Assembly (NCBI GenBank): GCA_038867615.1
Contig: JAWBYA010000004.1
Coordinates: forward strand, 32,001-96,000
From: Sulfolobales archaeon
GTDB lineage: Archaea > Thermoproteota > Thermoprotei_A > Sulfolobales > AG1
Length of the DNA: 64,000 nucleotides
Direction: 5' to 3'
The notes under the pieces are model-generated. The model saw nothing but the letters and a program-made list of their open reading frames with translations. It made no database searches and was not told the DNA's origin. A program made the position numbers and the translations under genes. Each line of letters begins with the position of its first letter. Position 1 is the first letter of the stretch. Of this stretch, positions 1-64,000 are shown in pieces.

Positions 1-201
1 AGATGGATAGAGACATATTCGTCAAGTACATACGAATCGGTGGTGAGGGCAGTCCTAAGAGTAGCTGATATAGTCCTATCTAGGGTTGAGAGCGACGTCT
101 GGACGAATGTTGAGAGGGCATTTAGAATAAGCTCTATATATGAATACCTCTTCTGGGACTCTGCATATAGGCTGGAGGACTGGGTTTTCAAAATATGGTA
201 G
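1..201 (+). CDS. tenA: TenA/thiaminase II family protein, 3' end only (truncated by window edge)
   Basis: Frame 1 reads RWIETYSSSTY...AFRISSIYEYLFWDSAYRLEDW to TAG at 199-201; WIxxY and ExxFWDxAY are TenA C-terminal motifs. Confidence 0.8.
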   Translation, partial: RWIETYSSSTYESVVRAVLRVADIVLSRVESDVWTNVERAFRISSIYEYLFWDSAYRLEDWVFKIW

Positions 202-398
202 GTCTCGCAGAGCTAAGGATCGATCTGCATGCATGTCTCTCTAACCTGTACTACGGTAAGCCGCTATGTTTTTCTTAACCGCTGTCGTGAAAAATACTAA
301 TTATCGTCAGGCTTTTTTGTATTAATATTGAAAAGTATTTATTATTTTTTGTAAATATATAAATGTTTTTCGCCTTCTTCTTATAAGCTGGTTAGTAG

Positions 399-3300
399 TT
401 GTTCTTTAAGGCTTGGTTGCCCGGAGAAAGGGTCTCGTCGATCCTTGTGATAGGGAGCGGCGGGATAAAGATAGCAGAGGCAGCTGAGTTCGACTATTCA
501 GGCTCCCAAGCACTCAAGGCTATAAAGGAGGATGGTATAAAGGCTATTCTTGTTAACCCAAACATAGCCACTATACAGACAAGCCATCTCTTTGCAGACA
601 GGGTCTATGCTTTACCAATAACCCCTGAATATGTTGAGCAGGTTATAGAGAAGGAAAGACCAGACGGTATAATGGTGGGTTTCGGGGGTCAGACAGCACT
701 TAGCGTTGGTGTTTCTCTCTGGAAGAGGGGTGTTCTCGCTAAATACGGCATTAAGGTGCTTGGAACGCCTATTGAGGGGATAGAGGTTGCTCTGGAGAGA
801 GGTCTTTTTAGAGAGGCTATGTATCGCAATAATATCCCGGTACCCCCAAGTAGACCGGCATCAACGCCAACCGAGGCTTTCGATATTGCTAAGGAGATAG
901 GTTTTCCTGTTATTGTTAGGGTTAGCTTTAACCTTGGAGGCGGTGGATCCTTCACAGCCTGGGATGAGGAAGAGTTTAGAACAAAGATCCATAAGGCTTT
1001 TGCCCACGCGGGTTTAGTTAAAACGGTGCTTGTTGAGAAGTATCTACACCACTGGAAAGAGATTGAGTACGAGATCATGAGGGATAGGAGGGGTAACTCT
1101 GTAGCCGTCGCCTGTATGGAGAACATGGATCCTATGGGAGTGCATACGGGAGACTCGGTGGTTGTAGCCCCATGCCAGACGCTAACTAATAGGGAGTACT
1201 ATATCGGTAGGGAATCCTCTATAAAGGTTGCAAGCGTTATAGGCCTTGTTGGAGAGTGTAATGTCCAAATAGCTCTAGACCCTGTTAGCGAGAGACACTA
1301 TGTTATAGAGACCAACCCCAGGATGTCTAGATCCAGCGCCCTAGCTAGCAAGGCTACGGGGTATCCGTTAGCATATATAGCCGCTAAACTAGCCCTCGGA
1401 TATACGCTTGACGAGCTTGTAAACAAGATCACTGGGAAAACCTCAACCCTCTTCGAACCAAGCCTCGACTATGTCGTTGTCAAGATCCCTAGATGGGATC
1501 TAGAGAAATTCCCAGGATCTGAGGCAAGGCTTGGGAGTGAGATGATGAGCGTTGGAGAGGTTATGGCTATTGGAAGGAATCTTCACGAAGCGATCCAGAA
1601 GGCTATAAGGATGCTTGATATAGGCGAGCCCGGAGTTGTTGGCGGACCTCTATACCACGAGGATCAAGAAGTTGACGAGGTGCTGGAGGCTCTTAAGAAT
1701 AGAAAGCCATACTGGATCCTATGGGCTGCTAAGGCTATAAAGATGGGTGTAAGCATCGACGAGATCCAGAGGCTAACAGGTGTAGATAGGTTCTTCCTAA
1801 GGATCATCGAGGATATAGTAAAGCTATACGAGGAGATTAGAAGAAGAGGCCATGGGATCCTCGGCGATATAGAGCTAATCCAGGAGGCAAAGATCAGGGG
1901 GTTCTCTGACGAGCAGATAGCCAGGGCTATAGGGATGGATCCAGGTGAGTTCAGATCCGTTAGGATAAGGCTCGCAGGAATCCCTGCTGTTAAGCAGATA
2001 GACACGCTGGCTGCTGAGTACCCAGCACAGACTAACTATCTATATACAACCTATGGTGGTGTTGATGACGATATAGAGTTTAGAAGAACTGGGAGGAAGA
2101 TCCTAGTGATAGGCCCGGGGGGCTTTAGAATAGGTGTTTCGGTAGAGTTCGACTGGGCTTCTGTGAGCTTTGCAATGGCGGCGAGAAATATGGGCTATGA
2201 GGTATCTATGATCAACTATAACCCGGAGACTGTGAGCACCGATTGGGATATTTCTGACAAGCTTTACTTCGAGGAGATAAGTGTGGAGAAGATCCTCGAT
2301 ATATCTGAGAAAGAGGGGTTCGACTACATAGTAGTCTCGGTAGGGGGTCAGATAGCAAACAACATTGCTAGAAGGCTTGAGGAGAGAGGGTTAAGGATAG
2401 CTGGTACTAGCGGTTGGAGTATCGATATAGCTGAGGATAGGGCTAAGTTTAGCTCTCTCCTCGATACTCTGGGCATAGATCAACCTGAATGGGGTAGAGC
2501 TATATCTATAGAGGATTCGCTCAGAATAGCTAGGGCTATAGGGTATCCAGTGATCGTGAGACCCAGCTATGTTCTCAGCGGCACCTCCATGGCTATAGCT
2601 TATAACGATGAAGAGCTTATCTCCTATCTAAAGAGGGCTGCAATAATATCTAGAGAGCATTCTGTAACTATAAGCAAGTTTATAGAGAAAGGCATAGAGG
2701 CTGAGATAGACGCTGTTGCAGACGGTAGGGGGCATGTTGTTGGCGTCTCTATAGAGCACATCGAGGAGGCCGGGGTTCATAGCGGCGATGCTATGATGGT
2801 GATCCCGCCTAGAAGGCTTAGCCAGGCTGTTATAAGGAGGATGAGGGAGATAGCGGTTATGCTAGCCAACGAGCTCTCGATAAAGGGGCCCTATAATATA
2901 CAATTCATAGTGAAGAATGGAAAGGTATATGTAATAGAGCTCAACCTAAGGGCTAGCAGGTCTATGCCATTCTCAAGCAAGGCTAAGGGTGTAAACCTAG
3001 CAGAAGCTGCTGCCAAGGCTATGTTGGGGAAAGGCCTTGAGATCGATTGCGAGTTCTGGGAGCCCGAGAGTAGATCCTGGGCTGTCAAAACACCCCAGTT
3101 CTCATGGTCGAGGGTGAGGGGAGCATATCCCTTCCTAGGGCCCGAGATGAGGAGCACAGGCGAGGTTGCGAGCCTCGGGTATAGCTATGAGGATGCATTG
3201 GTGAAAAGCTGGCTCTCAGCAACCCCTAATAGGATTCCTGAAAAAGCTGTGTTGATATATAGCTATGTTGAGAGGGATCAAGGAGATCTAGCCGAGACAG

Positions 3301-3608
3301 CAAAGATTCTTGGTAAGGCCTATGAGCTCTACACACTAGAAGGCGCAGAGATCCCCGGGGTAGATAGAGTGGTTAGGGTTGAAGAGGCGATAGGAAAGAT
3401 GATTAGGCGGGAGATAGAGCTGGGAATAACCACGGGCTATACACCAGCAAGGGACTATAGGGTTAGGAGGATGCTTGTTGATCTCAACATACCTGTTATA
3501 CTTCACCACGACACGGCTAGAGAGGTTGCCACATCTATCGAGTGGCTTCTAAAGGGTGGGAGTGTTAGTGTAGCAGAGCTGAACGAGTATCGAGGTAGAG
3601 GATTCTAG
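399..3608 (+). CDS. carB: Carbamoyl-phosphate synthase large subunit (likely start TTG 417)
   Basis: ILVIGSGGIKIAEAAEFDYSGSQA, two ATP-grasp halves (ETNPRMSRSS; ELNLRASRSMPF), C-terminal MGS-like domain. Confidence 0.97.
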   Translation: MFFKAWLPGERVSSILVIGSGGIKIAEAAEFDYSGSQALKAIKEDGIKAILVNPNIATIQTSHLFADRVYALPITPEYVEQVIEKERPDGIMVGFGGQTALSVGVSLWKRGVLAKYGIKVLGTPIEGIEVALERGLFREAMYRNNIPVPPSRPASTPTEAFDIAKEIGFPVIVRVSFNLGGGGSFTAWDEEEFRTKIHKAFAHAGLVKTVLVEKYLHHWKEIEYEIMRDRRGNSVAVACMENMDPMGVHTGDSVVVAPCQTLTNREYYIGRESSIKVASVIGLVGECNVQIALDPVSERHYVIETNPRMSRSSALASKATGYPLAYIAAKLALGYTLDELVNKITGKTSTLFEPSLDYVVVKIPRWDLEKFPGSEARLGSEMMSVGEVMAIGRNLHEAIQKAIRMLDIGEPGVVGGPLYHEDQEVDEVLEALKNRKPYWILWAAKAIKMGVSIDEIQRLTGVDRFFLRIIEDIVKLYEEIRRRGHGILGDIELIQEAKIRGFSDEQIARAIGMDPGEFRSVRIRLAGIPAVKQIDTLAAEYPAQTNYLYTTYGGVDDDIEFRRTGRKILVIGPGGFRIGVSVEFDWASVSFAMAARNMGYEVSMINYNPETVSTDWDISDKLYFEEISVEKILDISEKEGFDYIVVSVGGQIANNIARRLEERGLRIAGTSGWSIDIAEDRAKFSSLLDTLGIDQPEWGRAISIEDSLRIARAIGYPVIVRPSYVLSGTSMAIAYNDEELISYLKRAAIISREHSVTISKFIEKGIEAEIDAVADGRGHVVGVSIEHIEEAGVHSGDAMMVIPPRRLSQAVIRRMREIAVMLANELSIKGPYNIQFIVKNGKVYVIELNLRASRSMPFSSKAKGVNLAEAAAKAMLGKGLEIDCEFWEPESRSWAVKTPQFSWSRVRGAYPFLGPEMRSTGEVASLGYSYEDALVKSWLSATPNRIPEKAVLIYSYVERDQGDLAETAKILGKAYELYTLEGAEIPGVDRVVRVEEAIGKMIRREIELGITTGYTPARDYRVRRMLVDLNIPVILHHDTAREVATSIEWLLKGGSVSVAELNEYRGRGF

Positions 3609-3626
3609 CTTATATGCCTTAAGATA

Positions 3627-5429
3627 ATGAGAATTATCGGTGGCTGTTTGGGAGTGGATATAGATCTTCTGGTTAAGAGGTATATGGCTATAAGACACTC
3701 AACGCTGGGAATGTATAACGAGATCGATCGAGCTATATATTATCTCAGCGACCTAACAGGAGAGCAGATCCTCTGGAAAGCTTGGAAAGTATCAAGCGGG
3801 TATAGGCATGACATCGCCCTCCCATGGGATAGAAGGATCAATAACTATAGGATATCGCCAACCGGGGTTATAGCGTTCTCAACAGATGTGGACGGTGATG
3901 AGAGATGGTCTATCTATACATATCATGAGAATAAACTAGAACTGGTCAGCGGTGAGGATGGGAGTATAAATAATCTGGGCGAGTGGAGCCCCAGCGGCAG
4001 GTTCCTCAGCTATAGCTCTAACTCTCGGAACGGTGTGGATTTCGATATATATGTATACGATCTTGTTAAGAGATCTAGAAGTTTTCTATATAAGGGCGAC
4101 GGGATTGTTAACCCATCGAGATGGGTAAACGATGATCTGTTACTAGCTATTAAGATGAACACATACCAGGATACAGATATCATAATGATAAACAGGAGAG
4201 ATGGTAGCGAGGTTAACCTTACCAAGCACGAGGGGGAGGCTGTTAATAGAAACCCCATTCCGATCGATGAGAAGCACTTCCTATACATCACAAACAATGG
4301 GGAGGAGTTCACGGGCATAGCTATATATGATCTTGAGAGGAATTCCTGGAAATACCTGGTTAAGGAGAAGTGGGATGTAGAGGATCTCGACTATAGAGAT
4401 GGGAGGATTGTTTATAGCGTTAACGAGGATGGTGAGAGTGTTCTCAAGCTCTTCTCCTTCGAAAAGAGAGAGCCTGTGGAGATCCTGAGACCAGGAGGTG
4501 TTATAGATAATATTGACTTTACAAGAGAGGGAGCTGTTCTCTCGATAAACTCTCCTAAACACGGTCCAGAGATCTTTATAACAGATCTCTCAGGCTTCCT
4601 TGAGAGAGTGACATACACACCAAAGATCGGGGTTTCTGAGGAGTCCTTCGTATCACCCAAGATCTTTAGGTACAAGTCGTTCGACGGCCTCGAGATCTCG
4701 GCTCTATTCTACAAACCGCTGAGAAGCCTTACAGAGCCCCCGCCAGCGGTTCTATACCTCCACGGCGGTCCCGAGTCCCAGGAGAGGGTTTCTTTCAACA
4801 GGGTGCACCAGGTACTCTTATCCCTTGGCATAGCTATTATAGCTCCTAACTATAGGGGGTCTTCTGGCTATGGAAAGAGCTTTATCCATCTAGACGATGT
4901 TGATAAGAGGATCGCTACTGTCTATGATTCCTACCATGCTGTGGAGTTTCTAGCCAAGAATGGCGAGATCGATGATAAAAGGCTATGCGTTATGGGCGGA
5001 TCCTATGGCGGGTATCTAACGCTAATGATGCTTGTAACATACCCGGATCTCTGGAGATGTGGCGTTGAGATCGTTGGCATTGTGAATCTCCTCACATTTA
5101 TAAAGAACACAGGTGCTTGGAGGAGGAGGTATAGAATTACCGAGTACGGAGATCCAGAGATCCATAGGGATATAATGATCAAGCTGAGCCCTATAACATA
5201 TGTCGATAGGATCAAAGCACCCCTAATGGTTATCCACGGGGCCAAAGATCCAAGAGTCCCTGTATCAGAGGCTGAGCAGCTGGTTGAGGCACTCAGGGGT
5301 AGGGGGGTTGATGTTAGGTATATAAGGCTTGAGGATGAGGGTCACGGGATCTCTAAGGTGAGGAACAGGGTCAGGGTCTATTCAGAGGTTGTTAGATTTA
5401 TATATGAGAAGCTTTCTTCCCGATCATGA
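3627..5429 (+). CDS. S9 family serine peptidase (acylaminoacyl/dipeptidyl peptidase)
   Basis: Beta-propeller N-terminus, HGGP, GGSYGG nucleophile, HGAKDPRVP Asp, DEGH His. Confidence 0.93.
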   Translation: MRIIGGCLGVDIDLLVKRYMAIRHSTLGMYNEIDRAIYYLSDLTGEQILWKAWKVSSGYRHDIALPWDRRINNYRISPTGVIAFSTDVDGDERWSIYTYHENKLELVSGEDGSINNLGEWSPSGRFLSYSSNSRNGVDFDIYVYDLVKRSRSFLYKGDGIVNPSRWVNDDLLLAIKMNTYQDTDIIMINRRDGSEVNLTKHEGEAVNRNPIPIDEKHFLYITNNGEEFTGIAIYDLERNSWKYLVKEKWDVEDLDYRDGRIVYSVNEDGESVLKLFSFEKREPVEILRPGGVIDNIDFTREGAVLSINSPKHGPEIFITDLSGFLERVTYTPKIGVSEESFVSPKIFRYKSFDGLEISALFYKPLRSLTEPPPAVLYLHGGPESQERVSFNRVHQVLLSLGIAIIAPNYRGSSGYGKSFIHLDDVDKRIATVYDSYHAVEFLAKNGEIDDKRLCVMGGSYGGYLTLMMLVTYPDLWRCGVEIVGIVNLLTFIKNTGAWRRRYRITEYGDPEIHRDIMIKLSPITYVDRIKAPLMVIHGAKDPRVPVSEAEQLVEALRGRGVDVRYIRLEDEGHGISKVRNRVRVYSEVVRFIYEKLSSRS

Positions 5430-6509
5430 GATCCTCATGATCGATGCATAGCCAAACCTCCCCAGATCCACAGCATCTCCTGGAGAACCGCTAGCCAGGA
5501 TCAGTCTCATCCCAACAGGCTTACCCTTAGCCTCGGTGATCGCCAGTAGATCCTGTATTATATTTCTAAGAATACGCCCTGAGAGAACATGCTCCCTCGG
5601 TAGAACAACCATGTCTACTCCAGCAACACAGATTGTTGAGAACGCTATTAGATCCTTTAGAGCTATTCTCCCCTGCCTAGCCCTCTCCTTCAGAACATTA
5701 TCCTCCTCCACGGGGAGCATGAGCTCGTTATAACCAGAACTCTTAACCCTTCCTGACAGGCTTGCGATTATCTCGTTAATCCTTCTAATAGCAGCCATAG
5801 TCCCCGGCATAGGGATCTCTGTACCAGAGGATCTCTCAACAATACTAGCAACACTCTCCTCCATCCACGGTGATAAGGAGAGATCTATCCCAGCATATTT
5901 AACACCAGTGTCCATTGATGCACCACTAAGGATTTCCTCAAGCCCTTCGAGAAGCTTTCCGAGAGATTCTATATCGCCCTTCTTGACAACGAGATCCTCG
6001 AAATCAACCGCATATCTAAGTGCTACTGTGAATGATGTTTCTTCTGTAATGCTTGCAGATGCGGGGAAATAGGGGGTAAGGATTCTTGAGCCATATATGA
6101 GCGCGATTCTCGTATGGAGATCCACACCGGATCTCGAGTAAAACCTAGAGATCTTCTCATACGCGTCCTCAACATCCTCCTCACCCTTAACCAGTATTGA
6201 TGAGAATACAAAACCCAGATCTTCCATGCATTTAACAAGATCATCGATCTCTATGTTACTATCGGCATCGATATTGAAAGCACTCACAAAGATCCCTTTA
6301 ATAACGTTGACAGATCTTTTTAGCTCGAGGCACACTCTAACCAGTTCCTCTTGACTGCCGAGAGGCGGCAGCGTTATCCTCTTACTCCACACACTATACC
6401 CCTTGTTCTCGACCATCTTCACTAGGTTTAACAGTCTGCCGACTTCTAGGGAGATTTTCTCCGGATCTGTTATGTGGAGCGTGATGCTCCTGACGATCAT
6501 TTGGGTCAC
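5424..6509 (-). CDS. DUF711 family protein
   Basis: GIDLSLSPWMEESVA, GYNELMLPVEED, CVAGVDMV motifs. Confidence 0.8.
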   Translation of the reverse strand: MTQMIVRSITLHITDPEKISLEVGRLLNLVKMVENKGYSVWSKRITLPPLGSQEELVRVCLELKRSVNVIKGIFVSAFNIDADSNIEIDDLVKCMEDLGFVFSSILVKGEEDVEDAYEKISRFYSRSGVDLHTRIALIYGSRILTPYFPASASITEETSFTVALRYAVDFEDLVVKKGDIESLGKLLEGLEEILSGASMDTGVKYAGIDLSLSPWMEESVASIVERSSGTEIPMPGTMAAIRRINEIIASLSGRVKSSGYNELMLPVEEDNVLKERARQGRIALKDLIAFSTICVAGVDMVVLPREHVLSGRILRNIIQDLLAITEAKGKPVGMRLILASGSPGDAVDLGRFGYASIMRIS

Positions 6510-6550
6510 TACATATTATACCCAGCAGACCTAATAACAATTGGTCAGGC

Positions 6551-7216
6551 TTGAAGCTGGTAATCCTGGATCTCGATGGTGTGATAGTCAAGATCAAGAG
6601 CTCGTGGGAGTATATGCATAGCTATTTTGGATCGTCTCAAAACGAGATCTATAACATATATTCAAGGCTATACTCCAGTGGGAGGATAAGCTATCTAGAG
6701 TGGATGAAGGCCGATATAGAGCATCTATTGAGGAATGTTGGGAGACCCATATATAGAAAGGATCTTGATGATGCTTTCTCTAGGGTGGAGTTCTACGAGC
6801 ACTCCTTCGAAATACTAGATCTAGTTAGAAGAAGGGGTGCAAGAGCAGCCATAGTCAGTGGGGGTGTAAACCTCATGGCGTTTAGAGCTGCAAGGGAACT
6901 TGGAATAAGGTATGTATTATCAAATATACTTGTCTTCGATGAGGATGAAAAGCTACAGCCAGGAGGAATACCCCAGGTGGAGCCTCTGAAGAAGGGATAT
7001 GTTGTTAGAAAATTATTAAGATCGCTTGGTATCGAGCCCAGCAGAGCCATGTTTATAGGCGACTCCCACTGGGATTACCCGGCATTTCACGAGGTGGGTA
7101 GCCCTGTATTGTTTAGCGACAGCGGTGGTGACCCTGGGCAGCTCGATCCGAGGGTATATATAGCAAGAGATCCCGGGGATCTAGTTAGAGCTGTCTCAAA
7201 ATTCCTCTCCCAATAG
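6551..7216 (+). CDS. HAD-IB family phosphatase (phosphoserine phosphatase-like)
   Basis: DLDGV motif I, VSGG motif II, K, GDSHWD motif IV. Confidence 0.88.
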   Translation: MKLVILDLDGVIVKIKSSWEYMHSYFGSSQNEIYNIYSRLYSSGRISYLEWMKADIEHLLRNVGRPIYRKDLDDAFSRVEFYEHSFEILDLVRRRGARAAIVSGGVNLMAFRAARELGIRYVLSNILVFDEDEKLQPGGIPQVEPLKKGYVVRKLLRSLGIEPSRAMFIGDSHWDYPAFHEVGSPVLFSDSGGDPGQLDPRVYIARDPGDLVRAVSKFLSQ

Positions 7217-7238
7217 CTTAGCGATTGGTTGCTATAAC

Positions 7239-8282
7239 TTAAGGTGTAAGATCCCACGAGATCTTTCCACTGAGGTATTCATCAACAGCCTGGGCGGCTT
7301 TTAGGCCTGATGCTATGGCATTCCCTATAAGGCTGGGGCCTGTAACCACATCTCCTGCAGCGAATACTCCCTTCATAGTTGTTCTCATCTTCTTATCAAC
7401 CCATATCGTGTTATCTGGGTTTATCTTCAGCTCCTTATTCATTATGGGCGGCGTCGGGATCTCGCCAATAGCTATGAGGGCCGCGTCTATTTCTAGCACA
7501 AACTCCGAGCCTTCTATGGGTACTGGTCTCGGTCTCCCGCTCTTATCAGGCTCTCCCAGTCTCATTCTTATCAACTCTACCCCTGTTACCCCTTTCTCTC
7601 TATCGCCTATGAATCTCTTTGGAGTTGCAAGTTCGATCCATGTGATCCCTGCTTTTATGAGGTTCTCAATCTCGTGCCTCCTTGCGGGAGCCTCGTTAAT
7701 AGTCCTCCTATAGATCATATAGACAGTCTCAGCACCAAGCCTCTTTGACACAGCTGCGGCATCAACAGCTGTTAGACCAGCGCCTATAACAGCAACCCTC
7801 CTACCAAGGGGTGGGAGATCCTCTGGCCTCTCATAACCAGCCTCGACTCTGCAGTAGTGGAATAGATAGTGGAAGGCCGGGTATACCCTCGGGAGATCCT
7901 CCCCCTCCACGTTAAGCCTCCTCTCAGCCCAGGTACCTGTAGCTATTATTACAGCATCGTACCCCTTGAGGATCTCGTTAAAACCAATCTCACCCTCCCT
8001 AACACCCTGGCCAGGAACCACCTTTGTCCTCATATGAAACCTAACTCCAAGCATAGCTAGCTCATGCGTACCCTCCCTAACATTCTTTTTGGGGATCCTG
8101 AAATCAGGGATTCCGTAGATCAAAAGCCCTCCCGGCTCCTCCATCATATCATACACATGAACCTCATGCCCCCTGCATATAAGGAACCCAGCAGCGGCGA
8201 GTCCCGCAGGACCCGCACCTATTATCGCAACCATCTTACCGCTCTTCTGTGTGGGGAGAGATTTGCAGCGCGAAAATCTCAC
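7239..8282 (-). CDS. GltD/SudA-like FAD/NAD(P)H oxidoreductase lacking the N-terminal Fe-S domain
   Basis: GAGPAG, PGGLLIYGIPDFRIPK, GAGLTAVD, YRR, GVFAAGDVVTGP. Confidence 0.88.
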   Translation of the reverse strand: MRFSRCKSLPTQKSGKMVAIIGAGPAGLAAAGFLICRGHEVHVYDMMEEPGGLLIYGIPDFRIPKKNVREGTHELAMLGVRFHMRTKVVPGQGVREGEIGFNEILKGYDAVIIATGTWAERRLNVEGEDLPRVYPAFHYLFHYCRVEAGYERPEDLPPLGRRVAVIGAGLTAVDAAAVSKRLGAETVYMIYRRTINEAPARRHEIENLIKAGITWIELATPKRFIGDREKGVTGVELIRMRLGEPDKSGRPRPVPIEGSEFVLEIDAALIAIGEIPTPPIMNKELKINPDNTIWVDKKMRTTMKGVFAAGDVVTGPSLIGNAIASGLKAAQAVDEYLSGKISWDLTP

Positions 8283-8721
8283 AGAAAGCCCCGATATATA
8301 TTTGTTTATAACTATTATATACTCTAGGGCCTTTTCTTTACACTTAGCCTTTCTAGACCTCTAGGTCATGGACTATTAAGATCACAGAGAAAAAGTTTAT
8401 ACCTATATATGTTGATGGTTCACGCTTAATAGAAGTTTATATTAAGCGATCTAGTTAGGGGTTTTGACCCGAGATCTTAGAGCTTTTTAGTCGATTCTAA
8501 ATCATTAGATCCTGTTTTAGTGATGATTCTAACTCGTAGTTCCGTTTCTAATATGGGGATAACTCTGTGGCTTGCATTTCTATACTGGTTGGGTATTTGA
8601 TCAATATTGTGGTTAGGCATGTCCAAGAATGATTATAGTATTACGGATTATATGCTATACATCAAAAATCAGGGGATCTGTGAAAGACTGATTATAAAGC
8701 TCGACGGAATCCTACATGGTG

Positions 8722-9324
8722 TTAGATGTTTTGCCTGTTTGTTCTCTTTCCCTCTACTGTGAATTTTATTACCCCAACACCCATGCTATTTAGACTCACA
8801 TTATAACCTAGCTCTTCGAATAGGTTTTTTATGAATGTGTATGTGATCTTTGTTGTTATCTCGCTTCTGCCTGCACCAACAAGCTTTATCTCCATGGTGT
8901 TGGGGGCTATCTTATCTACAGAGATCTCCTTTAGTGCGAAAACCTTAGAGGCCTTCGAGACTGTTTCTATTAGGGACTCTATATCCCCTTCGTAATACCC
9001 CTTAATAATCGATCCAACCCTCTTACCCCAAAGCGCTACTTCTTCGTCAAGCTTCTCTACGCAGGGCTCGCCGCACATACAGGCTTTTGTGACGAGGCTT
9101 TCGAAGAGATCCATAGGAAGTATTACAGGATCTACAAATGAGGCTATCTTCATAGCCACCATGAGCTTCTTCAGATCCCTTGGCATCATGCCCATCTCAA
9201 GAAGATCACCAGCAACACTCAGGGCTTCGGACGAAAAGCTCGATATAACGAGGTTAAACCTTTTAGCAAGCGTGGAGATCCTCTTCGCTATGGAATCATC
9301 AACAGCAACAGTGGTTCTAGGCAA
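8722..9324 (-). CDS. Hypothetical protein: N-terminal ribbon-helix-helix-like segment plus V4R-like alpha/beta domain
   Basis: TTG at 9324 follows GGGTG SD; RTTVAVDDSIAKRISTLAKRFNLVISSFSSEAL fits the RHH pattern; the domain call is inference. Confidence 0.55.
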   Translation of the reverse strand: MPRTTVAVDDSIAKRISTLAKRFNLVISSFSSEALSVAGDLLEMGMMPRDLKKLMVAMKIASFVDPVILPMDLFESLVTKACMCGEPCVEKLDEEVALWGKRVGSIIKGYYEGDIESLIETVSKASKVFALKEISVDKIAPNTMEIKLVGAGRSEITTKITYTFIKNLFEELGYNVSLNSMGVGVIKFTVEGKRTNRQNI

Positions 9325-9667
9325 CAGTATGCACCCATATATATTATTAGCAGGGCTAATAATAAAGATGAAGCCTACAGATAACATGTTGAAATAAGAC
9401 GTCGGTGTAGCTAACCTTATAATGCTCTATAACATTGGCTTGCCCATAGTTAAGGTTTTATAGAAGCAATTGATACTCGCCTCATCAAGCCTGCTGAGCA
9501 TGTCACGGCTAATTTGATGCTTCCCATGCCTCATTTCCCTGCCGGCTATATAAGTTATCAGTTAAATCCCATGATGCTATCACCGATGCAGTAATAAGAC
9601 GAATGAAAAGCTAGCCAAGCAGCGTCTAACAGGTTGAGATCTGTAGAGCATGAGTCCTTATCTATAA

Positions 9668-10687
9668 ATGGTTGTTATCAAGATTCTTTTGGGAAGGTTG
9701 ATGTCAGGAGAGATTGTGCAGCTGCTATGGACTGAGAAGTATAGACCCAGAACTCTTGATGATGTTGTTAATCAGAGCGATGTTGTTGCAAGGCTCAAGG
9801 TGTTTGTTAAGGAGAAGAACATGCCACACCTACTCTTCACGGGACCTCCTGGTGTTGGCAAGACTACCGTGGCTTTAGCGCTTGTCCACGACCTCTATGG
9901 TGAGGGTTATAGGAGATATGTTCTCGAGATGAATGCTTCTGATGAGAGGGGTATAGATGTTATTAGAACCAAAGTTAAGGAGTTCGCTAGATCTGCTGTT
10001 GTTGGCGATGTTCCTTTCAAGGTGATAATACTCGATGAGGCTGACAATATGACTGCAGATGCTCAGCAAGCACTTAGGAGGCTTATGGAGATGTATGTAT
10101 CAACGACAAGGTTTATATTGATGGCTAACTATTCTTCAAAGATTATAGAGCCTATCCAGAGTAGATGTGCTGTCTTTAGGTTCAGCCCCCTATCGAGGGA
10201 GGATGTTGTTAAAAGGCTTAGGGAGATTGCTGAGAAAGAGGGTGTGAACTATGAACCAGAGTCGCTGGATGCTATATATGATATAACCGAGGGCGATATG
10301 AGAAGGGCTATAAACATACTGCAGGCAGCCGCCGCGCTTGGTAAGGTTACTGTATCTTCTGTCTATAAGGTTGTGGGCCTAGCCCATCCCAAAGAGATCA
10401 GGGAGATGATCCGGCTGGCTCTTGAGGGTAACTTTACAGAGGCTAGGGAGAGGCTGAGAAAGGTTATGATAGAATACGGTTTATCAGGGATCGATGTTAT
10501 AAGACAGATCCACAGGGAGATCTTCGATCCCGAGGTGAAGATAGACGAGGATCTCAGGGTGTATATAGCTGACTATGCTGGCGAGATAAACTATAGACTC
10601 ATAGAGGGCTCGGATGACGAGATCCAGCTCAGCGCCTTTCTAGCAAGGCTCGTACTATTGGGGAGGAAGCTTGGCACTGGGAAGTAG
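9668..10687 (+). CDS. rfcS: Replication factor C small subunit
   Basis: [29 protein letters not shown] motif; no intein. Confidence 0.97.
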
Positions 10688-12080
10688 CAATATCCCCTGG
10701 ATATTTAAATACAGGCCTAGAACCCTCTCGGACTATATTGATCAGGATGAGGCTAAGAACAAACTCATAGAGTGGATCAAGAGATTCCCCAATACAGAGT
10801 ATAAAGCAGTCCTTCTCTACGGCCCCCCAGGGACTGGGAAGACAACCCTTGTTGAGTGCCTAGCAAGGGATCTTGGATACGAGGTTGTCGAGATGAATGC
10901 AAGTGATTTTAGGAGAATGCAGGATATAGAGAGGATAGCCATAGCATCTGCCGACAAGGCCGGTCTCTTTGGGAGGAGAAGGCTTATCCTTCTAGACGAG
11001 GTTGATGGGATAAATGCGAAAGCAGATCTTGGGGGGTTGGAGGCTGTGCTCAGGCTTATAGAGGTCACGAGGGTTCCTGTTATAATGACAGCCAATGACC
11101 CATGGTCGCCTAATCTAAGGCCTTTGAGGAATGTGTCGCTAGCTATAGAGGTTAAGAAGCTCTCTGAGGGTAATGTTGTTAAGCTTTTGAAGAAGATCTG
11201 TCTCTCAGAGAAGATCGAGTGCGATGATGAGGCTCTCAAAGAGATTGCCAGGAGATCTGAGGGGGATCTTAGATCAGCTATAAACGATCTCGAGTCTGTT
11301 GCTAGAGGCGTAAAGAAGATCAGCCTGGACTATGTGAGGGAGGTGCTCGGCTACAGGGATAGGGAGAGGAACCCGTTCGAGACTCTAGGAAGGATCTTTA
11401 GTGCTAGGAGTGCAAGAGCGGCTAAAGCAGCTGCTGGGAGTAGTCAGCTTGATAACGAGATGCTTATGCAGTGGATTAATGAGAACATACCAGCCCAGAT
11501 GCAGGATCCCGAGGATCTATGGAGAGCCTATGAGGCACTCTCAAGAGCTGATGTCTATATGGGTAGGATTGTGAAGACGGGCAACTGGGATCTATTGTCA
11601 TACGCTATAGATCTGATGAGCGCTGGCGTTGCCATGGCTAAGAAGAGTACTGAGAGGAGATGGGTTAGCTATAGGTTTCCCGAGAAGATAAGGCTTATGA
11701 TGAGGACTAAAGAGGCTAGAGGAGTTAGAGATGATATTGCAAGACTGATCGCCTCCCATGACAAGATCTCCACGTCCACTGCTAAGAACCATGTTATACC
11801 ATATCTAATGATAATATTTAGAAACAACCCCACAGAGGCTGCTAAAATAGCTCTTGGGATGAAGATGAGCGACACCATGATCGAATACCTAGCCGGGCCA
11901 AGGGCTAAGGAGGTAATATCGATCGTGAAGGAGCTTGAGAAAAAGATCCCGTCTAGAGAGTCTGTAGAGAAAAAACAAGTCGAGGCAAAAACAGAGTCTA
12001 AGAAGCCAGAGCAACAGCCGAAGACACGTAAGGAGGAGAAGCCCGGCAAGGGGGTAGGGCTGGATAGGTTTATCAAATGA
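10671..12080 (+). CDS. rfcL: Replication factor C large subunit
   Basis: [24 protein letters not shown], low-complexity tail ending in PIP-like LDRF. Confidence 0.96.
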
Positions 12081-12609
12081 GTCTGCGGCAGAATATCCCA
12101 GACTGATTGTTACGGCAAGGGTTGGTAAGGAGGAGAGGGCTAAAAGAGAGCTTGAAGATCTTCTATATAGGGTTGATCCTCATGTGAGGGTTACCCATAC
12201 GGAGTATAGGGATGTTCTCCTAGTATTCTCAAGAGAGGATAGCGCCAAGATCTTCGAGGAGGTTAGGAGAAGACCCCCATATTCTGTAGCGAGGGCTGTT
12301 AGGATAGATAGGTGCTGTAAAGCCGCTATAGATGATATTGTGAGAACATGCCTAGAGCTTGGGAAAAAACTGCTCTCTAGGAGGGAGAGGTTGAGGGTTG
12401 AGTGTGTAAAAAGAGGTTCGGCGATCGAGAGCTGCAGAGCCGTTGAAATAGCCGTGGGGATATCGATGGAAAAGGCTGGGCTAGCCATAGCAGATCCTAA
12501 GAACCCCTCCAGAGTGATCAAGATAGAGTTGATAGGAGATCTAGCATGTATAGGTATAATCAAGCCGGGTGATGACAAGCTTCATAGGCTCCCAATAACA
12601 CCTCGATAG
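12064..12609 (+). CDS. THUMP-domain RNA-binding protein (Tan1-like); start codon uncertain (ATA 12064 vs GTG 12184)
   Basis: Frame open from 12058: RLIVTARVGKEERAKRELED...VECVKRG...EIAVG...DPKNPSRVIKIELIG. Confidence 0.8.
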   Translation: MGLSNESAAEYPRLIVTARVGKEERAKRELEDLLYRVDPHVRVTHTEYRDVLLVFSREDSAKIFEEVRRRPPYSVARAVRIDRCCKAAIDDIVRTCLELGKKLLSRRERLRVECVKRGSAIESCRAVEIAVGISMEKAGLAIADPKNPSRVIKIELIGDLACIGIIKPGDDKLHRLPITPR

Positions 12610-12916
12610 ATGTGATACAATATTATCTCAAGATCCTTAACACGTTTCCATCTACCCTCAATATCCCTTGTGCTTGTTGTTAGCTTCTTTTTATCAAAGA
12701 GCCTTCATCTAACTCGCAGGGATCTCTTTTTATCTCCGCAGCTCACAGATCACGATATAGTTAAACGATACAAGATCCTGACTGCAGGATTTCTAAGCAG
12801 CTTAAATGTTATGGTGTGGGGAACAGATCAAAGGAAGTGGTAATAACGCCACATAGGATCCTATAGATCGTGGGTGTTCTGTTTATATAGCTGTTGGAAA
12901 CATCTATTGGGGAGCC

Positions 12917-13489
12917 ATGATCTACACGGTTATTCGTGGAGTAATGAGGGTTTCAGGGATCATAGCTTCAGCGATATTCTGGATCTTCACCTTTATATCT
13001 ATAAGCCGCAATACTTGGTTTAATTTCTATAGAGATGCCTTCAGCGATCTGGGAGGATCTCGCGCCAGTGATCCCTGGATCTATAACTACGGGCTTATAG
13101 CGGCATCGATCTTTGTAATTCTCCTCTCCCTTGATATGATACTGATCTCGAGAACAAAGATCGGTGTTGTAGGCGGATCCTACATATCGATCGCCGGGAT
13201 CTTCCTAGCCTTGATAGGGATCTTCCCAGCCGGGACAAGGCCCCACACGTTTGTCTCTACATGGTTCTTTATCCAAGCATTCATAGGTTTTCTTATATAC
13301 GGTTTGGGCGAGTTTAGAAAATACCCGGGCTATCTAGCGACTATCATGGTGATATTTATAGCAGCTCTCTCGGGAGCGATTATGATCAGATGGCCATCTG
13401 CGGCTACCATCGAGGCCTATGAGATCGTCTTACTAACCATAGCTTCTCTAGTGTATATCGCTAAACATAAGCTCCATAATCTTGTGTAA
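12917..13489 (+). CDS. DUF998 family membrane protein
   Basis: WFNFYRDAFSDLG, YNYGLI, LALIGIFP, PHTFVS; about 6 TM segments. Confidence 0.8.
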   Translation: MIYTVIRGVMRVSGIIASAIFWIFTFISISRNTWFNFYRDAFSDLGGSRASDPWIYNYGLIAASIFVILLSLDMILISRTKIGVVGGSYISIAGIFLALIGIFPAGTRPHTFVSTWFFIQAFIGFLIYGLGEFRKYPGYLATIMVIFIAALSGAIMIRWPSAATIEAYEIVLLTIASLVYIAKHKLHNLV

Positions 13490-13620
13490 AAGAGTAACCA
13501 TGAGGCCTAGAACTCTTAGGTGTGTTATGATTATATTTAGAGAGCCATAGCTAATACTCTCACCGAAGGGTTAGGGTTTTGTGGAAAAAGTTGTCTAGAG
13601 GGCTGGTTTTACCAGACGTG

Positions 13621-14901
13621 TTATGACATGACTTTTTCTTCCTCAAGGTGGAAATCGAGAGCGTCGAGCTCGACTCTCCTCTTATCCTTCCAGAACTCTG
13701 GGTCTGAGATCTCTTTTTTATACTCATGCTGGATTATTAGCTTCATAATCTCGTTAGTACCTGTCCAGATCATGCCGAGACGTATATCGCGTAGGAACCT
13801 CTCCACAGGATATACAGTTGTATAGCCTATCCCACCAAGGATCTGCATCGCATTGTTAACCACTCTCCACGCAACCTCGGTTGAGTTCAGCTTAGCCATA
13901 GAGACTAGCTTCCTAACATAGCTAAGAGAAACTTCTCCCCGCTCCATGGAATCAGCAGCCCTAGCTGCAGTATATACAAGCGCTGTAGCGTGAGATATGT
14001 CAGTTATGCTCTCAGCTACCATGAAGCTGATCGCTTCATGCTCTATCAGCGGTTTACCAAAAGCCTTTCTCCTCATAGCATAACTTGCAGCCAGCTCGAT
14101 AGCAGCGCTTGCTACTCCTAGAGACCCTGCAGCTGTCGTAAGACGCTCAGGGATCATCATTCTGTTAAACACCTCATACCCACCGTTAAGATCCCCGATC
14201 AGGTTATCCGCGGGAACCTCAGCGTTTTTGAACACTATCCTCGCAGTACCTCCTCCCCTGGTTCCCATCAACCCATACACTGTTGCTACATGGAGACCAG
14301 GTGTTTCCCGATCTACGATGAACGCGCTGATACCCTTTGTACGCGGAGTTGCCGAAGGATCTGTTATTGCGAAGGTGACGAAGAAGTCGGCCCCTACCCC
14401 TCCTACAATGAATCTTTTCTGCCCGTTGAGGATAAACTTATCCCCCTTCTTCTCTGCCGTTGTTCTCATCATTCCAAAGAGATCCGAACCGCCTGAGGGC
14501 TCTGTAATAGCCTCTGCTCCGTATCTCCTACCACTGGTTATCCCGCGGAGGTATTTTTCCTTCTGCTCTTTGGTTCCAAAACGATATATGGGCTCGCCAA
14601 CAATGGTTCCGAGGGAGTAGATACAGCCCAGCGTATAACCCAGTCTACCCACCTCCTCAACTGCAGCCATATCAGCAACCCAGCTCGCACCACGCCCCCC
14701 ATATTCCCTTGGAAACCGTAGCCCGACTATGCCGGCTTTCGTAACTATGTCGATGAACTCTCTGGGGAATCTAACCTTCTCCAGCTCCATATCCCTGATA
14801 AGCTGGCTGGGGATCTCTTTCACCACTTTTCTTACCTCGTACTTGATCCTCCTCTCCTCCTCGGTTAGAAGGAAATCCTCCATAATATCATCACCCAGCA
14901 A
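13621..14901 (-). CDS. Acyl-CoA dehydrogenase (likely start ATG 14883)
   Basis: ITEPSGGSD, LNGQKRFI, RKAFGKPL, QILGGIGY, IWTGTNEIM. Confidence 0.93.
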   Translation of the reverse strand: MLGDDIMEDFLLTEEERRIKYEVRKVVKEIPSQLIRDMELEKVRFPREFIDIVTKAGIVGLRFPREYGGRGASWVADMAAVEEVGRLGYTLGCIYSLGTIVGEPIYRFGTKEQKEKYLRGITSGRRYGAEAITEPSGGSDLFGMMRTTAEKKGDKFILNGQKRFIVGGVGADFFVTFAITDPSATPRTKGISAFIVDRETPGLHVATVYGLMGTRGGGTARIVFKNAEVPADNLIGDLNGGYEVFNRMMIPERLTTAAGSLGVASAAIELAASYAMRRKAFGKPLIEHEAISFMVAESITDISHATALVYTAARAADSMERGEVSLSYVRKLVSMAKLNSTEVAWRVVNNAMQILGGIGYTTVYPVERFLRDIRLGMIWTGTNEIMKLIIQHEYKKEISDPEFWKDKRRVELDALDFHLEEEKVMS

Positions 14902-15007
14902 CTCTACCCTTCAATGCTTTTTTATCAATCTTCCTCATCCCTGTCATGGGTATGCTGTTAATCCAGCTAAAAACCTGGATAAACCCGATATATAGGCTTC
15001 CTCGCAT

Positions 15008-16741
15008 ATGAGGTTTGGGTGGAATATACTGGGTAAGTGGATTGTTACAGCTGCCTGGCCATATATAAATAGTGTGCTCCACCTAGGCACCATACTGCAC
15101 CTGCTCGGCGCAGATATAATGACTAGGTTTCTCAGGCTCCTCGGCGAGGATGTGGTTTCCGTGTCAGGTTCCGATGAGCATGGAACGCCGATAGAGGTTG
15201 AGGCTAGGAGGAAGAATATAGATCCTAAGAAGCTTACTGACGAGGCTCACGCGTATGTTACGGAGATCCTGAGGAGATGGGGTATAGAGCTGGATAACTA
15301 TTCTAGAACGGAATCGCCTGTCCATAAGAGGTTTGTCAGGGACTTCATGTTAGGGCTTGAGGAGAAGGGCTATATATTCACACAGAAGATGGTTCTACCA
15401 TACTGCGAGAGGGATAAGATCTTTCTCCCAGACAGGTTTATCGAGGGAAAATGCCCCAGGTGTGGATATCCCAATGCTAGGGGTGATCAGTGTGATAGCT
15501 GCGGAGCCCTTCTAGATCCTCTAGATCTTATATCGCCTAGATGTGCTATATGTGGCTCCAAACCTGTTCTTAGAGAGACTACCCACTGGTTCTTCGACCT
15601 AAGGGCGCTTGAGGATAAGGTGAGGAGATGGCTCGAAAACCACGGGGAGCTCTGGGATAATGTGAAGAACTACTCGCTTAGATGGATTAAGGAGGGTCTT
15701 AAACCAAGATCGATTACCAGGGATAATGCTTGGGGTATAGAGGCTCCTTTCAAGGGAGCTGAGGGTAAGACTATATATGTGTGGTTCGAAGCCCTTCTAG
15801 GCTATCTATCAGCCTCGAAGGAGGTTCTTGAGAGGAGTGGTAGGAATTTTGAGGAGTTCTGGTACGATGAGAACACCAAGACGATCTATTTTATTGGGAA
15901 GGATAATATACCATTCCACGCAGTGATCCTGCCTGCAATGCTAATGGCGAGCGACGAGAGATATAGACTACCCAGCATAATATCAGCTACAGAGTATCTC
16001 CTCTACGAAGGGGAGAAGTTCAGCAAGAGTAGAAGGATCGGTTTGTGGGCTGACGAGGCTCTATATATAATAAATGATCCCGATTACTGGAGGTTCGCAC
16101 TAGCGAGAATAAGGCCTGAAGAGAGGGATACTAACTTTAGCTGGAGGGAGTTCATTAAGATCGTTAACTCAGAGCTCAACGACGATATTGGGAACTATAT
16201 CAACAGGGTTCTAACATTTATTGAGAAGCACTTCGACTCAACAATACCAAAGCCTCGAGAGCTAGACAACACGGATCAGGAGTTCATGGATCGTGTGTGG
16301 CTCCACTACTCAGAATATATAGATAGCATGCTCAAAACAAAGATCAAACACGCATCGGAACAGATACTAGAGATAGCTAGAGCAGGGAACCAGTATCTCA
16401 ACAAAAGAGCCCCATGGGATGAGGTTAGAATCGATAGAGAGAGGGCGGGAACCACCATGTATGTCGCTGCAAACACAGTAGCACTCATAGCCCTAACACT
16501 ATACCCATTAACACCTAACGCTGCTAAAAGAATATGGAGAATGCTAGGATACGAAGAACCTTTAGAGAGATCCAGATACCCCTTGCAAAAGAGCTTCATA
16601 ATCCCACCGGGGAGAAAAATAGGAAGAGTAGAACCCCTCTTCAAAAAACTCCCCCACAACTTCATCGAAAGAATAGAAAAGATCATTGTAGAGGCTAGAG
16701 AAAAGGCCCAGAAAGAGAGGCCTGAGTATCTAAGGTTCTGA
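15008..16741 (+). CDS. metG: Methionyl-tRNA synthetase
   Basis: AWPY, HLGT (HIGH), GSDEHGTPI, Zn knuckles, GKDNIPFH, KFSKS. Confidence 0.97.
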   Translation: MRFGWNILGKWIVTAAWPYINSVLHLGTILHLLGADIMTRFLRLLGEDVVSVSGSDEHGTPIEVEARRKNIDPKKLTDEAHAYVTEILRRWGIELDNYSRTESPVHKRFVRDFMLGLEEKGYIFTQKMVLPYCERDKIFLPDRFIEGKCPRCGYPNARGDQCDSCGALLDPLDLISPRCAICGSKPVLRETTHWFFDLRALEDKVRRWLENHGELWDNVKNYSLRWIKEGLKPRSITRDNAWGIEAPFKGAEGKTIYVWFEALLGYLSASKEVLERSGRNFEEFWYDENTKTIYFIGKDNIPFHAVILPAMLMASDERYRLPSIISATEYLLYEGEKFSKSRRIGLWADEALYIINDPDYWRFALARIRPEERDTNFSWREFIKIVNSELNDDIGNYINRVLTFIEKHFDSTIPKPRELDNTDQEFMDRVWLHYSEYIDSMLKTKIKHASEQILEIARAGNQYLNKRAPWDEVRIDRERAGTTMYVAANTVALIALTLYPLTPNAAKRIWRMLGYEEPLERSRYPLQKSFIIPPGRKIGRVEPLFKKLPHNFIERIEKIIVEAREKAQKERPEYLRF

Positions 16742-16939
16742 TCCTTGATGATATTGATATTCGTACAATAAAGAAACAGAGATCCACTTAAACATTAAAA
16801 ACTATCGCAGCATGTAGTTTCTGTTTTCATAAAAAACTATAGCGATTATTTATCAACCATTTTGCAACCCTTAGTTGTCTTATAGCCCGTATTTTAAAAT
16901 TATTATCTTTTTCAGAACTACCAGCTTTTATATCTGTCT

Positions 16940-17653
16940 GTGTATATAGAGGTGAAGAACATGGCTGGGAGCCTCACGGAGGTATTCACAGAGGGTCTTG
17001 AGGTGCTGATTAATACTCTGGAGGGTAACCCATACGCCCTCATACTTCTATTATCAATGATAGGCAACTCCATCCCCTATGCCTCTGTCCCCTACTATTT
17101 AGTTCTACTGGTATATGCTTATCGAGCAAGAGATCCTCTAGAGCTGGCTGCTCTAGCACTCGTATCTGGGGTAGGGGCTACTGTGGGGAAGCTTGTTATC
17201 TATGCGATAGGTAGGGGTGTTTCTAGGGTGATTCCTGAGCGTGATAGGAGGAATGTCGAGCTATTTGGCAGGCTTATAAAGAAATGGGGTTTTCTATTCG
17301 TGCTGGCTGTAACATCAACCCCTATACCTGATGATGTTATACTTATACCAATAGCTTTTGCTGGTTATAGCGTATCGCTTTATTTCATTGCAACCCTTAT
17401 TGGTAAGAGCATAGTGTCTCTCTTAATAGTATTCTTTGGAAGGGGGTTAACACAGATTGCCGAGAGTGCTGGGGTTCCTATATATATACAGCTACCCCTA
17501 TTACTAGCTATATCGGTAACAATCATGATTCTGATCCTAAGGATAGATTGGGCAGGCGTTGTTAGGGAGTATGAATCCAAGGGGATCCAGGGGGCTTTGA
17601 ACGAGATCTACAGAAGCATAGCTATAGTCATTAGGGGTAAGAGGGGTTCTTGA
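16940..17653 (+). CDS. DedA/VTT (SNARE-associated) membrane protein
   Basis: GATVGKLVIYAIGR, TPIPDD, LIGK motifs; hydrophobic. Confidence 0.8.
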   Translation: MYIEVKNMAGSLTEVFTEGLEVLINTLEGNPYALILLLSMIGNSIPYASVPYYLVLLVYAYRARDPLELAALALVSGVGATVGKLVIYAIGRGVSRVIPERDRRNVELFGRLIKKWGFLFVLAVTSTPIPDDVILIPIAFAGYSVSLYFIATLIGKSIVSLLIVFFGRGLTQIAESAGVPIYIQLPLLLAISVTIMILILRIDWAGVVREYESKGIQGALNEIYRSIAIVIRGKRGS

Positions 17654-17722
17654 TATGAGAGACTACGTGATGGTTAGTCATGACCCGGTGTTATCTTGTC
17701 TTAGGATTATGGCTCAGGTTAT

Positions 17723-18130
17723 CTATTGATTCTGTCCCATTCTCCTCTTCCACTGTTCGACAATATCGTATCCATAGATCTCTATGAACATTCTCCTCCC
17801 ATCCTCGGTCATTTTAGTAGGATTCCATGGGGGGTCGTATACAACATCGACATAGACCTCCTTAGCCTCTGGGAGGGCGCTCACCAGGTTTTCGTAAACA
17901 AAGTATGGGAGCTCGGTTGCCACGGGGCACCCCATAGCTGTTAACGTCATCGTTACTGTCACTACTCCTTCGTCATCGACATTTATACCATAGATCAACC
18001 CTAGGTCGTATATGTTTATAGGTATCTCGGGATCGTAGATCTTCTTTAGAGCCTCTATAGCCCTCTCCACAATCTCTTTCTTTTTGTTCTCGTCAAACTT
18101 AGCCAAAACCCTCACCGTTTTTTTAGACAC
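17723..18130 (-). CDS. DUF59/SufT/MIP18 metal-sulfur cluster assembly factor
   Basis: DPEIPINIYDLGLIY, TLTAMGCP, PPWNP. Confidence 0.92.
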   Translation of the reverse strand: MSKKTVRVLAKFDENKKKEIVERAIEALKKIYDPEIPINIYDLGLIYGINVDDEGVVTVTMTLTAMGCPVATELPYFVYENLVSALPEAKEVYVDVVYDPPWNPTKMTEDGRRMFIEIYGYDIVEQWKRRMGQNQ

Positions 18131-18150
18131 TAAGGGGAATATATTCTACT

Positions 18151-18966
18151 TTATGAACATGAACAGCTATCCCAGATCCTTCCTCCAAGGGATCTGAGAT
18201 CCCTTATAATCTCTTCACATACTCGGGCGCACTCGTTTCTCGCATCCTCGATATTATTGGAGGAAGCCATTATGTATATATCGAGCACCGGGCTGCCGAG
18301 CTCGATACCCTTGGGCTGTGTCTTCACATAGATTTTTGGTTTCTCCTTGACAATCTTATTCACTATTCTTGCAGCCACCGACTCCATGACACCTTTGACA
18401 GTTATAGTCACCTCTGAGATCCTTACCTGGCTGGCGTTTCTCAGCATAGGCTCTATACTCTGCTCCCATATAGCCTGCATCTCGCTTGGAACGCCTGGTA
18501 GTGAGACGAATAGCTTGTCGCCCTTCTTAACAAGGATCCCGGGGGCTGTTCCTATAGGGTTTGGTATGGGTTTAGCGCTTTTAGGCATCATAGCCATCTT
18601 GATCCTCTCGGGCGTTAATCCAAGCCCCCTGGCAACGTATTTCTGCCTCACCATCTCGAGAGCCTCCTCGTTAACCACATGCTCCTCGCCTAGGTATTTT
18701 GAGAGGGCTTCTGATGTTATATCGTCATACGTGGGCCCGAGCCCTCCTGTAGTGACGATCAGGTCTGATGAGAATCTATCAGTAGCTATCCTCAGGATCT
18801 CTACTATGAGCTCCATCCTATCGGGTACGGAGGCTGATAGTACCACATCGTATCCAAGCAGTGTTAGCCTCCTCCCGAGATACTGTGAGTTTGTGTTAAG
18901 AACCCTCCCCTGAACCACCTCATTACCTATCGCAAGAACAGATGCTCTGGGCATCATTTGAGACAC
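18151..18966 (-). CDS. CinA-like molybdopterin-binding-domain protein
   Basis: IGNEVVQGRVLNTN, GGLGPTYDDIT, NPIGTAPG, LPGVPSEM. Confidence 0.9.
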   Translation of the reverse strand: MSQMMPRASVLAIGNEVVQGRVLNTNSQYLGRRLTLLGYDVVLSASVPDRMELIVEILRIATDRFSSDLIVTTGGLGPTYDDITSEALSKYLGEEHVVNEEALEMVRQKYVARGLGLTPERIKMAMMPKSAKPIPNPIGTAPGILVKKGDKLFVSLPGVPSEMQAIWEQSIEPMLRNASQVRISEVTITVKGVMESVAARIVNKIVKEKPKIYVKTQPKGIELGSPVLDIYIMASSNNIEDARNECARVCEEIIRDLRSLGGRIWDSCSCS

Positions 18967-18967
18967 C

Positions 18968-20275
18968 CTATACTTTTGACAAGAACGGGATCCTGTAGGA
19001 GCTGGGTACCGATGAGAGATCTATATCGAAGGTGAAGTGAACCCTGGTAAACCTAGATCTTAGCTCGATCACTTGTTTCCTAACCTCGCCAGGATCCCTG
19101 CGGTCTATCAGAACCATTCTAAAGAGCCTGGCAACCTCTCTGAAATCATCCTCTTTCATCCCAAGCCTTGTCATCTCCTGAACACCTGTTCTTATGCCGC
19201 TGGGATCCTTAACGGCCTCAGGCGGGTCGTATGGTAATAGGTTCTTGTTAACAATAATATTGGCTTCCTCGAGAAGCTGTGCAGCCTTAGCCCCTCCCCC
19301 ATTGTTCCTCACATCAACCACCACCTGGTGTGATCTAGTGTAGCCGAGGTGCTCTCCAAGCACCTTGAAGCCTTCTGACGCTAGGGCTTCTGCAAAGGCT
19401 TTTGCGTTTCTAACAATCTGGTCGGCGTAGCTCTCCCCAAAATAGATCATCTCGAGAGCTGTGACCGCTGTTGCAGGGAGTCTGTGTAGATGGTGGTTGC
19501 TCACAAACCACGGGAATATTGTTCTCGCAATAGATTTATAGATCGTCTCGTTATTGGTTAGTATAACCCCACCCTGAGGGCCTGGAAATGTCTTGTGCGT
19601 TGATGCCGTGACCACATCAGCACCGGCTTCGAAGGGATCTCTCCACCTCCTCCCAGCTATTAGTCCGAGCACATGGGCTGCATCATAGATCACGAGGGAG
19701 CCAACGCTATGAGCAGTCTCAGCTATCTCCTTTAACGGGTGGGGGAATAGATACATACTACCCCCCATAACTACAAAGCTAGGCTTAACCTCTTCTACAA
19801 CCCTTCTAGCTTTATCAACATCTATGTTTAGGTTCTCCATATCGAATGGCATCTCTATATGTTCTATCCCGAGAGCTCCTAAGGTACCGAACTTGGTGTG
19901 GCTGACATGTGCTCCAGCCTGGACAGGTGCTACCACAGCTTTACCGCCTGGCTGTGAGAGAGCTCTGAACGTAGCCGCATTGGCTATTGTCCCGCTTATG
20001 GGTCTTGGCTCAACATACTTGACTCTAAAGAGCCTTGACATAAGATTCATTACAAGTTCTTCAACATCATCAACGTATTTCAAGCCCTGATAAAGCCTCC
20101 TCCTAGGTCTTCCCTCGGCGTATCTATGCATCATATCACACATATACACAGCCTCGGCTAGAGGGCTCATAACATTCTCGCTAGGGATCATGTTGAGAGA
20201 ACTCCTTCTCCATGTATTATGCTCAACGGTTAGATCGATAATCCTGCCAAGCTCGTTGGGGATAGGCATACCCAT
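18968..20275 (-). CDS. glyA: Serine hydroxymethyltransferase
   Basis: [32 protein letters not shown] lysine, SGIRTG. Confidence 0.97.
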
Positions 20276-20623
20276 ATAGAAAACCCTAGATAGAGATTCA
20301 GGCGAAAAATATATCTTTCGATAACACGTACTCCACAGACCCAAGGCCTTAGCCAGATTAGCTAGATCCTCGCTGTCTAGCTAAATCATAATCAAGGCTG
20401 TTTAATTATCGATACGCACAGGGTTTGAGAAGTTATATATCGCACAGTCTAGTAGGGTTTTACCGAAGCAGTCCTAAAGATGGGATTGAGGATCGTTTAT
20501 GCAAGGGCTTTCTGGAGGGTGTTTATACTTTTTTATTCTAGATCGGTTTTTACAGATGTTTCCCAACAATGTTAGAGATCTTAAGGATCGCTGAGTCCTT
20601 ATGACAAGCTCAGGCGACAGTGG

Positions 20624-20839
20624 TTAAGAGCCTATTTTTATAGCGTATCTCCCCGGCTTTGTTATGCCGAGGCTTTTCGCTATTTGTGACCCTTCCGGGT
20701 CTATTATTATCACCATACCGCTCCATTCTTCGCTAAACTCCGACGAGCCGCAGATGCTGCATACGGTTGCTTCGAGCGGTGCCAACGCCTTACACTTCTT
20801 GCATGCCTTGAATACCCCTTTCTTCCGCTGTTTGCTCAC
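20624..20839 (-). CDS. spt4: Transcription elongation factor Spt4 (RpoE'')
   Basis: ACKKC..CSICGS, WSGMVII, PGRYAIK; directly follows rpoE'. Confidence 0.95.
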   Translation of the reverse strand: MSKQRKKGVFKACKKCKALAPLEATVCSICGSSEFSEEWSGMVIIIDPEGSQIAKSLGITKPGRYAIKIGS

Positions 20840-21384
20840 TGCTCACCACCGATCCATTCTAGTTTGCCTAGGTTAGGCTGTCTCATTGTCATGGCTATCC
20901 TGGGGGGTCCTGCTGCTTGGTAAGATATATTTGTTATCCTACCCCTAACCTTATCCCCCACGGCTACCTGCCTCCTATTCCTATCACCAACAATGGCTTT
21001 TAATGCATCGTTATACTCTATATCATCGGAATCCATAACCTGGGATATGTGGACAAAGGCGTCAAGGGGGCCTATGTTTACGAAGAGGCCTATGTTCCTA
21101 GCATCCTTAACAACCCCCTCAACAACCTCATGCATAACTGGTATGTAGCTTAGGATCTTGAACCTGGCTTCGTGATACGTGGAACCATCACCGGGTAGCA
21201 CTATGCCCAGATCGCTGACCTTCACATCATAGACGAGGATTATTATCCCCAGATCCTTATCAAACTTAGCCTCATATTTCTCTCTCAGATGCTCCTCGGC
21301 AACAGCCTCGAGAGGCTCTCCAAACCTGCTTGGAGGGATCTTCACATAATCAGTAACCTCATAGACCCTATACGTTGTGATCAC
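20836..21384 (-). CDS. rpo7: DNA-directed RNA polymerase subunit Rpo7 (E')
   Basis: IPPSRFG, PGDGSTY, S1 domain (FVHISQV), TMRQPNLGK. Confidence 0.96.
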   Translation of the reverse strand: MITTYRVYEVTDYVKIPPSRFGEPLEAVAEEHLREKYEAKFDKDLGIIILVYDVKVSDLGIVLPGDGSTYHEARFKILSYIPVMHEVVEGVVKDARNIGLFVNIGPLDAFVHISQVMDSDDIEYNDALKAIVGDRNRRQVAVGDKVRGRITNISYQAAGPPRIAMTMRQPNLGKLEWIGGEQ

Positions 21385-21752
21385 CCCCTAGCAAGAAGAG
21401 ACCAACCATCAACACTAAAAACCCGAGCCATATTCTTCCATACTACTAAGCTTAAAAATGCTTTAAATATTATGCGTTGGGCTGGGCTTTGGTCTTAATT
21501 TAGTTGATATGCTTGGCACCAACCACTCGGTCGATGGCTTCACAAACCTTGGCTCTATCGCTGGAACACTTATCAATGGATTCTACACATTTAAGTCACC
21601 TTATCTACAGCTCCATAGTTAGCGATATGGATCCTTGGAGTGACGCGGCAAGCTGTTATGAAGATCGAGTACTCAATGTCGAGTACCATTGAGGTGTGCG
21701 AGCCCCTAAGGGCATATCTTTGCATAAAGGGTTAGCTGATATAATGCTACTT

Positions 21753-21773
21753 GTAACACTTTTAATGTGATAC
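21753..21773 (+). promoter_or_regulatory. TATA-like element of glgA flanked by an imperfect palindrome
   Basis: GTAACAC-TTTTAAT-GTGATAC; AT core lies 25-31 nt upstream of GTG 21791. Confidence 0.45.
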
Positions 21774-21790
21774 CCCGGGCGGTGTAATCG

Positions 21791-23395
21791 GTGATCATTG
21801 CTCCAACCAGTATTAAGAAGATCTGGGTTTTGAGTTTCGAACTAGAAGGGTATGTGAGTCTCGGTGGTCTTGGAAGGGCTGTTGCTAGGCATGTCTCGGG
21901 GCTTGTTAAGAAGGGCTTTGATGTAACAGTGTTCCTCCCATCCCATGGTAGACATCTCTCTAGAGAATATGTTGAGAGGCACGGTATGAGGGCTGTTCAG
22001 GGCTTCACACCATGCGGCCATAGGGTTGGGGTTGATGGTGTTTCTAGGAGATATTGCCTAGGCGCTGAGGAAATATGGATGGGCGGTGCTAGGGTTATTA
22101 TATTCAAGGGTCTTGACCACGAAACTGGGAAGTTTGTAGATAGATGGGGCGTCTATGAGGAGCTGCCTGAGAAGGCATGTCTATATACCAGAGCCCTTAT
22201 CCACTGGATCTATTGGTCTGGTGAGAAGCCCAACATGATCCATGCGAATGACTGGCCAACAGCCTTAGCAGGTGTTGCTGCTAAAAACATCTTCGAGCTT
22301 ATGGGGTACTCTATTCCTCTGCTATATATGGTGCACCTCATATCATCACCATCATTCCCATGGCACTATCCTTCTGACCAGTGGTGCGGCCTCCCCGATA
22401 CACTCCATAGGGTGTGGAATGGCTATTCCCATGTTAAGAGATCTACGAGAGATGTTTGGGACTCTCTGGGGGGTAATGTCGATATGTTCTCTCTCGTCGA
22501 GGCCGATGCCATAGCCTCTGTTAGCTGGGGCTATATGGAGGAGATCCTTGATAGGTTTGGTAGGTGGATGCATCCTAAGGCATGTGTGGTTCACAACTCA
22601 ACTGACTGGGAGGTTGGAAGTGTATCTAGGTATACGAGGGAGATGTTTGGAACATCCTCGAGGAAACTTCTTAGAAAGAGGATCGGCGATATAGTGGGGA
22701 GTATAAGCAATCCAAGGACAGGGCATCTCTCCAAGAAAGAGGTGATCATAGCTTCAAGCGGTAGGGCTACATGGCAGAAAGGCTTCGATGTTCTCATCAA
22801 AGCGGCAGACTATCTAGACGATAGGTTTGGGATAATCATAATGGCTATCGGTGTTGGTGATAGGGGCTTCGAGGAGAATATCTCGAGAATGGCTCTGGAG
22901 AGGTGGGGAAAAGTCTTAATACTATGGGGCGAGATCGATAGCAACATTCGAAAGACCATAACCTATCTATCAAATGTATATGCGGTTCCATCTAGATACG
23001 AGCCATTCGGCATAGTATCTATAGAGGCACAGGCCCTGGGAACCCCGGTTGTTGTTTCAAGAACGGGAGGCTTGCCAGAGACTATGCAGGAAATAAGGAG
23101 GGAGGGCTCTGGGACGGGGTTGCTTGTAAACCCAGAAGATCCTGGGGGGCTTGCCAGAGCAATAAGATCCCTTGCTTGGGCGTCAGAGGTGGCGGATACA
23201 GGGGATCTCGGGCTTGTAGCCAACATCGAGATCCCTGAGGTTGCTGAGGCTGTGCTGAAAAAACCAGATCTTTCGAGGGTAAATACTATAGCATGGGTTG
23301 ATGCGAGGTTTAGAGAGGAATCGATAGTGGGAGAGCTGTTGGCATGTTATGAGAAGGCTAGACAGATGGCTTATTATAGAGCTGTTTCACCCTAG
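21791..23395 (+). CDS. glgA: Glycogen synthase (GT5-like)
   Basis: LGGLG, HANDW, GRATWQKGFD, PSRYEPFG, TGGLPE. Confidence 0.88.
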   Translation: MIIAPTSIKKIWVLSFELEGYVSLGGLGRAVARHVSGLVKKGFDVTVFLPSHGRHLSREYVERHGMRAVQGFTPCGHRVGVDGVSRRYCLGAEEIWMGGARVIIFKGLDHETGKFVDRWGVYEELPEKACLYTRALIHWIYWSGEKPNMIHANDWPTALAGVAAKNIFELMGYSIPLLYMVHLISSPSFPWHYPSDQWCGLPDTLHRVWNGYSHVKRSTRDVWDSLGGNVDMFSLVEADAIASVSWGYMEEILDRFGRWMHPKACVVHNSTDWEVGSVSRYTREMFGTSSRKLLRKRIGDIVGSISNPRTGHLSKKEVIIASSGRATWQKGFDVLIKAADYLDDRFGIIIMAIGVGDRGFEENISRMALERWGKVLILWGEIDSNIRKTITYLSNVYAVPSRYEPFGIVSIEAQALGTPVVVSRTGGLPETMQEIRREGSGTGLLVNPEDPGGLARAIRSLAWASEVADTGDLGLVANIEIPEVAEAVLKKPDLSRVNTIAWVDARFREESIVGELLACYEKARQMAYYRAVSP

Positions 23396-24180
23396 CCCTT
23401 ATAGGATTTAATAGCCCTGATGATTTCAAGAGCCTTTGCCGGATCCTTTTCAAAAACCGTTCCAAGGACTATCGCGTCGGCTCCAGCACTTACTATTTCG
23501 AGCGCTGTTTCAGGACTCCTGATACCCCCGCCCACTATTATGTATTGGTTTGTGCTTTTCCTAACAGCCCTCACAGCCTGGGGACTTATGGGTTTTAGAG
23601 CTCCTGAGCCGCCTTCTAGATATATGAACCTCATTCCAAGAAGCTCTGACGCCATAGCATAGGCTGCGAAGACCTCGTATAGCTCGCTTGGTATGGGTCT
23701 AGCCCATCCTATGTGGCTTACAGCCGTTCCATCACCTGTGACTATATATGCTGTTGGGAGCACCTCAAGGCCGTATCTCTTAACTATCGGAGCCCCCAGC
23801 ACCTGGGCTCCTATTATGTAGTAGGGATCCGCGCTGTTTAAGAGGGACATGAAGAGGATTGCGTCAGCATTTGGCGAGATACCGTTGACATTTCCTGGGA
23901 AGAGTATTATGGGTAAGCCTGTTTCTCGGAGCATATCTATAGTCCTACTGATCTCGATCTCAGAGACCCCCATGCTCCCGCCAACAAGTATTGCATCGAT
24001 CAGACCCTCGCTTGAATAGGATCTCAGGATCTTGCGCATCTCGTCGCGGTACTTAGAGGGATCAGGATCTATAAGGATTAGGGCAGCCTTTTCACCAGCC
24101 CTGGCCTTGGATCTCAGGGTCTCCTCAACTTTACCTCTCCACATATTAGTTCCACCAGAGTTACTGTCCTTCCCCACCAC
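23392..24180 (-). CDS. Geranylgeranylglyceryl phosphate synthase
   Basis: LIDPD, VGGS, LFPG, FMSLLNS, YLEGGSGA, VGGGIR. Confidence 0.95.
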   Translation of the reverse strand: MVGKDSNSGGTNMWRGKVEETLRSKARAGEKAALILIDPDPSKYRDEMRKILRSYSSEGLIDAILVGGSMGVSEIEISRTIDMLRETGLPIILFPGNVNGISPNADAILFMSLLNSADPYYIIGAQVLGAPIVKRYGLEVLPTAYIVTGDGTAVSHIGWARPIPSELYEVFAAYAMASELLGMRFIYLEGGSGALKPISPQAVRAVRKSTNQYIIVGGGIRSPETALEIVSAGADAIVLGTVFEKDPAKALEIIRAIKSYKG

Positions 24181-24185
24181 CGATC

Positions 24186-24497
24186 CTAGCTCTCACTTTC
24201 TTTTTCCTCTTCAAAACCCTCCTCAAACCAGATCTCTATAGTTCCTGAGAAATATCCATCGACGAATTTTCCATATGCATCTACGGGCTGTGCAAGTGCT
24301 GGGATACCTTTCACCACAGATCTAAGCCTACACCTAGGGTTAGAACACGCTATATGGGCTATCCTATCCCCATCTTTCTCCTCTATCTTAACAGAGATCG
24401 AGACAGCACCGCATTCGGGGCACTGGAACGTTCTAGGAGGTCTCCTTCTAGCCCAATGGGTAGTCTTAAAAGTCTTCCTCTTCTTCCTCCTCCCCAT
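24186..24497 (-). CDS. elf1: Transcription elongation factor Elf1
   Basis: MGRRKKR, FQCPEC..CSNPRC Zn ribbon, PVDAYGKFVD. Confidence 0.88.
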   Translation of the reverse strand: MGRRKKRKTFKTTHWARRRPPRTFQCPECGAVSISVKIEEKDGDRIAHIACSNPRCRLRSVVKGIPALAQPVDAYGKFVDGYFSGTIEIWFEEGFEEEKESES

Positions 24498-24868
24498 TTA
24501 TTGCACCAACCTATAATGTGCTCTCTCAAAAATATTATTGAACGCGTTGAAAGCTCGCTATGCAGAAGGCTGGATCGAGATGTATTTGCCGGTGAGAACC
24601 TCCGGGGCTTCAAACTTCATAGCAGTTGATATTATTAGTTATTGATAGCCTTATCTTTAGTTCCACAGATCTTAGAACTGCTCTAATAAAAGAATATGTT
24701 ATTTGTTCCGCGTTCAGAGTAGCACCTATCTATGGTTCCTTTTATTAATGAGACCCACATCCCGGATCTTTTATCCCGGTTCGTGTTTTCATAGGAGAAA
24801 CCTTGGTATCGATGGATATTCAGGGATAAATTGATAAATAGCTCTTAGTAATTTTTATCTGAGTCTCA

Positions 24869-25948
24869 ATGAAGGTTGGGGTTATAGGGGGCGGACCTTC
24901 AGGGCTTGCTATAGCACGCATGCTCTCCGATAGGGGTTATGAGGTGTATGTCTACGAGGCTCACAGAAGCTTTGCTGTGAAGCCATGTGGGTGGGGATAC
25001 CCTACTCCTGAGAGTGATGAGAAAAAATACAGGGTTTTCTCAGAGGCTGTCAAGGCGTCCATATGGGTTTTTAAGGGTTATGATGTATATCTGAACGACG
25101 ATCTCTTGTTCCATAGTGATAAACAGATCCTGGGCTATATAATAGATAAGAAGCAGTTCCTTGAGAACCTTTCCCAGGGTATTGAGGTTGAGAGAGGATC
25201 TCCAGCCAGGTATCTCGGGGGAGGTCTTATAAGGGGTAGGAGTGGTGTGAAGAGATTCGATATAGTGATCATAGCTGGGGGCTTTCCAGCCCAGCCTAGA
25301 AGGCTTGATAGGATACTTGCGGTGCAGGCTATAATAAGATCCCCGAGGATCGAGGATGCCGAGATCCCCGAGCTCAGGTTCTACTCAGACTTGGTGGGAT
25401 ATGCGTGGGTATTTCCAGAGGGTGAGAAGACTGCAAGAGTGGGTGTTGGGGGTTACGCTAGCAGAGAAACGCTGGAGAAGATCCTGGGCATGGTTATTAA
25501 GAAGAGACAGGATCTTGCAAAGGGCGAGGTTATAAAGAGAGAGGGTGCTGAGGTCACAGTCTCGGGGGTTGATTGGGATCTAGCTAGATCTAGAGATCCG
25601 TTTTATGTGGGTGAGGCTCTCGGATACATTATGCCTGTGACCGGCGAGGGGATAAGGCCTGCCATATGGAGTTCGATAGCCCTTTTCAACGCCATTGAGA
25701 ATGGTAATAGCTATGAGGAGGAGCTCAGAAAACTCAAGCTGACCAGGTTCATAGGGATCCATAGGAAGATCCTTAATATAATGATTAAAATGAAGCCAAA
25801 CGAGAGAGATCTCTTCATCAAAAACGTGCCAGAGGATCTAATGCTGGATCTATCTCTTGGAAGAGCAAGCACCATTGATCTATTAAGACTAGCGAAGATC
25901 CCGGAGCTAGCAATGATCCTGACCAGATATGCTATAAAGATTATATAG
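24869..25948 (+). CDS. Geranylgeranyl reductase-family FAD oxidoreductase
   Basis: GGGPSG, KPCG, GYAWVFP, VGEALG, PVTGEGIRPA. Confidence 0.85.
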   Translation: MKVGVIGGGPSGLAIARMLSDRGYEVYVYEAHRSFAVKPCGWGYPTPESDEKKYRVFSEAVKASIWVFKGYDVYLNDDLLFHSDKQILGYIIDKKQFLENLSQGIEVERGSPARYLGGGLIRGRSGVKRFDIVIIAGGFPAQPRRLDRILAVQAIIRSPRIEDAEIPELRFYSDLVGYAWVFPEGEKTARVGVGGYASRETLEKILGMVIKKRQDLAKGEVIKREGAEVTVSGVDWDLARSRDPFYVGEALGYIMPVTGEGIRPAIWSSIALFNAIENGNSYEEELRKLKLTRFIGIHRKILNIMIKMKPNERDLFIKNVPEDLMLDLSLGRASTIDLLRLAKIPELAMILTRYAIKII

Positions 25949-26309
25949 AGTTAGCCGAAAGAGAGCCAAATATAGTTAAAGATCTATGGTTCCCAGCTAT
26001 CTGAGGAACTATATATTGCTACTCTCTCGTTCTCCATAGTTATCATTCTATCTATACCAATCTGTATAGCGATTCCCGCATCGTGCGAAATGATCGTGAT
26101 ACCCATACCCTCCTTATAATTGCCATATTATCATGGATAGAGTGTGGAAAAACCCTACCGGTGAGATCAGATAGATCCTCTATAAAAATCTATCACAGAC
26201 ATCATAGCAGCTAACCAAAATAGACCCTACCTGGTTGCAGCACAAAGATCTATGTGTTATGGTGGCTGGTCAAATATATTCTCTCTATCGTCACTACTTT
26301 AGGGAGTTT

Positions 26310-27401
26310 TTGCCGAGGATACCTCTTCTAGATCTTCTTAGGAGTTATGGCGGCGATGTTGGGGTTTTCGCAGGCTTTGAGACTATAATGAGCTATGGCG
26401 ATCCCTTCTCCGAGCATTTAGCCGTTAGGAGGGATGCTGCTGTATTTGATATAAGCCATATGGGGAGGATCCTTGTTGAGGGGCCTGACTCGCAAGAACT
26501 CCTAGACATGCTCTTACCAAGAGATCTTGGCGATTCGAAGGATGGCGTCATGATTGGGCCTACGGCTTTTCTCAACGACTCAGGGGGCTTTAAGGATGAT
26601 GTTATGCTATATAGATTTTCAAACGAGAGATGGCTTGTTGTGTGTAACGCTATCAATAGGGAGAAGATCCTTGGGTGGCTTAGGGAGTGGATCTCTAGGA
26701 AGGGTTACAAGGCATCTATAGTTGATCAGACCCTCGAGACGGCTATGCTAGCTATACAGGGGCCTAGGGTGGTCGAATATATATCAAAGATCCCCGGGTT
26801 CTCCGAAGCCTCCTCGCTTAAGCCCCTTGAGTTTCTCGAAAACCTAGATACCTCTCTGGGTAGGGTTGATATTATTAGCAGGAGTGGCTGGACTGGGGAG
26901 GATGGTTTCGAGATTGTTTCGAGGCCAGGTATTGCCGCCGAGATCATTGCTAGGCTTAGAAGCATGGGTGTAGCATTGGCGGGGTTGATTGCCAGGGATA
27001 GTCTGAGGATGGAGATGGGCTATGTATTATATGGTGAGGATATAGATGAGGATATAAACCCATACGAGGCTAGATACTGGGTCTTCACCAGGGGTAAGGA
27101 GGGCTGTATAGGCTGCGATGCCTTGAGAGGGATTGGGAGGAGAGGTGTTGCTAAGGCTAGATATATGTTTAGGCTTAAGAAAGGGCTGAGGGTAATACCA
27201 AGGAGGGGTTATAAGGTGCTATATGAGGGTGAGGAGATAGGCTATATAACCAGCGGTTCATACTCACCCTACCTAGAGAGACCAATAGCTATGGGTTATA
27301 TTAAAAGCAGCCACGCATTGCCAGGGCTTAGTGTTGATATAGAGGTTAGGGGAAAGCTTTATGAGGCGAAAATCCTCGACTACCCCTTGATCAAGAGGTG
27401 A
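26310..27401 (+). CDS. gcvT: Glycine cleavage system aminomethyltransferase T
   Basis: EHLAVR, FDISHMG, SRSGWTGEDGFE, ARDSLRMEMG, TSGSYSP; TTG 26310 after GGGAG SD. Confidence 0.95.
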   Translation: MPRIPLLDLLRSYGGDVGVFAGFETIMSYGDPFSEHLAVRRDAAVFDISHMGRILVEGPDSQELLDMLLPRDLGDSKDGVMIGPTAFLNDSGGFKDDVMLYRFSNERWLVVCNAINREKILGWLREWISRKGYKASIVDQTLETAMLAIQGPRVVEYISKIPGFSEASSLKPLEFLENLDTSLGRVDIISRSGWTGEDGFEIVSRPGIAAEIIARLRSMGVALAGLIARDSLRMEMGYVLYGEDIDEDINPYEARYWVFTRGKEGCIGCDALRGIGRRGVAKARYMFRLKKGLRVIPRRGYKVLYEGEEIGYITSGSYSPYLERPIAMGYIKSSHALPGLSVDIEVRGKLYEAKILDYPLIKR

Positions 27402-27405
27402 TAGC

Positions 27406-27813
27406 TTGAGCGATATAGAGGTTAAGGGATATATTGTTAAGAGGGACAGGCTATACACCGAAACAGACGAGTGGGTAAAGATAGAGGGCGATATAGCGGT
27501 TATCGGGATAACTGATTATGCACAGAAGAAGTTAAAGAACATAATAGGGATAGAGCTCCCATCTAGAGGGACTAGGGTTAGAGCTGGCGACACTATAGGT
27601 ACTATCGAGAGCATAAAGGCTGTCTCAGACATCTATGCCCCTGTGGGCGGCGAGGTTATTGAGGTCAATGAAAGGCTCTCAAACGAGCCGGAATTAATCA
27701 ACCACGAACCCTATGAGGGTGGATGGATGGTTAAGATCAAAATCGCTTCTAAGGATGAGCTTGGAAAACTACTATCTCCCGAGAAATATGCTGAGAAGAT
27801 CTCGAGGGACTAG
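27406..27813 (+). CDS. gcvH: Glycine cleavage system H protein
   Basis: GITDYAQ, IESIKAVSD lipoyl lysine, PYEGGW. Confidence 0.96.
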   Translation: MSDIEVKGYIVKRDRLYTETDEWVKIEGDIAVIGITDYAQKKLKNIIGIELPSRGTRVRAGDTIGTIESIKAVSDIYAPVGGEVIEVNERLSNEPELINHEPYEGGWMVKIKIASKDELGKLLSPEKYAEKISRD

Positions 27814-27815
27814 TT

Positions 27816-28259
27816 TTGGAGGCTCTCAGACTACCCCCAAGGGTGAAGATCCTTGAGGCTTTAGGGGCTATAGCGGATAACAGGGTTAAGATCGTATCAG
27901 ACCGCGAAGCTATAGTAGTAAGCTCAGAAGGCGATAGGAGTTATAAGGTCTACATAGATCTCGAGGAGAAAGCAGCCTATAGCGATGACAATGGAACCAA
28001 GTTTAGAGGATATGTCGGCTACCCAATAGTAGCGGTTCTAATGATAAAAGGCGCTCTACCCTTCGACGCAAAGATCGCTGAAGCACTGAAGGGTGTCAAG
28101 TGGAGACAGCTTAACGAGAAGTATAAGAGCTACGCCATAGTTGAGGATCTCCTGCTCAGAGAACTAAAAACAAGATCCATAGATCCTGAGTATGTGAAAA
28201 ACTATATCTCAAACACAATGTCAGCCCTAGCCAGGCTTGGTTTGAGGAGAAAAACCTAG
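27816..28259 (+). CDS. Conserved hypothetical protein
   Basis: PPRVKILEALGAIAD, SDDNGT, GYVGYP, WRQLNEKY; 2 nt after gcvH. Confidence 0.75.
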   Translation: MEALRLPPRVKILEALGAIADNRVKIVSDREAIVVSSEGDRSYKVYIDLEEKAAYSDDNGTKFRGYVGYPIVAVLMIKGALPFDAKIAEALKGVKWRQLNEKYKSYAIVEDLLLRELKTRSIDPEYVKNYISNTMSALARLGLRRKT

Positions 28260-28489
28260 GATCGCTGACTATTGGTTTGATGAGAGTAGCTCCTATCAAT
28301 GTTCAAGAGATCTTTTCTACTTGGCTTGGAGTATTTCTTTCTCACAGTTAGGACGAAAACAAACCTATAGCGGAAACAATGCTAGCCATGCCGATAAACC
28401 CGATCTTTTCCAAGAAAGAATATAGAGATCTCTCAAGCCGGTTTCAATAATTTAATGCTCTGTGTATCAACATACAATGGTTTGGAGGC

Positions 28490-29539
28490 TTGAAGCTAAA
28501 GATAATATATGATCAGAGGCACTCGCTACACAGAGATCCTTATGGGAGGCATCCAGAAGATCCTAGGAGGGTTGAGGAGGGCCTAGCAGCTCTCAGAGCC
28601 TCTGAGGCATGGGGATATATAGATCTGGTAAACCCATCCGAGCCTGATTATAGTGTTGCTCTCGTGGTACATGATGAGGAGTATGTGGATCGGATTAAAC
28701 AGGAATCCTCGCTCGGTTTCCACTACATAGACCCGGATACGTATGTGAATGAATATACGTTCGAGATAGCATCGATTTTCGCGACAGCAGCGAGAGAAGC
28801 GGCTCTAAGCTCGATCGCTAGTGGAGAGCCCTACTTTATAATGTCTAGACCCGGAGGACATCATGCTGGGAGGAGGGGTAGAGCTATGGGTGCTCCTACC
28901 CTAGGGTTCTGTATATTTGACTATACATCGATTGCTGCGAAGGCTCTGATCGATAAGGGGTACAGGGTTATGATCCTTGATATAGATGCTCACCATGGCA
29001 ACGGATCCCAGGAGATCCTGTGGCTGGAGCCAAGAGCGCTGCATATAGATATACACCAGACAGGCATATACCCGGGTACTGGTGGTATTTGGAGTATTGG
29101 GGGAGGTGTGGCTAGAGGTACAAAGATCAATATACCGCTCGAAAGAGGCTCTGGGGATAGTGTTTACTCATGGATCTTGAGTCGTGTCATAGAGCCTGCC
29201 AGAAAGATCTATGAGCCTGATTTCCTCATAGTGTTTGCCGGTTTTGATGCACATATGGAGGATCCTCTCACAGGTCTTGAGGTTACCGAGGATACCTATG
29301 CAATGTTTGGAAGCTATGTGGGTAGGCTTCTTGAGAGGGGAGAGATAGCTGGTAGCCTCTCAATCCTTGGTGGGGGTTATGGTGAGGGGGCTATTACGAG
29401 CTTTGTAGCATATGTAGAAGCCATGCTGGGGATCAGGGAGCAGCCTATGATAAGTGAGGAGGAGCCCTCCCCAAGCGTGGTTAGTGCAATACCAGGGATC
29501 ATGGATCTCTTAAGAGATGCTGCTACAAGGATCAAGTAG
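28490..29539 (+). CDS. Histone deacetylase/acetoin utilization family Zn-dependent deacylase
   Basis: HPE, RPGGHHAG, GFCIF, DIDAHHGNG, GFDAH.EDPL, GGGY. Confidence 0.93.
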   Translation: MKLKIIYDQRHSLHRDPYGRHPEDPRRVEEGLAALRASEAWGYIDLVNPSEPDYSVALVVHDEEYVDRIKQESSLGFHYIDPDTYVNEYTFEIASIFATAAREAALSSIASGEPYFIMSRPGGHHAGRRGRAMGAPTLGFCIFDYTSIAAKALIDKGYRVMILDIDAHHGNGSQEILWLEPRALHIDIHQTGIYPGTGGIWSIGGGVARGTKINIPLERGSGDSVYSWILSRVIEPARKIYEPDFLIVFAGFDAHMEDPLTGLEVTEDTYAMFGSYVGRLLERGEIAGSLSILGGGYGEGAITSFVAYVEAMLGIREQPMISEEEPSPSVVSAIPGIMDLLRDAATRIK

Positions 29540-29627
29540 GTTTCTAATGCTTATTAATAGCTTTTCAAGGCTAACGTGTCTTGAGGATCATCCATTCTAT
29601 TAGATTTACTACTTATAATGCTGCCAA

Positions 29628-30428
29628 ATGCACCTAGATCCTGGTGGTGGTTTGAAGGCATATACGCATCCATTAACAGAGAGCGGTAGATCTTCGATAG
29701 TGCCTCCAGGGCCTTATCACTATGGTGTTGAATACATAGCTGTGCATTTAAGGGTGGATAGGGATAAGGCGCAGAGGCTTTTGCCAGGATTTCTCAAGAG
29801 CACCGACGAGGCCTGGGTCTATGTCTCCGATTTTGTTACTGTTCATGGTAATAATACGGATTGGATCTATAGGATGCCTGAGATGACCCAGTATAAAGAG
29901 GCTGCTATAGCCCTCAAGGTTATCTATAATGGGAAGAACTATAACTACTTCCCATTCATGTGGGTTGATAAGGACTGGGCCCTCATAAGGGGGTGGCTGA
30001 ATGGGTATCCAAAAAAGATAGCCGAGATCTCGATGACAAAGATCAACCCGCTAAACCCAGCCCTAGGAGAGGTGGGGAGAGGTGCTAAACTAGGGGGTTA
30101 CTGTAGCAGGCTTGGGAGAAGGCTATTCACCCTCGTAGTAGAGCTTGAGGAAGAGACTAGAGAGATCCCTCTAAGGGGTTTCGGACCAACACTAACCTAT
30201 AGGCATTTCCCAGCCACATATGAGGGGCAGCAGAGCCTCTCAGAGGTCCTTGAGGTTGTTAGGAGCAACTATAGGCTTGGAAAGGCTTGGAGAGGTAGGG
30301 GTGAGGTTGAGATAGGCTATGGTGAGAATGACGAGGTGGAGCTCATAGAGGTTAGAGAGATCCTTGGTGGTTACTATTACACAGCTGGCTTCACGATAGA
30401 GGGAGGTAGGGTGGTGGGTAGGTATTGA
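29628..30428 (+). CDS. Acetoacetate decarboxylase-like family protein (likely start TTG 29652)
   Basis: YKEAA, ALIRGWLNGYPKK Schiff-base lysine motif. Confidence 0.87.
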   Translation: MHLDPGGGLKAYTHPLTESGRSSIVPPGPYHYGVEYIAVHLRVDRDKAQRLLPGFLKSTDEAWVYVSDFVTVHGNNTDWIYRMPEMTQYKEAAIALKVIYNGKNYNYFPFMWVDKDWALIRGWLNGYPKKIAEISMTKINPLNPALGEVGRGAKLGGYCSRLGRRLFTLVVELEEETREIPLRGFGPTLTYRHFPATYEGQQSLSEVLEVVRSNYRLGKAWRGRGEVEIGYGENDEVELIEVREILGGYYYTAGFTIEGGRVVGRY

Positions 30429-31291
30429 GGCTAGCAGTAGCAATATATAACGGTAAGAAGGTCTTCGGCGAGGTTAGGGGTGGATATCTATATATATTTG
30501 GAGAAGGTGATCTGAGAAGATATATAGAGTATAGAGGCGAGCCTAAGGGAGAGTCTGTAAGGATAGATGAGGTAGAGCTCCAACCACCTATGATTAGCTA
30601 TGTAATATGCGTGGTTGTGAACTCGGCTAAAATGCTAGGGCTAGATGATCCTGAGAGGGCTAAGAAAGAGCTTGGTCACCCGAGATTCACTATCAAAACC
30701 CCCAACACACTTGTTGGTCATATGGGGGTGGTGAGAGCCCCTAGGAGTGGGATAAGACCCGAGGTTGAGATAGCCCTTATAACTGCTAAAAGAATAGAGC
30801 GTGGAGGGAGCGTTAAAGAAGGGATCCTCGGATATACTGTTTTTAATGATGTAACAGCATCAGCACTAACTAAGGAGGATGCTTATTACGCCTATAGAAG
30901 GGATCCTGCTACTGGTGAGGTTAAGAGGGAGTATATCAGAGGAGCCCCATTTATAAGGAAGAATAGAGATACCTTCGGCCCCATGGGTCCATGGATCGTT
31001 ACTCCGGACGAGTTCGGCGAATTCGGGGGAAAGGATATGTATTCATCCTTCGAGGGCGAGATGGTTCAGAAGGGATCTAGCGACGAGCTCTTATTCGACG
31101 ATAAGGAGGTGCTAGAATATCTATCAAGCTTCATGACCATAGAAGCTGGAACGATAATTAGTATGGGGAGTATAGGGTATCTCGAGGCTGACAGGGATCA
31201 TAGCGAGTATTTATTGCCAAGTAGAGAGGGCTTTATGGAGGCTGGTGTAGAGGGTATAGGGGTTCTGAAGAACCGGGTTATCTTCGAATAA
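30425..31291 (+). CDS. Fumarylacetoacetate hydrolase family protein
   Basis: PEVEIA, GYTVFNDVTA, K.RDTFGPMGPWIVT, GIGVLKN. Confidence 0.9.
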   Translation: MRLAVAIYNGKKVFGEVRGGYLYIFGEGDLRRYIEYRGEPKGESVRIDEVELQPPMISYVICVVVNSAKMLGLDDPERAKKELGHPRFTIKTPNTLVGHMGVVRAPRSGIRPEVEIALITAKRIERGGSVKEGILGYTVFNDVTASALTKEDAYYAYRRDPATGEVKREYIRGAPFIRKNRDTFGPMGPWIVTPDEFGEFGGKDMYSSFEGEMVQKGSSDELLFDDKEVLEYLSSFMTIEAGTIISMGSIGYLEADRDHSEYLLPSREGFMEAGVEGIGVLKNRVIFE

Positions 31292-31312
31292 GTATGTTTA
31301 GGCTTTAGCCTT

Positions 31313-31996
31313 CTAGCTATTAATGTAGTAATCCCTATAGCCATGTATCCCTCTAAGGGGTACGAAGACGCATGGTATGTCTCTGGTTATCTCTAGTCTC
31401 CCGTCTTTTTTCTTATTAACTATTGTGAGTATTTGGAGCTCGGGCGATCCCACGGGTATTACAAGCCTTCCTCCTTTTTTCAGCTGCGATATAAGGGGTT
31501 CTGGGATCTTTGGCGATGCTGCTGTAACTATTATTCTCTCATAAGCCTCTCTCTCTACCCCTGTGCCAAGGCTTCCGTCACCAACTATTACTGATACCCT
31601 ATCTATATGCCCCGATCTCCTAAGATTCTCCCTTGCAAACATAGCCAAGCCTGGTATAAGCTCCACGCTAACCACATGTCCACACCCCTTTGACTGTGGA
31701 TCGACAAGCTCTGCCAAGATGGCAGCCTGGTAGCCAGAACCAGTACCGATCTCAAGCACTAAGCTACACTCAGGAGGATTGAGGGCTTCTGTCATTATAG
31801 CAACCATATGGGGGGCTGAGATCGTCTGTCCATAGCCTATTGGGAGGGGTCTGTCTATATATGCATATTTAACCAGATCTCTGGGCACAAAGAGCTCTCT
31901 AGGAACATTCTCAAAAGCTCTCACAACCCTCTCGCTCCTTATATATCCACTAGCTATTAGAGATTCTATCAGCTCCCTCATAACCCAGATCCGCAC
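31313..31996 (-). CDS. pcm: Protein-L-isoaspartate O-methyltransferase
   Basis: VPRELF, GQTISAPHM, LEIGTGSGY, GGRLVIPVG, FVPL. Confidence 0.96.
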   Translation of the reverse strand: MRIWVMRELIESLIASGYIRSERVVRAFENVPRELFVPRDLVKYAYIDRPLPIGYGQTISAPHMVAIMTEALNPPECSLVLEIGTGSGYQAAILAELVDPQSKGCGHVVSVELIPGLAMFARENLRRSGHIDRVSVIVGDGSLGTGVEREAYERIIVTAASPKIPEPLISQLKKGGRLVIPVGSPELQILTIVNKKKDGRLEITRDIPCVFVPLRGIHGYRDYYINS

Positions 31997-32466
31997 CCTA
32001 GATCTAAATAACTAGGACAACAGGTATGGCTGACATCAAGAGAATCAATATCAATACCCCTAGAGATGTGATGACTTGGAGCGAAGCCTAACTGTAAGAA
32101 GAGCATAATCCTACCCCCCAAATAACTAAACCGTTTGTCCCTAGATATAAAGGAACACCATAAAATATCCAGGGGGTTTGCCCATCCATAGAGATCTCCG
32201 CCCATGTTGGGCTGTGCATGGCTATCGCTAGCCAAATGCAATGGTACCCCATCCACTAGTAGGAGATCAGTGTCTATGGCTTAGAGCGTTAATCCCCTGA
32301 TACCCAGTGTCAATAGAGAGGCTGTTCACCAATAAACCATATAGATCAAAGTCTATAACTACCTTCTTACTTATGACTTATGATTATAAACAAGCGAACA
32401 GCCGCGAGAAATAAAAGCACGTAGGATCTCGGCTTAGGTCTGAGGTGTGCTTTATAAAAATACCTT

Positions 32467-33531
32467 TTGGGCAATAGATTCTCGGGCATGGTTGTGGCTA
32501 TCTCTGATCTGAGTAACTACCCGTTTCTAGAGAATCTGGAGAATTTCTTGGAGAGGGAGGGTCTTCCGAAGAGTCTTGAGGATCTTTTCCTCTCTACATA
32601 TGCTGAGGCTGGGTATAGGAGGGTTGTTGAGGATCTAGATCCTGGTGCATTTATGGGAAGCCCTGGTTTCCATGACTATAGGGAGAGGATCCTTAGCTTC
32701 TATATAGCGCTAGCCCTGGTTTCCATGACTGGTGATAGAAGGATCTATAGGGCTTTTGCTGAGGCCGAGGCTGAGAGGGTTCGGAGGATCCTTGTCAACT
32801 CAGATCCGGAGGAGATAATCTATGTGATGGGAAGGCTGGGCTATCGTGTTGAGAGAGCCTCTGAGAAAGAGCTTTGTTTAGCGATCGGTATTGATCGATC
32901 TACCCTTGGGCTGAATCTCAAATGCTATGCATACAAGATCCCCCTAGCAGATTATCTCAGAATAGCCGCACAGATAGCTATAGACGAGGAGTATAGACTT
33001 GTTAATAGACCCGTTAGCGGTGGATATGTATATGTGGAGAGAGAAACCCTGGTAAAGCTCTGTGTTGATATTGTGAAACATAGGATCGAGAGTATGGTGA
33101 AACCCATACCACCTATAGAGGCTGTTAAGAAGTATTTGGAGGATATATTAAGCATTGCGAGGGAGAAGCTGGGCGAGGCTGTGATAGAGGCCAGGGGTGA
33201 GAGTGAGCAGTATAGTAGAGAGAGGTATTCGTGGATAGAGAAGGTGGTCTTGAAAGGGCTTCCAGATGGTAGGAAGAGGTTCATATTATATGTGTTAACA
33301 CCATATCTGGCAACAATACTCAGGCTAGAGGATGAGGATGCTATGAGGGTGGTGAGGGAGTTTATAGATAATAGTTGCAGGAATTATGGTAAGTGTGAGA
33401 AGGTCTACGATTCATGGATAAGGTCTTGTTTAAGAGGGGCTATGCAGAAAGGTATAAAGCCGGCAAGGATTGAGAAGCTGGATGAGGAGCTTAGAAAATA
33501 CATAACAGAGATCATCTCCCAAGAGATCTAA
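32467..33531 (+). CDS. priL: DNA primase non-catalytic subunit: PriL N-terminal domain fused to a PriX-like domain
   Basis: YPFL, RILSFY, FAEAE, LVNRPVSGGYVY (PriL-N); YSWIEKV..GLPDGRKRFILYV..YL, KVYDSWIRS (PriX-like). Confidence 0.88.
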   Translation: MGNRFSGMVVAISDLSNYPFLENLENFLEREGLPKSLEDLFLSTYAEAGYRRVVEDLDPGAFMGSPGFHDYRERILSFYIALALVSMTGDRRIYRAFAEAEAERVRRILVNSDPEEIIYVMGRLGYRVERASEKELCLAIGIDRSTLGLNLKCYAYKIPLADYLRIAAQIAIDEEYRLVNRPVSGGYVYVERETLVKLCVDIVKHRIESMVKPIPPIEAVKKYLEDILSIAREKLGEAVIEARGESEQYSRERYSWIEKVVLKGLPDGRKRFILYVLTPYLATILRLEDEDAMRVVREFIDNSCRNYGKCEKVYDSWIRSCLRGAMQKGIKPARIEKLDEELRKYITEIISQEI

Positions 33532-34087
33532 TAACGAACACCGTCCTTTCTATAGCTGTGTATATTGATAGAGCTATGAATACAAATAACGCTATCTCCA
33601 TGGCGCTCTGGCTGAAGAGCCCGAGCAATAGGATCAGTATTATGGTTAAGATCCTCTCACCCCTCTCCATAAGCCCAACCCCAGAGACCCTGACCCCGAG
33701 GGACTCAGCCCTAGCCCTAGCATAGCTTATCATCAGGCTGGCACCAGCAGCTATATATACAGCGACGGGGCTGAGCCCGAGTATTATGAATGTGGAGAGG
33801 TATGATAGATCCGAGATCCTATCGCATAGAGAGTCGAGGAAAGCACCCCTCGCACTAACCCTGCCAGAGACCCTTGCTATCTCTCCATCGAGGAAATCGA
33901 GGATCGATGATAATATGATCATAACGATCGCTCCGGGGATCCCGTATAGCAAAGCTGAGACAGGTGTTATGAGGGCTAATACTAAGCCTGTGAGTGTAAC
34001 GATATTAGGATCTATATTCCTACTCGCCATAAAGGCTGCTACAGGCTTGATCAGAGATGAGATCCTGTTCTTGATCCTGTTGAGCAT
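33512..34087 (-). CDS. pgsA: CDP-alcohol phosphatidyltransferase (archaetidylinositol phosphate synthase-like)
   Basis: PNIVT, DFLDGEIAR..GAFLDSLCDR, SYARARAE, ERGER. Confidence 0.9.
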   Translation of the reverse strand: MLNRIKNRISSLIKPVAAFMASRNIDPNIVTLTGLVLALITPVSALLYGIPGAIVMIILSSILDFLDGEIARVSGRVSARGAFLDSLCDRISDLSYLSTFIILGLSPVAVYIAAGASLMISYARARAESLGVRVSGVGLMERGERILTIILILLLGLFSQSAMEIALFVFIALSIYTAIERTVFVIRSLGR

Positions 34088-35202
34088 CAGATCCTCCCCA
34101 GGATCTCTGAGATCTTGTTATAAGCCTTGGAGAAAAGATCCATCCCGACCGTGAGGAGCCCGCCATCATCAACAATAATCTCTCCCCCCACGATTACAGC
34201 CTCGATCCTGGGTATGCTTGATATAGCTATATCGGCTGCTAGATTTTCGTTTAGGATCTTCTCCGGAACCCACCATGGAGGCTGGGTTAGATCCAGGATC
34301 ACTATATCGCCAGGCCTTCCAGGCCCTATAACACCTGACTCCATCGAAACTTTAGCAGCAGCCCAGATTGTTGCGCTTCCCAGTATATCCAGAGGACTAT
34401 AACCCCTAGCTCTGGCTATGATGAAGTGGGGGTAGAGGGACCAAGAGGGGTTAGCCCCTATACCATACCCAGCCCCTGGCTCCCACCTATCCATGCTAAG
34501 CTCTGTGTATACCGATGAATCCCGCGGTATATTACACTCTGGTGGAGGGTCTATAGCGAGGATCCTCGGGATCTTGAGATCCATGCATGCATCTCTATAT
34601 ACCACTAAAGGCATATCGCTTGGAACAAGGTTCTCTAAACCCTCCCTAACAGCACGTCTAGAGCATATAGATCCCGTTATGAGGGCTAGTGATTCTCCAC
34701 GTCTATGCCACTTTTTAGCCGAGGATGAGATCTCTCTAGCCCAGCTATCCAGATCCCCTGGGTCTTCGAGGCATGGCGCGGCTATCACTCTAATACCAAC
34801 ACTCTCCGAAGCCCTTACAACAGGCTCAACAAGCCTATCGGTTGAGAGGATAGTCGTTATGCCTCTCATCGCAAGCCCGGCGAGGGATAGTGTTGATAAG
34901 AGGTATAGATCGTTGTTTGTGAGAGTGCTATAGATAGAGGGTTCTTCAACCCCTCTCTTAGCAATACCCCTTAGAGGTAGGAGGGATGGTCTTGAGTAGA
35001 GGGCTATCATACCGGGGATTACAAGTTTCCCCTTACCGTTGATTACTAGATCAGGGGGTTCTAGATCTATGGGGGTTTCTCCCCGCCCAACGCTTTCTAT
35101 GACTCCGTTGTTTATGAAGATGTAACCCCTATCTATGAATAGATCTTCTTTGGTTGACATTGTGAGTATAGATGCGTTCTCAACAAGGATCTTTACACCC
35201 AT
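34087..35202 (-). CDS. Amidohydrolase-superfamily protein (SsnA/MTA-deaminase-like) with degenerate metal site
   Basis: INGKGKLVIPGMI, RGITT, GVIGPGRPGDIVILD, VIVGGEIIV; ATG 35202 after GGAGGT SD. Confidence 0.8.
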   Translation of the reverse strand: MGVKILVENASILTMSTKEDLFIDRGYIFINNGVIESVGRGETPIDLEPPDLVINGKGKLVIPGMIALYSRPSLLPLRGIAKRGVEEPSIYSTLTNNDLYLLSTLSLAGLAMRGITTILSTDRLVEPVVRASESVGIRVIAAPCLEDPGDLDSWAREISSSAKKWHRRGESLALITGSICSRRAVREGLENLVPSDMPLVVYRDACMDLKIPRILAIDPPPECNIPRDSSVYTELSMDRWEPGAGYGIGANPSWSLYPHFIIARARGYSPLDILGSATIWAAAKVSMESGVIGPGRPGDIVILDLTQPPWWVPEKILNENLAADIAISSIPRIEAVIVGGEIIVDDGGLLTVGMDLFSKAYNKISEILGRI

Positions 35203-35204
35203 CT

Positions 35205-36026
35205 CTACCTCCTCAAGATCCCTGGGTAGAAGTAGTTCTTGCCAAACCTCTGCTTCGCAGAATCCCACTCAGTCAGGATCCTCACAGCCTCGTTTGCAAC
35301 TCTTATCATTGTATCAACCCCAGCGTCTGGGGTGAACTCTCCTGTCTCTCTATTAGCTATAACCGCACACACTGCTCCGGCCCTCGCACCATATATATTG
35401 CTTAGCGTGAATATGGTGGCAGCCTCCATCTCGAAGTTGACCACGTTGGCGTCTCTGAGCATCTTCACAAGATCCTTTGACCATGGAGGCATATAGTCTT
35501 TATAACCAGGCCTGCCTTGACCAACATAGAAGCTATCAGTGCTCGCTGTTATGCCCACGTGGTATCTAGCGCCAAGGGATTCCGCAGCCTCTATGAGGGC
35601 TAGGATCACCTCATAGCTAGCCACAGCTGGGTATTCTGGAAAGATATAGGCTTTACTAGCACCGTCAAGCCTTACTGCAGCAGCTGATATTACAAGATCA
35701 CCGATCCCTATCTCCCTTCTAAGGGAACCTGTAGTCCCTACTCTTATGAAAGTGTTTGCACCGACTCTTAAGAGCTCCTCTATAGCTATTGCCGTCGAAG
35801 GACCCCCTATACCTGTAGATGTTGCAGAGATCCTCACACCCCTATACTCACCAGTATATGTGACATACTCTCTATGGGTTGCTACATGCCAGTATTTATC
35901 CCAGGTCTTCGCTATCCTGGGAACCCTTTCAGGATCGCCTGGGAGGAGGACATAGCGTGCCACATCCCCCTCACCGACCATTAAGTGGTATTGCTTGCCC
36001 GAGACTGTTGGTTTCTCGGAAAGCAA
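35205..36026 (-). CDS. udp: Uridine phosphorylase
   Basis: LPGDPERV, HREY, STGIGGPS, RVGTTG, FYVGQGR, NFEMEAA; TTG 36026 after GGAGG. Confidence 0.95.
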   Translation of the reverse strand: MLSEKPTVSGKQYHLMVGEGDVARYVLLPGDPERVPRIAKTWDKYWHVATHREYVTYTGEYRGVRISATSTGIGGPSTAIAIEELLRVGANTFIRVGTTGSLRREIGIGDLVISAAAVRLDGASKAYIFPEYPAVASYEVILALIEAAESLGARYHVGITASTDSFYVGQGRPGYKDYMPPWSKDLVKMLRDANVVNFEMEAATIFTLSNIYGARAGAVCAVIANRETGEFTPDAGVDTMIRVANEAVRILTEWDSAKQRFGKNYFYPGILRR

Positions 36027-36307
36027 TGCGCCTCCCAGAAACATCATGCTAAGGAGATGATAAACTAATAGAGCTATATGGTTATAGCCCACATCATTTC
36101 TACATTCAAGGAATACTATGAGAGGGATGACATGTAACTGTGGCTAGGAAAATACCGCCTCTAGGTATTTTCTCTATTTAAATAGCCTATATGAGAATGC
36201 TTGTCTGAATCGAGGCTAGAGTCGTGGTGTCTCAATAAGCCCAGAACCTAGGTAAGCGTTTTCCTGACACATCATAGCTTTTATCCCTTCAATGATTCTA
36301 AAATTAC

Positions 36308-37522
36308 ATGGCGCGTTTCTTGAAGTCAAGGATCCTGGTGCTTACTTCAATAGCGCACTATATTAACGATGGGGCTGCTATAGCTTATGCAACTGTATAT
36401 CCGCTCTATGTGTATATGGGTTATAGCTATACTGATATATCCATAGCATCGGCTCTCTATCTAGGAACTTCGTCGATTACAAGCCTATTTGTGGGAAAGA
36501 TAGGGGATAGGGTTGAGAGGCCCTTCATCCTCCTAGCGATCGGAATGATTCTATGGTCTCTGGCGATAGCGATCCTGGGACTCTCCATCTCGCTTATAGG
36601 AACCAGTATCGCCTATCCCCTACTCATTGCTTCAACAATTGTTGGTGGTATAGCAAGCTCCATATATCACCCAATAGGTGCTGGTATTCTCTCCCACCAC
36701 TTCACCGAAGATCGAGGGCTGGCTCTCGGCATAAATGGGGCTATGGGTGCCCTTGGGAGGAGTAGCTATCCAGTGATTATAACGCTGCTCCTCACCACAA
36801 CACATATAGGGCTTTTCCCGCTAGCAGTAATCTCTCTTCTATCATCAATACCGATGATCGCTCTTGCGAGAATAGCTACGAAGATCATTGATATGAAGAG
36901 CTCCACCGGATCTATACCGCGCGAGGTTTATATGCCCATAGCGCTCTTAACGATCATAGCCATGGCCAGAGGGATCGTATCCCAAGGAGCTCTAACCTAT
37001 CTAGCGATAATGGTAACCCAGAAACTCGGTATAGCCTATGGCGTCGAGGTGGGGCTTCTAACATCGCTAGCAATGGTTGGCTCTATAATGTCACAACCGC
37101 TTTTGGGAGTAATCTCTGACAGGCTTGGTAGGAGAAACACGATGCTCCTCACCACGTTAATGGCCTCGCTATCTCTATATGGGTTCATAGAGTTCTATAG
37201 ATACCAAATAGCGTTATACCTATCCCTCTTCTTATTCGGAGTATCTGCTTTCGAGGCATTCACACTGCTCCTAGCATTCGTCTCAGACACCGTTCCTCAG
37301 AGATATATAAACACTGCCAACAGCATAGTATGGGGCATCGGGATCTCTGCGGGAGGCTCTATGGGTCCCGTGATAGTTGGGCTAATAGCATCACACTCAT
37401 CACTTGATACTGGTTATGTTGTGATAGCCCTTATAAATCTGCTCACAATACCTGTGATCTATATAGCGTCTAGATATGCTGTAACGGAATATAACAGGCC
37501 TGGTTTCCATAACCATCGATAA
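36308..37522 (+). CDS. MFS transporter
   Basis: About 12 TM; HYIND, GKIGDR, YHP, GVISDRLGRR. Confidence 0.92.
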   Translation: MARFLKSRILVLTSIAHYINDGAAIAYATVYPLYVYMGYSYTDISIASALYLGTSSITSLFVGKIGDRVERPFILLAIGMILWSLAIAILGLSISLIGTSIAYPLLIASTIVGGIASSIYHPIGAGILSHHFTEDRGLALGINGAMGALGRSSYPVIITLLLTTTHIGLFPLAVISLLSSIPMIALARIATKIIDMKSSTGSIPREVYMPIALLTIIAMARGIVSQGALTYLAIMVTQKLGIAYGVEVGLLTSLAMVGSIMSQPLLGVISDRLGRRNTMLLTTLMASLSLYGFIEFYRYQIALYLSLFLFGVSAFEAFTLLLAFVSDTVPQRYINTANSIVWGIGISAGGSMGPVIVGLIASHSSLDTGYVVIALINLLTIPVIYIASRYAVTEYNRPGFHNHR

Positions 37523-37625
37523 GCCGGCGAAAGGAAAGGCTTCATAGCTTAGCTTCAACCAAGAACACATAGACAGATCTGGCCAGTATGTGGAGCATTA
37601 GTAGCTGTGAATGGTTTAATAATCC

Positions 37626-38663
37626 TTACAATGGTAATTCGAGGGGTCTCCAATCGAAGATCCCCAGGGTCTCGAGAATCCCTCTATCCTTCACACCGAT
37701 CCATGCGAGGCCATATAATGCTGCTCCTTCTGCAGGCTTTTTTATCCCATCTCTATAGTAGTTTCTAAGGATCTCGGCGTCTATCTCGTAGTATTTCCAT
37801 AGATCCTCTATTATAGCCTTCACAGCTCCCCTCCCCGACATATAGATCTTTATTGATCCGCGCCAACGATCTTTTTTGATAGATGTCTGGAGCATTGAGA
37901 TAGTTTTTGCTATGTCGTCTAGATATCTCTCATACCCTTCTGGGCATTTACTCCTGATTATCTCTATATCTATGGATCCACATATATCTCTTAACCCGCC
38001 TGAGAAGAGATCCCTTTTATAGATCCTCCTCCCAATCGCTACAGCCATCTCACCATCCCACCCACCGCTAGATATGATCCCTATTGGAAAGAGCGTCCCC
38101 CCGATCCCATCGATTATCTTGCCACTCTTAACAGCCACTGCCGCTGTGAATGCTCCGAGCTCTACTACTATAAAGCTGCTCCTTCTAAGAACCCCTCGAT
38201 CCTCATTGCTATGTATCATTGCGGCAAGCACTGTTAGTGCTACTTTATCGGCCGTCCCAAGGTCTATTCTGTTTATCTTCCTGCTGCTTGGAACGCTAGC
38301 AAGGTTGGCAACACCAGGGATCCCTATTACAGGCATTCTCATGGTTTTCAGCCTCTTTAGGAAATAGGATATGTATCTCAGCCCACCCACGCCTGGATCA
38401 TCTTCTCTAACCAGGGTTGCTGTTGCAAGCTCTGCCGGGTCTAGGCTTCTAAGATCTATTGGTGGTAACCCGTAGCCTGATGGTGCAACCACGAGGTTGG
38501 GGGTGTTGGATTCTATGATATCTAGAAGCTTTTCGGGCTCTCTGCTAAGCTCTTCAGAAACCACTTCGATATAGTCTTCCAGCCCTTTCTCAGATGTTAC
38601 TATTATGCCTGTGGATAGTGTTCCAGGGTCTATTGCTAGAACCTTCATAGAACCCTGAATCAC
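37626..38663 (-). CDS. DUF1464 family protein (ASKHA/butyrate-kinase-like)
   Basis: IDPGT, APSGYG, RKINRIDLGTADK, IIDGIGGT, AEGAA. Confidence 0.83.
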   Translation of the reverse strand: MIQGSMKVLAIDPGTLSTGIIVTSEKGLEDYIEVVSEELSREPEKLLDIIESNTPNLVVAPSGYGLPPIDLRSLDPAELATATLVREDDPGVGGLRYISYFLKRLKTMRMPVIGIPGVANLASVPSSRKINRIDLGTADKVALTVLAAMIHSNEDRGVLRRSSFIVVELGAFTAAVAVKSGKIIDGIGGTLFPIGIISSGGWDGEMAVAIGRRIYKRDLFSGGLRDICGSIDIEIIRSKCPEGYERYLDDIAKTISMLQTSIKKDRWRGSIKIYMSGRGAVKAIIEDLWKYYEIDAEILRNYYRDGIKKPAEGAALYGLAWIGVKDRGILETLGIFDWRPLELPL

Positions 38664-38687
38664 TTGAATCGTGGGGGAAAAATAGCT

Positions 38688-39926
38688 TTAGGTTAGGTAT
38701 CTATTCTCCACAACAGATCTCTGTTCCACATTTTTGCCGGGCCATATTTTGGAGTTGATGATTAGGGATCCTTCGCCTATATGTGTATTGTTACCGATAA
38801 CACTGTTCACTATCTTAGAGCCCCTGCCAATATATGTGTGCCTTCCAATAATGCTTCCCTCGATTACTGTTTTCTCACCGATCACGCATCTATCCATCAC
38901 TATAGACCTGGAGATCCTTGAGCCGCTCATGATGACTGTATAGTTATCTATGATGGTATCCCATAGATCTACGCCTTCGCTCAGATCCACGTGCCTGCCG
39001 ATCAATATATCTCCGCCAACCCTCAAGAGCCCCTTCTCGATCATCCCTACTAGTCTCTCGTGAAGCTTCCTAGATAAGGAGCTTCTACCCATCATCCTCA
39101 CACCCCCATATACCCTGGTAACCCTTAGATCCTGTGGGCTGAGGTTTCTCAAGAGATAGAAAGAGGCCTTCATATAGCTTTCAGGCGTACCTATATCGAA
39201 CCAATAGCTTTTCAATATATAGCCCTTAACCTTCATTCCCCTGGATATCACTTCTGGTATTACGTGGCTCCCGAAGTCCGTCAAGCCATTGATCCTCATT
39301 TTTCTCCCAACCTCGTCGTCGAAGAATCTCCTGATCCACGGCTCTATAACATAGATCCCAGTATTGATCAGCCTTGACGGGGCATGGGCTGGGCTTTTGG
39401 GCTTTTCAACAAAGCCCTTTATATTCATATCACTATCTATGTCGGCTACACCGAATCTTGTTATATCATCTCCATGATCCAGTTCCTTGAGCACTATAGT
39501 CATGCCTGCCTCCGATTCTCTATGGATTTTCCAGAGATCATAGAGGTCTATGTTGAAAATAATATCGCCCTGCACGACAAGCACTGCTTCATCTATATCG
39601 TAGTAATCCATGAGTATCTTCACAGACTCGGCATTTCCACTTGTAGAGAAGTTGGGCTGGTATCTAACCCTAATGGAGTCGGGCGAGAGACCAAGCATAG
39701 CTGCAAGCCTCTCACCACCGCCTAGGTAGTCAACCACCTGTGTATAGTTATAATACCCACTAACGCCTATGTAGAATTCCTTAACCCCTTGGGAGGCTAG
39801 CATTGATAATATGTGCTCTATCAGCGGTCTGTTAAGAAACCTAACCATAGCCTTAGAGGTATCGACTGTTAATGGGTATAGCCTGGTGCCCAGACCACCA
39901 AGTGGTATTATGGCCTTCTTGATCAC
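38688..39926 (-). CDS. Sugar-1-phosphate nucleotidyltransferase (GlgC/GMPP-like) with left-handed beta-helix
   Basis: GGLGTRLYPLT..SK, QGD, FVEKP, NTGIY, DFG, WFDIGT, hexapeptide repeats. Confidence 0.9.
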   Translation of the reverse strand: MIKKAIIPLGGLGTRLYPLTVDTSKAMVRFLNRPLIEHILSMLASQGVKEFYIGVSGYYNYTQVVDYLGGGERLAAMLGLSPDSIRVRYQPNFSTSGNAESVKILMDYYDIDEAVLVVQGDIIFNIDLYDLWKIHRESEAGMTIVLKELDHGDDITRFGVADIDSDMNIKGFVEKPKSPAHAPSRLINTGIYVIEPWIRRFFDDEVGRKMRINGLTDFGSHVIPEVISRGMKVKGYILKSYWFDIGTPESYMKASFYLLRNLSPQDLRVTRVYGGVRMMGRSSLSRKLHERLVGMIEKGLLRVGGDILIGRHVDLSEGVDLWDTIIDNYTVIMSGSRISRSIVMDRCVIGEKTVIEGSIIGRHTYIGRGSKIVNSVIGNNTHIGEGSLIINSKIWPGKNVEQRSVVENRYLT

Positions 39927-40086
39927 GATCTCTCCTCTTCCAAATAATAATACGGATAGTAGAATATAATAATATATTATCGGTTATAGCCACCTGTGAA
40001 GCTGTTCTTAATATACAATGATCCTGCTATCTAGTAGACCAGCTGGTTTAGGGCAACCATTAATAGTGATAATCAAGGTTTTATGC

Positions 40087-41838
40087 TTATTTATGGATTG
40101 TTTTTGCGACATCTTCAAGGATCCCTATTCTCCTCATCCTAAAGATCCTTGGGTCCATTGTATCGAGCTTCCTAGATATTATTGGTTTAAACTCCATTTT
40201 TGATAACACGTCTTTCTCAAGATCAACGCCTGGCGCGATCTCAACAAGCTCAAGGCCTCTGCCGGTGAGCCTGAAGACAGCCCTTTCGGTTATATATACA
40301 ACTTCTTTCCCATACTTTTGGGCTAGTCTCCCGCTGAAGAACACCTTATACACTCTGGATACGAATTTGATGATATCTCCGTCTTTTACGATCTTCAAGC
40401 CATTCTCGGTCACCCTTATATCGCTCGAGCCGGCTGTGAAGGAGCCTGCGAACACAATCCTAGGAGCTCCCCCGGCTATTACTGGAAAGCCCCCTGGGCC
40501 TGGTATTCTCCCGGGGAGGGCTGATGGGTTGACATTGCCTTCGGAGTCGATCTGGAGGAAGCCTAGTATTGCAGCATCTATGACACCGCCCTCGAATAGG
40601 GAGAATGTGTCTGGGATTGTTGTTAATGCGAATGGTCCATATACTATGCCGAAATCCTGGCCTGGGAGGGCTAGTCCTCCCCAGGCGCCGGATTCTACTA
40701 CAGGTATTATTAGGTGTGTTATCCCCTCCTCGATAGCGATCCTCGTTATAAGGGCTGGTATTCCCACGCCTATGTTTACCAGGACTGGGGATCTCTTTTC
40801 ATTTAAGATCCTTACCAGCTCTATGAGGGCTCTCCTAGCTATAACGATCTCGTGCTCTTTCCACGACTGGTGCGGTATATCTTCAAAGATCTCTGGCTTT
40901 AGAGGAGGTATTACCCTATGGCTAGCCCTGGGATCGTATTCAAAAGATCCTGATTGCCAGTGCCTCTCCCTCGGGGCTCTCACTATATAGTCTATCAGGG
41001 GGCCGGGGATCTCAACAGATCTTGGGCTCAGAGTACCCATCTCTGTGATCCATCTAACCTGGGCTATAACAATCCCCGGATCCGGTCTAGCCTTAACAGC
41101 TTGGGCTATGCTCAGCACAGACCCCCTTATCCCCTCATCCTCGAGACTTAGATTACCCATAACATCCGCACTTGTACCCCTTATCAAAGCCACACCGGGT
41201 TTCGGGGCCTTGTAGAAGAGGTATTCCTCCCCACCGATATTGATAAGCTCAACTTTACAGGTCATGGAAGCCTTGGCTTTTTCGTTCATTGCTCCACCAT
41301 CAAACCTGGGGTCTAGCAATGTATCAAGTCCGATCTTTGTTATCAGTCCAGGTCTTCCCGAAGCAACCTCTCTGAACCAATATGCTGTTATCCCCAGAGG
41401 CCATGAGTACGCCTCGATCATATTATCCATAACCATTTTTTGTAACCATGGTGAGAAGCCTAGGAAGGGTACTAGTATACCTCTTATAAAGCCCCTGTCA
41501 TTCTCTCTATACAGCTCCTCTGCAACCTTGTCCAAGGCTCTTCCGGGAACTGCTGGAAGCGCGTCTGATATTACGAAGAGATTCCTCGGATGTCCTGTCT
41601 TTTTATAGAGGTTATAGAGTTCTAGTATCAAGTGCTCTGGCGTTGTGGCCATGTTAAAGCCGGAGATCGCGATCACGGCTCCATCGTCTATACATGATAA
41701 CGCCTCCCAAGCACTAACGATCTTTTTCTCCACTATCTCCAAACATCTAATCAAATCGGGCTCCAAAACAGTATTCCTGGGAAGATTATTAGGTAGAGGC
41801 AGGGATGATTCTTCTAAGTATGTTTTTATAGCGATCAC
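40087..41838 (-). CDS. Acyl-CoA:acetate/3-oxoacid CoA transferase (fused alpha/beta, YdiF-like)
   Basis: PGLITKIGLDT..DPR, VNIGVGIP, VESG catalytic Glu, YITERAVF, EIAPGVD; true start probably ~35 codons downstream. Confidence 0.92.
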   Translation of the reverse strand: MIAIKTYLEESSLPLPNNLPRNTVLEPDLIRCLEIVEKKIVSAWEALSCIDDGAVIAISGFNMATTPEHLILELYNLYKKTGHPRNLFVISDALPAVPGRALDKVAEELYRENDRGFIRGILVPFLGFSPWLQKMVMDNMIEAYSWPLGITAYWFREVASGRPGLITKIGLDTLLDPRFDGGAMNEKAKASMTCKVELINIGGEEYLFYKAPKPGVALIRGTSADVMGNLSLEDEGIRGSVLSIAQAVKARPDPGIVIAQVRWITEMGTLSPRSVEIPGPLIDYIVRAPRERHWQSGSFEYDPRASHRVIPPLKPEIFEDIPHQSWKEHEIVIARRALIELVRILNEKRSPVLVNIGVGIPALITRIAIEEGITHLIIPVVESGAWGGLALPGQDFGIVYGPFALTTIPDTFSLFEGGVIDAAILGFLQIDSEGNVNPSALPGRIPGPGGFPVIAGGAPRIVFAGSFTAGSSDIRVTENGLKIVKDGDIIKFVSRVYKVFFSGRLAQKYGKEVVYITERAVFRLTGRGLELVEIAPGVDLEKDVLSKMEFKPIISRKLDTMDPRIFRMRRIGILEDVAKTIHK

Positions 41839-41897
41839 AAGGCATATTTTCTAAATCCTTATCGTCTGTAGTGCTATAATAGATATGAGGCTCCTGT

Positions 41898-43202
41898 ATG
41901 TTTGACGTTGTAGTGATAGGGGCTGGTCATAATGGTTTAACCGCAGCTATTGTGCTTGCTATGAAGGGGCTTAATGTTGCCGTAATAGATCATCTGCCAT
42001 GGTATGGCGGCATGTCAGGCTCAAAATGGCTAGCCGGCTCCAAGATCCCTGTTGGGGCTTATGTGGTTGGGCTAGTCCCCGAGAGGATCTTAAGGGCTGT
42101 TGGGGTTAGGTTCAAAAGGTTCTATCCAGACCCTATGGCAGTGTATCTGCATGGCGATACTATTGTTAGGTGGTGGTTTGATCTTGATAGGAGGTTTCGT
42201 GAGTTAGAATCTATTGGTGTGGATAATGTTAGGGAGATGTGGGGATCTATTGTAGATTTCCACAGATCTCTTGAGAGATACCTATTAACAATAGATCCCC
42301 CATCTATGCAGGAACTCCTCTCCGACCCCGTGTTGGAATGGTTTGTTAAAAAGAGCTCGAGGGATTTCCTTGCAAAATATCTCCCACCATGGCTGTGGGG
42401 CATGTTTATACTGGATTTCTACCTGGATCAGCCTGCTTTTCTCGTCGGTTACTATAACCCTCCCGAAGGCTGGTTCTTTCCAGAGAATGGTAGGGAGAGG
42501 GGTGCATGGGTTCTTGTTGATGAGCTTTTTAGAAGAGCTGTTGATGAGGGAGTTAAGATCTACCTTGGGATCGGTGTTTCTAGAATCCTGGTTGAGGGTG
42601 GGAAGGCTAGAGGTGTGATTCTGGAGGATGGTAGTAGGGTTGAAGCTAGGTATGTGATCTCGACTGCAAGCCCTGCTAACACTCTCATCGATATGCTGGA
42701 TCCAGGGATCATTGATGAGGATATTATAAAGAGGCTTGAGAAGGGAAGCCCGATGATTGGTGTGAGGAGATTAGCAGTGATTCTTAAGGAAAAACCCAAG
42801 TTGACGGGCTATCTAGAGCCATATAGGGAATCGATCATACAGACACCTAAGGGAGAGGTTGTGGTTATGGGTAACAGTGTGATCGCTACCGGGGGGTTTG
42901 AAATAGAGGATCTCGAGGAACTGATCCTAAATGTTAGAAGAGACGCGAAAGCCCTAGAGATCATCGATGCCAGGGATCTAGAGAATGTGTTTAGGGTGAG
43001 AGGAGCTAACGTGAATCATATTATAATGACCCAGGATTACCTATTCAACTGCAGACCCGTGTGCGGCTGGGGCTATAGAACACCTGTTGAAGGGCTCTAC
43101 CTAGGCGGTGCAGGTACATGGCCTGGCGGCCAGCTTACCTGTGTTCCAGGGTGGAATGCTGCTCACAGGCTGCTGAGTGATTTGAAGAATGGGTATAGAT
43201 AG
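41898..43202 (+). CDS. Phytoene desaturase-family FAD oxidoreductase
   Basis: GAGHNGL, YRTPVEGLYLGGAGTWPGG..PGWNAA. Confidence 0.87.
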   Translation: MFDVVVIGAGHNGLTAAIVLAMKGLNVAVIDHLPWYGGMSGSKWLAGSKIPVGAYVVGLVPERILRAVGVRFKRFYPDPMAVYLHGDTIVRWWFDLDRRFRELESIGVDNVREMWGSIVDFHRSLERYLLTIDPPSMQELLSDPVLEWFVKKSSRDFLAKYLPPWLWGMFILDFYLDQPAFLVGYYNPPEGWFFPENGRERGAWVLVDELFRRAVDEGVKIYLGIGVSRILVEGGKARGVILEDGSRVEARYVISTASPANTLIDMLDPGIIDEDIIKRLEKGSPMIGVRRLAVILKEKPKLTGYLEPYRESIIQTPKGEVVVMGNSVIATGGFEIEDLEELILNVRRDAKALEIIDARDLENVFRVRGANVNHIIMTQDYLFNCRPVCGWGYRTPVEGLYLGGAGTWPGGQLTCVPGWNAAHRLLSDLKNGYR

Positions 43203-43203
43203 G

Positions 43204-43306
43204 TGGGGCCGCCGGGATTTGAACCCGGGACCACCAGCGCTCTGGGATCCCTTGCTACGGGGTGCTCACCCCAGGCTGGCATCCTCCCAAGCTAGACTAC
43301 GGCCCC
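43204..43306 (-). tRNA. tRNA-Pro(GGG) with a 29-nt intron at canonical 37/38 (intron 43240-43268); CCA not fully encoded
   Basis: Minus strand GGGGCCG...CGGCCCCA acceptor stem, anticodon arm CCAGC-CTGGGG^C-GCTGG, T arm CCGGG-TTCAAAT-CCCGG; BHB with central helix CTGG/CCAG and two 3-nt bulges. Confidence 0.96.
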
Positions 43307-43393
43307 TCACGTTCATATGATCCTGTCTATAGCTAATAAGCTAAGATCTCGGTCTTTATTATCTTCCCTAGAAACATATCTAATGGAGCAATA

Positions 43394-44002
43394 TTGGATA
43401 GGAGACATGGTTATTTCGAATATGCTGAAGGGTTCAGGGGAGTTCCATATATTCTTGAGAAGGGAAGCTTGATCGATAACATTGTATTGATCCATGAGGA
43501 GAACTTCAATGCAACGATCTCTAACGATCAGAGGCTGGCGATATTATCGCTGCTCGCTAAAGGCGTTACGAGAGCATCACAGCTTGCCGAGAACATTGGG
43601 GTTGTAAGGACGGCTGTTTACAGGCATCTACACTTCCTAGAGAACCACGGCTGGATTGTTAAGCATGGTGAGGATTATCTATTAACATCAAAGATATATC
43701 TCGTTTACAGGGTGTATAGCTCGCCAGCGGGGGCTTCTCTAGAGGTGCTTGAGAATAAGGGTGCCTTTATAGATGATAGCTATGGTCTTCTAGTAATAGT
43801 CAGTGGTGTCGATGCTAGTAAGAGATGCACTAGCTGTCTGTTAATAGATCTGTGTAGAAGTAGTGTGGATGCCATAAGCAGGAGATTCGATGTGAGCGAG
43901 AGTGAAATCCCTTCTATAAGGATCATATCATCGCTATCTAAGCTCGTTAAGATGAATATAGAAAGCATGCTTAGAAAGGGATTTGTGGTTCTTAAGAAGT
44001 GA
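43394..44002 (+). CDS. ArsR-like winged-HTH regulator with C-terminal CxxCx5C motif
   Basis: RLAILSLL..ASQLAENIGVVRTAVYRHLHFLENHGWI; CTSCLLIDLC. Confidence 0.78.
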   Translation: MDRRHGYFEYAEGFRGVPYILEKGSLIDNIVLIHEENFNATISNDQRLAILSLLAKGVTRASQLAENIGVVRTAVYRHLHFLENHGWIVKHGEDYLLTSKIYLVYRVYSSPAGASLEVLENKGAFIDDSYGLLVIVSGVDASKRCTSCLLIDLCRSSVDAISRRFDVSESEIPSIRIISSLSKLVKMNIESMLRKGFVVLKK

Positions 44003-44017
44003 TCACGGCATGGTATA

Positions 44018-45469
44018 ATGATCAGGATTGTTGTTAAGAGCAGGATAACAGATCTAGGGGTTGTTACAACAAACCATGTGACAGAGATCCGTGTTCCGAA
44101 ACAGATAACCCTGCTTGACTGCATGCTCAAAACAATGGGCTATTCGCTATGTGCAGCATATCTAGTATCGGGGGAACCTAGGGATGATGATATAGTGAGT
44201 GCAGCTGCTAGAAGACTTGTAAGCGATCTATCTAACGATCTCTCAGCATTCTCAGAGGCACATGGTCTTTTCAGAGTTAGCATCAAGTACCCCCTATACA
44301 AAAACCTATACAGGCTTACAAGCAGAGCAGAGATCTACAAACACCTAGCGATCAGATATCTAGAGAACGGGTCCCCGGACGTGGATCTCGCCATCGGGAT
44401 CACTGCTAGGAACGCAGGGTTCAAGATCGATGGTGGCTGGCTCTCCATAGATAAGGAGAAAGGATATCTGGTGAATATAAGGGCCGACTGGCTCAAGACG
44501 ATCCCAGCTATAGAGAGTCTGAAGAGGTCTTTTGATGAGTACCTAAACCCATTGATAAAGATACTGAAGAGCGTTAGAATCCCTCAGCTAGAAGATCCTC
44601 CCCCGCCTGAGGATCTCATAGAGTGCGTGGAGGGCAAGGTTATAGATTATAGATCTATAAGAGACAGGATCTATGATTCCGGAGTGGTTCGAAGCGACAA
44701 AACACTGCCTAAGATCCTCAACGCGCTCTCGACATCGAGGATTGTAAGGGATAGGGAGAGTGGTGTTAAGATGGTTATGAAAAACTTCTCTGACTACGCC
44801 TCGGCTAAATGGCTTCTGATAAGCCCTACTGTGGATCTAATGACCCGTGTGGGTATAAGGCCTAAGGCTCTTCCCAGGGCTAGGTTCTGGAATGAGTATA
44901 GATATACGATAGAGCTTAGGAGGCTCGGTATAGCGACCCAGAGGATCCTCTACATAGATCCATGGTCTCTCACGATGATTAAAGAATACATAGAGGGTGA
45001 GCCTCTGAGTAGGTATGCTATATATGGAGGTATGGTGGACGAGGCTGTCGAGATCTTTATGAGGACAATAGCTAAAATACATAGCAGCGGGGTTTGCTTG
45101 ATAGACACGAAACCAGATAATTTTATAGCCATGGAAGGGAGCGATACTGCTTACTGTATAGATCTTGAGCAGGCTGGAAGGTGTAGGAGGTATAGCCATA
45201 TGGCGTGGGATCTGGTTGTTTTCCCTTATTTCCTCCTGCTCATCGCCCCCAACAATATGGCTAACAGAATACCGCTTATAATCGAGGATAAGATAAGGAT
45301 CTATCTTGATAGTCTTAAACTTGGGGATAAGGCTAAGGCGAGGATTTTGAGCAGCCTGTCCGACCCGAGGATCACATATATATTCCTGGTAGGTTTATCG
45401 ATAATAGGTCCCACGAAGATCAAACCACTACTGGATATATTGAAAAAACTAGGCTCTCTAAAGCCATAG
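44018..45469 (+). CDS. Atypical protein-kinase-like protein (RIO/Bud32/Kdo-like C-terminal domain) with uncharacterised N-terminal region
   Basis: VMKNF, RFWNEY, KEYIEG hinge, IH..G..LIDTKPDNF catalytic loop, IDLEQA, AWDL. Confidence 0.78.
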   Translation: MIRIVVKSRITDLGVVTTNHVTEIRVPKQITLLDCMLKTMGYSLCAAYLVSGEPRDDDIVSAAARRLVSDLSNDLSAFSEAHGLFRVSIKYPLYKNLYRLTSRAEIYKHLAIRYLENGSPDVDLAIGITARNAGFKIDGGWLSIDKEKGYLVNIRADWLKTIPAIESLKRSFDEYLNPLIKILKSVRIPQLEDPPPPEDLIECVEGKVIDYRSIRDRIYDSGVVRSDKTLPKILNALSTSRIVRDRESGVKMVMKNFSDYASAKWLLISPTVDLMTRVGIRPKALPRARFWNEYRYTIELRRLGIATQRILYIDPWSLTMIKEYIEGEPLSRYAIYGGMVDEAVEIFMRTIAKIHSSGVCLIDTKPDNFIAMEGSDTAYCIDLEQAGRCRRYSHMAWDLVVFPYFLLLIAPNNMANRIPLIIEDKIRIYLDSLKLGDKAKARILSSLSDPRITYIFLVGLSIIGPTKIKPLLDILKKLGSLKP

Positions 45470-45535
45470 CCAGCTGTTTCAGGTTTCATGATGGTTTATA
45501 AGGATTGATATTAAACCCGAGTTCTGCAGTAATGT

Positions 45536-45725
45536 AACCTTATATAAGCTCTTATATTTCACTGGGATGCCCGCCCAACAATGAGGGTGGGATAGAGACC
45601 CGAGTGGGCGGGGTAAATACAGAGAGATCCAGGATGTGGGCCCCAATGAAAGGAGCCCTGAGGCCAATGAAGCCAAGGGAAGAGCAGTTGGTATAAAAAT
45701 CAACCGCAATGAAGCCCGAACCCCT
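45536..45725 (+). mobile_element. Mini-element A: putative internally deleted tnpB (IS200/IS605 or IS607 type) remnant / omega-RNA-like ncRNA
   Basis: Reads MPAQ/NEGGIETRVGGVNT (frameshifted) joined to RMWAPMKGALRPMKPR, recalled as crenarchaeal TnpB N- and C-terminal peptides; 36/48 nt identity to 48657-48704; K-turn and subterminal hairpin; boundaries approximate. Confidence 0.6.
45540..45547 (+). promoter_or_regulatory. TATA box upstream of mini-element A
   Basis: TTATATAA ~20 nt upstream of ATG 45567 and the GC-rich K-turn hairpin; no intact + strand ORF follows. Confidence 0.55.
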
Positions 45726-46132
45726 AATAAGTTCTTCTACACCACGCCATCACTTTCCTTCAAATAATATCACAAACATGGCAGGGATCTTCCACATATT
45801 CCCAGATATATGCTGCGATAGAGGATGAACCGATCTCTTATCGATGCTTGGGGAAGATTTATTAGCTTTGATCTATATGGTTTTGGTTACTGGTTTGTTT
45901 CAATATTGGCTCTGAGTGGTGATGGAGGCATAGCCCCAGCCATTAAGAGGATAGTTTCTCAAATCTAGACGAGAGCTTTGGTGTTATACTTAACAGCTAC
46001 TCATAAACCAACAGAGGTAAAGAGATCTCTATCGGCTAGGTTTAAGTCCCTAGATACGGATGAAAACAAAGAGTATCAAACATCCAAGGATAAAACGGTT
46101 GCTAGCCTGTAATCATAAGTGATCGATGGTTA

Positions 46133-47653
46133 CTATTGGCGGCTATTTCTTATCATCGATACTAGTTCCCTGAATCTCTCGTTAAATGTATTTATATCCT
46201 CTTCATTCCTACTGCTTGTCACATATTCTCCAGATCTTGAGAGTAAGGACCAGAGATCGCTGTATAGGTTCTTCACCCTCTCTAGTTCTCTTCTAGCTCT
46301 ACCACATGCTCCAGTCTCGTTTCCTCTGCATAGGTGTTCGAACCTCTCCTGATCAACGATCTTCAGCTCTCCATGTACTATGGAGGCGTCTAGCTCTAGG
46401 TCTAGATAGGATATCTTGATCATTACGTCATATATTACAGCTGGCTTCGTGTTTATATTGATATAAACTCCCTTGAGCTCTGAGTTATATCTATAATAGG
46501 CATGGATTGTTAACCAGCTATTCTCACCGATTATGGTGAGGGCCTTATCATCTTTCTCTTTCTGGATCCCCAGGCCGTCATATAACCCAGAGCCTGTTAT
46601 GCTTCTCACCACTCCTAGCCATAGCCCGTCTTCAAGGTTTAGGTATGTTTTAAGCCTACCCCTTCCAAGAATCCTTGGTTTCTCGAAGGGTCTGTTATGG
46701 ATTATGAGGATCTCGGCCCCGCTTGATAGCCTCTCAACAAGATGTTTCCTAAGCCCGTTCAATATAGCGTTGGGAGGGGCTCCTGATGCTGCTATGCTGT
46801 CTAGAAGATCGGCGGTATCTGGGTTATCTGAAAAAGCTTTTATCACGTGGTGCATTGGCGTGGTAGGGGTTACAAGAGATCTTACCCTATCCAGCTCGTC
46901 CATATCTTCTGGGGAGAGGTGTATAAAGGCTATCTTCTCACCCACATATAGTGGTTCCATACTCGCTGCAGAGTTGGCCTTGGTAGAGACTTCTGTTAAT
47001 GTTCTCTTTAAAGTGTCTAGCTCGCCCAAGAGTTCTTTTAGTGATGCTCTTGAGGCTGAGCTTCTCCAGGAAACCCCCAGCCCTTGTTTTAAAACCATGT
47101 CAGATATACCTCTAAGCTCGAGGATAACGTCGGGATCCCTTATATGTTCTGAGATCTTCTCGACAGGCTTGTCGAGAAGGATCATATACCTGCCAACGAT
47201 ATATATGCCTCTATCTATTAGAGGCGTTCCATCTCCTCTATATCCGATTATAGTGGCAACCAGATCCTCACCTTTATAGCAAGTCCTATCCTTGAGATAG
47301 CCATGAACACCTAGGGGTGTTTCTACATAGCATCCACCCATATCCTGGGAAGAAACCCTAGCCCTGAAAACCATGTATAATGGTAAGGGGCCTCGGTAGA
47401 GGGATGTTTTTACAACACTCGATATAGCCTTGAAAGCCTCTTCGACAGCGCCAGGAACCCCTATTATTACTAAAAGGCTCTTATTATCATCGCTATCCTT
47501 TACAGTAACATCCACGGGTCCCTCTGACTCTGTGTTAAGCCTCCTAGAGAGCTTCTCACTAATATCTCCTGGTTTAAAACCATAATCGATCAGAATCTTT
47601 GATATCGCTGTAGCATAGATCCCCCTAACCCTGAAGCCATAGGGCTGCTCCAT
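46133..47653 (-). CDS. FAU-1-like RNA-binding ribonuclease (RNase E/G-like plus DUF402)
   Basis: RVRGIYATAI, ISEHIRD, WRSSA, LDRVRSLVTPT..HH, YDGLG, GVYININT, YLDLELD. Confidence 0.88.
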   Translation of the reverse strand: MEQPYGFRVRGIYATAISKILIDYGFKPGDISEKLSRRLNTESEGPVDVTVKDSDDNKSLLVIIGVPGAVEEAFKAISSVVKTSLYRGPLPLYMVFRARVSSQDMGGCYVETPLGVHGYLKDRTCYKGEDLVATIIGYRGDGTPLIDRGIYIVGRYMILLDKPVEKISEHIRDPDVILELRGISDMVLKQGLGVSWRSSASRASLKELLGELDTLKRTLTEVSTKANSAASMEPLYVGEKIAFIHLSPEDMDELDRVRSLVTPTTPMHHVIKAFSDNPDTADLLDSIAASGAPPNAILNGLRKHLVERLSSGAEILIIHNRPFEKPRILGRGRLKTYLNLEDGLWLGVVRSITGSGLYDGLGIQKEKDDKALTIIGENSWLTIHAYYRYNSELKGVYININTKPAVIYDVMIKISYLDLELDASIVHGELKIVDQERFEHLCRGNETGACGRARRELERVKNLYSDLWSLLSRSGEYVTSSRNEEDINTFNERFRELVSMIRNSRQ

Positions 47654-47662
47654 AGCTATCCC

Positions 47663-47947
47663 TTAATCCTTAACAGTCTCAAGCCTTGTCGCTATCTGCC
47701 ATAGGAGGTTCCTGGCATGAGTGGGCATGTTGGGATCCTGGCTAACCTCGTCGAGAATGCTAACAGCGTTCGCAGCCCTCACGCCTGGTGTGAGGCTCTG
47801 TTCCTGCAGGATCTTTATAGCCTGTATAGCTGCTCTCCTAATATTTCTGGGAACCTGGGAGTCGTTAACAATACCCATTAGAAGAACCAGGGCTTCTTTA
47901 ATCTTAGCCTCGTTCTGAGCCTTCTTCTGAGCCTCAATGCTGCTCAT
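47663..47947 (-). CDS. UPF0147 family protein
   Basis: [30 protein letters not shown]. Confidence 0.92.
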
Positions 47948-48006
47948 AACACCACCCCCAGATCTTCTCTCTATATCATCTATACAATAGAGCAGTTTTA
48001 TTTTTA

Positions 48007-48540
48007 ATGCCTCCCACCTACCAAGGATTGGGGATCACATACTCAATGAATGCTGGAGAGGCCATAAGCTGCTCCGGAAACCCCCCTGAGGATCTTTTGA
48101 ACGAGATCTATGGGGTCGAGCTCACATGCTTCAAGGACCCATACCCACCGAGACTCCTCCTATACTATGTAAGACTGGCACCAGATCTATTCATAGTATG
48201 CAGATCAAATGAAAAGATCGTGGGATACGCGATAGGAGTTATAGAGAACTATGGGAGAACAGGCCATGTAGTCTCCATATGCGTCCACAAAGACCATAGG
48301 AGAAAAGGCGTTGGGAGGATCTTGATGGAGACTCTTGAGAAGCTATTCATAGAAAAAGGAGCCATCGAAGCAAAACTCGAGGTGAGGGTGAGCAACGAGC
48401 CAGCAATAAACCTCTATAGATCCATGGGCTACACCATAGCAAACATATATCACAGCTACTATAGCGATGGTGAGGATGCATATATAATGATCAAGAGCCT
48501 CTCAAAAACCCGAAATGTTAGCCCACGATATATTTCATAA
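48007..48540 (+). CDS. RimI/Ard1-type N-acetyltransferase (likely start ATG 48046)
   Basis: [39 protein letters not shown]. Confidence 0.92.
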
Positions 48541-48704
48541 AGACCCCGAGCAGAGAGGTAGAAACAGGATGCGATGGTTTCTCCACAGCAGCGGGCCAGA
48601 GACAAACTATGAGGAGGAGTTGTGGGTTGGGGTTACACTGAACGGTGTGGAGGTTGAGGATGATAACCCCGATGAAAGAAGTCCTGATGCCTATGAAACC
48701 TAAG
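48515..48704 (+). mobile_element. Mini-element B: second, more degenerate tnpB-end remnant
   Basis: AGACCCCGAG..GGTAGAAACAG resembles the 5' part of element A; encodes RMRWFLHS..ELWVGVTLNG then (shifted) MITPMKEVLMPMKPK; 75% identity to A over 48 nt; boundaries approximate. Confidence 0.58.
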
Positions 48705-48763
48705 CTCTACACTATGGCTTAGATCGTCTGGTTCTCTTCATATATTCTCCAGATTCTCAAGCC

Positions 48764-49864
48764 CTAGATCTTTGATAAAAGGTCTATTATATAGTTTATA
48801 TCGTCTTCTCTTAACGCTGGGTGTATGGGGAGGCTCAGGATCCTTTGAGAAGCTTTGTAGGAGTTGGAGCAGCAGTTTTTATAACCCAGCTTTCTGTATA
48901 GTGGTTGCATGTGTATTGGTAAGGGATAGTGGATCGCTGTCTCGACACCGTGTTCTCTGAGGTATGATGCTAGCTCGTCTCTAGACACTGGGGCGTCGTC
49001 CTCTAGCATTACTACGTATTGGTGATATACATGCCTAGCCCATGGCTTCTCTATAGGCGGTCTAAGCCATCCAAGCTTCTTTATACCCTGGGTCATTTTC
49101 TCAGCATTTCTTCTCCTGATCTCGTTAAGCCTATCAAGCTTCTCAAGCTGTGAGATCCCGAGGGCTGCCTGGATAGATGTCATTCTATAGTTACCCCCAA
49201 GCTCTATATGGATATACTTAGCCTCCTGACCATGGTTTCTCAAAAGCTCAATCCTTCTCGCAAGGTCATCGCTATTTGTTGTAACCATGCCCCCCTCGCC
49301 TGTAGTCATGTTCTTCGTAGCATAGAAGCTAAAAGCCCCCAGATCTCCGAGAGACCCGCACTTCATACCCTTATACAGAGCACCGTGGGCTTGGGCAGCA
49401 TCTTCTATGACGAAAACACCATGATCCCTAGCGATCCTTACTATCGGATCCATATCGGCTGGATGTCCATAAAGGTGCACTGGGATCACAGCCCTAGTCC
49501 TCCTCGAGATCGAATCCTCAACGCAAGATGTATCTAGAGAGAAAATCTCAAGATCTATATCGCAAAGCACAGGCCTGGCACCAAGCATCAAGACCGTATT
49601 AGCTGTAGCAATAAATGTGAAACTTGGTACGATAACCTCATCACCAGGCTTAACCCCAATAGCCCTGAGGGAAAGCTCTAAAGCAACAGTACCGTTGGTC
49701 ACTGCAAGAGCCCTCTTAACACCAACGTATTTGGCAAACCTGGTCTCGAACTCCTCCACAAGGGGGCCGTGGGCGAGCCAGCCGCTTCTCATTGCCTTGA
49801 CAACCATCTCCACATCATTCTCGTCTATATGGGGTACGGATATCTTTATGCTCCTCCTATCCAT
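48764..49864 (-). CDS. DegT/DnrJ/EryC1/StrS family PLP-dependent sugar aminotransferase
   Basis: NGTVAL, PVHLYG, EDAAQAHG, FSFYATKNMTTGEGG, LSLPIHP. Confidence 0.94.
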   Translation of the reverse strand: MDRRSIKISVPHIDENDVEMVVKAMRSGWLAHGPLVEEFETRFAKYVGVKRALAVTNGTVALELSLRAIGVKPGDEVIVPSFTFIATANTVLMLGARPVLCDIDLEIFSLDTSCVEDSISRRTRAVIPVHLYGHPADMDPIVRIARDHGVFVIEDAAQAHGALYKGMKCGSLGDLGAFSFYATKNMTTGEGGMVTTNSDDLARRIELLRNHGQEAKYIHIELGGNYRMTSIQAALGISQLEKLDRLNEIRRRNAEKMTQGIKKLGWLRPPIEKPWARHVYHQYVVMLEDDAPVSRDELASYLREHGVETAIHYPLPIHMQPLYRKLGYKNCCSNSYKASQRILSLPIHPALREDDINYIIDLLSKI

Positions 49865-50109
49865 GGTCCTCCAAGAGCATTACCTATGGTCTATATATAA
49901 GACTAGCCTGTGTTTCCAAAAAATAGTAACGCATATCGAAACGTGTAGTAGTCTAGCTAGTATAAACTTCATAAGATCTATTTTAATAGCGATCTAAAAG
50001 CCCTTGATCCTTACCCCTATGCTGACACCATATAATATATGGGCTAGTGTGTAAGGATGGCAGGATGCCTCGAACTTTTTACCCCCCATAGCTCATTCTA
50101 GGTGGGCTT

Positions 50110-51078
50110 TTGGGAGAGTGGATAGGCTCAACAAGCCCCGGCTGGTATGATGGGTTTAGGGGTAAGGATGTTATTTCCGCTAGAGATTTCAGCAGGGAGG
50201 ATTATGAGGCTCTCTTCCGCTACGCGGATCTATATGAAAAGGATCCAGGGTTCTACAAAGGCCTTCTGAAGGATTGCACAGCGGCCCTAGTGTTTGTTGA
50301 ACCATCTACCAGGACTTTCCATAGCTTTGAGACTGCTGCAAGGATCCTTGGATGCGGCGTTACAGCTATAAGGGATCCCTCCATGTCATCTATAGCTAAG
50401 GGTGAAAGCCTCCACGATACCATAAAGATGATCGAGTCCTATGGTGCGAGCATAATAATACTCAGGCACCCGGCTAGGGGTGCGGCTCTCTATGCTGCAG
50501 AGATCTCGAGAGTCCCTGTTATCAATGCTGGCGATGGTAGTAGGGAGCATCCAACACAAGCCATGCTGGATCTATATACTATTGCTAGGAAGAGGGGAGG
50601 TATAGATGGTTTGAGAATAGCCTTCCTAGGAGATCTCAGGTTCTCTAGAACAGTATCCTCCCTAAGCTATGCCCTCGCATCCTTCAAAGATATAGAGATC
50701 CTCTACATAGCTCCACCAATACTCCAGATAAGGCGGGAGGTTAAGATCTATTTAGAGGACAGGGGGGTTGAGTATAAAGAGATAGTCGATATGGATAAGG
50801 CGAGGGAGATCATCAGATCTATCGATGTCCTCTACGTAACAAGGCTCCAGAAAGAAAGATTCCCCGACCCCAGCGAGTATGAGAAGCTTAGGGGAGCCTA
50901 TACAGTGGGGCCAGAGATCCTGGGTATTATGAGGAGCGATGCAGGAATAATGCACCCACTCCCAAGAGTGGACGAGCTCTCGCCAGAGCTAGATTCTAAA
51001 CCAAATGCATGGTACTTTGACCAGGCTAGGTGGGGCTTGAATGTTAGGGTTGCTCTCCTCAGCCTAATACTGAGGTGA
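50110..51078 (+). CDS. pyrB: Aspartate carbamoyltransferase catalytic subunit
   Basis: EPSTRT, KGES, HPTQ, RLQKER, HPLPR. Confidence 0.97.
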   Translation: MGEWIGSTSPGWYDGFRGKDVISARDFSREDYEALFRYADLYEKDPGFYKGLLKDCTAALVFVEPSTRTFHSFETAARILGCGVTAIRDPSMSSIAKGESLHDTIKMIESYGASIIILRHPARGAALYAAEISRVPVINAGDGSREHPTQAMLDLYTIARKRGGIDGLRIAFLGDLRFSRTVSSLSYALASFKDIEILYIAPPILQIRREVKIYLEDRGVEYKEIVDMDKAREIIRSIDVLYVTRLQKERFPDPSEYEKLRGAYTVGPEILGIMRSDAGIMHPLPRVDELSPELDSKPNAWYFDQARWGLNVRVALLSLILR

Positions 51079-51563
51079 TCCTTGTGGAGGAGCATCTACT
51101 AGTTAGAAAAATAGATACGGGGACAGTTATAGACCACATACCCCCGTGGAGGGCTAGCGATGTCCTCAAACTCCTCGATCTAGAGGGGCTAAGGAGATCT
51201 GATACCTCTCTAGTGATCCTCCATAACGTCCCAAGCAAGAAATATGGGAGGAAAGATATAATTAAGCTCTATAGGCATTTCATATCAAACGAGGAGGCAG
51301 ACCTAGTATGCCTAGTATTCCCAACATCGACCATCAACTATATCAAGGATTGGAGGGTTGAGAAGTACGAACCAAAGATCCCTGAGAGGATTGTTGGGAG
51401 AATAAAATGCCCTGAAGTGACATGCGTAACCAATAATCCGAGGGAGAATATTAGAACAAGATTCAAGGTTCTATCGAAATATAGGATTGTTCAGTGCGAG
51501 TACTGCGACACAATAGTAGAGCTGGAGAGAATAGCCGAACTAGTTGGTAAGAGGTCGGAGTGA
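51075..51563 (+). CDS. pyrI: Aspartate carbamoyltransferase regulatory subunit
   Basis: GTVIDHIP, SKKYGRKDIIK, CPEVTC..CEYC. Confidence 0.95.
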   Translation: MILVEEHLLVRKIDTGTVIDHIPPWRASDVLKLLDLEGLRRSDTSLVILHNVPSKKYGRKDIIKLYRHFISNEEADLVCLVFPTSTINYIKDWRVEKYEPKIPERIVGRIKCPEVTCVTNNPRENIRTRFKVLSKYRIVQCEYCDTIVELERIAELVGKRSE

Positions 51564-52558
51564 TCATAATGGAGGAGGTTAAGAAGAATAGATATTGGAG
51601 AATAGATACCCATGTCCACTGCAGAGACTGGGGAGAGAGTTATAAAGCAACCATAGGTAGTGTTGTAAGACTTGCACTATCAAAGGGCATAGGGGCTGTC
51701 TTCGATATGCCCAACACAGATCCCCCTATACTGGGTCTAAGGGATGCTGAAAAGAGGCTAAGAACAGCTGAGGATCAAGGCGTGCTCAAGAACTACTACC
51801 TCTATATAGCTGCAACACCAAACGAGAAACAGCTGGAGGATGCTGTGAGGGCTTATGAGGAGCTACCAAGGGTAGTGGGGTTGAAGCTCTACACAGCCCC
51901 TATGAAGGGTCTCGAAGCACTATCCCTAGAGGAGCAGGAGGTGGTGTATAGAACACTATCATCCCTAGGCTATAGAGGTGTTCTAGCAATACATTGCGAG
52001 AAGCATGGCCTCTTTAGAGAGACCCTCTGGGATCCCCTGAAACCCTACACATGGAACCTCGCAAGACCTCCGGAGGCTGAGGTTAGGTGTATCGAGGATC
52101 AAATCCTGCTTGCAAAGAAACACGGTTTCAAGGGGACTCTCTATATAGTCCACATATCAACAAAAGAGGGTGTCGAGATTGTGAGAAGGGCTAGGAATGA
52201 GGGTATAAGGATCGTGTGTGGTGTTACACCACACCATATAATCTATGATACGGATCACATGAGAACGCCTGAAAGTGTTGTGCTCAAGACAAACCCGCCC
52301 ATAAGGGATCCGGCAACTGCTAGGGCTCTGTTAAGACTAGCCATCGAGGGTGCTGTGGATTTCCTTGAAACGGATCATGCTCCCCATTCTCCCCAAGAGA
52401 AGACAGGTCCTCCGTATCTCTCTGGCAATAGGAGTCTTGAGATCTATGAGATAGCGATCAACATGCTCATGAGATCAGGTGCTAGTGAGAAGACTATATA
52501 TATGCTTACTAGGGGTAATGCTGAGAGTGTTTTTAAGAAGCTAGACGGGATCGACTAG
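51560..52558 (+). CDS. pyrC: Dihydroorotase (short form)
   Basis: DTHVHCRD, DMPNT, HCE, HIST, TPHH, NPPIR, TDHAPH; in pyr cluster. Confidence 0.92.
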   Translation: MIIMEEVKKNRYWRIDTHVHCRDWGESYKATIGSVVRLALSKGIGAVFDMPNTDPPILGLRDAEKRLRTAEDQGVLKNYYLYIAATPNEKQLEDAVRAYEELPRVVGLKLYTAPMKGLEALSLEEQEVVYRTLSSLGYRGVLAIHCEKHGLFRETLWDPLKPYTWNLARPPEAEVRCIEDQILLAKKHGFKGTLYIVHISTKEGVEIVRRARNEGIRIVCGVTPHHIIYDTDHMRTPESVVLKTNPPIRDPATARALLRLAIEGAVDFLETDHAPHSPQEKTGPPYLSGNRSLEIYEIAINMLMRSGASEKTIYMLTRGNAESVFKKLDGID

Positions 52559-54261
52559 GTATTCTTAATAAGTTCTTGGAAGCTCTTAACAGCGCTTGAG
52601 CGAAGATATTTCCTCAGATCCTCTAGGATCTCTTTAAATACAGAGAATCCCTTATAGGCTATTGCACTGCATATCTGGAAACCCCTCGCGCCCAGCATTG
52701 CCAGCTCGATCACGTCTCTAGCACTATCTATACCCCCACTGGCTATTATTGGTACACTGAACTCTCCCCTGAGATCCTTGATAACCCTCCTAACTATAGG
52801 CTTCAGAGGCGGCCCAGAAACCCCTCCATAGCCATTTGGACTACCCATAATAGGTCTCTTGAAAATAGGATCATAGGCATAGCCCCTCACAGTATTTATA
52901 GCTGTTATCCCATCAGCCCCTCCCTCAATGGCTTTTCTAGCAACCTCCATATAGTCAGAGTTGATAGATATTTTGACAAAGACGGGTAGCTTTACTATTG
53001 ATTTAATAGACCTCACTATGTCTCTAACAAGCTCCGGTATATCCTCAACCATCTCGAACTCCGTGTGTGGGCATGATACATTGAGCTCGAAGGCATCGAC
53101 ACCCGAGCCGTATAGCTTCTTAGCAACCTCAACATACTCATCACTATTCCTCCCAAAAATGCTCGCTATCACCGGAACACCTGCTCTCTTAGCATCTCTT
53201 ATCTCCAATACATATTGATCAGCCCCAGGGTTGGGTAAACCGAGTGCGTTCATATACACACCAACGGGATCCTCGATCATGACCGGGCCCTTGAAACCCT
53301 TCCTAGGCTCGATGCCTATCGATTTTGTGACAACAGCACCTGCACCCTCTAGTGCGAATCTATAGAGTATAGAGCCTGAAACACCACACCCGGCTGCATT
53401 CATCAGGGGGTTTGGTAGTTCGAGCCCTGCTATGTTTATCGAGAGCTCCGGTTCTTTCTCTACAACTCTTTGAGGCAGTTTCAGACCCTCATCTATAGAT
53501 CCAGATATGGGGATTCTAAGGCCACTTCTATCCCGTGTCCATAACCCATACTCTGTTCTAACTATCTTGCCAGCACTTAGAAAGATCCCCTCGATACATG
53601 TTCTCCACAGACCAAGATCACAGGCGCCGCACAACCCTAAAGAGCATTTTATAGGTCTCTCAACACATAGATAGCCTTCCACGCCTTTTTCTATAAGCAT
53701 TTCAGCAAGGATCCTACCGAGATCTTCCCTAACACATATAACAGCTATGTCTATATCTCCCAGCATCGATCTAAACAGCTCTATAGCCTCACCACGGCTT
53801 TTAGCTATATATGTCTCAACCCCGATCTCGCGAAGCCTAGCGGAATACGGGGGTCTACCTTCTTCGTCGATAAGGATAGCGCTATATACTCTTTCCCTGT
53901 TCTTCTCGGCAAAGAATCTTAGGTATGATATACCGTGATAAGATCCCATGAGGAGTACTCTGGAACCCCACGGGGAGATAGGGTTGCCGAAAGGTCCTCT
54001 AACACCTACAAGGCCTCCCACGGGGATCTTGTGGAGCGTAGCGCTAACCTCACCTCTTGGAGGGCCTATTAATACCTCCACGAGATCTTTATCTGCGTAG
54101 GATATTGCTAGCGGGATCTCGTCAACGCCGGGGAGCCAGAGCATTATATAATTCCCAGGCTGTGATTTGGAAGCTATATCTCTTGCCTCTATCTCTAACA
54201 CTCTATAGGATCCCTCGCTCCTAGAGTTAAGGATCCTTGCTGGCTGGGGTCTCCCCCTCAA
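52555..54261 (-). CDS. pyrD: Fused dihydroorotate dehydrogenase class 1B: PyrK electron-transfer domain plus PyrD
   Basis: PGNYIMLW, RGPFGN, CSLGLCGAC..C [2Fe-2S]; then NPLMNAAG, TKS, ELNVSCP, AINT, GGVSG, SGGI. Confidence 0.93.
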   Translation of the reverse strand: MRGRPQPARILNSRSEGSYRVLEIEARDIASKSQPGNYIMLWLPGVDEIPLAISYADKDLVEVLIGPPRGEVSATLHKIPVGGLVGVRGPFGNPISPWGSRVLLMGSYHGISYLRFFAEKNRERVYSAILIDEEGRPPYSARLREIGVETYIAKSRGEAIELFRSMLGDIDIAVICVREDLGRILAEMLIEKGVEGYLCVERPIKCSLGLCGACDLGLWRTCIEGIFLSAGKIVRTEYGLWTRDRSGLRIPISGSIDEGLKLPQRVVEKEPELSINIAGLELPNPLMNAAGCGVSGSILYRFALEGAGAVVTKSIGIEPRKGFKGPVMIEDPVGVYMNALGLPNPGADQYVLEIRDAKRAGVPVIASIFGRNSDEYVEVAKKLYGSGVDAFELNVSCPHTEFEMVEDIPELVRDIVRSIKSIVKLPVFVKISINSDYMEVARKAIEGGADGITAINTVRGYAYDPIFKRPIMGSPNGYGGVSGPPLKPIVRRVIKDLRGEFSVPIIASGGIDSARDVIELAMLGARGFQICSAIAYKGFSVFKEILEDLRKYLRSSAVKSFQELIKNT

Positions 54262-54995
54262 TGGGGTACGCCTCTGAGGTATCTCTCTACAGCCTCTGGA
54301 ATGTTCCTATCTATTAATCCCTGCCTCTCAAGACTGTTAATAATACTCCTAACCCCTACTGCTCTATAGAGACCTATACCCCTCTTGATCATTGCATCCT
54401 CCCCACCCTCTTCCCTATCTATTAGCACAGCTACACCGAGGATCTCTATCCTCTTACCCCTCCTTTTAGCCTCCTCCTCGAGGATCTCTATAGCCTCTAT
54501 CTTGGTATCGCCTGTTGTTATAACATCATCTACAAGAAGGATCTTATCGCCGTCATCTATAACTCCGTCTACAAGCCTCGAGATCCCGTGGGTCTTTGAC
54601 CTAACTCCGCCGAGGATCCTTGATAGGCTATCAACGCACCCAGGATCTATGGAGCTATCCCCAGAGATCTTCCTCAAAAGATCCTTATAGATCATTGGCT
54701 CCTTCCTTATATAGATCCCTGGGATGTTTTTCGAAACAGCGATTGCCGAGACGAGCAGAGCACCTGTCATAGGTATTCCACATAGCTTTGTAGGCCTCAG
54801 CGGTAGATCATCGATAAGCCTTGAGATCATCTCAACAGCTATTGAGAGAAGCCTTGGTTTTGAGATAAGTATCCTCAGATCTATATAGTAAGGGCTAATC
54901 CTACCAGACCTAAGCCTATACTCTCCAAAGGTAAGTGCTCCCGATACTAAAAGCTCTCTTGAGAAGATATCTATAAGGTTATCATGACTCATCAT
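54258..54995 (-). CDS. pyrE: Orotate phosphoribosyltransferase
   Basis: LRSGRISPYYIDLR, RKE...KTHG, LVDDVITTG, LIDREEG. Confidence 0.94.
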   Translation of the reverse strand: MMSHDNLIDIFSRELLVSGALTFGEYRLRSGRISPYYIDLRILISKPRLLSIAVEMISRLIDDLPLRPTKLCGIPMTGALLVSAIAVSKNIPGIYIRKEPMIYKDLLRKISGDSSIDPGCVDSLSRILGGVRSKTHGISRLVDGVIDDGDKILLVDDVITTGDTKIEAIEILEEEAKRRGKRIEILGVAVLIDREEGGEDAMIKRGIGLYRAVGVRSIINSLERQGLIDRNIPEAVERYLRGVPH

Positions 54996-54999
54996 AAGA

Positions 55000-55707
55000 T
55001 CACCTCATATGGCTAGCTATCTTCTCAACAGCTGAGGCAGGATCTTCTGATAGGATCACGGCTCTCCCAACTATGATATGAACATACCTATGGCTTGGGA
55101 GAAAGTGTGAGGCTATGTTTTCAGCATCCTTCTCATTCCTAATCCCTGGTAGGAGGAACACGGGATCCTGGATCCTCTTTCTAATCATATCAGCGTAAAG
55201 CAACGCCCTCTCGATCTTACTTCCTGGGAGTACGTAGTGCTCAACACCGAGTGCTGAGGCATCCTCATAGATCCTCTTTGGGGAGTCGTCGCAAACATAA
55301 CCCCCACTAGATCTGAGGAAACCCTCATGGGTCATATCACCCCCAACTATTGGTACGATGCCCTCATCCCTAAGCGCCTCTACCCATTTTACAAGCGTAT
55401 CCCTTCCTGAGTGTGGAAATCCTATGGCCGCATCGACGCCGGATCTCCTAAGGATCTTAGCGTACCAGGATCCTAGATCCGGTATGTCCGTCATACCCTT
55501 CTGGTGATCATATATTATAGGCTTATCACTAACACCTCTCACAAGATCCACGGTCTTTTTCAACCCATGGGTTAGGGCTGCTATGAAGCCCACCTTATAT
55601 CCAGTAACAGCATCTAGATCCGATGTTGCTGAAACAAGCCTTCGGATCGATTCTGCATCGTCTAAATCAAGAGCTATTATAACTCCCCTACCTTTAAGAA
55701 GAGACAC
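55000..55707 (-). CDS. pyrF: Orotidine-5'-phosphate decarboxylase
   Basis: IIALD, GYKVG, DHQK..TDIP variant of DxKxxDIP, LPGI, IVGRA; in pyr cluster. Confidence 0.88.
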   Translation of the reverse strand: MSLLKGRGVIIALDLDDAESIRRLVSATSDLDAVTGYKVGFIAALTHGLKKTVDLVRGVSDKPIIYDHQKGMTDIPDLGSWYAKILRRSGVDAAIGFPHSGRDTLVKWVEALRDEGIVPIVGGDMTHEGFLRSSGGYVCDDSPKRIYEDASALGVEHYVLPGSKIERALLYADMIRKRIQDPVFLLPGIRNEKDAENIASHFLPSHRYVHIIVGRAVILSEDPASAVEKIASHMR

Positions 55708-56001
55708 TGTGCCTTCTTAATATTCTACTTGAGGGCTAAAAAGCGACAGGTATTAAAGCGCAACCCATCAACGCCTATCGTATGCTACGTACCACTATGC
55801 CTTATCATAAAAGGGATATAGCTTGTGCTATGATAAATACATGAATACTTGAAAATAATGACTAAAAACTCTTGCTTAACTGATACATTGTGAGAGGAAA
55901 TTTCAGGTCTTATGGGTTATACTCCGAAAATCACAAAGATCTAAAGAATGATTAAGTATATCAATCATACTAACACGCGCTAGGCTTGTTTGTAATAAAT
56001 C

Positions 56002-57492
56002 CTATGGTCTTACTATAACTACCTTCTTGTCTGTGAAGAAGTCTATGGTATCTATCTGGGGGTGTAGCACACCATAGAAGGATCTCTTTCTCCCAGCGAA
56101 TGGGAAGAAGGCTACCGGGGCTGGGATTCCTATGTTGACACCTATATTGCCTGCATCAACGCTTGAGACGAATCTCCTCGTACTCTCAGTGCTCCTGGTG
56201 AATATAGAGGCTGCGTTGCCATACTCGCTCTTATTGATCATCTCTATAGCCTCGTCAAGGCTTGTAGCCTTGATCACGTTTGCCACGGGGCCGAAGATCT
56301 CTTCCTTCGCTATTATCATCTCAGGAACAACATCTACAAACACCGTGGGTCCTAGGAAATAGCCTCTGGGATATTCAGGAACTCTTACACCTCTTCCGTC
56401 TAGGATTAGTTTGGCTCCCTCTTCAACGCCCCTCTCTATGTATTTAATAACTCTTTCTCTAGCCTTGCTGGTTACTAGGGGTCCCATATCAACGCTCTCG
56501 TCAAGGCCATAGCCTAGTTTGAGCCTTAGCGCTGATTCTATGAATAGCCTGAGAGCCTTATCATATATATCTCCAACAAGAACCAGGTTGGATCCTGCTA
56601 GGCATCTCTGCCCAGCGTTTCCGAAGAAAGAGCTTATTATGGTTGGCATGTATCTCTCTAGATCAGCATCTGGCATAACGACTACAAAGTTCTTAGCACC
56701 TCCGCCGTTAAGACTTCTCTTGCCATACTCCCCTGCAAGCCTATAGATCCTCTCTGCGGTCTGGCTGCTGCCGACTGATGCAACGCCAACGATCTTCTTG
56801 CTTCTAAGCATGGCCTCAACCACACTCCCATCCCCATGGATAACGTTTATAACGCCTTTTGGAAGGCCTGCCTCGCGGTGTATCAGCTCCATTACGAAGT
56901 TAAAGGGGGCTGGTGTCATCTCGCTTGGCTTAACAACTACGGTGTTGCCAGTAACTATTGCGTATGGTATGAACCAGAATGGGATCATTGTTGGGAAGTT
57001 GAAGGGCGTCACTATGGCGAAAACCCCTAGCGGTTCTCTAACCATATATTCATCTATACCCTCGGCTATGTTTGGCATATACTCGCCCTTGGCTAGCGTG
57101 TATGCTGCTGATACTGCTGCCTCAACGTTCTCTATAGTTCTCCTCATATCTCCCCTAGCCTCGTGTATTGTTTTCCCGTGGTTCTGTGTCACTACTCTTG
57201 AGATCTCTTCGAAATGACTCTCAAGGATCTCTTTGATTCTGAAGAGGTACTGGATCCTCTTGGTTATAGGAACTTCCCTCCACTTGTGAAAAGCCTCATA
57301 CGCAGAATCTATAGCCTCAGACACCTCGTCAGCAGTCGCTATAGGAACCTCTCCTATCACTTCGTCTAGAGCTGGGTTGTAGATCTTAAGCCTCTTATCC
57401 GAGGTCGAGGGTTTGAACTCACCATCTATATAGTTGGGCAACACACCATAATTCTTCCTAACTTCTGGAAGAATATTAGGCAGGGTGTCCAC
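56002..57492 (-). CDS. mmsA: CoA-acylating (methyl)malonate-semialdehyde dehydrogenase
   Basis: PFNFP, KPSE, GAKNF, GNAGQRCLA, EEIFGP, YGNAASIFT, PAPVAFFPF. Confidence 0.9.
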   Translation of the reverse strand: MDTLPNILPEVRKNYGVLPNYIDGEFKPSTSDKRLKIYNPALDEVIGEVPIATADEVSEAIDSAYEAFHKWREVPITKRIQYLFRIKEILESHFEEISRVVTQNHGKTIHEARGDMRRTIENVEAAVSAAYTLAKGEYMPNIAEGIDEYMVREPLGVFAIVTPFNFPTMIPFWFIPYAIVTGNTVVVKPSEMTPAPFNFVMELIHREAGLPKGVINVIHGDGSVVEAMLRSKKIVGVASVGSSQTAERIYRLAGEYGKRSLNGGGAKNFVVVMPDADLERYMPTIISSFFGNAGQRCLAGSNLVLVGDIYDKALRLFIESALRLKLGYGLDESVDMGPLVTSKARERVIKYIERGVEEGAKLILDGRGVRVPEYPRGYFLGPTVFVDVVPEMIIAKEEIFGPVANVIKATSLDEAIEMINKSEYGNAASIFTRSTESTRRFVSSVDAGNIGVNIGIPAPVAFFPFAGRKRSFYGVLHPQIDTIDFFTDKKVVIVRP

Positions 57493-57539
57493 CTGATGCT
57501 ACTGATGATAGACGATATATATGTATTACTGGCTACAGT

Positions 57540-58982
57540 TTATACAGTGTTAGTTCTGGAGCATCTCTCAACAATGCGATCAACATCTCCGTCTGCAAGG
57601 AGTACTGCGGATAACCATCGATCTATATCTCCCCTAGCAAGGTGGTGTTCTAAAAACTCTCTAGGTATTTTCTTCAAGGCCTCAAGCAATTCTGAGAAGC
57701 TACAAGCCCTGAAACCGCTATAAACACCCTCCTTTGATGTGAAATTGAAGCAAAGCCTATCAGGAGCTCTGAATCTCTCTATAAACCCGCAATAATCCTC
57801 CCTAGCCTTTCTAGCCAGATACCTTGCAAGGATCTCGAGGGCTCTTAGATAGGTTATCTGAGCCTTGTAAGGGCTTCCATAGGGATTGAAATAGCTATGC
57901 ACCTCGCCAGCCGGCCCATGTTTTGTTGCCTGGTAATAGAAATGATCGCTCATAGAGTAGAGCCTCCACACCCTGAGAGCCTCTCCCCCAAGGGCTTTAG
58001 CATAGCTATAGAGGATCCTGAGATTCTCTAAAGCTATCCTCTGAACCTCGTTACCAGCCCATGCCGAGAGATCTCTCTCATCGGCCCAGCTAATAGTACT
58101 CCAGGGCGGGACATCATAGATCCCTCGGATCTTGTTTGAGAGAGCAGCCTCTGATACCGTCGAGAACCTTAACCCCCTTCTGGAGATCTCTCTCGGTAGG
58201 TGTTCAAGAAAACCATAGATCCCTGTTTCTGGCCAGTGATGCTCTCCGAAAGTCTCGTAGTCGATCGCTATGAGCACTAGATCTCCTGTAAGTGCTCCCA
58301 GCCATGACGCATATTTATCCGCCGTAAGAGGGTATTGATCCCATGTTCTCATACTAAATCTAAAACCAATATCATCGCTAAGCCTGTGGTTCCTCACAAG
58401 AACCCTTATATCGCATAGCGGGTTACCATAAACATAGTTATAACCCCTGAACCCCTGGATCCACTCAACACCCTCTGTCAACACAGCCTTAAAACCCATA
58501 GATGCTAAGACACACCCGATATCATTATTATATATAAACTCCGTGTTCTCAGCAGACACCGGCTTATAGCCGAACACCTCCTCAAGCCTTTTTACATGAT
58601 CCCTAACCTGCTCGACAAACTCATCCCTATCTATGAGCCATGCTAGCGAGTGGTAATAGGTCTGTGCAGCCAACTCAACCCTCTCGGTCTCCACCATTTT
58701 TTCTAGTATTTTCAGAGCTTCTGGCGACCATCTCTCCATAAGATCTATAGCTATCCCTGACACGCCCATTGTAAACTTAAAATCCCTATTCTCTCTGAGA
58801 CTCCTAAGCAGGATCTCTGAGGCCTTTACATAGACTCTTCTAGCCACTCTCTCAAAGATCTCTCTGTTAACGCTCCACTCAAAGAGATCCCTAGGATCTC
58901 GAGGATCGCCGTTGGGCATGATTCTTTCGAGAGGAGCAAGCCTCAGAGGCTGATGCACTTCAAAAAAGAACACTACATCCAT
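57540..58982 (-). CDS. GH57 alpha-amylase family protein with C-terminal DUF5752-like domain
   Basis: EVHQP, TYYHSL, NTE, LSDDIGFRFS, DYETFGEH, SWAD, SDHFYY. Confidence 0.93.
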   Translation of the reverse strand: MDVVFFFEVHQPLRLAPLERIMPNGDPRDPRDLFEWSVNREIFERVARRVYVKASEILLRSLRENRDFKFTMGVSGIAIDLMERWSPEALKILEKMVETERVELAAQTYYHSLAWLIDRDEFVEQVRDHVKRLEEVFGYKPVSAENTEFIYNNDIGCVLASMGFKAVLTEGVEWIQGFRGYNYVYGNPLCDIRVLVRNHRLSDDIGFRFSMRTWDQYPLTADKYASWLGALTGDLVLIAIDYETFGEHHWPETGIYGFLEHLPREISRRGLRFSTVSEAALSNKIRGIYDVPPWSTISWADERDLSAWAGNEVQRIALENLRILYSYAKALGGEALRVWRLYSMSDHFYYQATKHGPAGEVHSYFNPYGSPYKAQITYLRALEILARYLARKAREDYCGFIERFRAPDRLCFNFTSKEGVYSGFRACSFSELLEALKKIPREFLEHHLARGDIDRWLSAVLLADGDVDRIVERCSRTNTV

Positions 58983-59499
58983 TAAAAACCCCTGACTGTT
59001 CTCCGAGTAAAAGCTTTTAAAGCTTTCCAGCCACCATAAATACAGAATCGATACAGATATCCTCGTCCCTGCGATAATTATAGCTATTAGAGGCTAGAAT
59101 GTCTCCATTTTGATACCCATGGATATACTTCGATCTGTTTTATATCCTGCCCTCTCTTAACACCCCTAGCTATTATCGATGACAGAGACGATGCTTCTAT
59201 GATTACAAAGGGCTAGGATGTTATTAGAGCCGACTAGATGTTGATAGGAGTATTGCTCAAAACCATCTATGTTTATCCTACGAGGGACACTATCGCTGCA
59301 CTTAATTGCTATCCATAAACAATAAAGATCCTCCAGAGATACTTTTATAGACAGAGTGGGAGACCCTGGATATGGAAGAAGATCAAAAAACCGGGGATAG
59401 AGTGAAAACATGAATGTAAGCAATGCCATTATCTAATGTAATCTGTGTATCTCAAGGCTATTTTCTCTATAACATAGAACATAGATTAGAGGGGGGCTA

Positions 59500-60177
59500 A
59501 TGCCTAGGAAGGATCTTCTCAAAGCCGTTGAGAGGGAAACGTTGTTACAGCTGGCCCTAGATCTTGTGGATCTTGATGTTGCGTTGAGACTTGCTGGACA
59601 AGCATCAGAGGCTGGGATCGACATTATCGAGATCGGGACTCCTCTGCTCAAGGCCCACGGTATCAGGGCTGTTGAGGAGATAAGATCGGTAACCAGTAGG
59701 TCCTTTATAATGGTTGATACCAAGACGGCTGATGCCGGGGCAATAGAGGCTGAGATCGTTAGCAAGGCTGGTGGTGATGCGATGAGCGTGCTAGGTGTAT
59801 CTAGCTACGAGACCATTAAAGAGACTATTGCGAGGGGAAGGGATCTAGATGTTTCGGTATGGATAGATATGATCCACGCCAGCGATCCCGTGAAAAGGGC
59901 TGAGGAGTTAAGACACATGGAGCCTGATATCATAATAGCCCATATCGGGGTAGATGTTCAGAGAAGCAGGGGGATAACTGTTGAGAGCTTGGAGAAAGAG
60001 GTCAAGGATCTCGTCGAAAAGGGCTTCAGAGTAGCTGTTGCTGGAGGTATAAAAGGCAACGCCATAAAAAGAATGTCAGATCTAGGAGCATCTGTTATAA
60101 TAATTGGAGGCTGGATCACGAGACACCATGACCCCTTAGAGAGGATGAGAGAAGCTGTAAGGATCTTGAGACAATGA
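59500..60177 (+). CDS. 3-hexulose-6-phosphate synthase (HPS/KGPDC family)
   Basis: LQLALD, IEIGTPL, DTKTADAG, HIGVDVQ, VAGGI. Confidence 0.9.
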   Translation: MPRKDLLKAVERETLLQLALDLVDLDVALRLAGQASEAGIDIIEIGTPLLKAHGIRAVEEIRSVTSRSFIMVDTKTADAGAIEAEIVSKAGGDAMSVLGVSSYETIKETIARGRDLDVSVWIDMIHASDPVKRAEELRHMEPDIIIAHIGVDVQRSRGITVESLEKEVKDLVEKGFRVAVAGGIKGNAIKRMSDLGASVIIIGGWITRHHDPLERMREAVRILRQ

Positions 60178-60382
60178 TCCATTGTTATAGAGATAGTTAA
60201 AACATGGATTAGAGCGTTTCTGATAAAACCCGCTTTCCATATTATGGAGGCTTTCTTTAGCAACTATATGTTGGTCGGTAAATATCTTTCCCACTATTCA
60301 CCGGTCATAGGAGAGGTGGGGAGGAATAGCTTATGGCTAGTAATAGTCATAACCCCCCAGCCATATTATATATGGATGGGTC

Positions 60383-60880
60383 ATGAGGATACATGTGTGG
60401 GGGGATCTTGTTAGTGCTAGCGGTAGTATTGCTCAGGCTATAGAGTCTCTCAGATCTTCTGGAAAGGATCTCGCAGCCCTCTTTAACGAAGTATTCCTAG
60501 CCGTAGAGCCTGTGTATAGAAATATAGGGATAGAGGTCAAGGAGATCGGTAGGGGTTATGCTAAGGCTGTATTTAACATGAGCGAAAACATAGCTAGGTG
60601 GGGAGGTGTTGTAAACGGGGGTGTTATAATGACCGTGATCGATATGGTAATCGGGATCTCTGTGATGACGGTTAACGACGGCATTGATCAATACACAGCG
60701 GAGCTTAAGGTCAATTTTCTAGAACCCCTCAGAACAGATCCTTTCACAGCTATTGGTAGGGTTATAAGGAAGGGCGGGACATTGGTCGTAGGTGAGGGCG
60801 AGATCTATGATGGTGAGAACAGGCTTTGTGCCAAGGGGATTGGTACGTGGTTTATTGTTAAGAGAAGAAATACGGGCTAG
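60383..60880 (+). CDS. PaaI family hot-dog thioesterase
   Basis: GVVNGGVIMTVID, TAELKVNFLEP. Confidence 0.9.
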   Translation: MRIHVWGDLVSASGSIAQAIESLRSSGKDLAALFNEVFLAVEPVYRNIGIEVKEIGRGYAKAVFNMSENIARWGGVVNGGVIMTVIDMVIGISVMTVNDGIDQYTAELKVNFLEPLRTDPFTAIGRVIRKGGTLVVGEGEIYDGENRLCAKGIGTWFIVKRRNTG

Positions 60881-60909
60881 CAGCAGGATCCCCAGCTAGA
60901 GGTTCTGGC

Positions 60910-61692
60910 TTGAGGTTTGTAATAATAGATCTTGGTGCTATACATATACACAGCCTCAGAGAGCTTAAGAGCCTAGCCATACAGATCGAGCTTACAAACT
61001 CAATAGTAGTGAGAAAACTCAAAACCAGGGTTATCGCGGTAGCTCCTATGAAAACCATGGGGCTGGATTATATAGAAGTCTCCTCGTTGCGCTCCGGCTA
61101 TAGACTCCTGGTAGCACCCATGGAGAGGGTCATCGATATGTTAGGTGCTAAGAGGACTATTGTTCTAGACCCCTATGGTGAGCGTGACCTAAGGGTAGAG
61201 GATCTAGAGTGGGCTGAAGCAGTCGTCCTTGGAGGCGTAGTTGACAGAACCCCTATAAAGGGTATAACAACGCTGCTTAGGAACACGGGCTTGCCTTGGG
61301 CACCCACAATGAGGATCACATTAAGAGGATCTATACTAGGGGTTCCAAGCGAGATAAACAACGTAGCAGCTATACTTATAAAAGCACTAGAGGTAGGCAG
61401 CCTTGAGAACGCGATAAAGGAGATCCAGCCTAAGAGGGATGCTATAGTAAGGGCTTCTGCAGAGATTCCAAGGCTTCTCAAAAGCCTTGGGAGGAGTCCT
61501 AGTATCGAAGATCTTGTTGAGATCTATAAATCTCTCGGGACATGGCTTAACCTAGATAGCATTGGCATGATGAGAGCCCTTATTAGATGTGGTAGGAGAG
61601 ATCTAGCATCTATATGGCGGGAGAAGATCATCGCTGGAGAGATTATTTCGGAGAAACCTGGACAAGCGGTTCTTGGTTTTGCTAGGAGTTAG
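60910..61692 (+). CDS. trm10: tRNA m1(A/G)9 methyltransferase (SPOUT, Trm10)
   Basis: ELKSLAIQ, VLDPYG, LGGVVD, ITLRGSILGVP..IN. Confidence 0.85.
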   Translation: MRFVIIDLGAIHIHSLRELKSLAIQIELTNSIVVRKLKTRVIAVAPMKTMGLDYIEVSSLRSGYRLLVAPMERVIDMLGAKRTIVLDPYGERDLRVEDLEWAEAVVLGGVVDRTPIKGITTLLRNTGLPWAPTMRITLRGSILGVPSEINNVAAILIKALEVGSLENAIKEIQPKRDAIVRASAEIPRLLKSLGRSPSIEDLVEIYKSLGTWLNLDSIGMMRALIRCGRRDLASIWREKIIAGEIISEKPGQAVLGFARS

Positions 61693-61857
61693 TTCTTTCT
61701 CGCAAGACACAGGGTCTTATCTATTACATGTGCTTGTAATCGCCGAACACTGTTCCATGCATACCTATCCATCATACATGGTACGAAGACTTAAACATGG
61801 CATGAGAACCTATAACCCTAAGTCTAGGAGAGGTAAGCGTTTTAACCTCCATGCATA

Positions 61858-62346
61858 ATGATCAGAGGAGAGGGTTTGGAGAGAGGCTCGTACGAGAACC
61901 TTTATAGCGTGATGAGGCGGGGGCATAATAGGAAGGAGAGGAGAAAGACTACTGTTGAGGAGTATCTAGAGACGATCCACGAGCTTGAGAAGCATATTGG
62001 CTGGGTAAGAACCAAGGATCTCTCGAGGGTTCTCAACATAAAACCCAGCAGCATAACAAAAACACTGAAAAAACTCCACTCCGAAGGGCTCATAATCTAT
62101 GAGAAATACAGGGGAGCCAGACTAAGCAGGGCAGGATTAGAGGCTATAAACAAGCTTGTGAGAAAACACAGAGTGCTTGCAGAACTACTCAGAGAGGCGG
62201 GGCTGAGCGAGATAGATGCTCAGGCTGAGGCGGAGAGGCTTGAACACCTGGTGCCCGACTATCTGGTTGAGTATCTGGAGAAATTCGTAATAAGATATAG
62301 AGAGATGCTTCGCAAATGTGAGGGCGAGGAATCAGGAACACTATAG
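61858..62346 (+). CDS. DtxR/MntR family metal-dependent regulator
   Basis: EEYLETI, HTH, YEKYRG, RKHRVL, EAERLEH. Confidence 0.92.
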   Translation: MIRGEGLERGSYENLYSVMRRGHNRKERRKTTVEEYLETIHELEKHIGWVRTKDLSRVLNIKPSSITKTLKKLHSEGLIIYEKYRGARLSRAGLEAINKLVRKHRVLAELLREAGLSEIDAQAEAERLEHLVPDYLVEYLEKFVIRYREMLRKCEGEESGTL

Positions 62347-62365
62347 ATATAGATTATGGAGTAAG

Positions 62366-63076
62366 TTAAAGACCCAGATATAGCTTTCCCAACTCCTTGT
62401 GTTCCAAGAGATCCTGTGCTGCTCCCTCAAACACAACCCTACCGCTTACCAGGAGATAAGCCTTGTCACCGATCTCTAGGGCTGCTTTTGCGTTCTGCTC
62501 AACCAGGATCACTGGTACCCCTGTTTGGTTCTTTATCTCATAGATCTTGTTAAGCATGGTCTTTGCCAACTTCGGTGCTAGTTGTGCCGTGGGCTCGTCA
62601 ACCATGAGGATCTTGGGCTTCCTAACGATAGCCATTGCCAGCGCTAGCATCTGTCTCTGTCCTCCTGAGAGTTGGTATGCTTTATATGTAAGCATCCCTC
62701 TAAGTTCTGGGAAGAGCTCTATTACATCTGATATTCTGTCCTCGCTATATCTACCAAATGTGTAGAGAGCCATCCTCAGATTCTCGAGCACTGTGAGGTT
62801 TACAAAGACATTATCCACCTGGGGTAGGTAGACAAGCCCCGCCCTAGCCCTCCTATACGGGGGCATCCCAGTTATATCCTCGCCGCCTAAATAGATCCTG
62901 CCACTATATAGGGTTGACAAGCCCATGAAGGTCTTGAGCAGTGTTGACTTTCCAGAGCCGTTTGGCCCTACAACCACCGTTATGCCTTTATCATGGGCTG
63001 CGAAGGTGACATCATATAATACATGGAGCCTTGCATACCCAGCATTTATACCCTCGGCTCGCAGCAAGCTATCCAC
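62366..63076 (-). CDS. livF: Branched-chain amino acid ABC transporter ATPase (LivF-like)
   Basis: GPNGSGKST, LSGGQRQML, DEPT, VEQN. Confidence 0.92.
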   Translation of the reverse strand: MDSLLRAEGINAGYARLHVLYDVTFAAHDKGITVVVGPNGSGKSTLLKTFMGLSTLYSGRIYLGGEDITGMPPYRRARAGLVYLPQVDNVFVNLTVLENLRMALYTFGRYSEDRISDVIELFPELRGMLTYKAYQLSGGQRQMLALAMAIVRKPKILMVDEPTAQLAPKLAKTMLNKIYEIKNQTGVPVILVEQNAKAALEIGDKAYLLVSGRVVFEGAAQDLLEHKELGKLYLGL

Positions 63077-63836
63077 CCAGGTAGCTCTCTATAACCAGGG
63101 GGTTGCTAACCACGGCATCGGGGGGTCCCGAAGCTATGATCTTACCTCTATGCATAGCGTAAACCTGATCCACGTATTTAAGCGCTATATCAAGCCTATG
63201 CTCAACAGCAAGGATCGTTATCCCCAGCTCGCTCACAGATTTCCTCATATAGCTGAATATATCATGAGCAAGAGTGGGTAGTATCCCTGCTATGGGTTCG
63301 TCCATTATTACGAGCCTCGCCCTATTCATAAGAGCCCTTCCGAGTTCCAGGAGCTTCAGCTGCCCTCCGCTTAGCTGGTAGGCGTATTGATCCCAAACCC
63401 TGTCTAGGTTGAGAAACCTGAGCACCTTGAAAGCATATTCAGCCGCCTCTTTCTCCCCTGAAACCCATCTCCTCCCCATGTTACGCAAGAGCGAGGTTCT
63501 TGGGATGCCTCTCCATGAGACAAGAAGGTTCTCGAGAACCGTTAGTCTGAGGAAAGGCTGTGGTATCTGGAATGTTCTCACAATACCCAGCTCGTTGATT
63601 CTGTGGGGTGGGAGGCCTGTTATATCTATACCATCATAGATAACCTTACCAGAGCTTGGCTTATAGATCCCAGATATAGTGTTTATCAACGAGGTCTTCC
63701 CCGAACCGTTGGGACCTATTACCAGTGTTATCCTCCTCTCAGGCACCTCGATCGATGCACCATCAACGGCTCTGAGAGCACCAAAGCTAAGAGTGAGATC
63801 CACGGTCTTTAAAAGGATCCTACCTTCTTCACCCAC
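63069..63836 (-). CDS. livG: Branched-chain amino acid ABC transporter ATPase (LivG-like)
   Basis: GPNGSGKT, RTFQ, LSGGQ, DEP, VEH, YLG; GTG 63836 after GGGT SD-like element. Confidence 0.92.
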   Translation of the reverse strand: MGEEGRILLKTVDLTLSFGALRAVDGASIEVPERRITLVIGPNGSGKTSLINTISGIYKPSSGKVIYDGIDITGLPPHRINELGIVRTFQIPQPFLRLTVLENLLVSWRGIPRTSLLRNMGRRWVSGEKEAAEYAFKVLRFLNLDRVWDQYAYQLSGGQLKLLELGRALMNRARLVIMDEPIAGILPTLAHDIFSYMRKSVSELGITILAVEHRLDIALKYVDQVYAMHRGKIIASGPPDAVVSNPLVIESYLGG

Positions 63837-64000
63837 ACAGATACCCTGATATAGTGTATTGATGAACTGCTTTATATCTATCAACACATACAACACATAT
63901 TATTTCACAAGACATCATTGATCATAGTATGTTTCTAATCTCATCAATAGATCTGGATATATCAAGCCTACCATCGGGGCTCTTTGTAAAAACACCTCTA

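Follow-up and report, generated by a model that had tools for sequence, protein, structure and literature searches.

Two related sequences lie on the + strand of the window, the whole 64,000-nt stretch of archaeal DNA that was analysed (contig JAWBYA010000004.1; coordinates are those of the window unless stated otherwise). The first, element 1 (45466–45724, 259 nt), starts with ATAGCCAGCTG and ends with GAAGCCCGAACCCC, and was delimited as a complete copy of a palindrome-associated transposable element (PATE) of the short subtype S1 by its homology boundaries, an alignment of 29 copies and an nhmmer left/right pair (C4:77467-77724). Homology with other copies sets in within 45461-45467 and extends to 45722-45727. 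Directly 5′ of the element is an AGCC target motif (45462–45465, +), the presumed TAM, recognised from the junction logo and empty sites. The left-end segment (45466–45515, +) is common to element 1 and full-length tnpB insertion sequences (IS), as seen in long-form query matches and in the alignment, and is followed by an archaeal TATA-box-like motif, TTATATAAG (45540–45548, +), and by a PATE-specific hairpin module, CCCGCCCA ... TGGGCGGG with inner GGGT/ACCC (45570–45612, +), which forms an 8-nt perfect inverted repeat. At the S1 deletion junction (45635–45640, +), where GGATGT is joined to GGGCCCC, helices 1 and 2 are gone as part of a ~100-nt stretch of the long form. Element 1 has 86 nt left of a ~190-nt structured 3′ region, with only helix 3 (GGGCCCC AATGAAA GGAGCCC; 45638–45658, +) of the omega-RNA-like region, here carrying one C.A mismatch, and helix 4, the right-end subterminal hairpin (GCAGTTGGT ... 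ATCAACCGC; 45684–45707, +). The adjoining 20 nt, TAATAAGTTCTTCTACACCA (45725–45744, +), are a candidate guide flank by their position in the TnpB/omega-RNA arrangement. Element 1 holds only ORFs of 30-76 aa, with no Pfam match for the one tested, and an inverted-repeat scan of 45440-45750 found no pair linking its two termini. The gene upstream takes its stop codon from element 1, whose orientation is toward the 3′ end of the convergent gene that occupies 46133-47653.

DNA contigs from four runs covering 44800-49200 break inside element 1, with a summed depth ~20x that of the flanks, as for a repeat; both of its junctions are spanned by error-free contigs in these runs, and no empty-site joint was reported among them. 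A joint 45515>45674 seen in one run, whose shorter side has just 25 letters, was set aside. In the sister genomes the left flank stops exactly at the element 1 junction and right-side synteny is broken, so that this locus yields no empty site.

The second sequence, element 2 (48541–48700, +), is what is left of a long-form copy that has lost both of its ends, with 72-78% blastn identity to long-form copies. It comprises part of the hairpin module followed by the tnpB C-terminal region up to ...ATGAAACCTAAG, and 23/29 of its blastn matches end at 48700. It has neither left end nor promoter, and it stops ~45 nt before the right-end boundary, so that the last stretch of the right end, beside which a guide would lie, is missing and the position expected of an omega RNA is not occupied. 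An orthologue is present at the same site in the sister genome G003 (79.3% identity, with flanking genes at 96.6% and 95.8%), and its divergence keeps pace with that of the adjacent spacer. Element 2 is an immobile, promoter-less decaying relic without a right-end terminus. The preliminary description had proposed that both elements are guide cassettes; because of the missing left end, promoter and final ~45 nt, and because of the spacer-like decay, element 2 instead corresponds to the inert IS scar that it had named as the other possible outcome. For the window itself this content, one mobile-element copy and one relic, is ordinary.

The similarity that first drew attention to the locus is genuine: 45631-45678 and 48657-48704 align without gaps at 36/48 nt (binomial chance over all window pairs ~0.03), and an AGACCC(C)GAG...GGTA.A.ACAG block precedes both aligned segments. 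The coordinates first given for the two elements are off; their extents prove to be 45466-45724 and, by homology, ~48541-48700. The suggested resemblance to the TnpB C-terminus was borne out, as the blocks show homology to the stretch that encodes the C-terminal end of a TnpB of the same genome (...KMWGFPHSNEPEEIYEGELWVGVTLNGWRPRIWAPMIGALRPMKPREERL..INRYEARTP). The reading of the 5′ block as a TnpB N-terminus has to be abandoned: the cognate TnpB starts with MENLLETREVV and two other TnpB families start with MVGCFPQ/MSGCIYK and MRGNQYK, the block contains in-frame stops, and its blastn matches fall exclusively inside mini-elements (35/35).

Element 1 belongs to a large family. The 2.2-Mb genome (G000) contains ~51 complete PATE copies by nhmmer and 76 merged loci of the family by blastn. 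Searches with the 3′ region gave 98 matches, 75 of them reaching the right-end terminus, and those with the 5′ region 77 matches, 68 at the left-end terminus; left and right ends combined into 54 pairs, namely 51 of 180-360 nt, two full-length (1563 and 1646 nt) and one pairing artefact. Copies begin with GTAGCCAGCTG... and end with ...GAACCCC, and consist of ~50 nt of left end, the TATA box, the PATE-specific hairpin and the 3′ end of tnpB with the right end. Insertion occurs 3′ of HGCC: each position of this motif is matched at 41-45 of 46 unique left junctions (G in 43, C in 41 and C in 43 at -3 to -1, and a base other than G at -4 in 45/46), and right flanks are unconstrained (54 unique junctions). 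Insertions are polymorphic between sister species. Among 13 junctions of G002 and G003 insertions inspected, seven had clean empty sites in G000, and in all seven (7/7) the GCC, the element and the flank abut directly with no target duplication. The GCC is present in the empty sites and therefore pre-exists insertion. A 2-bp crossover duplication was ruled out by C-run counts at two loci (L054 and L043).

The origin of the family was traced through its ends. Full-length tnpB IS loci in five genomes have ~50 nt on the left and the last ~190 nt on the right in common with PATEs, and a long-form query matches them only at positions 3-51 and 165/170-357. The genome has one broken and one intact parent IS, the latter at C1:11138-12700 with a 457-aa TnpB as its sole encoded protein, which settles the expectation that an intact tnpB would be found elsewhere in the genome. 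This cognate TnpB has a Cas12f1-like TNB domain. Its frame stays open throughout the IS and closes 46 nt into the flank, and the left junction of the IS has an AGCC target as in PATEs. G002 and G003 have one intact copy each, at 90% identity. Full-length IS have (T/G)AACATTATATAAG 27 nt before the tnpB ATG, and all three intact copies (G000, G002 and G003) carry the TATA motif ahead of tnpB. These data support the idea, put forward in the preliminary description, that the elements arose by internal deletion of a tnpB IS. Its further supposition of a separate deletion at each locus is at odds with the aligned copies (n = 29), four of which have the junction of element 1 and six another common junction, at differing loci; deleted forms therefore transposed after deletion. 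Retention of the 3′ tnpB and right-end region likewise applies to the family and only in part to the two elements of the window, with 86 of ~190 nt in element 1 and the last ~45 nt lost from element 2. Since the residual tnpB reading frame is open in just 11/47 PATE rows, these rows are non-coding; variability at codon positions 1-3 (0.080, 0.085 and 0.116) leaves a weak coding trace at most.

No Y1 transposase (PF01797) was found in the G000, G002 or G003 assemblies, which are 86-94% complete (G000, 94.4%), so that the gene may still exist in the cell. A TnpA in G004 was considered as the mobiliser and rejected, as its IS has no similarity to PATE ends. The only resolvase in G000, a serine recombinase on C23, was likewise rejected as an IS607-type transposase, because related ends are missing from its surroundings and it has an apparent C-terminal HTH; from its domain order it is presumably of the ordinary invertase type.

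The 3′ region retained by PATEs has a conserved, partly covarying structure. Across 62 sequences, 93.3% of helix cells are paired, compared with 34-51% when the helices are slid, and double-change cells number 54 versus 21 ± 6.6 in shuffles (0/500 as high), a figure to which relatedness may contribute, with nine of the compensatory cells of helix 4 coming from diverged full-length lineages. Helix 4 is paired in 92.5% of cells, with changes on both sides at 4/9 pairs, and helix 3 has compensatory changes at 3/7 pairs. In element 1 and the long forms the structured region, placed by homology, overlaps the tnpB 3′ end and stops at the right-end boundary. The ~75-nt hairpin module occurs only in PATE loci and is absent from the parent IS; it is paired in 93.4% of cells in 44 copies (21-57% in slid controls) and shows no covariation signal (237/500 shuffles as high). 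In the same 44 distinct copies the TATA columns are invariant, against a mean column identity of 78%, and the box probably serves as a promoter. A candidate left-end palindrome, GGTTTA..TAAACC, is weak, and single-copy left- and right-end hairpins folded as DNA were no stabler than shuffles (z = 0.41, 0.25, -0.85 and -0.56). No Rfam family matched, either at gathering or at E <= 5.

The omega-RNA scaffold lies at the 3′ end of tnpB and the adjacent flank supplies the guide. As had been anticipated, each copy has its own flank. When G000 was searched with 34 guides, none matched perfectly over the first 16 nt at another site, and there were 124 matches with 1-2 mismatches, where roughly 40 are expected by our own estimate from uniform composition. 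The 20-nt flank of element 1 has exact matches in four IMG/VR contigs, three of them clearly related to each other; these matches extend over only 20-21 nt, with CCTT or TCAG in front of them instead of HGCC. A guide function is doubtful for element 1, a short subtype left with 86 nt of scaffold.

Taken together, these results make it very probable that element 1 is an intact member of a high-copy, protein-less IS200/IS605-type PATE family that derived from a tnpB-only (IS1341-like) IS by deletion and then multiplied. A single-strand Y1 transposase acting in trans would mobilise the copies. The retained TATA box may drive transcription from the PATE-specific hairpin across the omega-RNA scaffold and into the flank, where it would stop, in which case long-form copies would yield guide RNAs without a TnpB of their own. 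These RNAs could be loaded by the single TnpB, which would cut the emptied donor site and so restore the copy, and the outcome would be selfish retention, not the targeting of other loci. It is highly improbable, by comparison, that the two elements both function as guide cassettes, each produced by its own deletion, and direct TnpB to other host, virus or plasmid targets. Such a role would fit the intact tnpB, the conserved 3′ scaffold region, the different flank of each copy and the IMG/VR matches, but those matches are short and lack HGCC, the guides have no off-site genomic match perfect over the first 16 nt, deletion junctions recur at several loci, and element 2 is a truncated sequence evolving like its spacer. 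Equally improbable is a main role as portable outward-facing promoters or small-RNA genes that alter the expression of neighbouring host genes: the internal TATA box is directed through the right end into the flank, and element 1 both supplies the stop codon of the upstream gene and faces the convergent one, but copy-specific conservation at shared sites, an uninformative measure here, is not above that of the flanks.

A purely parasitic existence, in which only the ends are needed, the 3′ tnpB region is kept for transposase cis sites and the RNA has no role, is a possibility to be entertained tentatively. Mobility does not depend on the RNA structure, since short subtypes spread even after losing helices 1-2 or helix 3; the copies are non-coding; and the helix nearest the end sits where the transposase-bound hairpin of IS200/IS605 elements is expected, near the element end. 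Against it, helices 3 and 1 are paired in 90.5% and 98.6% of cells although they lie 65-170 nt from the end (helix 1 being long-range), beyond known transposase sites, and the TATA box is invariant where the average column is not. The most far-reaching proposal is that the family is a guide-only hyperparasite, some ~50 mini-genes of promoter and 5′ hairpin whose omega RNAs borrow the single-copy TnpB for their own retention, mobile in three sister genomes without a detectable Y1 transposase. We regard this as unlikely; if true, it would imply TnpA-independent or externally supplied (virus or plasmid) mobilisation.

The preferred reading, a PATE family derived from a tnpB-only IS, places these elements beside two described groups. 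According to Dyall-Smith et al. 2011 (PMC3119063), PATEs of Haloquadratum walsbyi are transposase-free, have no inverted terminal repeats or target duplication, carry a near-terminal palindrome, far outnumber their parent and differ in their insertions between strains although no intact IS200-type transposase is present, all of which holds here. The present host is a hyperthermophilic Desulfurococcaceae-type archaeon rather than a haloarchaeon, the target is HGCC, and the family has a tnpB-promoter-like TATA box and the hairpin module that the parent IS lacks. Minimal, non-autonomous IS200/IS605 elements without protein genes are likewise known from Geobacillus stearothermophilus (Meers et al. 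2023 preprint, PMC10055086); there, the authors state that PATEs frequently encode omega RNAs, which would depend on TnpB supplied in trans, a homing and retention model takes the flank as guide and the target motif as TAM, the TnpA partner is known and small-RNA data revealed omega RNAs. The use in trans of TnpB-less guide RNAs carried on PATEs is thus already discussed in that work. The elements described here are archaeal, with ~51 PATEs against one intact tnpB, and no TnpA was found. The literature searched contained nothing on such elements in this lineage, and the term PATE does not occur in PMC12558985.

The parent resembles the IS1341 group in being TnpB-only, with a structured region running over the tnpB 3′ end to the right-end boundary; it differs in a tnpB frame that extends into the flank and an RNA region matched by no Rfam model. 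Classical MITEs are marked by terminal inverted repeats and, as a rule, target duplications. PATEs are similarly short, non-coding, high in copy number and presumably mobilised in trans, and have neither feature. The family offers a clean, well-bounded archaeal example, with exact ends, target motif, subtypes, parent IS and a structural model of the RNA region, and could be a test bed for whether protein-less IS605 derivatives use TnpB in trans and for the route by which tnpB-only elements, and those derived from them, transpose in genomes that show no TnpA gene. Should the GC-rich HGCC motif prove to be the TAM of this thermophilic TnpB, it would be of value to collections of TAM diversity.

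The two elements in the window belong to a family of palindrome-associated transposable elements (PATEs), protein-less derivatives of IS200/IS605-type sequences, here called mini-elements. The 48-nt similarity between them held on re-examination (36/48 identical, ungapped), as did the AGACCC(C)GAG...GGTA.A.ACAG block upstream of both 48-nt stretches. The extent given for the first element in the preliminary description proved too narrow, however: a blastn search with a longer stretch against G000, the genome that contains the window (2,221,398 bases in 28 contigs; the window is C4:32001–96000), showed that only its middle had been caught, with homology to other copies starting at 45461–45467 and ending at 45722–45727. 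Element 1 (45466–45724, 259 nt) is a complete copy of a short subtype (S1). The 483-aa gene upstream of it (44018–45469) takes its final codon's last base and TAG stop from the element (45464–45469); the orthologues in the sister genomes G002 and G003 end in ...KL* and ...KP*, and the DNA beyond them is unrelated. Element 2 (48541–48700) matches other copies only from ~48562 to 48700; it has neither left end nor TATA box and stops at ...ATGAAACCTAAG, short of the right-end hairpin and terminus. G003 carries it at the same site at 79.3% identity (130/164), compared with 81.4% for the spacer alongside and 96.6% and 95.8% for the flanking genes, while the site in G002 is occupied by another gene instead (365 aa, opposite strand; L114 332–1426 (-), on contig C23 of G002). 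Element 2 is an old relic.

Within G000, 76 merged loci matched element 1 by blastn. Using profiles built from our own alignments, 98 matches to the 3' region (75 extending to the terminus) and 77 to the 5' region (68 at the terminus) were found. Pairing of left and right ends yielded 54 elements, comprising 51 of 180–360 nt, two full-length copies (1563 and 1646 nt) and one pairing artefact, and left 22 solo right and 18 solo left ends. Element lengths cluster at ~250–263 nt and ~335–360 nt. In an alignment of 29 complete copies, the flanks are unrelated and the ends sharply defined: the elements open with (G/A)TAGCCAGCTG... and close with ...ATGAAGCCCGAACCCC. Long forms account for 17 of the copies, while the deletion junction of element 1 (S1) recurs in four (C1:253905, C4:77455, which is element 1 itself, C5:28442 and C5:97161), a second junction (S2) in six and a third (S3) in two. 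Because a junction is common to copies at different loci, the deleted forms multiplied after deletion, and the repeated deletions proposed previously did not take place separately at each locus.

The 3' part of the mini-elements is a degenerate version of a TnpB C-terminal coding end, as had been suspected, and the intact tnpB sought elsewhere in the genome is present. The Cas12f1-like TNB domain (PF07282) occurs at five places in G000; one of them, a 457-aa open frame on contig C1 with a C-terminus reading ...KMWGFPHSNEPEEIYEGELWVGVTLNGWRPRIWAPMIGALRPMKPREERLISFDINRYEARTP..., encodes an intact TnpB. By eye, this protein shows the expected D...E...D and CxxC...CxxC at what we take to be the motif positions; it gave weak matches, in the C-terminal part only, to solved TnpB/Cas12f chains, and Pfam assigned the TNB domain. 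The full-length IS (C1:11138–12700) and the mini-element share only their initial ~50 nt and terminal ~190 nt. A second copy of the parent tnpB is broken into frames of 188 and 147 aa, and the ends of two other TnpB families in G000 are unrelated. The intact frame (L001 565–1938, corresponding to G000 C1:11373–12746) contains no stop within the IS and continues through 46 nt of flanking DNA beyond C1:12700, the right end; the TnpB C-terminus hence depends on the insertion site.

The 62 distinct sequences used to assess structural conservation cover the final ~190 nt; 47 rows come from mini-elements and 15 from IS copies that are full-length or more distant. A four-helix structure, numbered by us, is paired in 93.3% of cells compared with 34–51% with slid partners, and has 54 double-change cells compared with 21.1 ± 6.6 in shuffles (0/500 as high), a control that kinship among sequences can outscore even without structure. 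Both-side changes were seen at 3/7 pairs of helix 3 (GGGCYCC/GGRGCCC) and at 4/9 pairs of helix 4, the right-end hairpin, where nine compensatory cells at two pairs come from diverged full-length lineages. The long-range helix 1 (CCACAGC/GCTGTGG) is 98.6% paired, with wobble changes only. RNAalifold alone returned a modest consensus (-12.93 kcal/mol; 6/21 pairs compensatory). In 11/47 mini-element rows the residual tnpB frame stays open up to its end, variability at the three codon positions is 0.080, 0.085 and 0.116, and these rows are non-coding.

The 5' block was previously said to resemble the TnpB N-terminus. This was not upheld: the cognate TnpB starts MENLLETREVV, and the block (GGGATGCCCGCCCAACAATGAGGGT...GGGCGGG) contains in-frame stops. 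The starts of the other TnpB families (MVGCFPQ/MSGCIYK and MRGNQYK) did not correspond to it either. The block was found at mini-element loci only (35/35 blastn matches) and holds a perfect 8-bp hairpin stem, paired in 93.4% of cells compared with 21–57% in slid controls; a covariation test of this hairpin gave no signal (237/500 shuffles as high). Just 5' of it lies (G/T)AACATTATATAAG, whose TATA columns do not vary among 44 distinct copies, and an identical 14–15 nt sits 27 nt 5' of the tnpB ATG in three intact IS copies (G000, G002 and G003). This suggests that the tnpB promoter was carried into the mini-element; with the usual archaeal TATA-to-start spacing, a transcript would begin about at the hairpin. 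Copies without the ~75-nt hairpin module (G000 C2:300390–300679 and C1:163305–163596) resemble plain IS deletion derivatives, the promoter region being fused to ...GGGGGTTTCCCC close to the tnpB ATG, consistent with the module being a possible later addition. Element 1 has lost helices 1 and 2 and retains helices 3 and 4 with a 17-nt tail (86 of ~190 nt); we consider it rather unlikely that these 86 nt together with the 5' hairpin could load TnpB.

Copies with the full left end were found in G000, G002 and G003, and any match in 10/31 related genomes (G000 counted), the remaining ones having the right-end part only among the matches listed. When 38 loci that carry a copy in G002 or G003 were compared with G000, base-by-base checking of 13 junction pairs gave seven clean empty sites in G000 (L040, L044, L054, L043, L058, L048 and L042); four pairs were too diverged for junction placement and two were internal variants of shared copies. 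At all seven empty sites, insertion had occurred directly 3' of a pre-existing GCC without duplication, and C-run counts in L054 and L043 ruled out a 2-bp crossover duplication. Across 46 unique left junctions, positions -3 to -1 were G in 43, C in 41 and C in 43, and -4 was not G in 45 (HGCC); the left junction of the full-length IS is also AGCC. The 22 nt past the right end showed no constraint across 54 unique junctions, and an inverted-repeat scan found none joining both termini. Together, these features are hallmarks of IS200/IS605-type elements and of the PATEs derived from them, as reported from Haloquadratum (PMC3119063).

The Y1 transposase domain (PF01797) was not found in G000 (94.44% complete), G002 or G003, and is present in 3/14 genomes of the family. 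The intact one among these, in the related genome G004, was rejected as the mover, as its IS has unrelated ends. The sole G000 resolvase (C23:6589–7203; 205-aa open frame, Pfam Resolvase), a small serine recombinase encoded close to the end of its contig, is unrelated to the element family; as no related ends lie around it, it was read as an ordinary invertase type. The same paradox of mobility without a transposase is recorded in the Haloquadratum paper (PMC3119063). Among the 24 sequencing runs listed for this region, none was of RNA. At element 1, no empty allele was reported in DNA contigs from four hot-spring/sediment runs of four studies. Assemblies break inside the element in contigs of the four runs, with summed depth ~20x that of the flanks, and in run X2 error-free contigs span both junctions (44800–45489 and 45696–49200; 0 differences).

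The preliminary description proposed a search for guide matches in host, virus and plasmid sequences; comparisons with the host genome and IMG/VR gave no support for guides directed at other targets. For 34 G000 right ends, the first 16 nt of flank had no off-site match with 0 mismatches in the genome; the same flanks gave 124 matches with 1–2 mismatches, compared with ~40 expected by our own estimate under uniform composition. The 20-nt flank of element 1 is exact in four IMG/VR contigs, three of them mutually related, where the matches (20–21 nt) follow CCTT or TCAG rather than HGCC. Nothing in these comparisons suggests targeting of other loci. In the published homing model (PMC10055086), each copy takes its guide from its own flank and directs it at the emptied donor site, which fits the anatomy of the mini-elements. 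PATEs as a kind were described in 2011 (PMC3119063), and the discussion section of Meers et al. 2023 (PMC10055086) already puts forward the idea that PATEs encode omega RNAs for TnpB to use in trans. What this family adds is its lineage, its anatomy in exact detail (a promoter carried along, a hairpin added, HGCC as the target), a count of ~51 mini-elements against a single intact tnpB, and recent movement with no TnpA detected.

Contig C7 of G000 (69 kb) contains stretches 98.9–100% identical to G002 and G003 contigs (e.g. C7:19439–21195, 27068–28816 and 66249–67987), while other regions compared between these genomes are ~69–97% identical; the near-identity may reflect a shared mobile replicon, recent transfer or a binning issue. 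The copy at C7:20145–20494 and its counterpart in G003 (L024) have identical flanks (1200/1200), but 14 differences, most of them within the loop of the right-end hairpin, fall in the last 190 nt of the element; instability of the loop or conversion from one copy to another may account for them. Elsewhere in the window, where ARAGORN reported no tRNA, Rfam RF00005 (53.2 bits) identified a 103-nt tRNA gene at 43204–43306 (-) that probably contains an intron.
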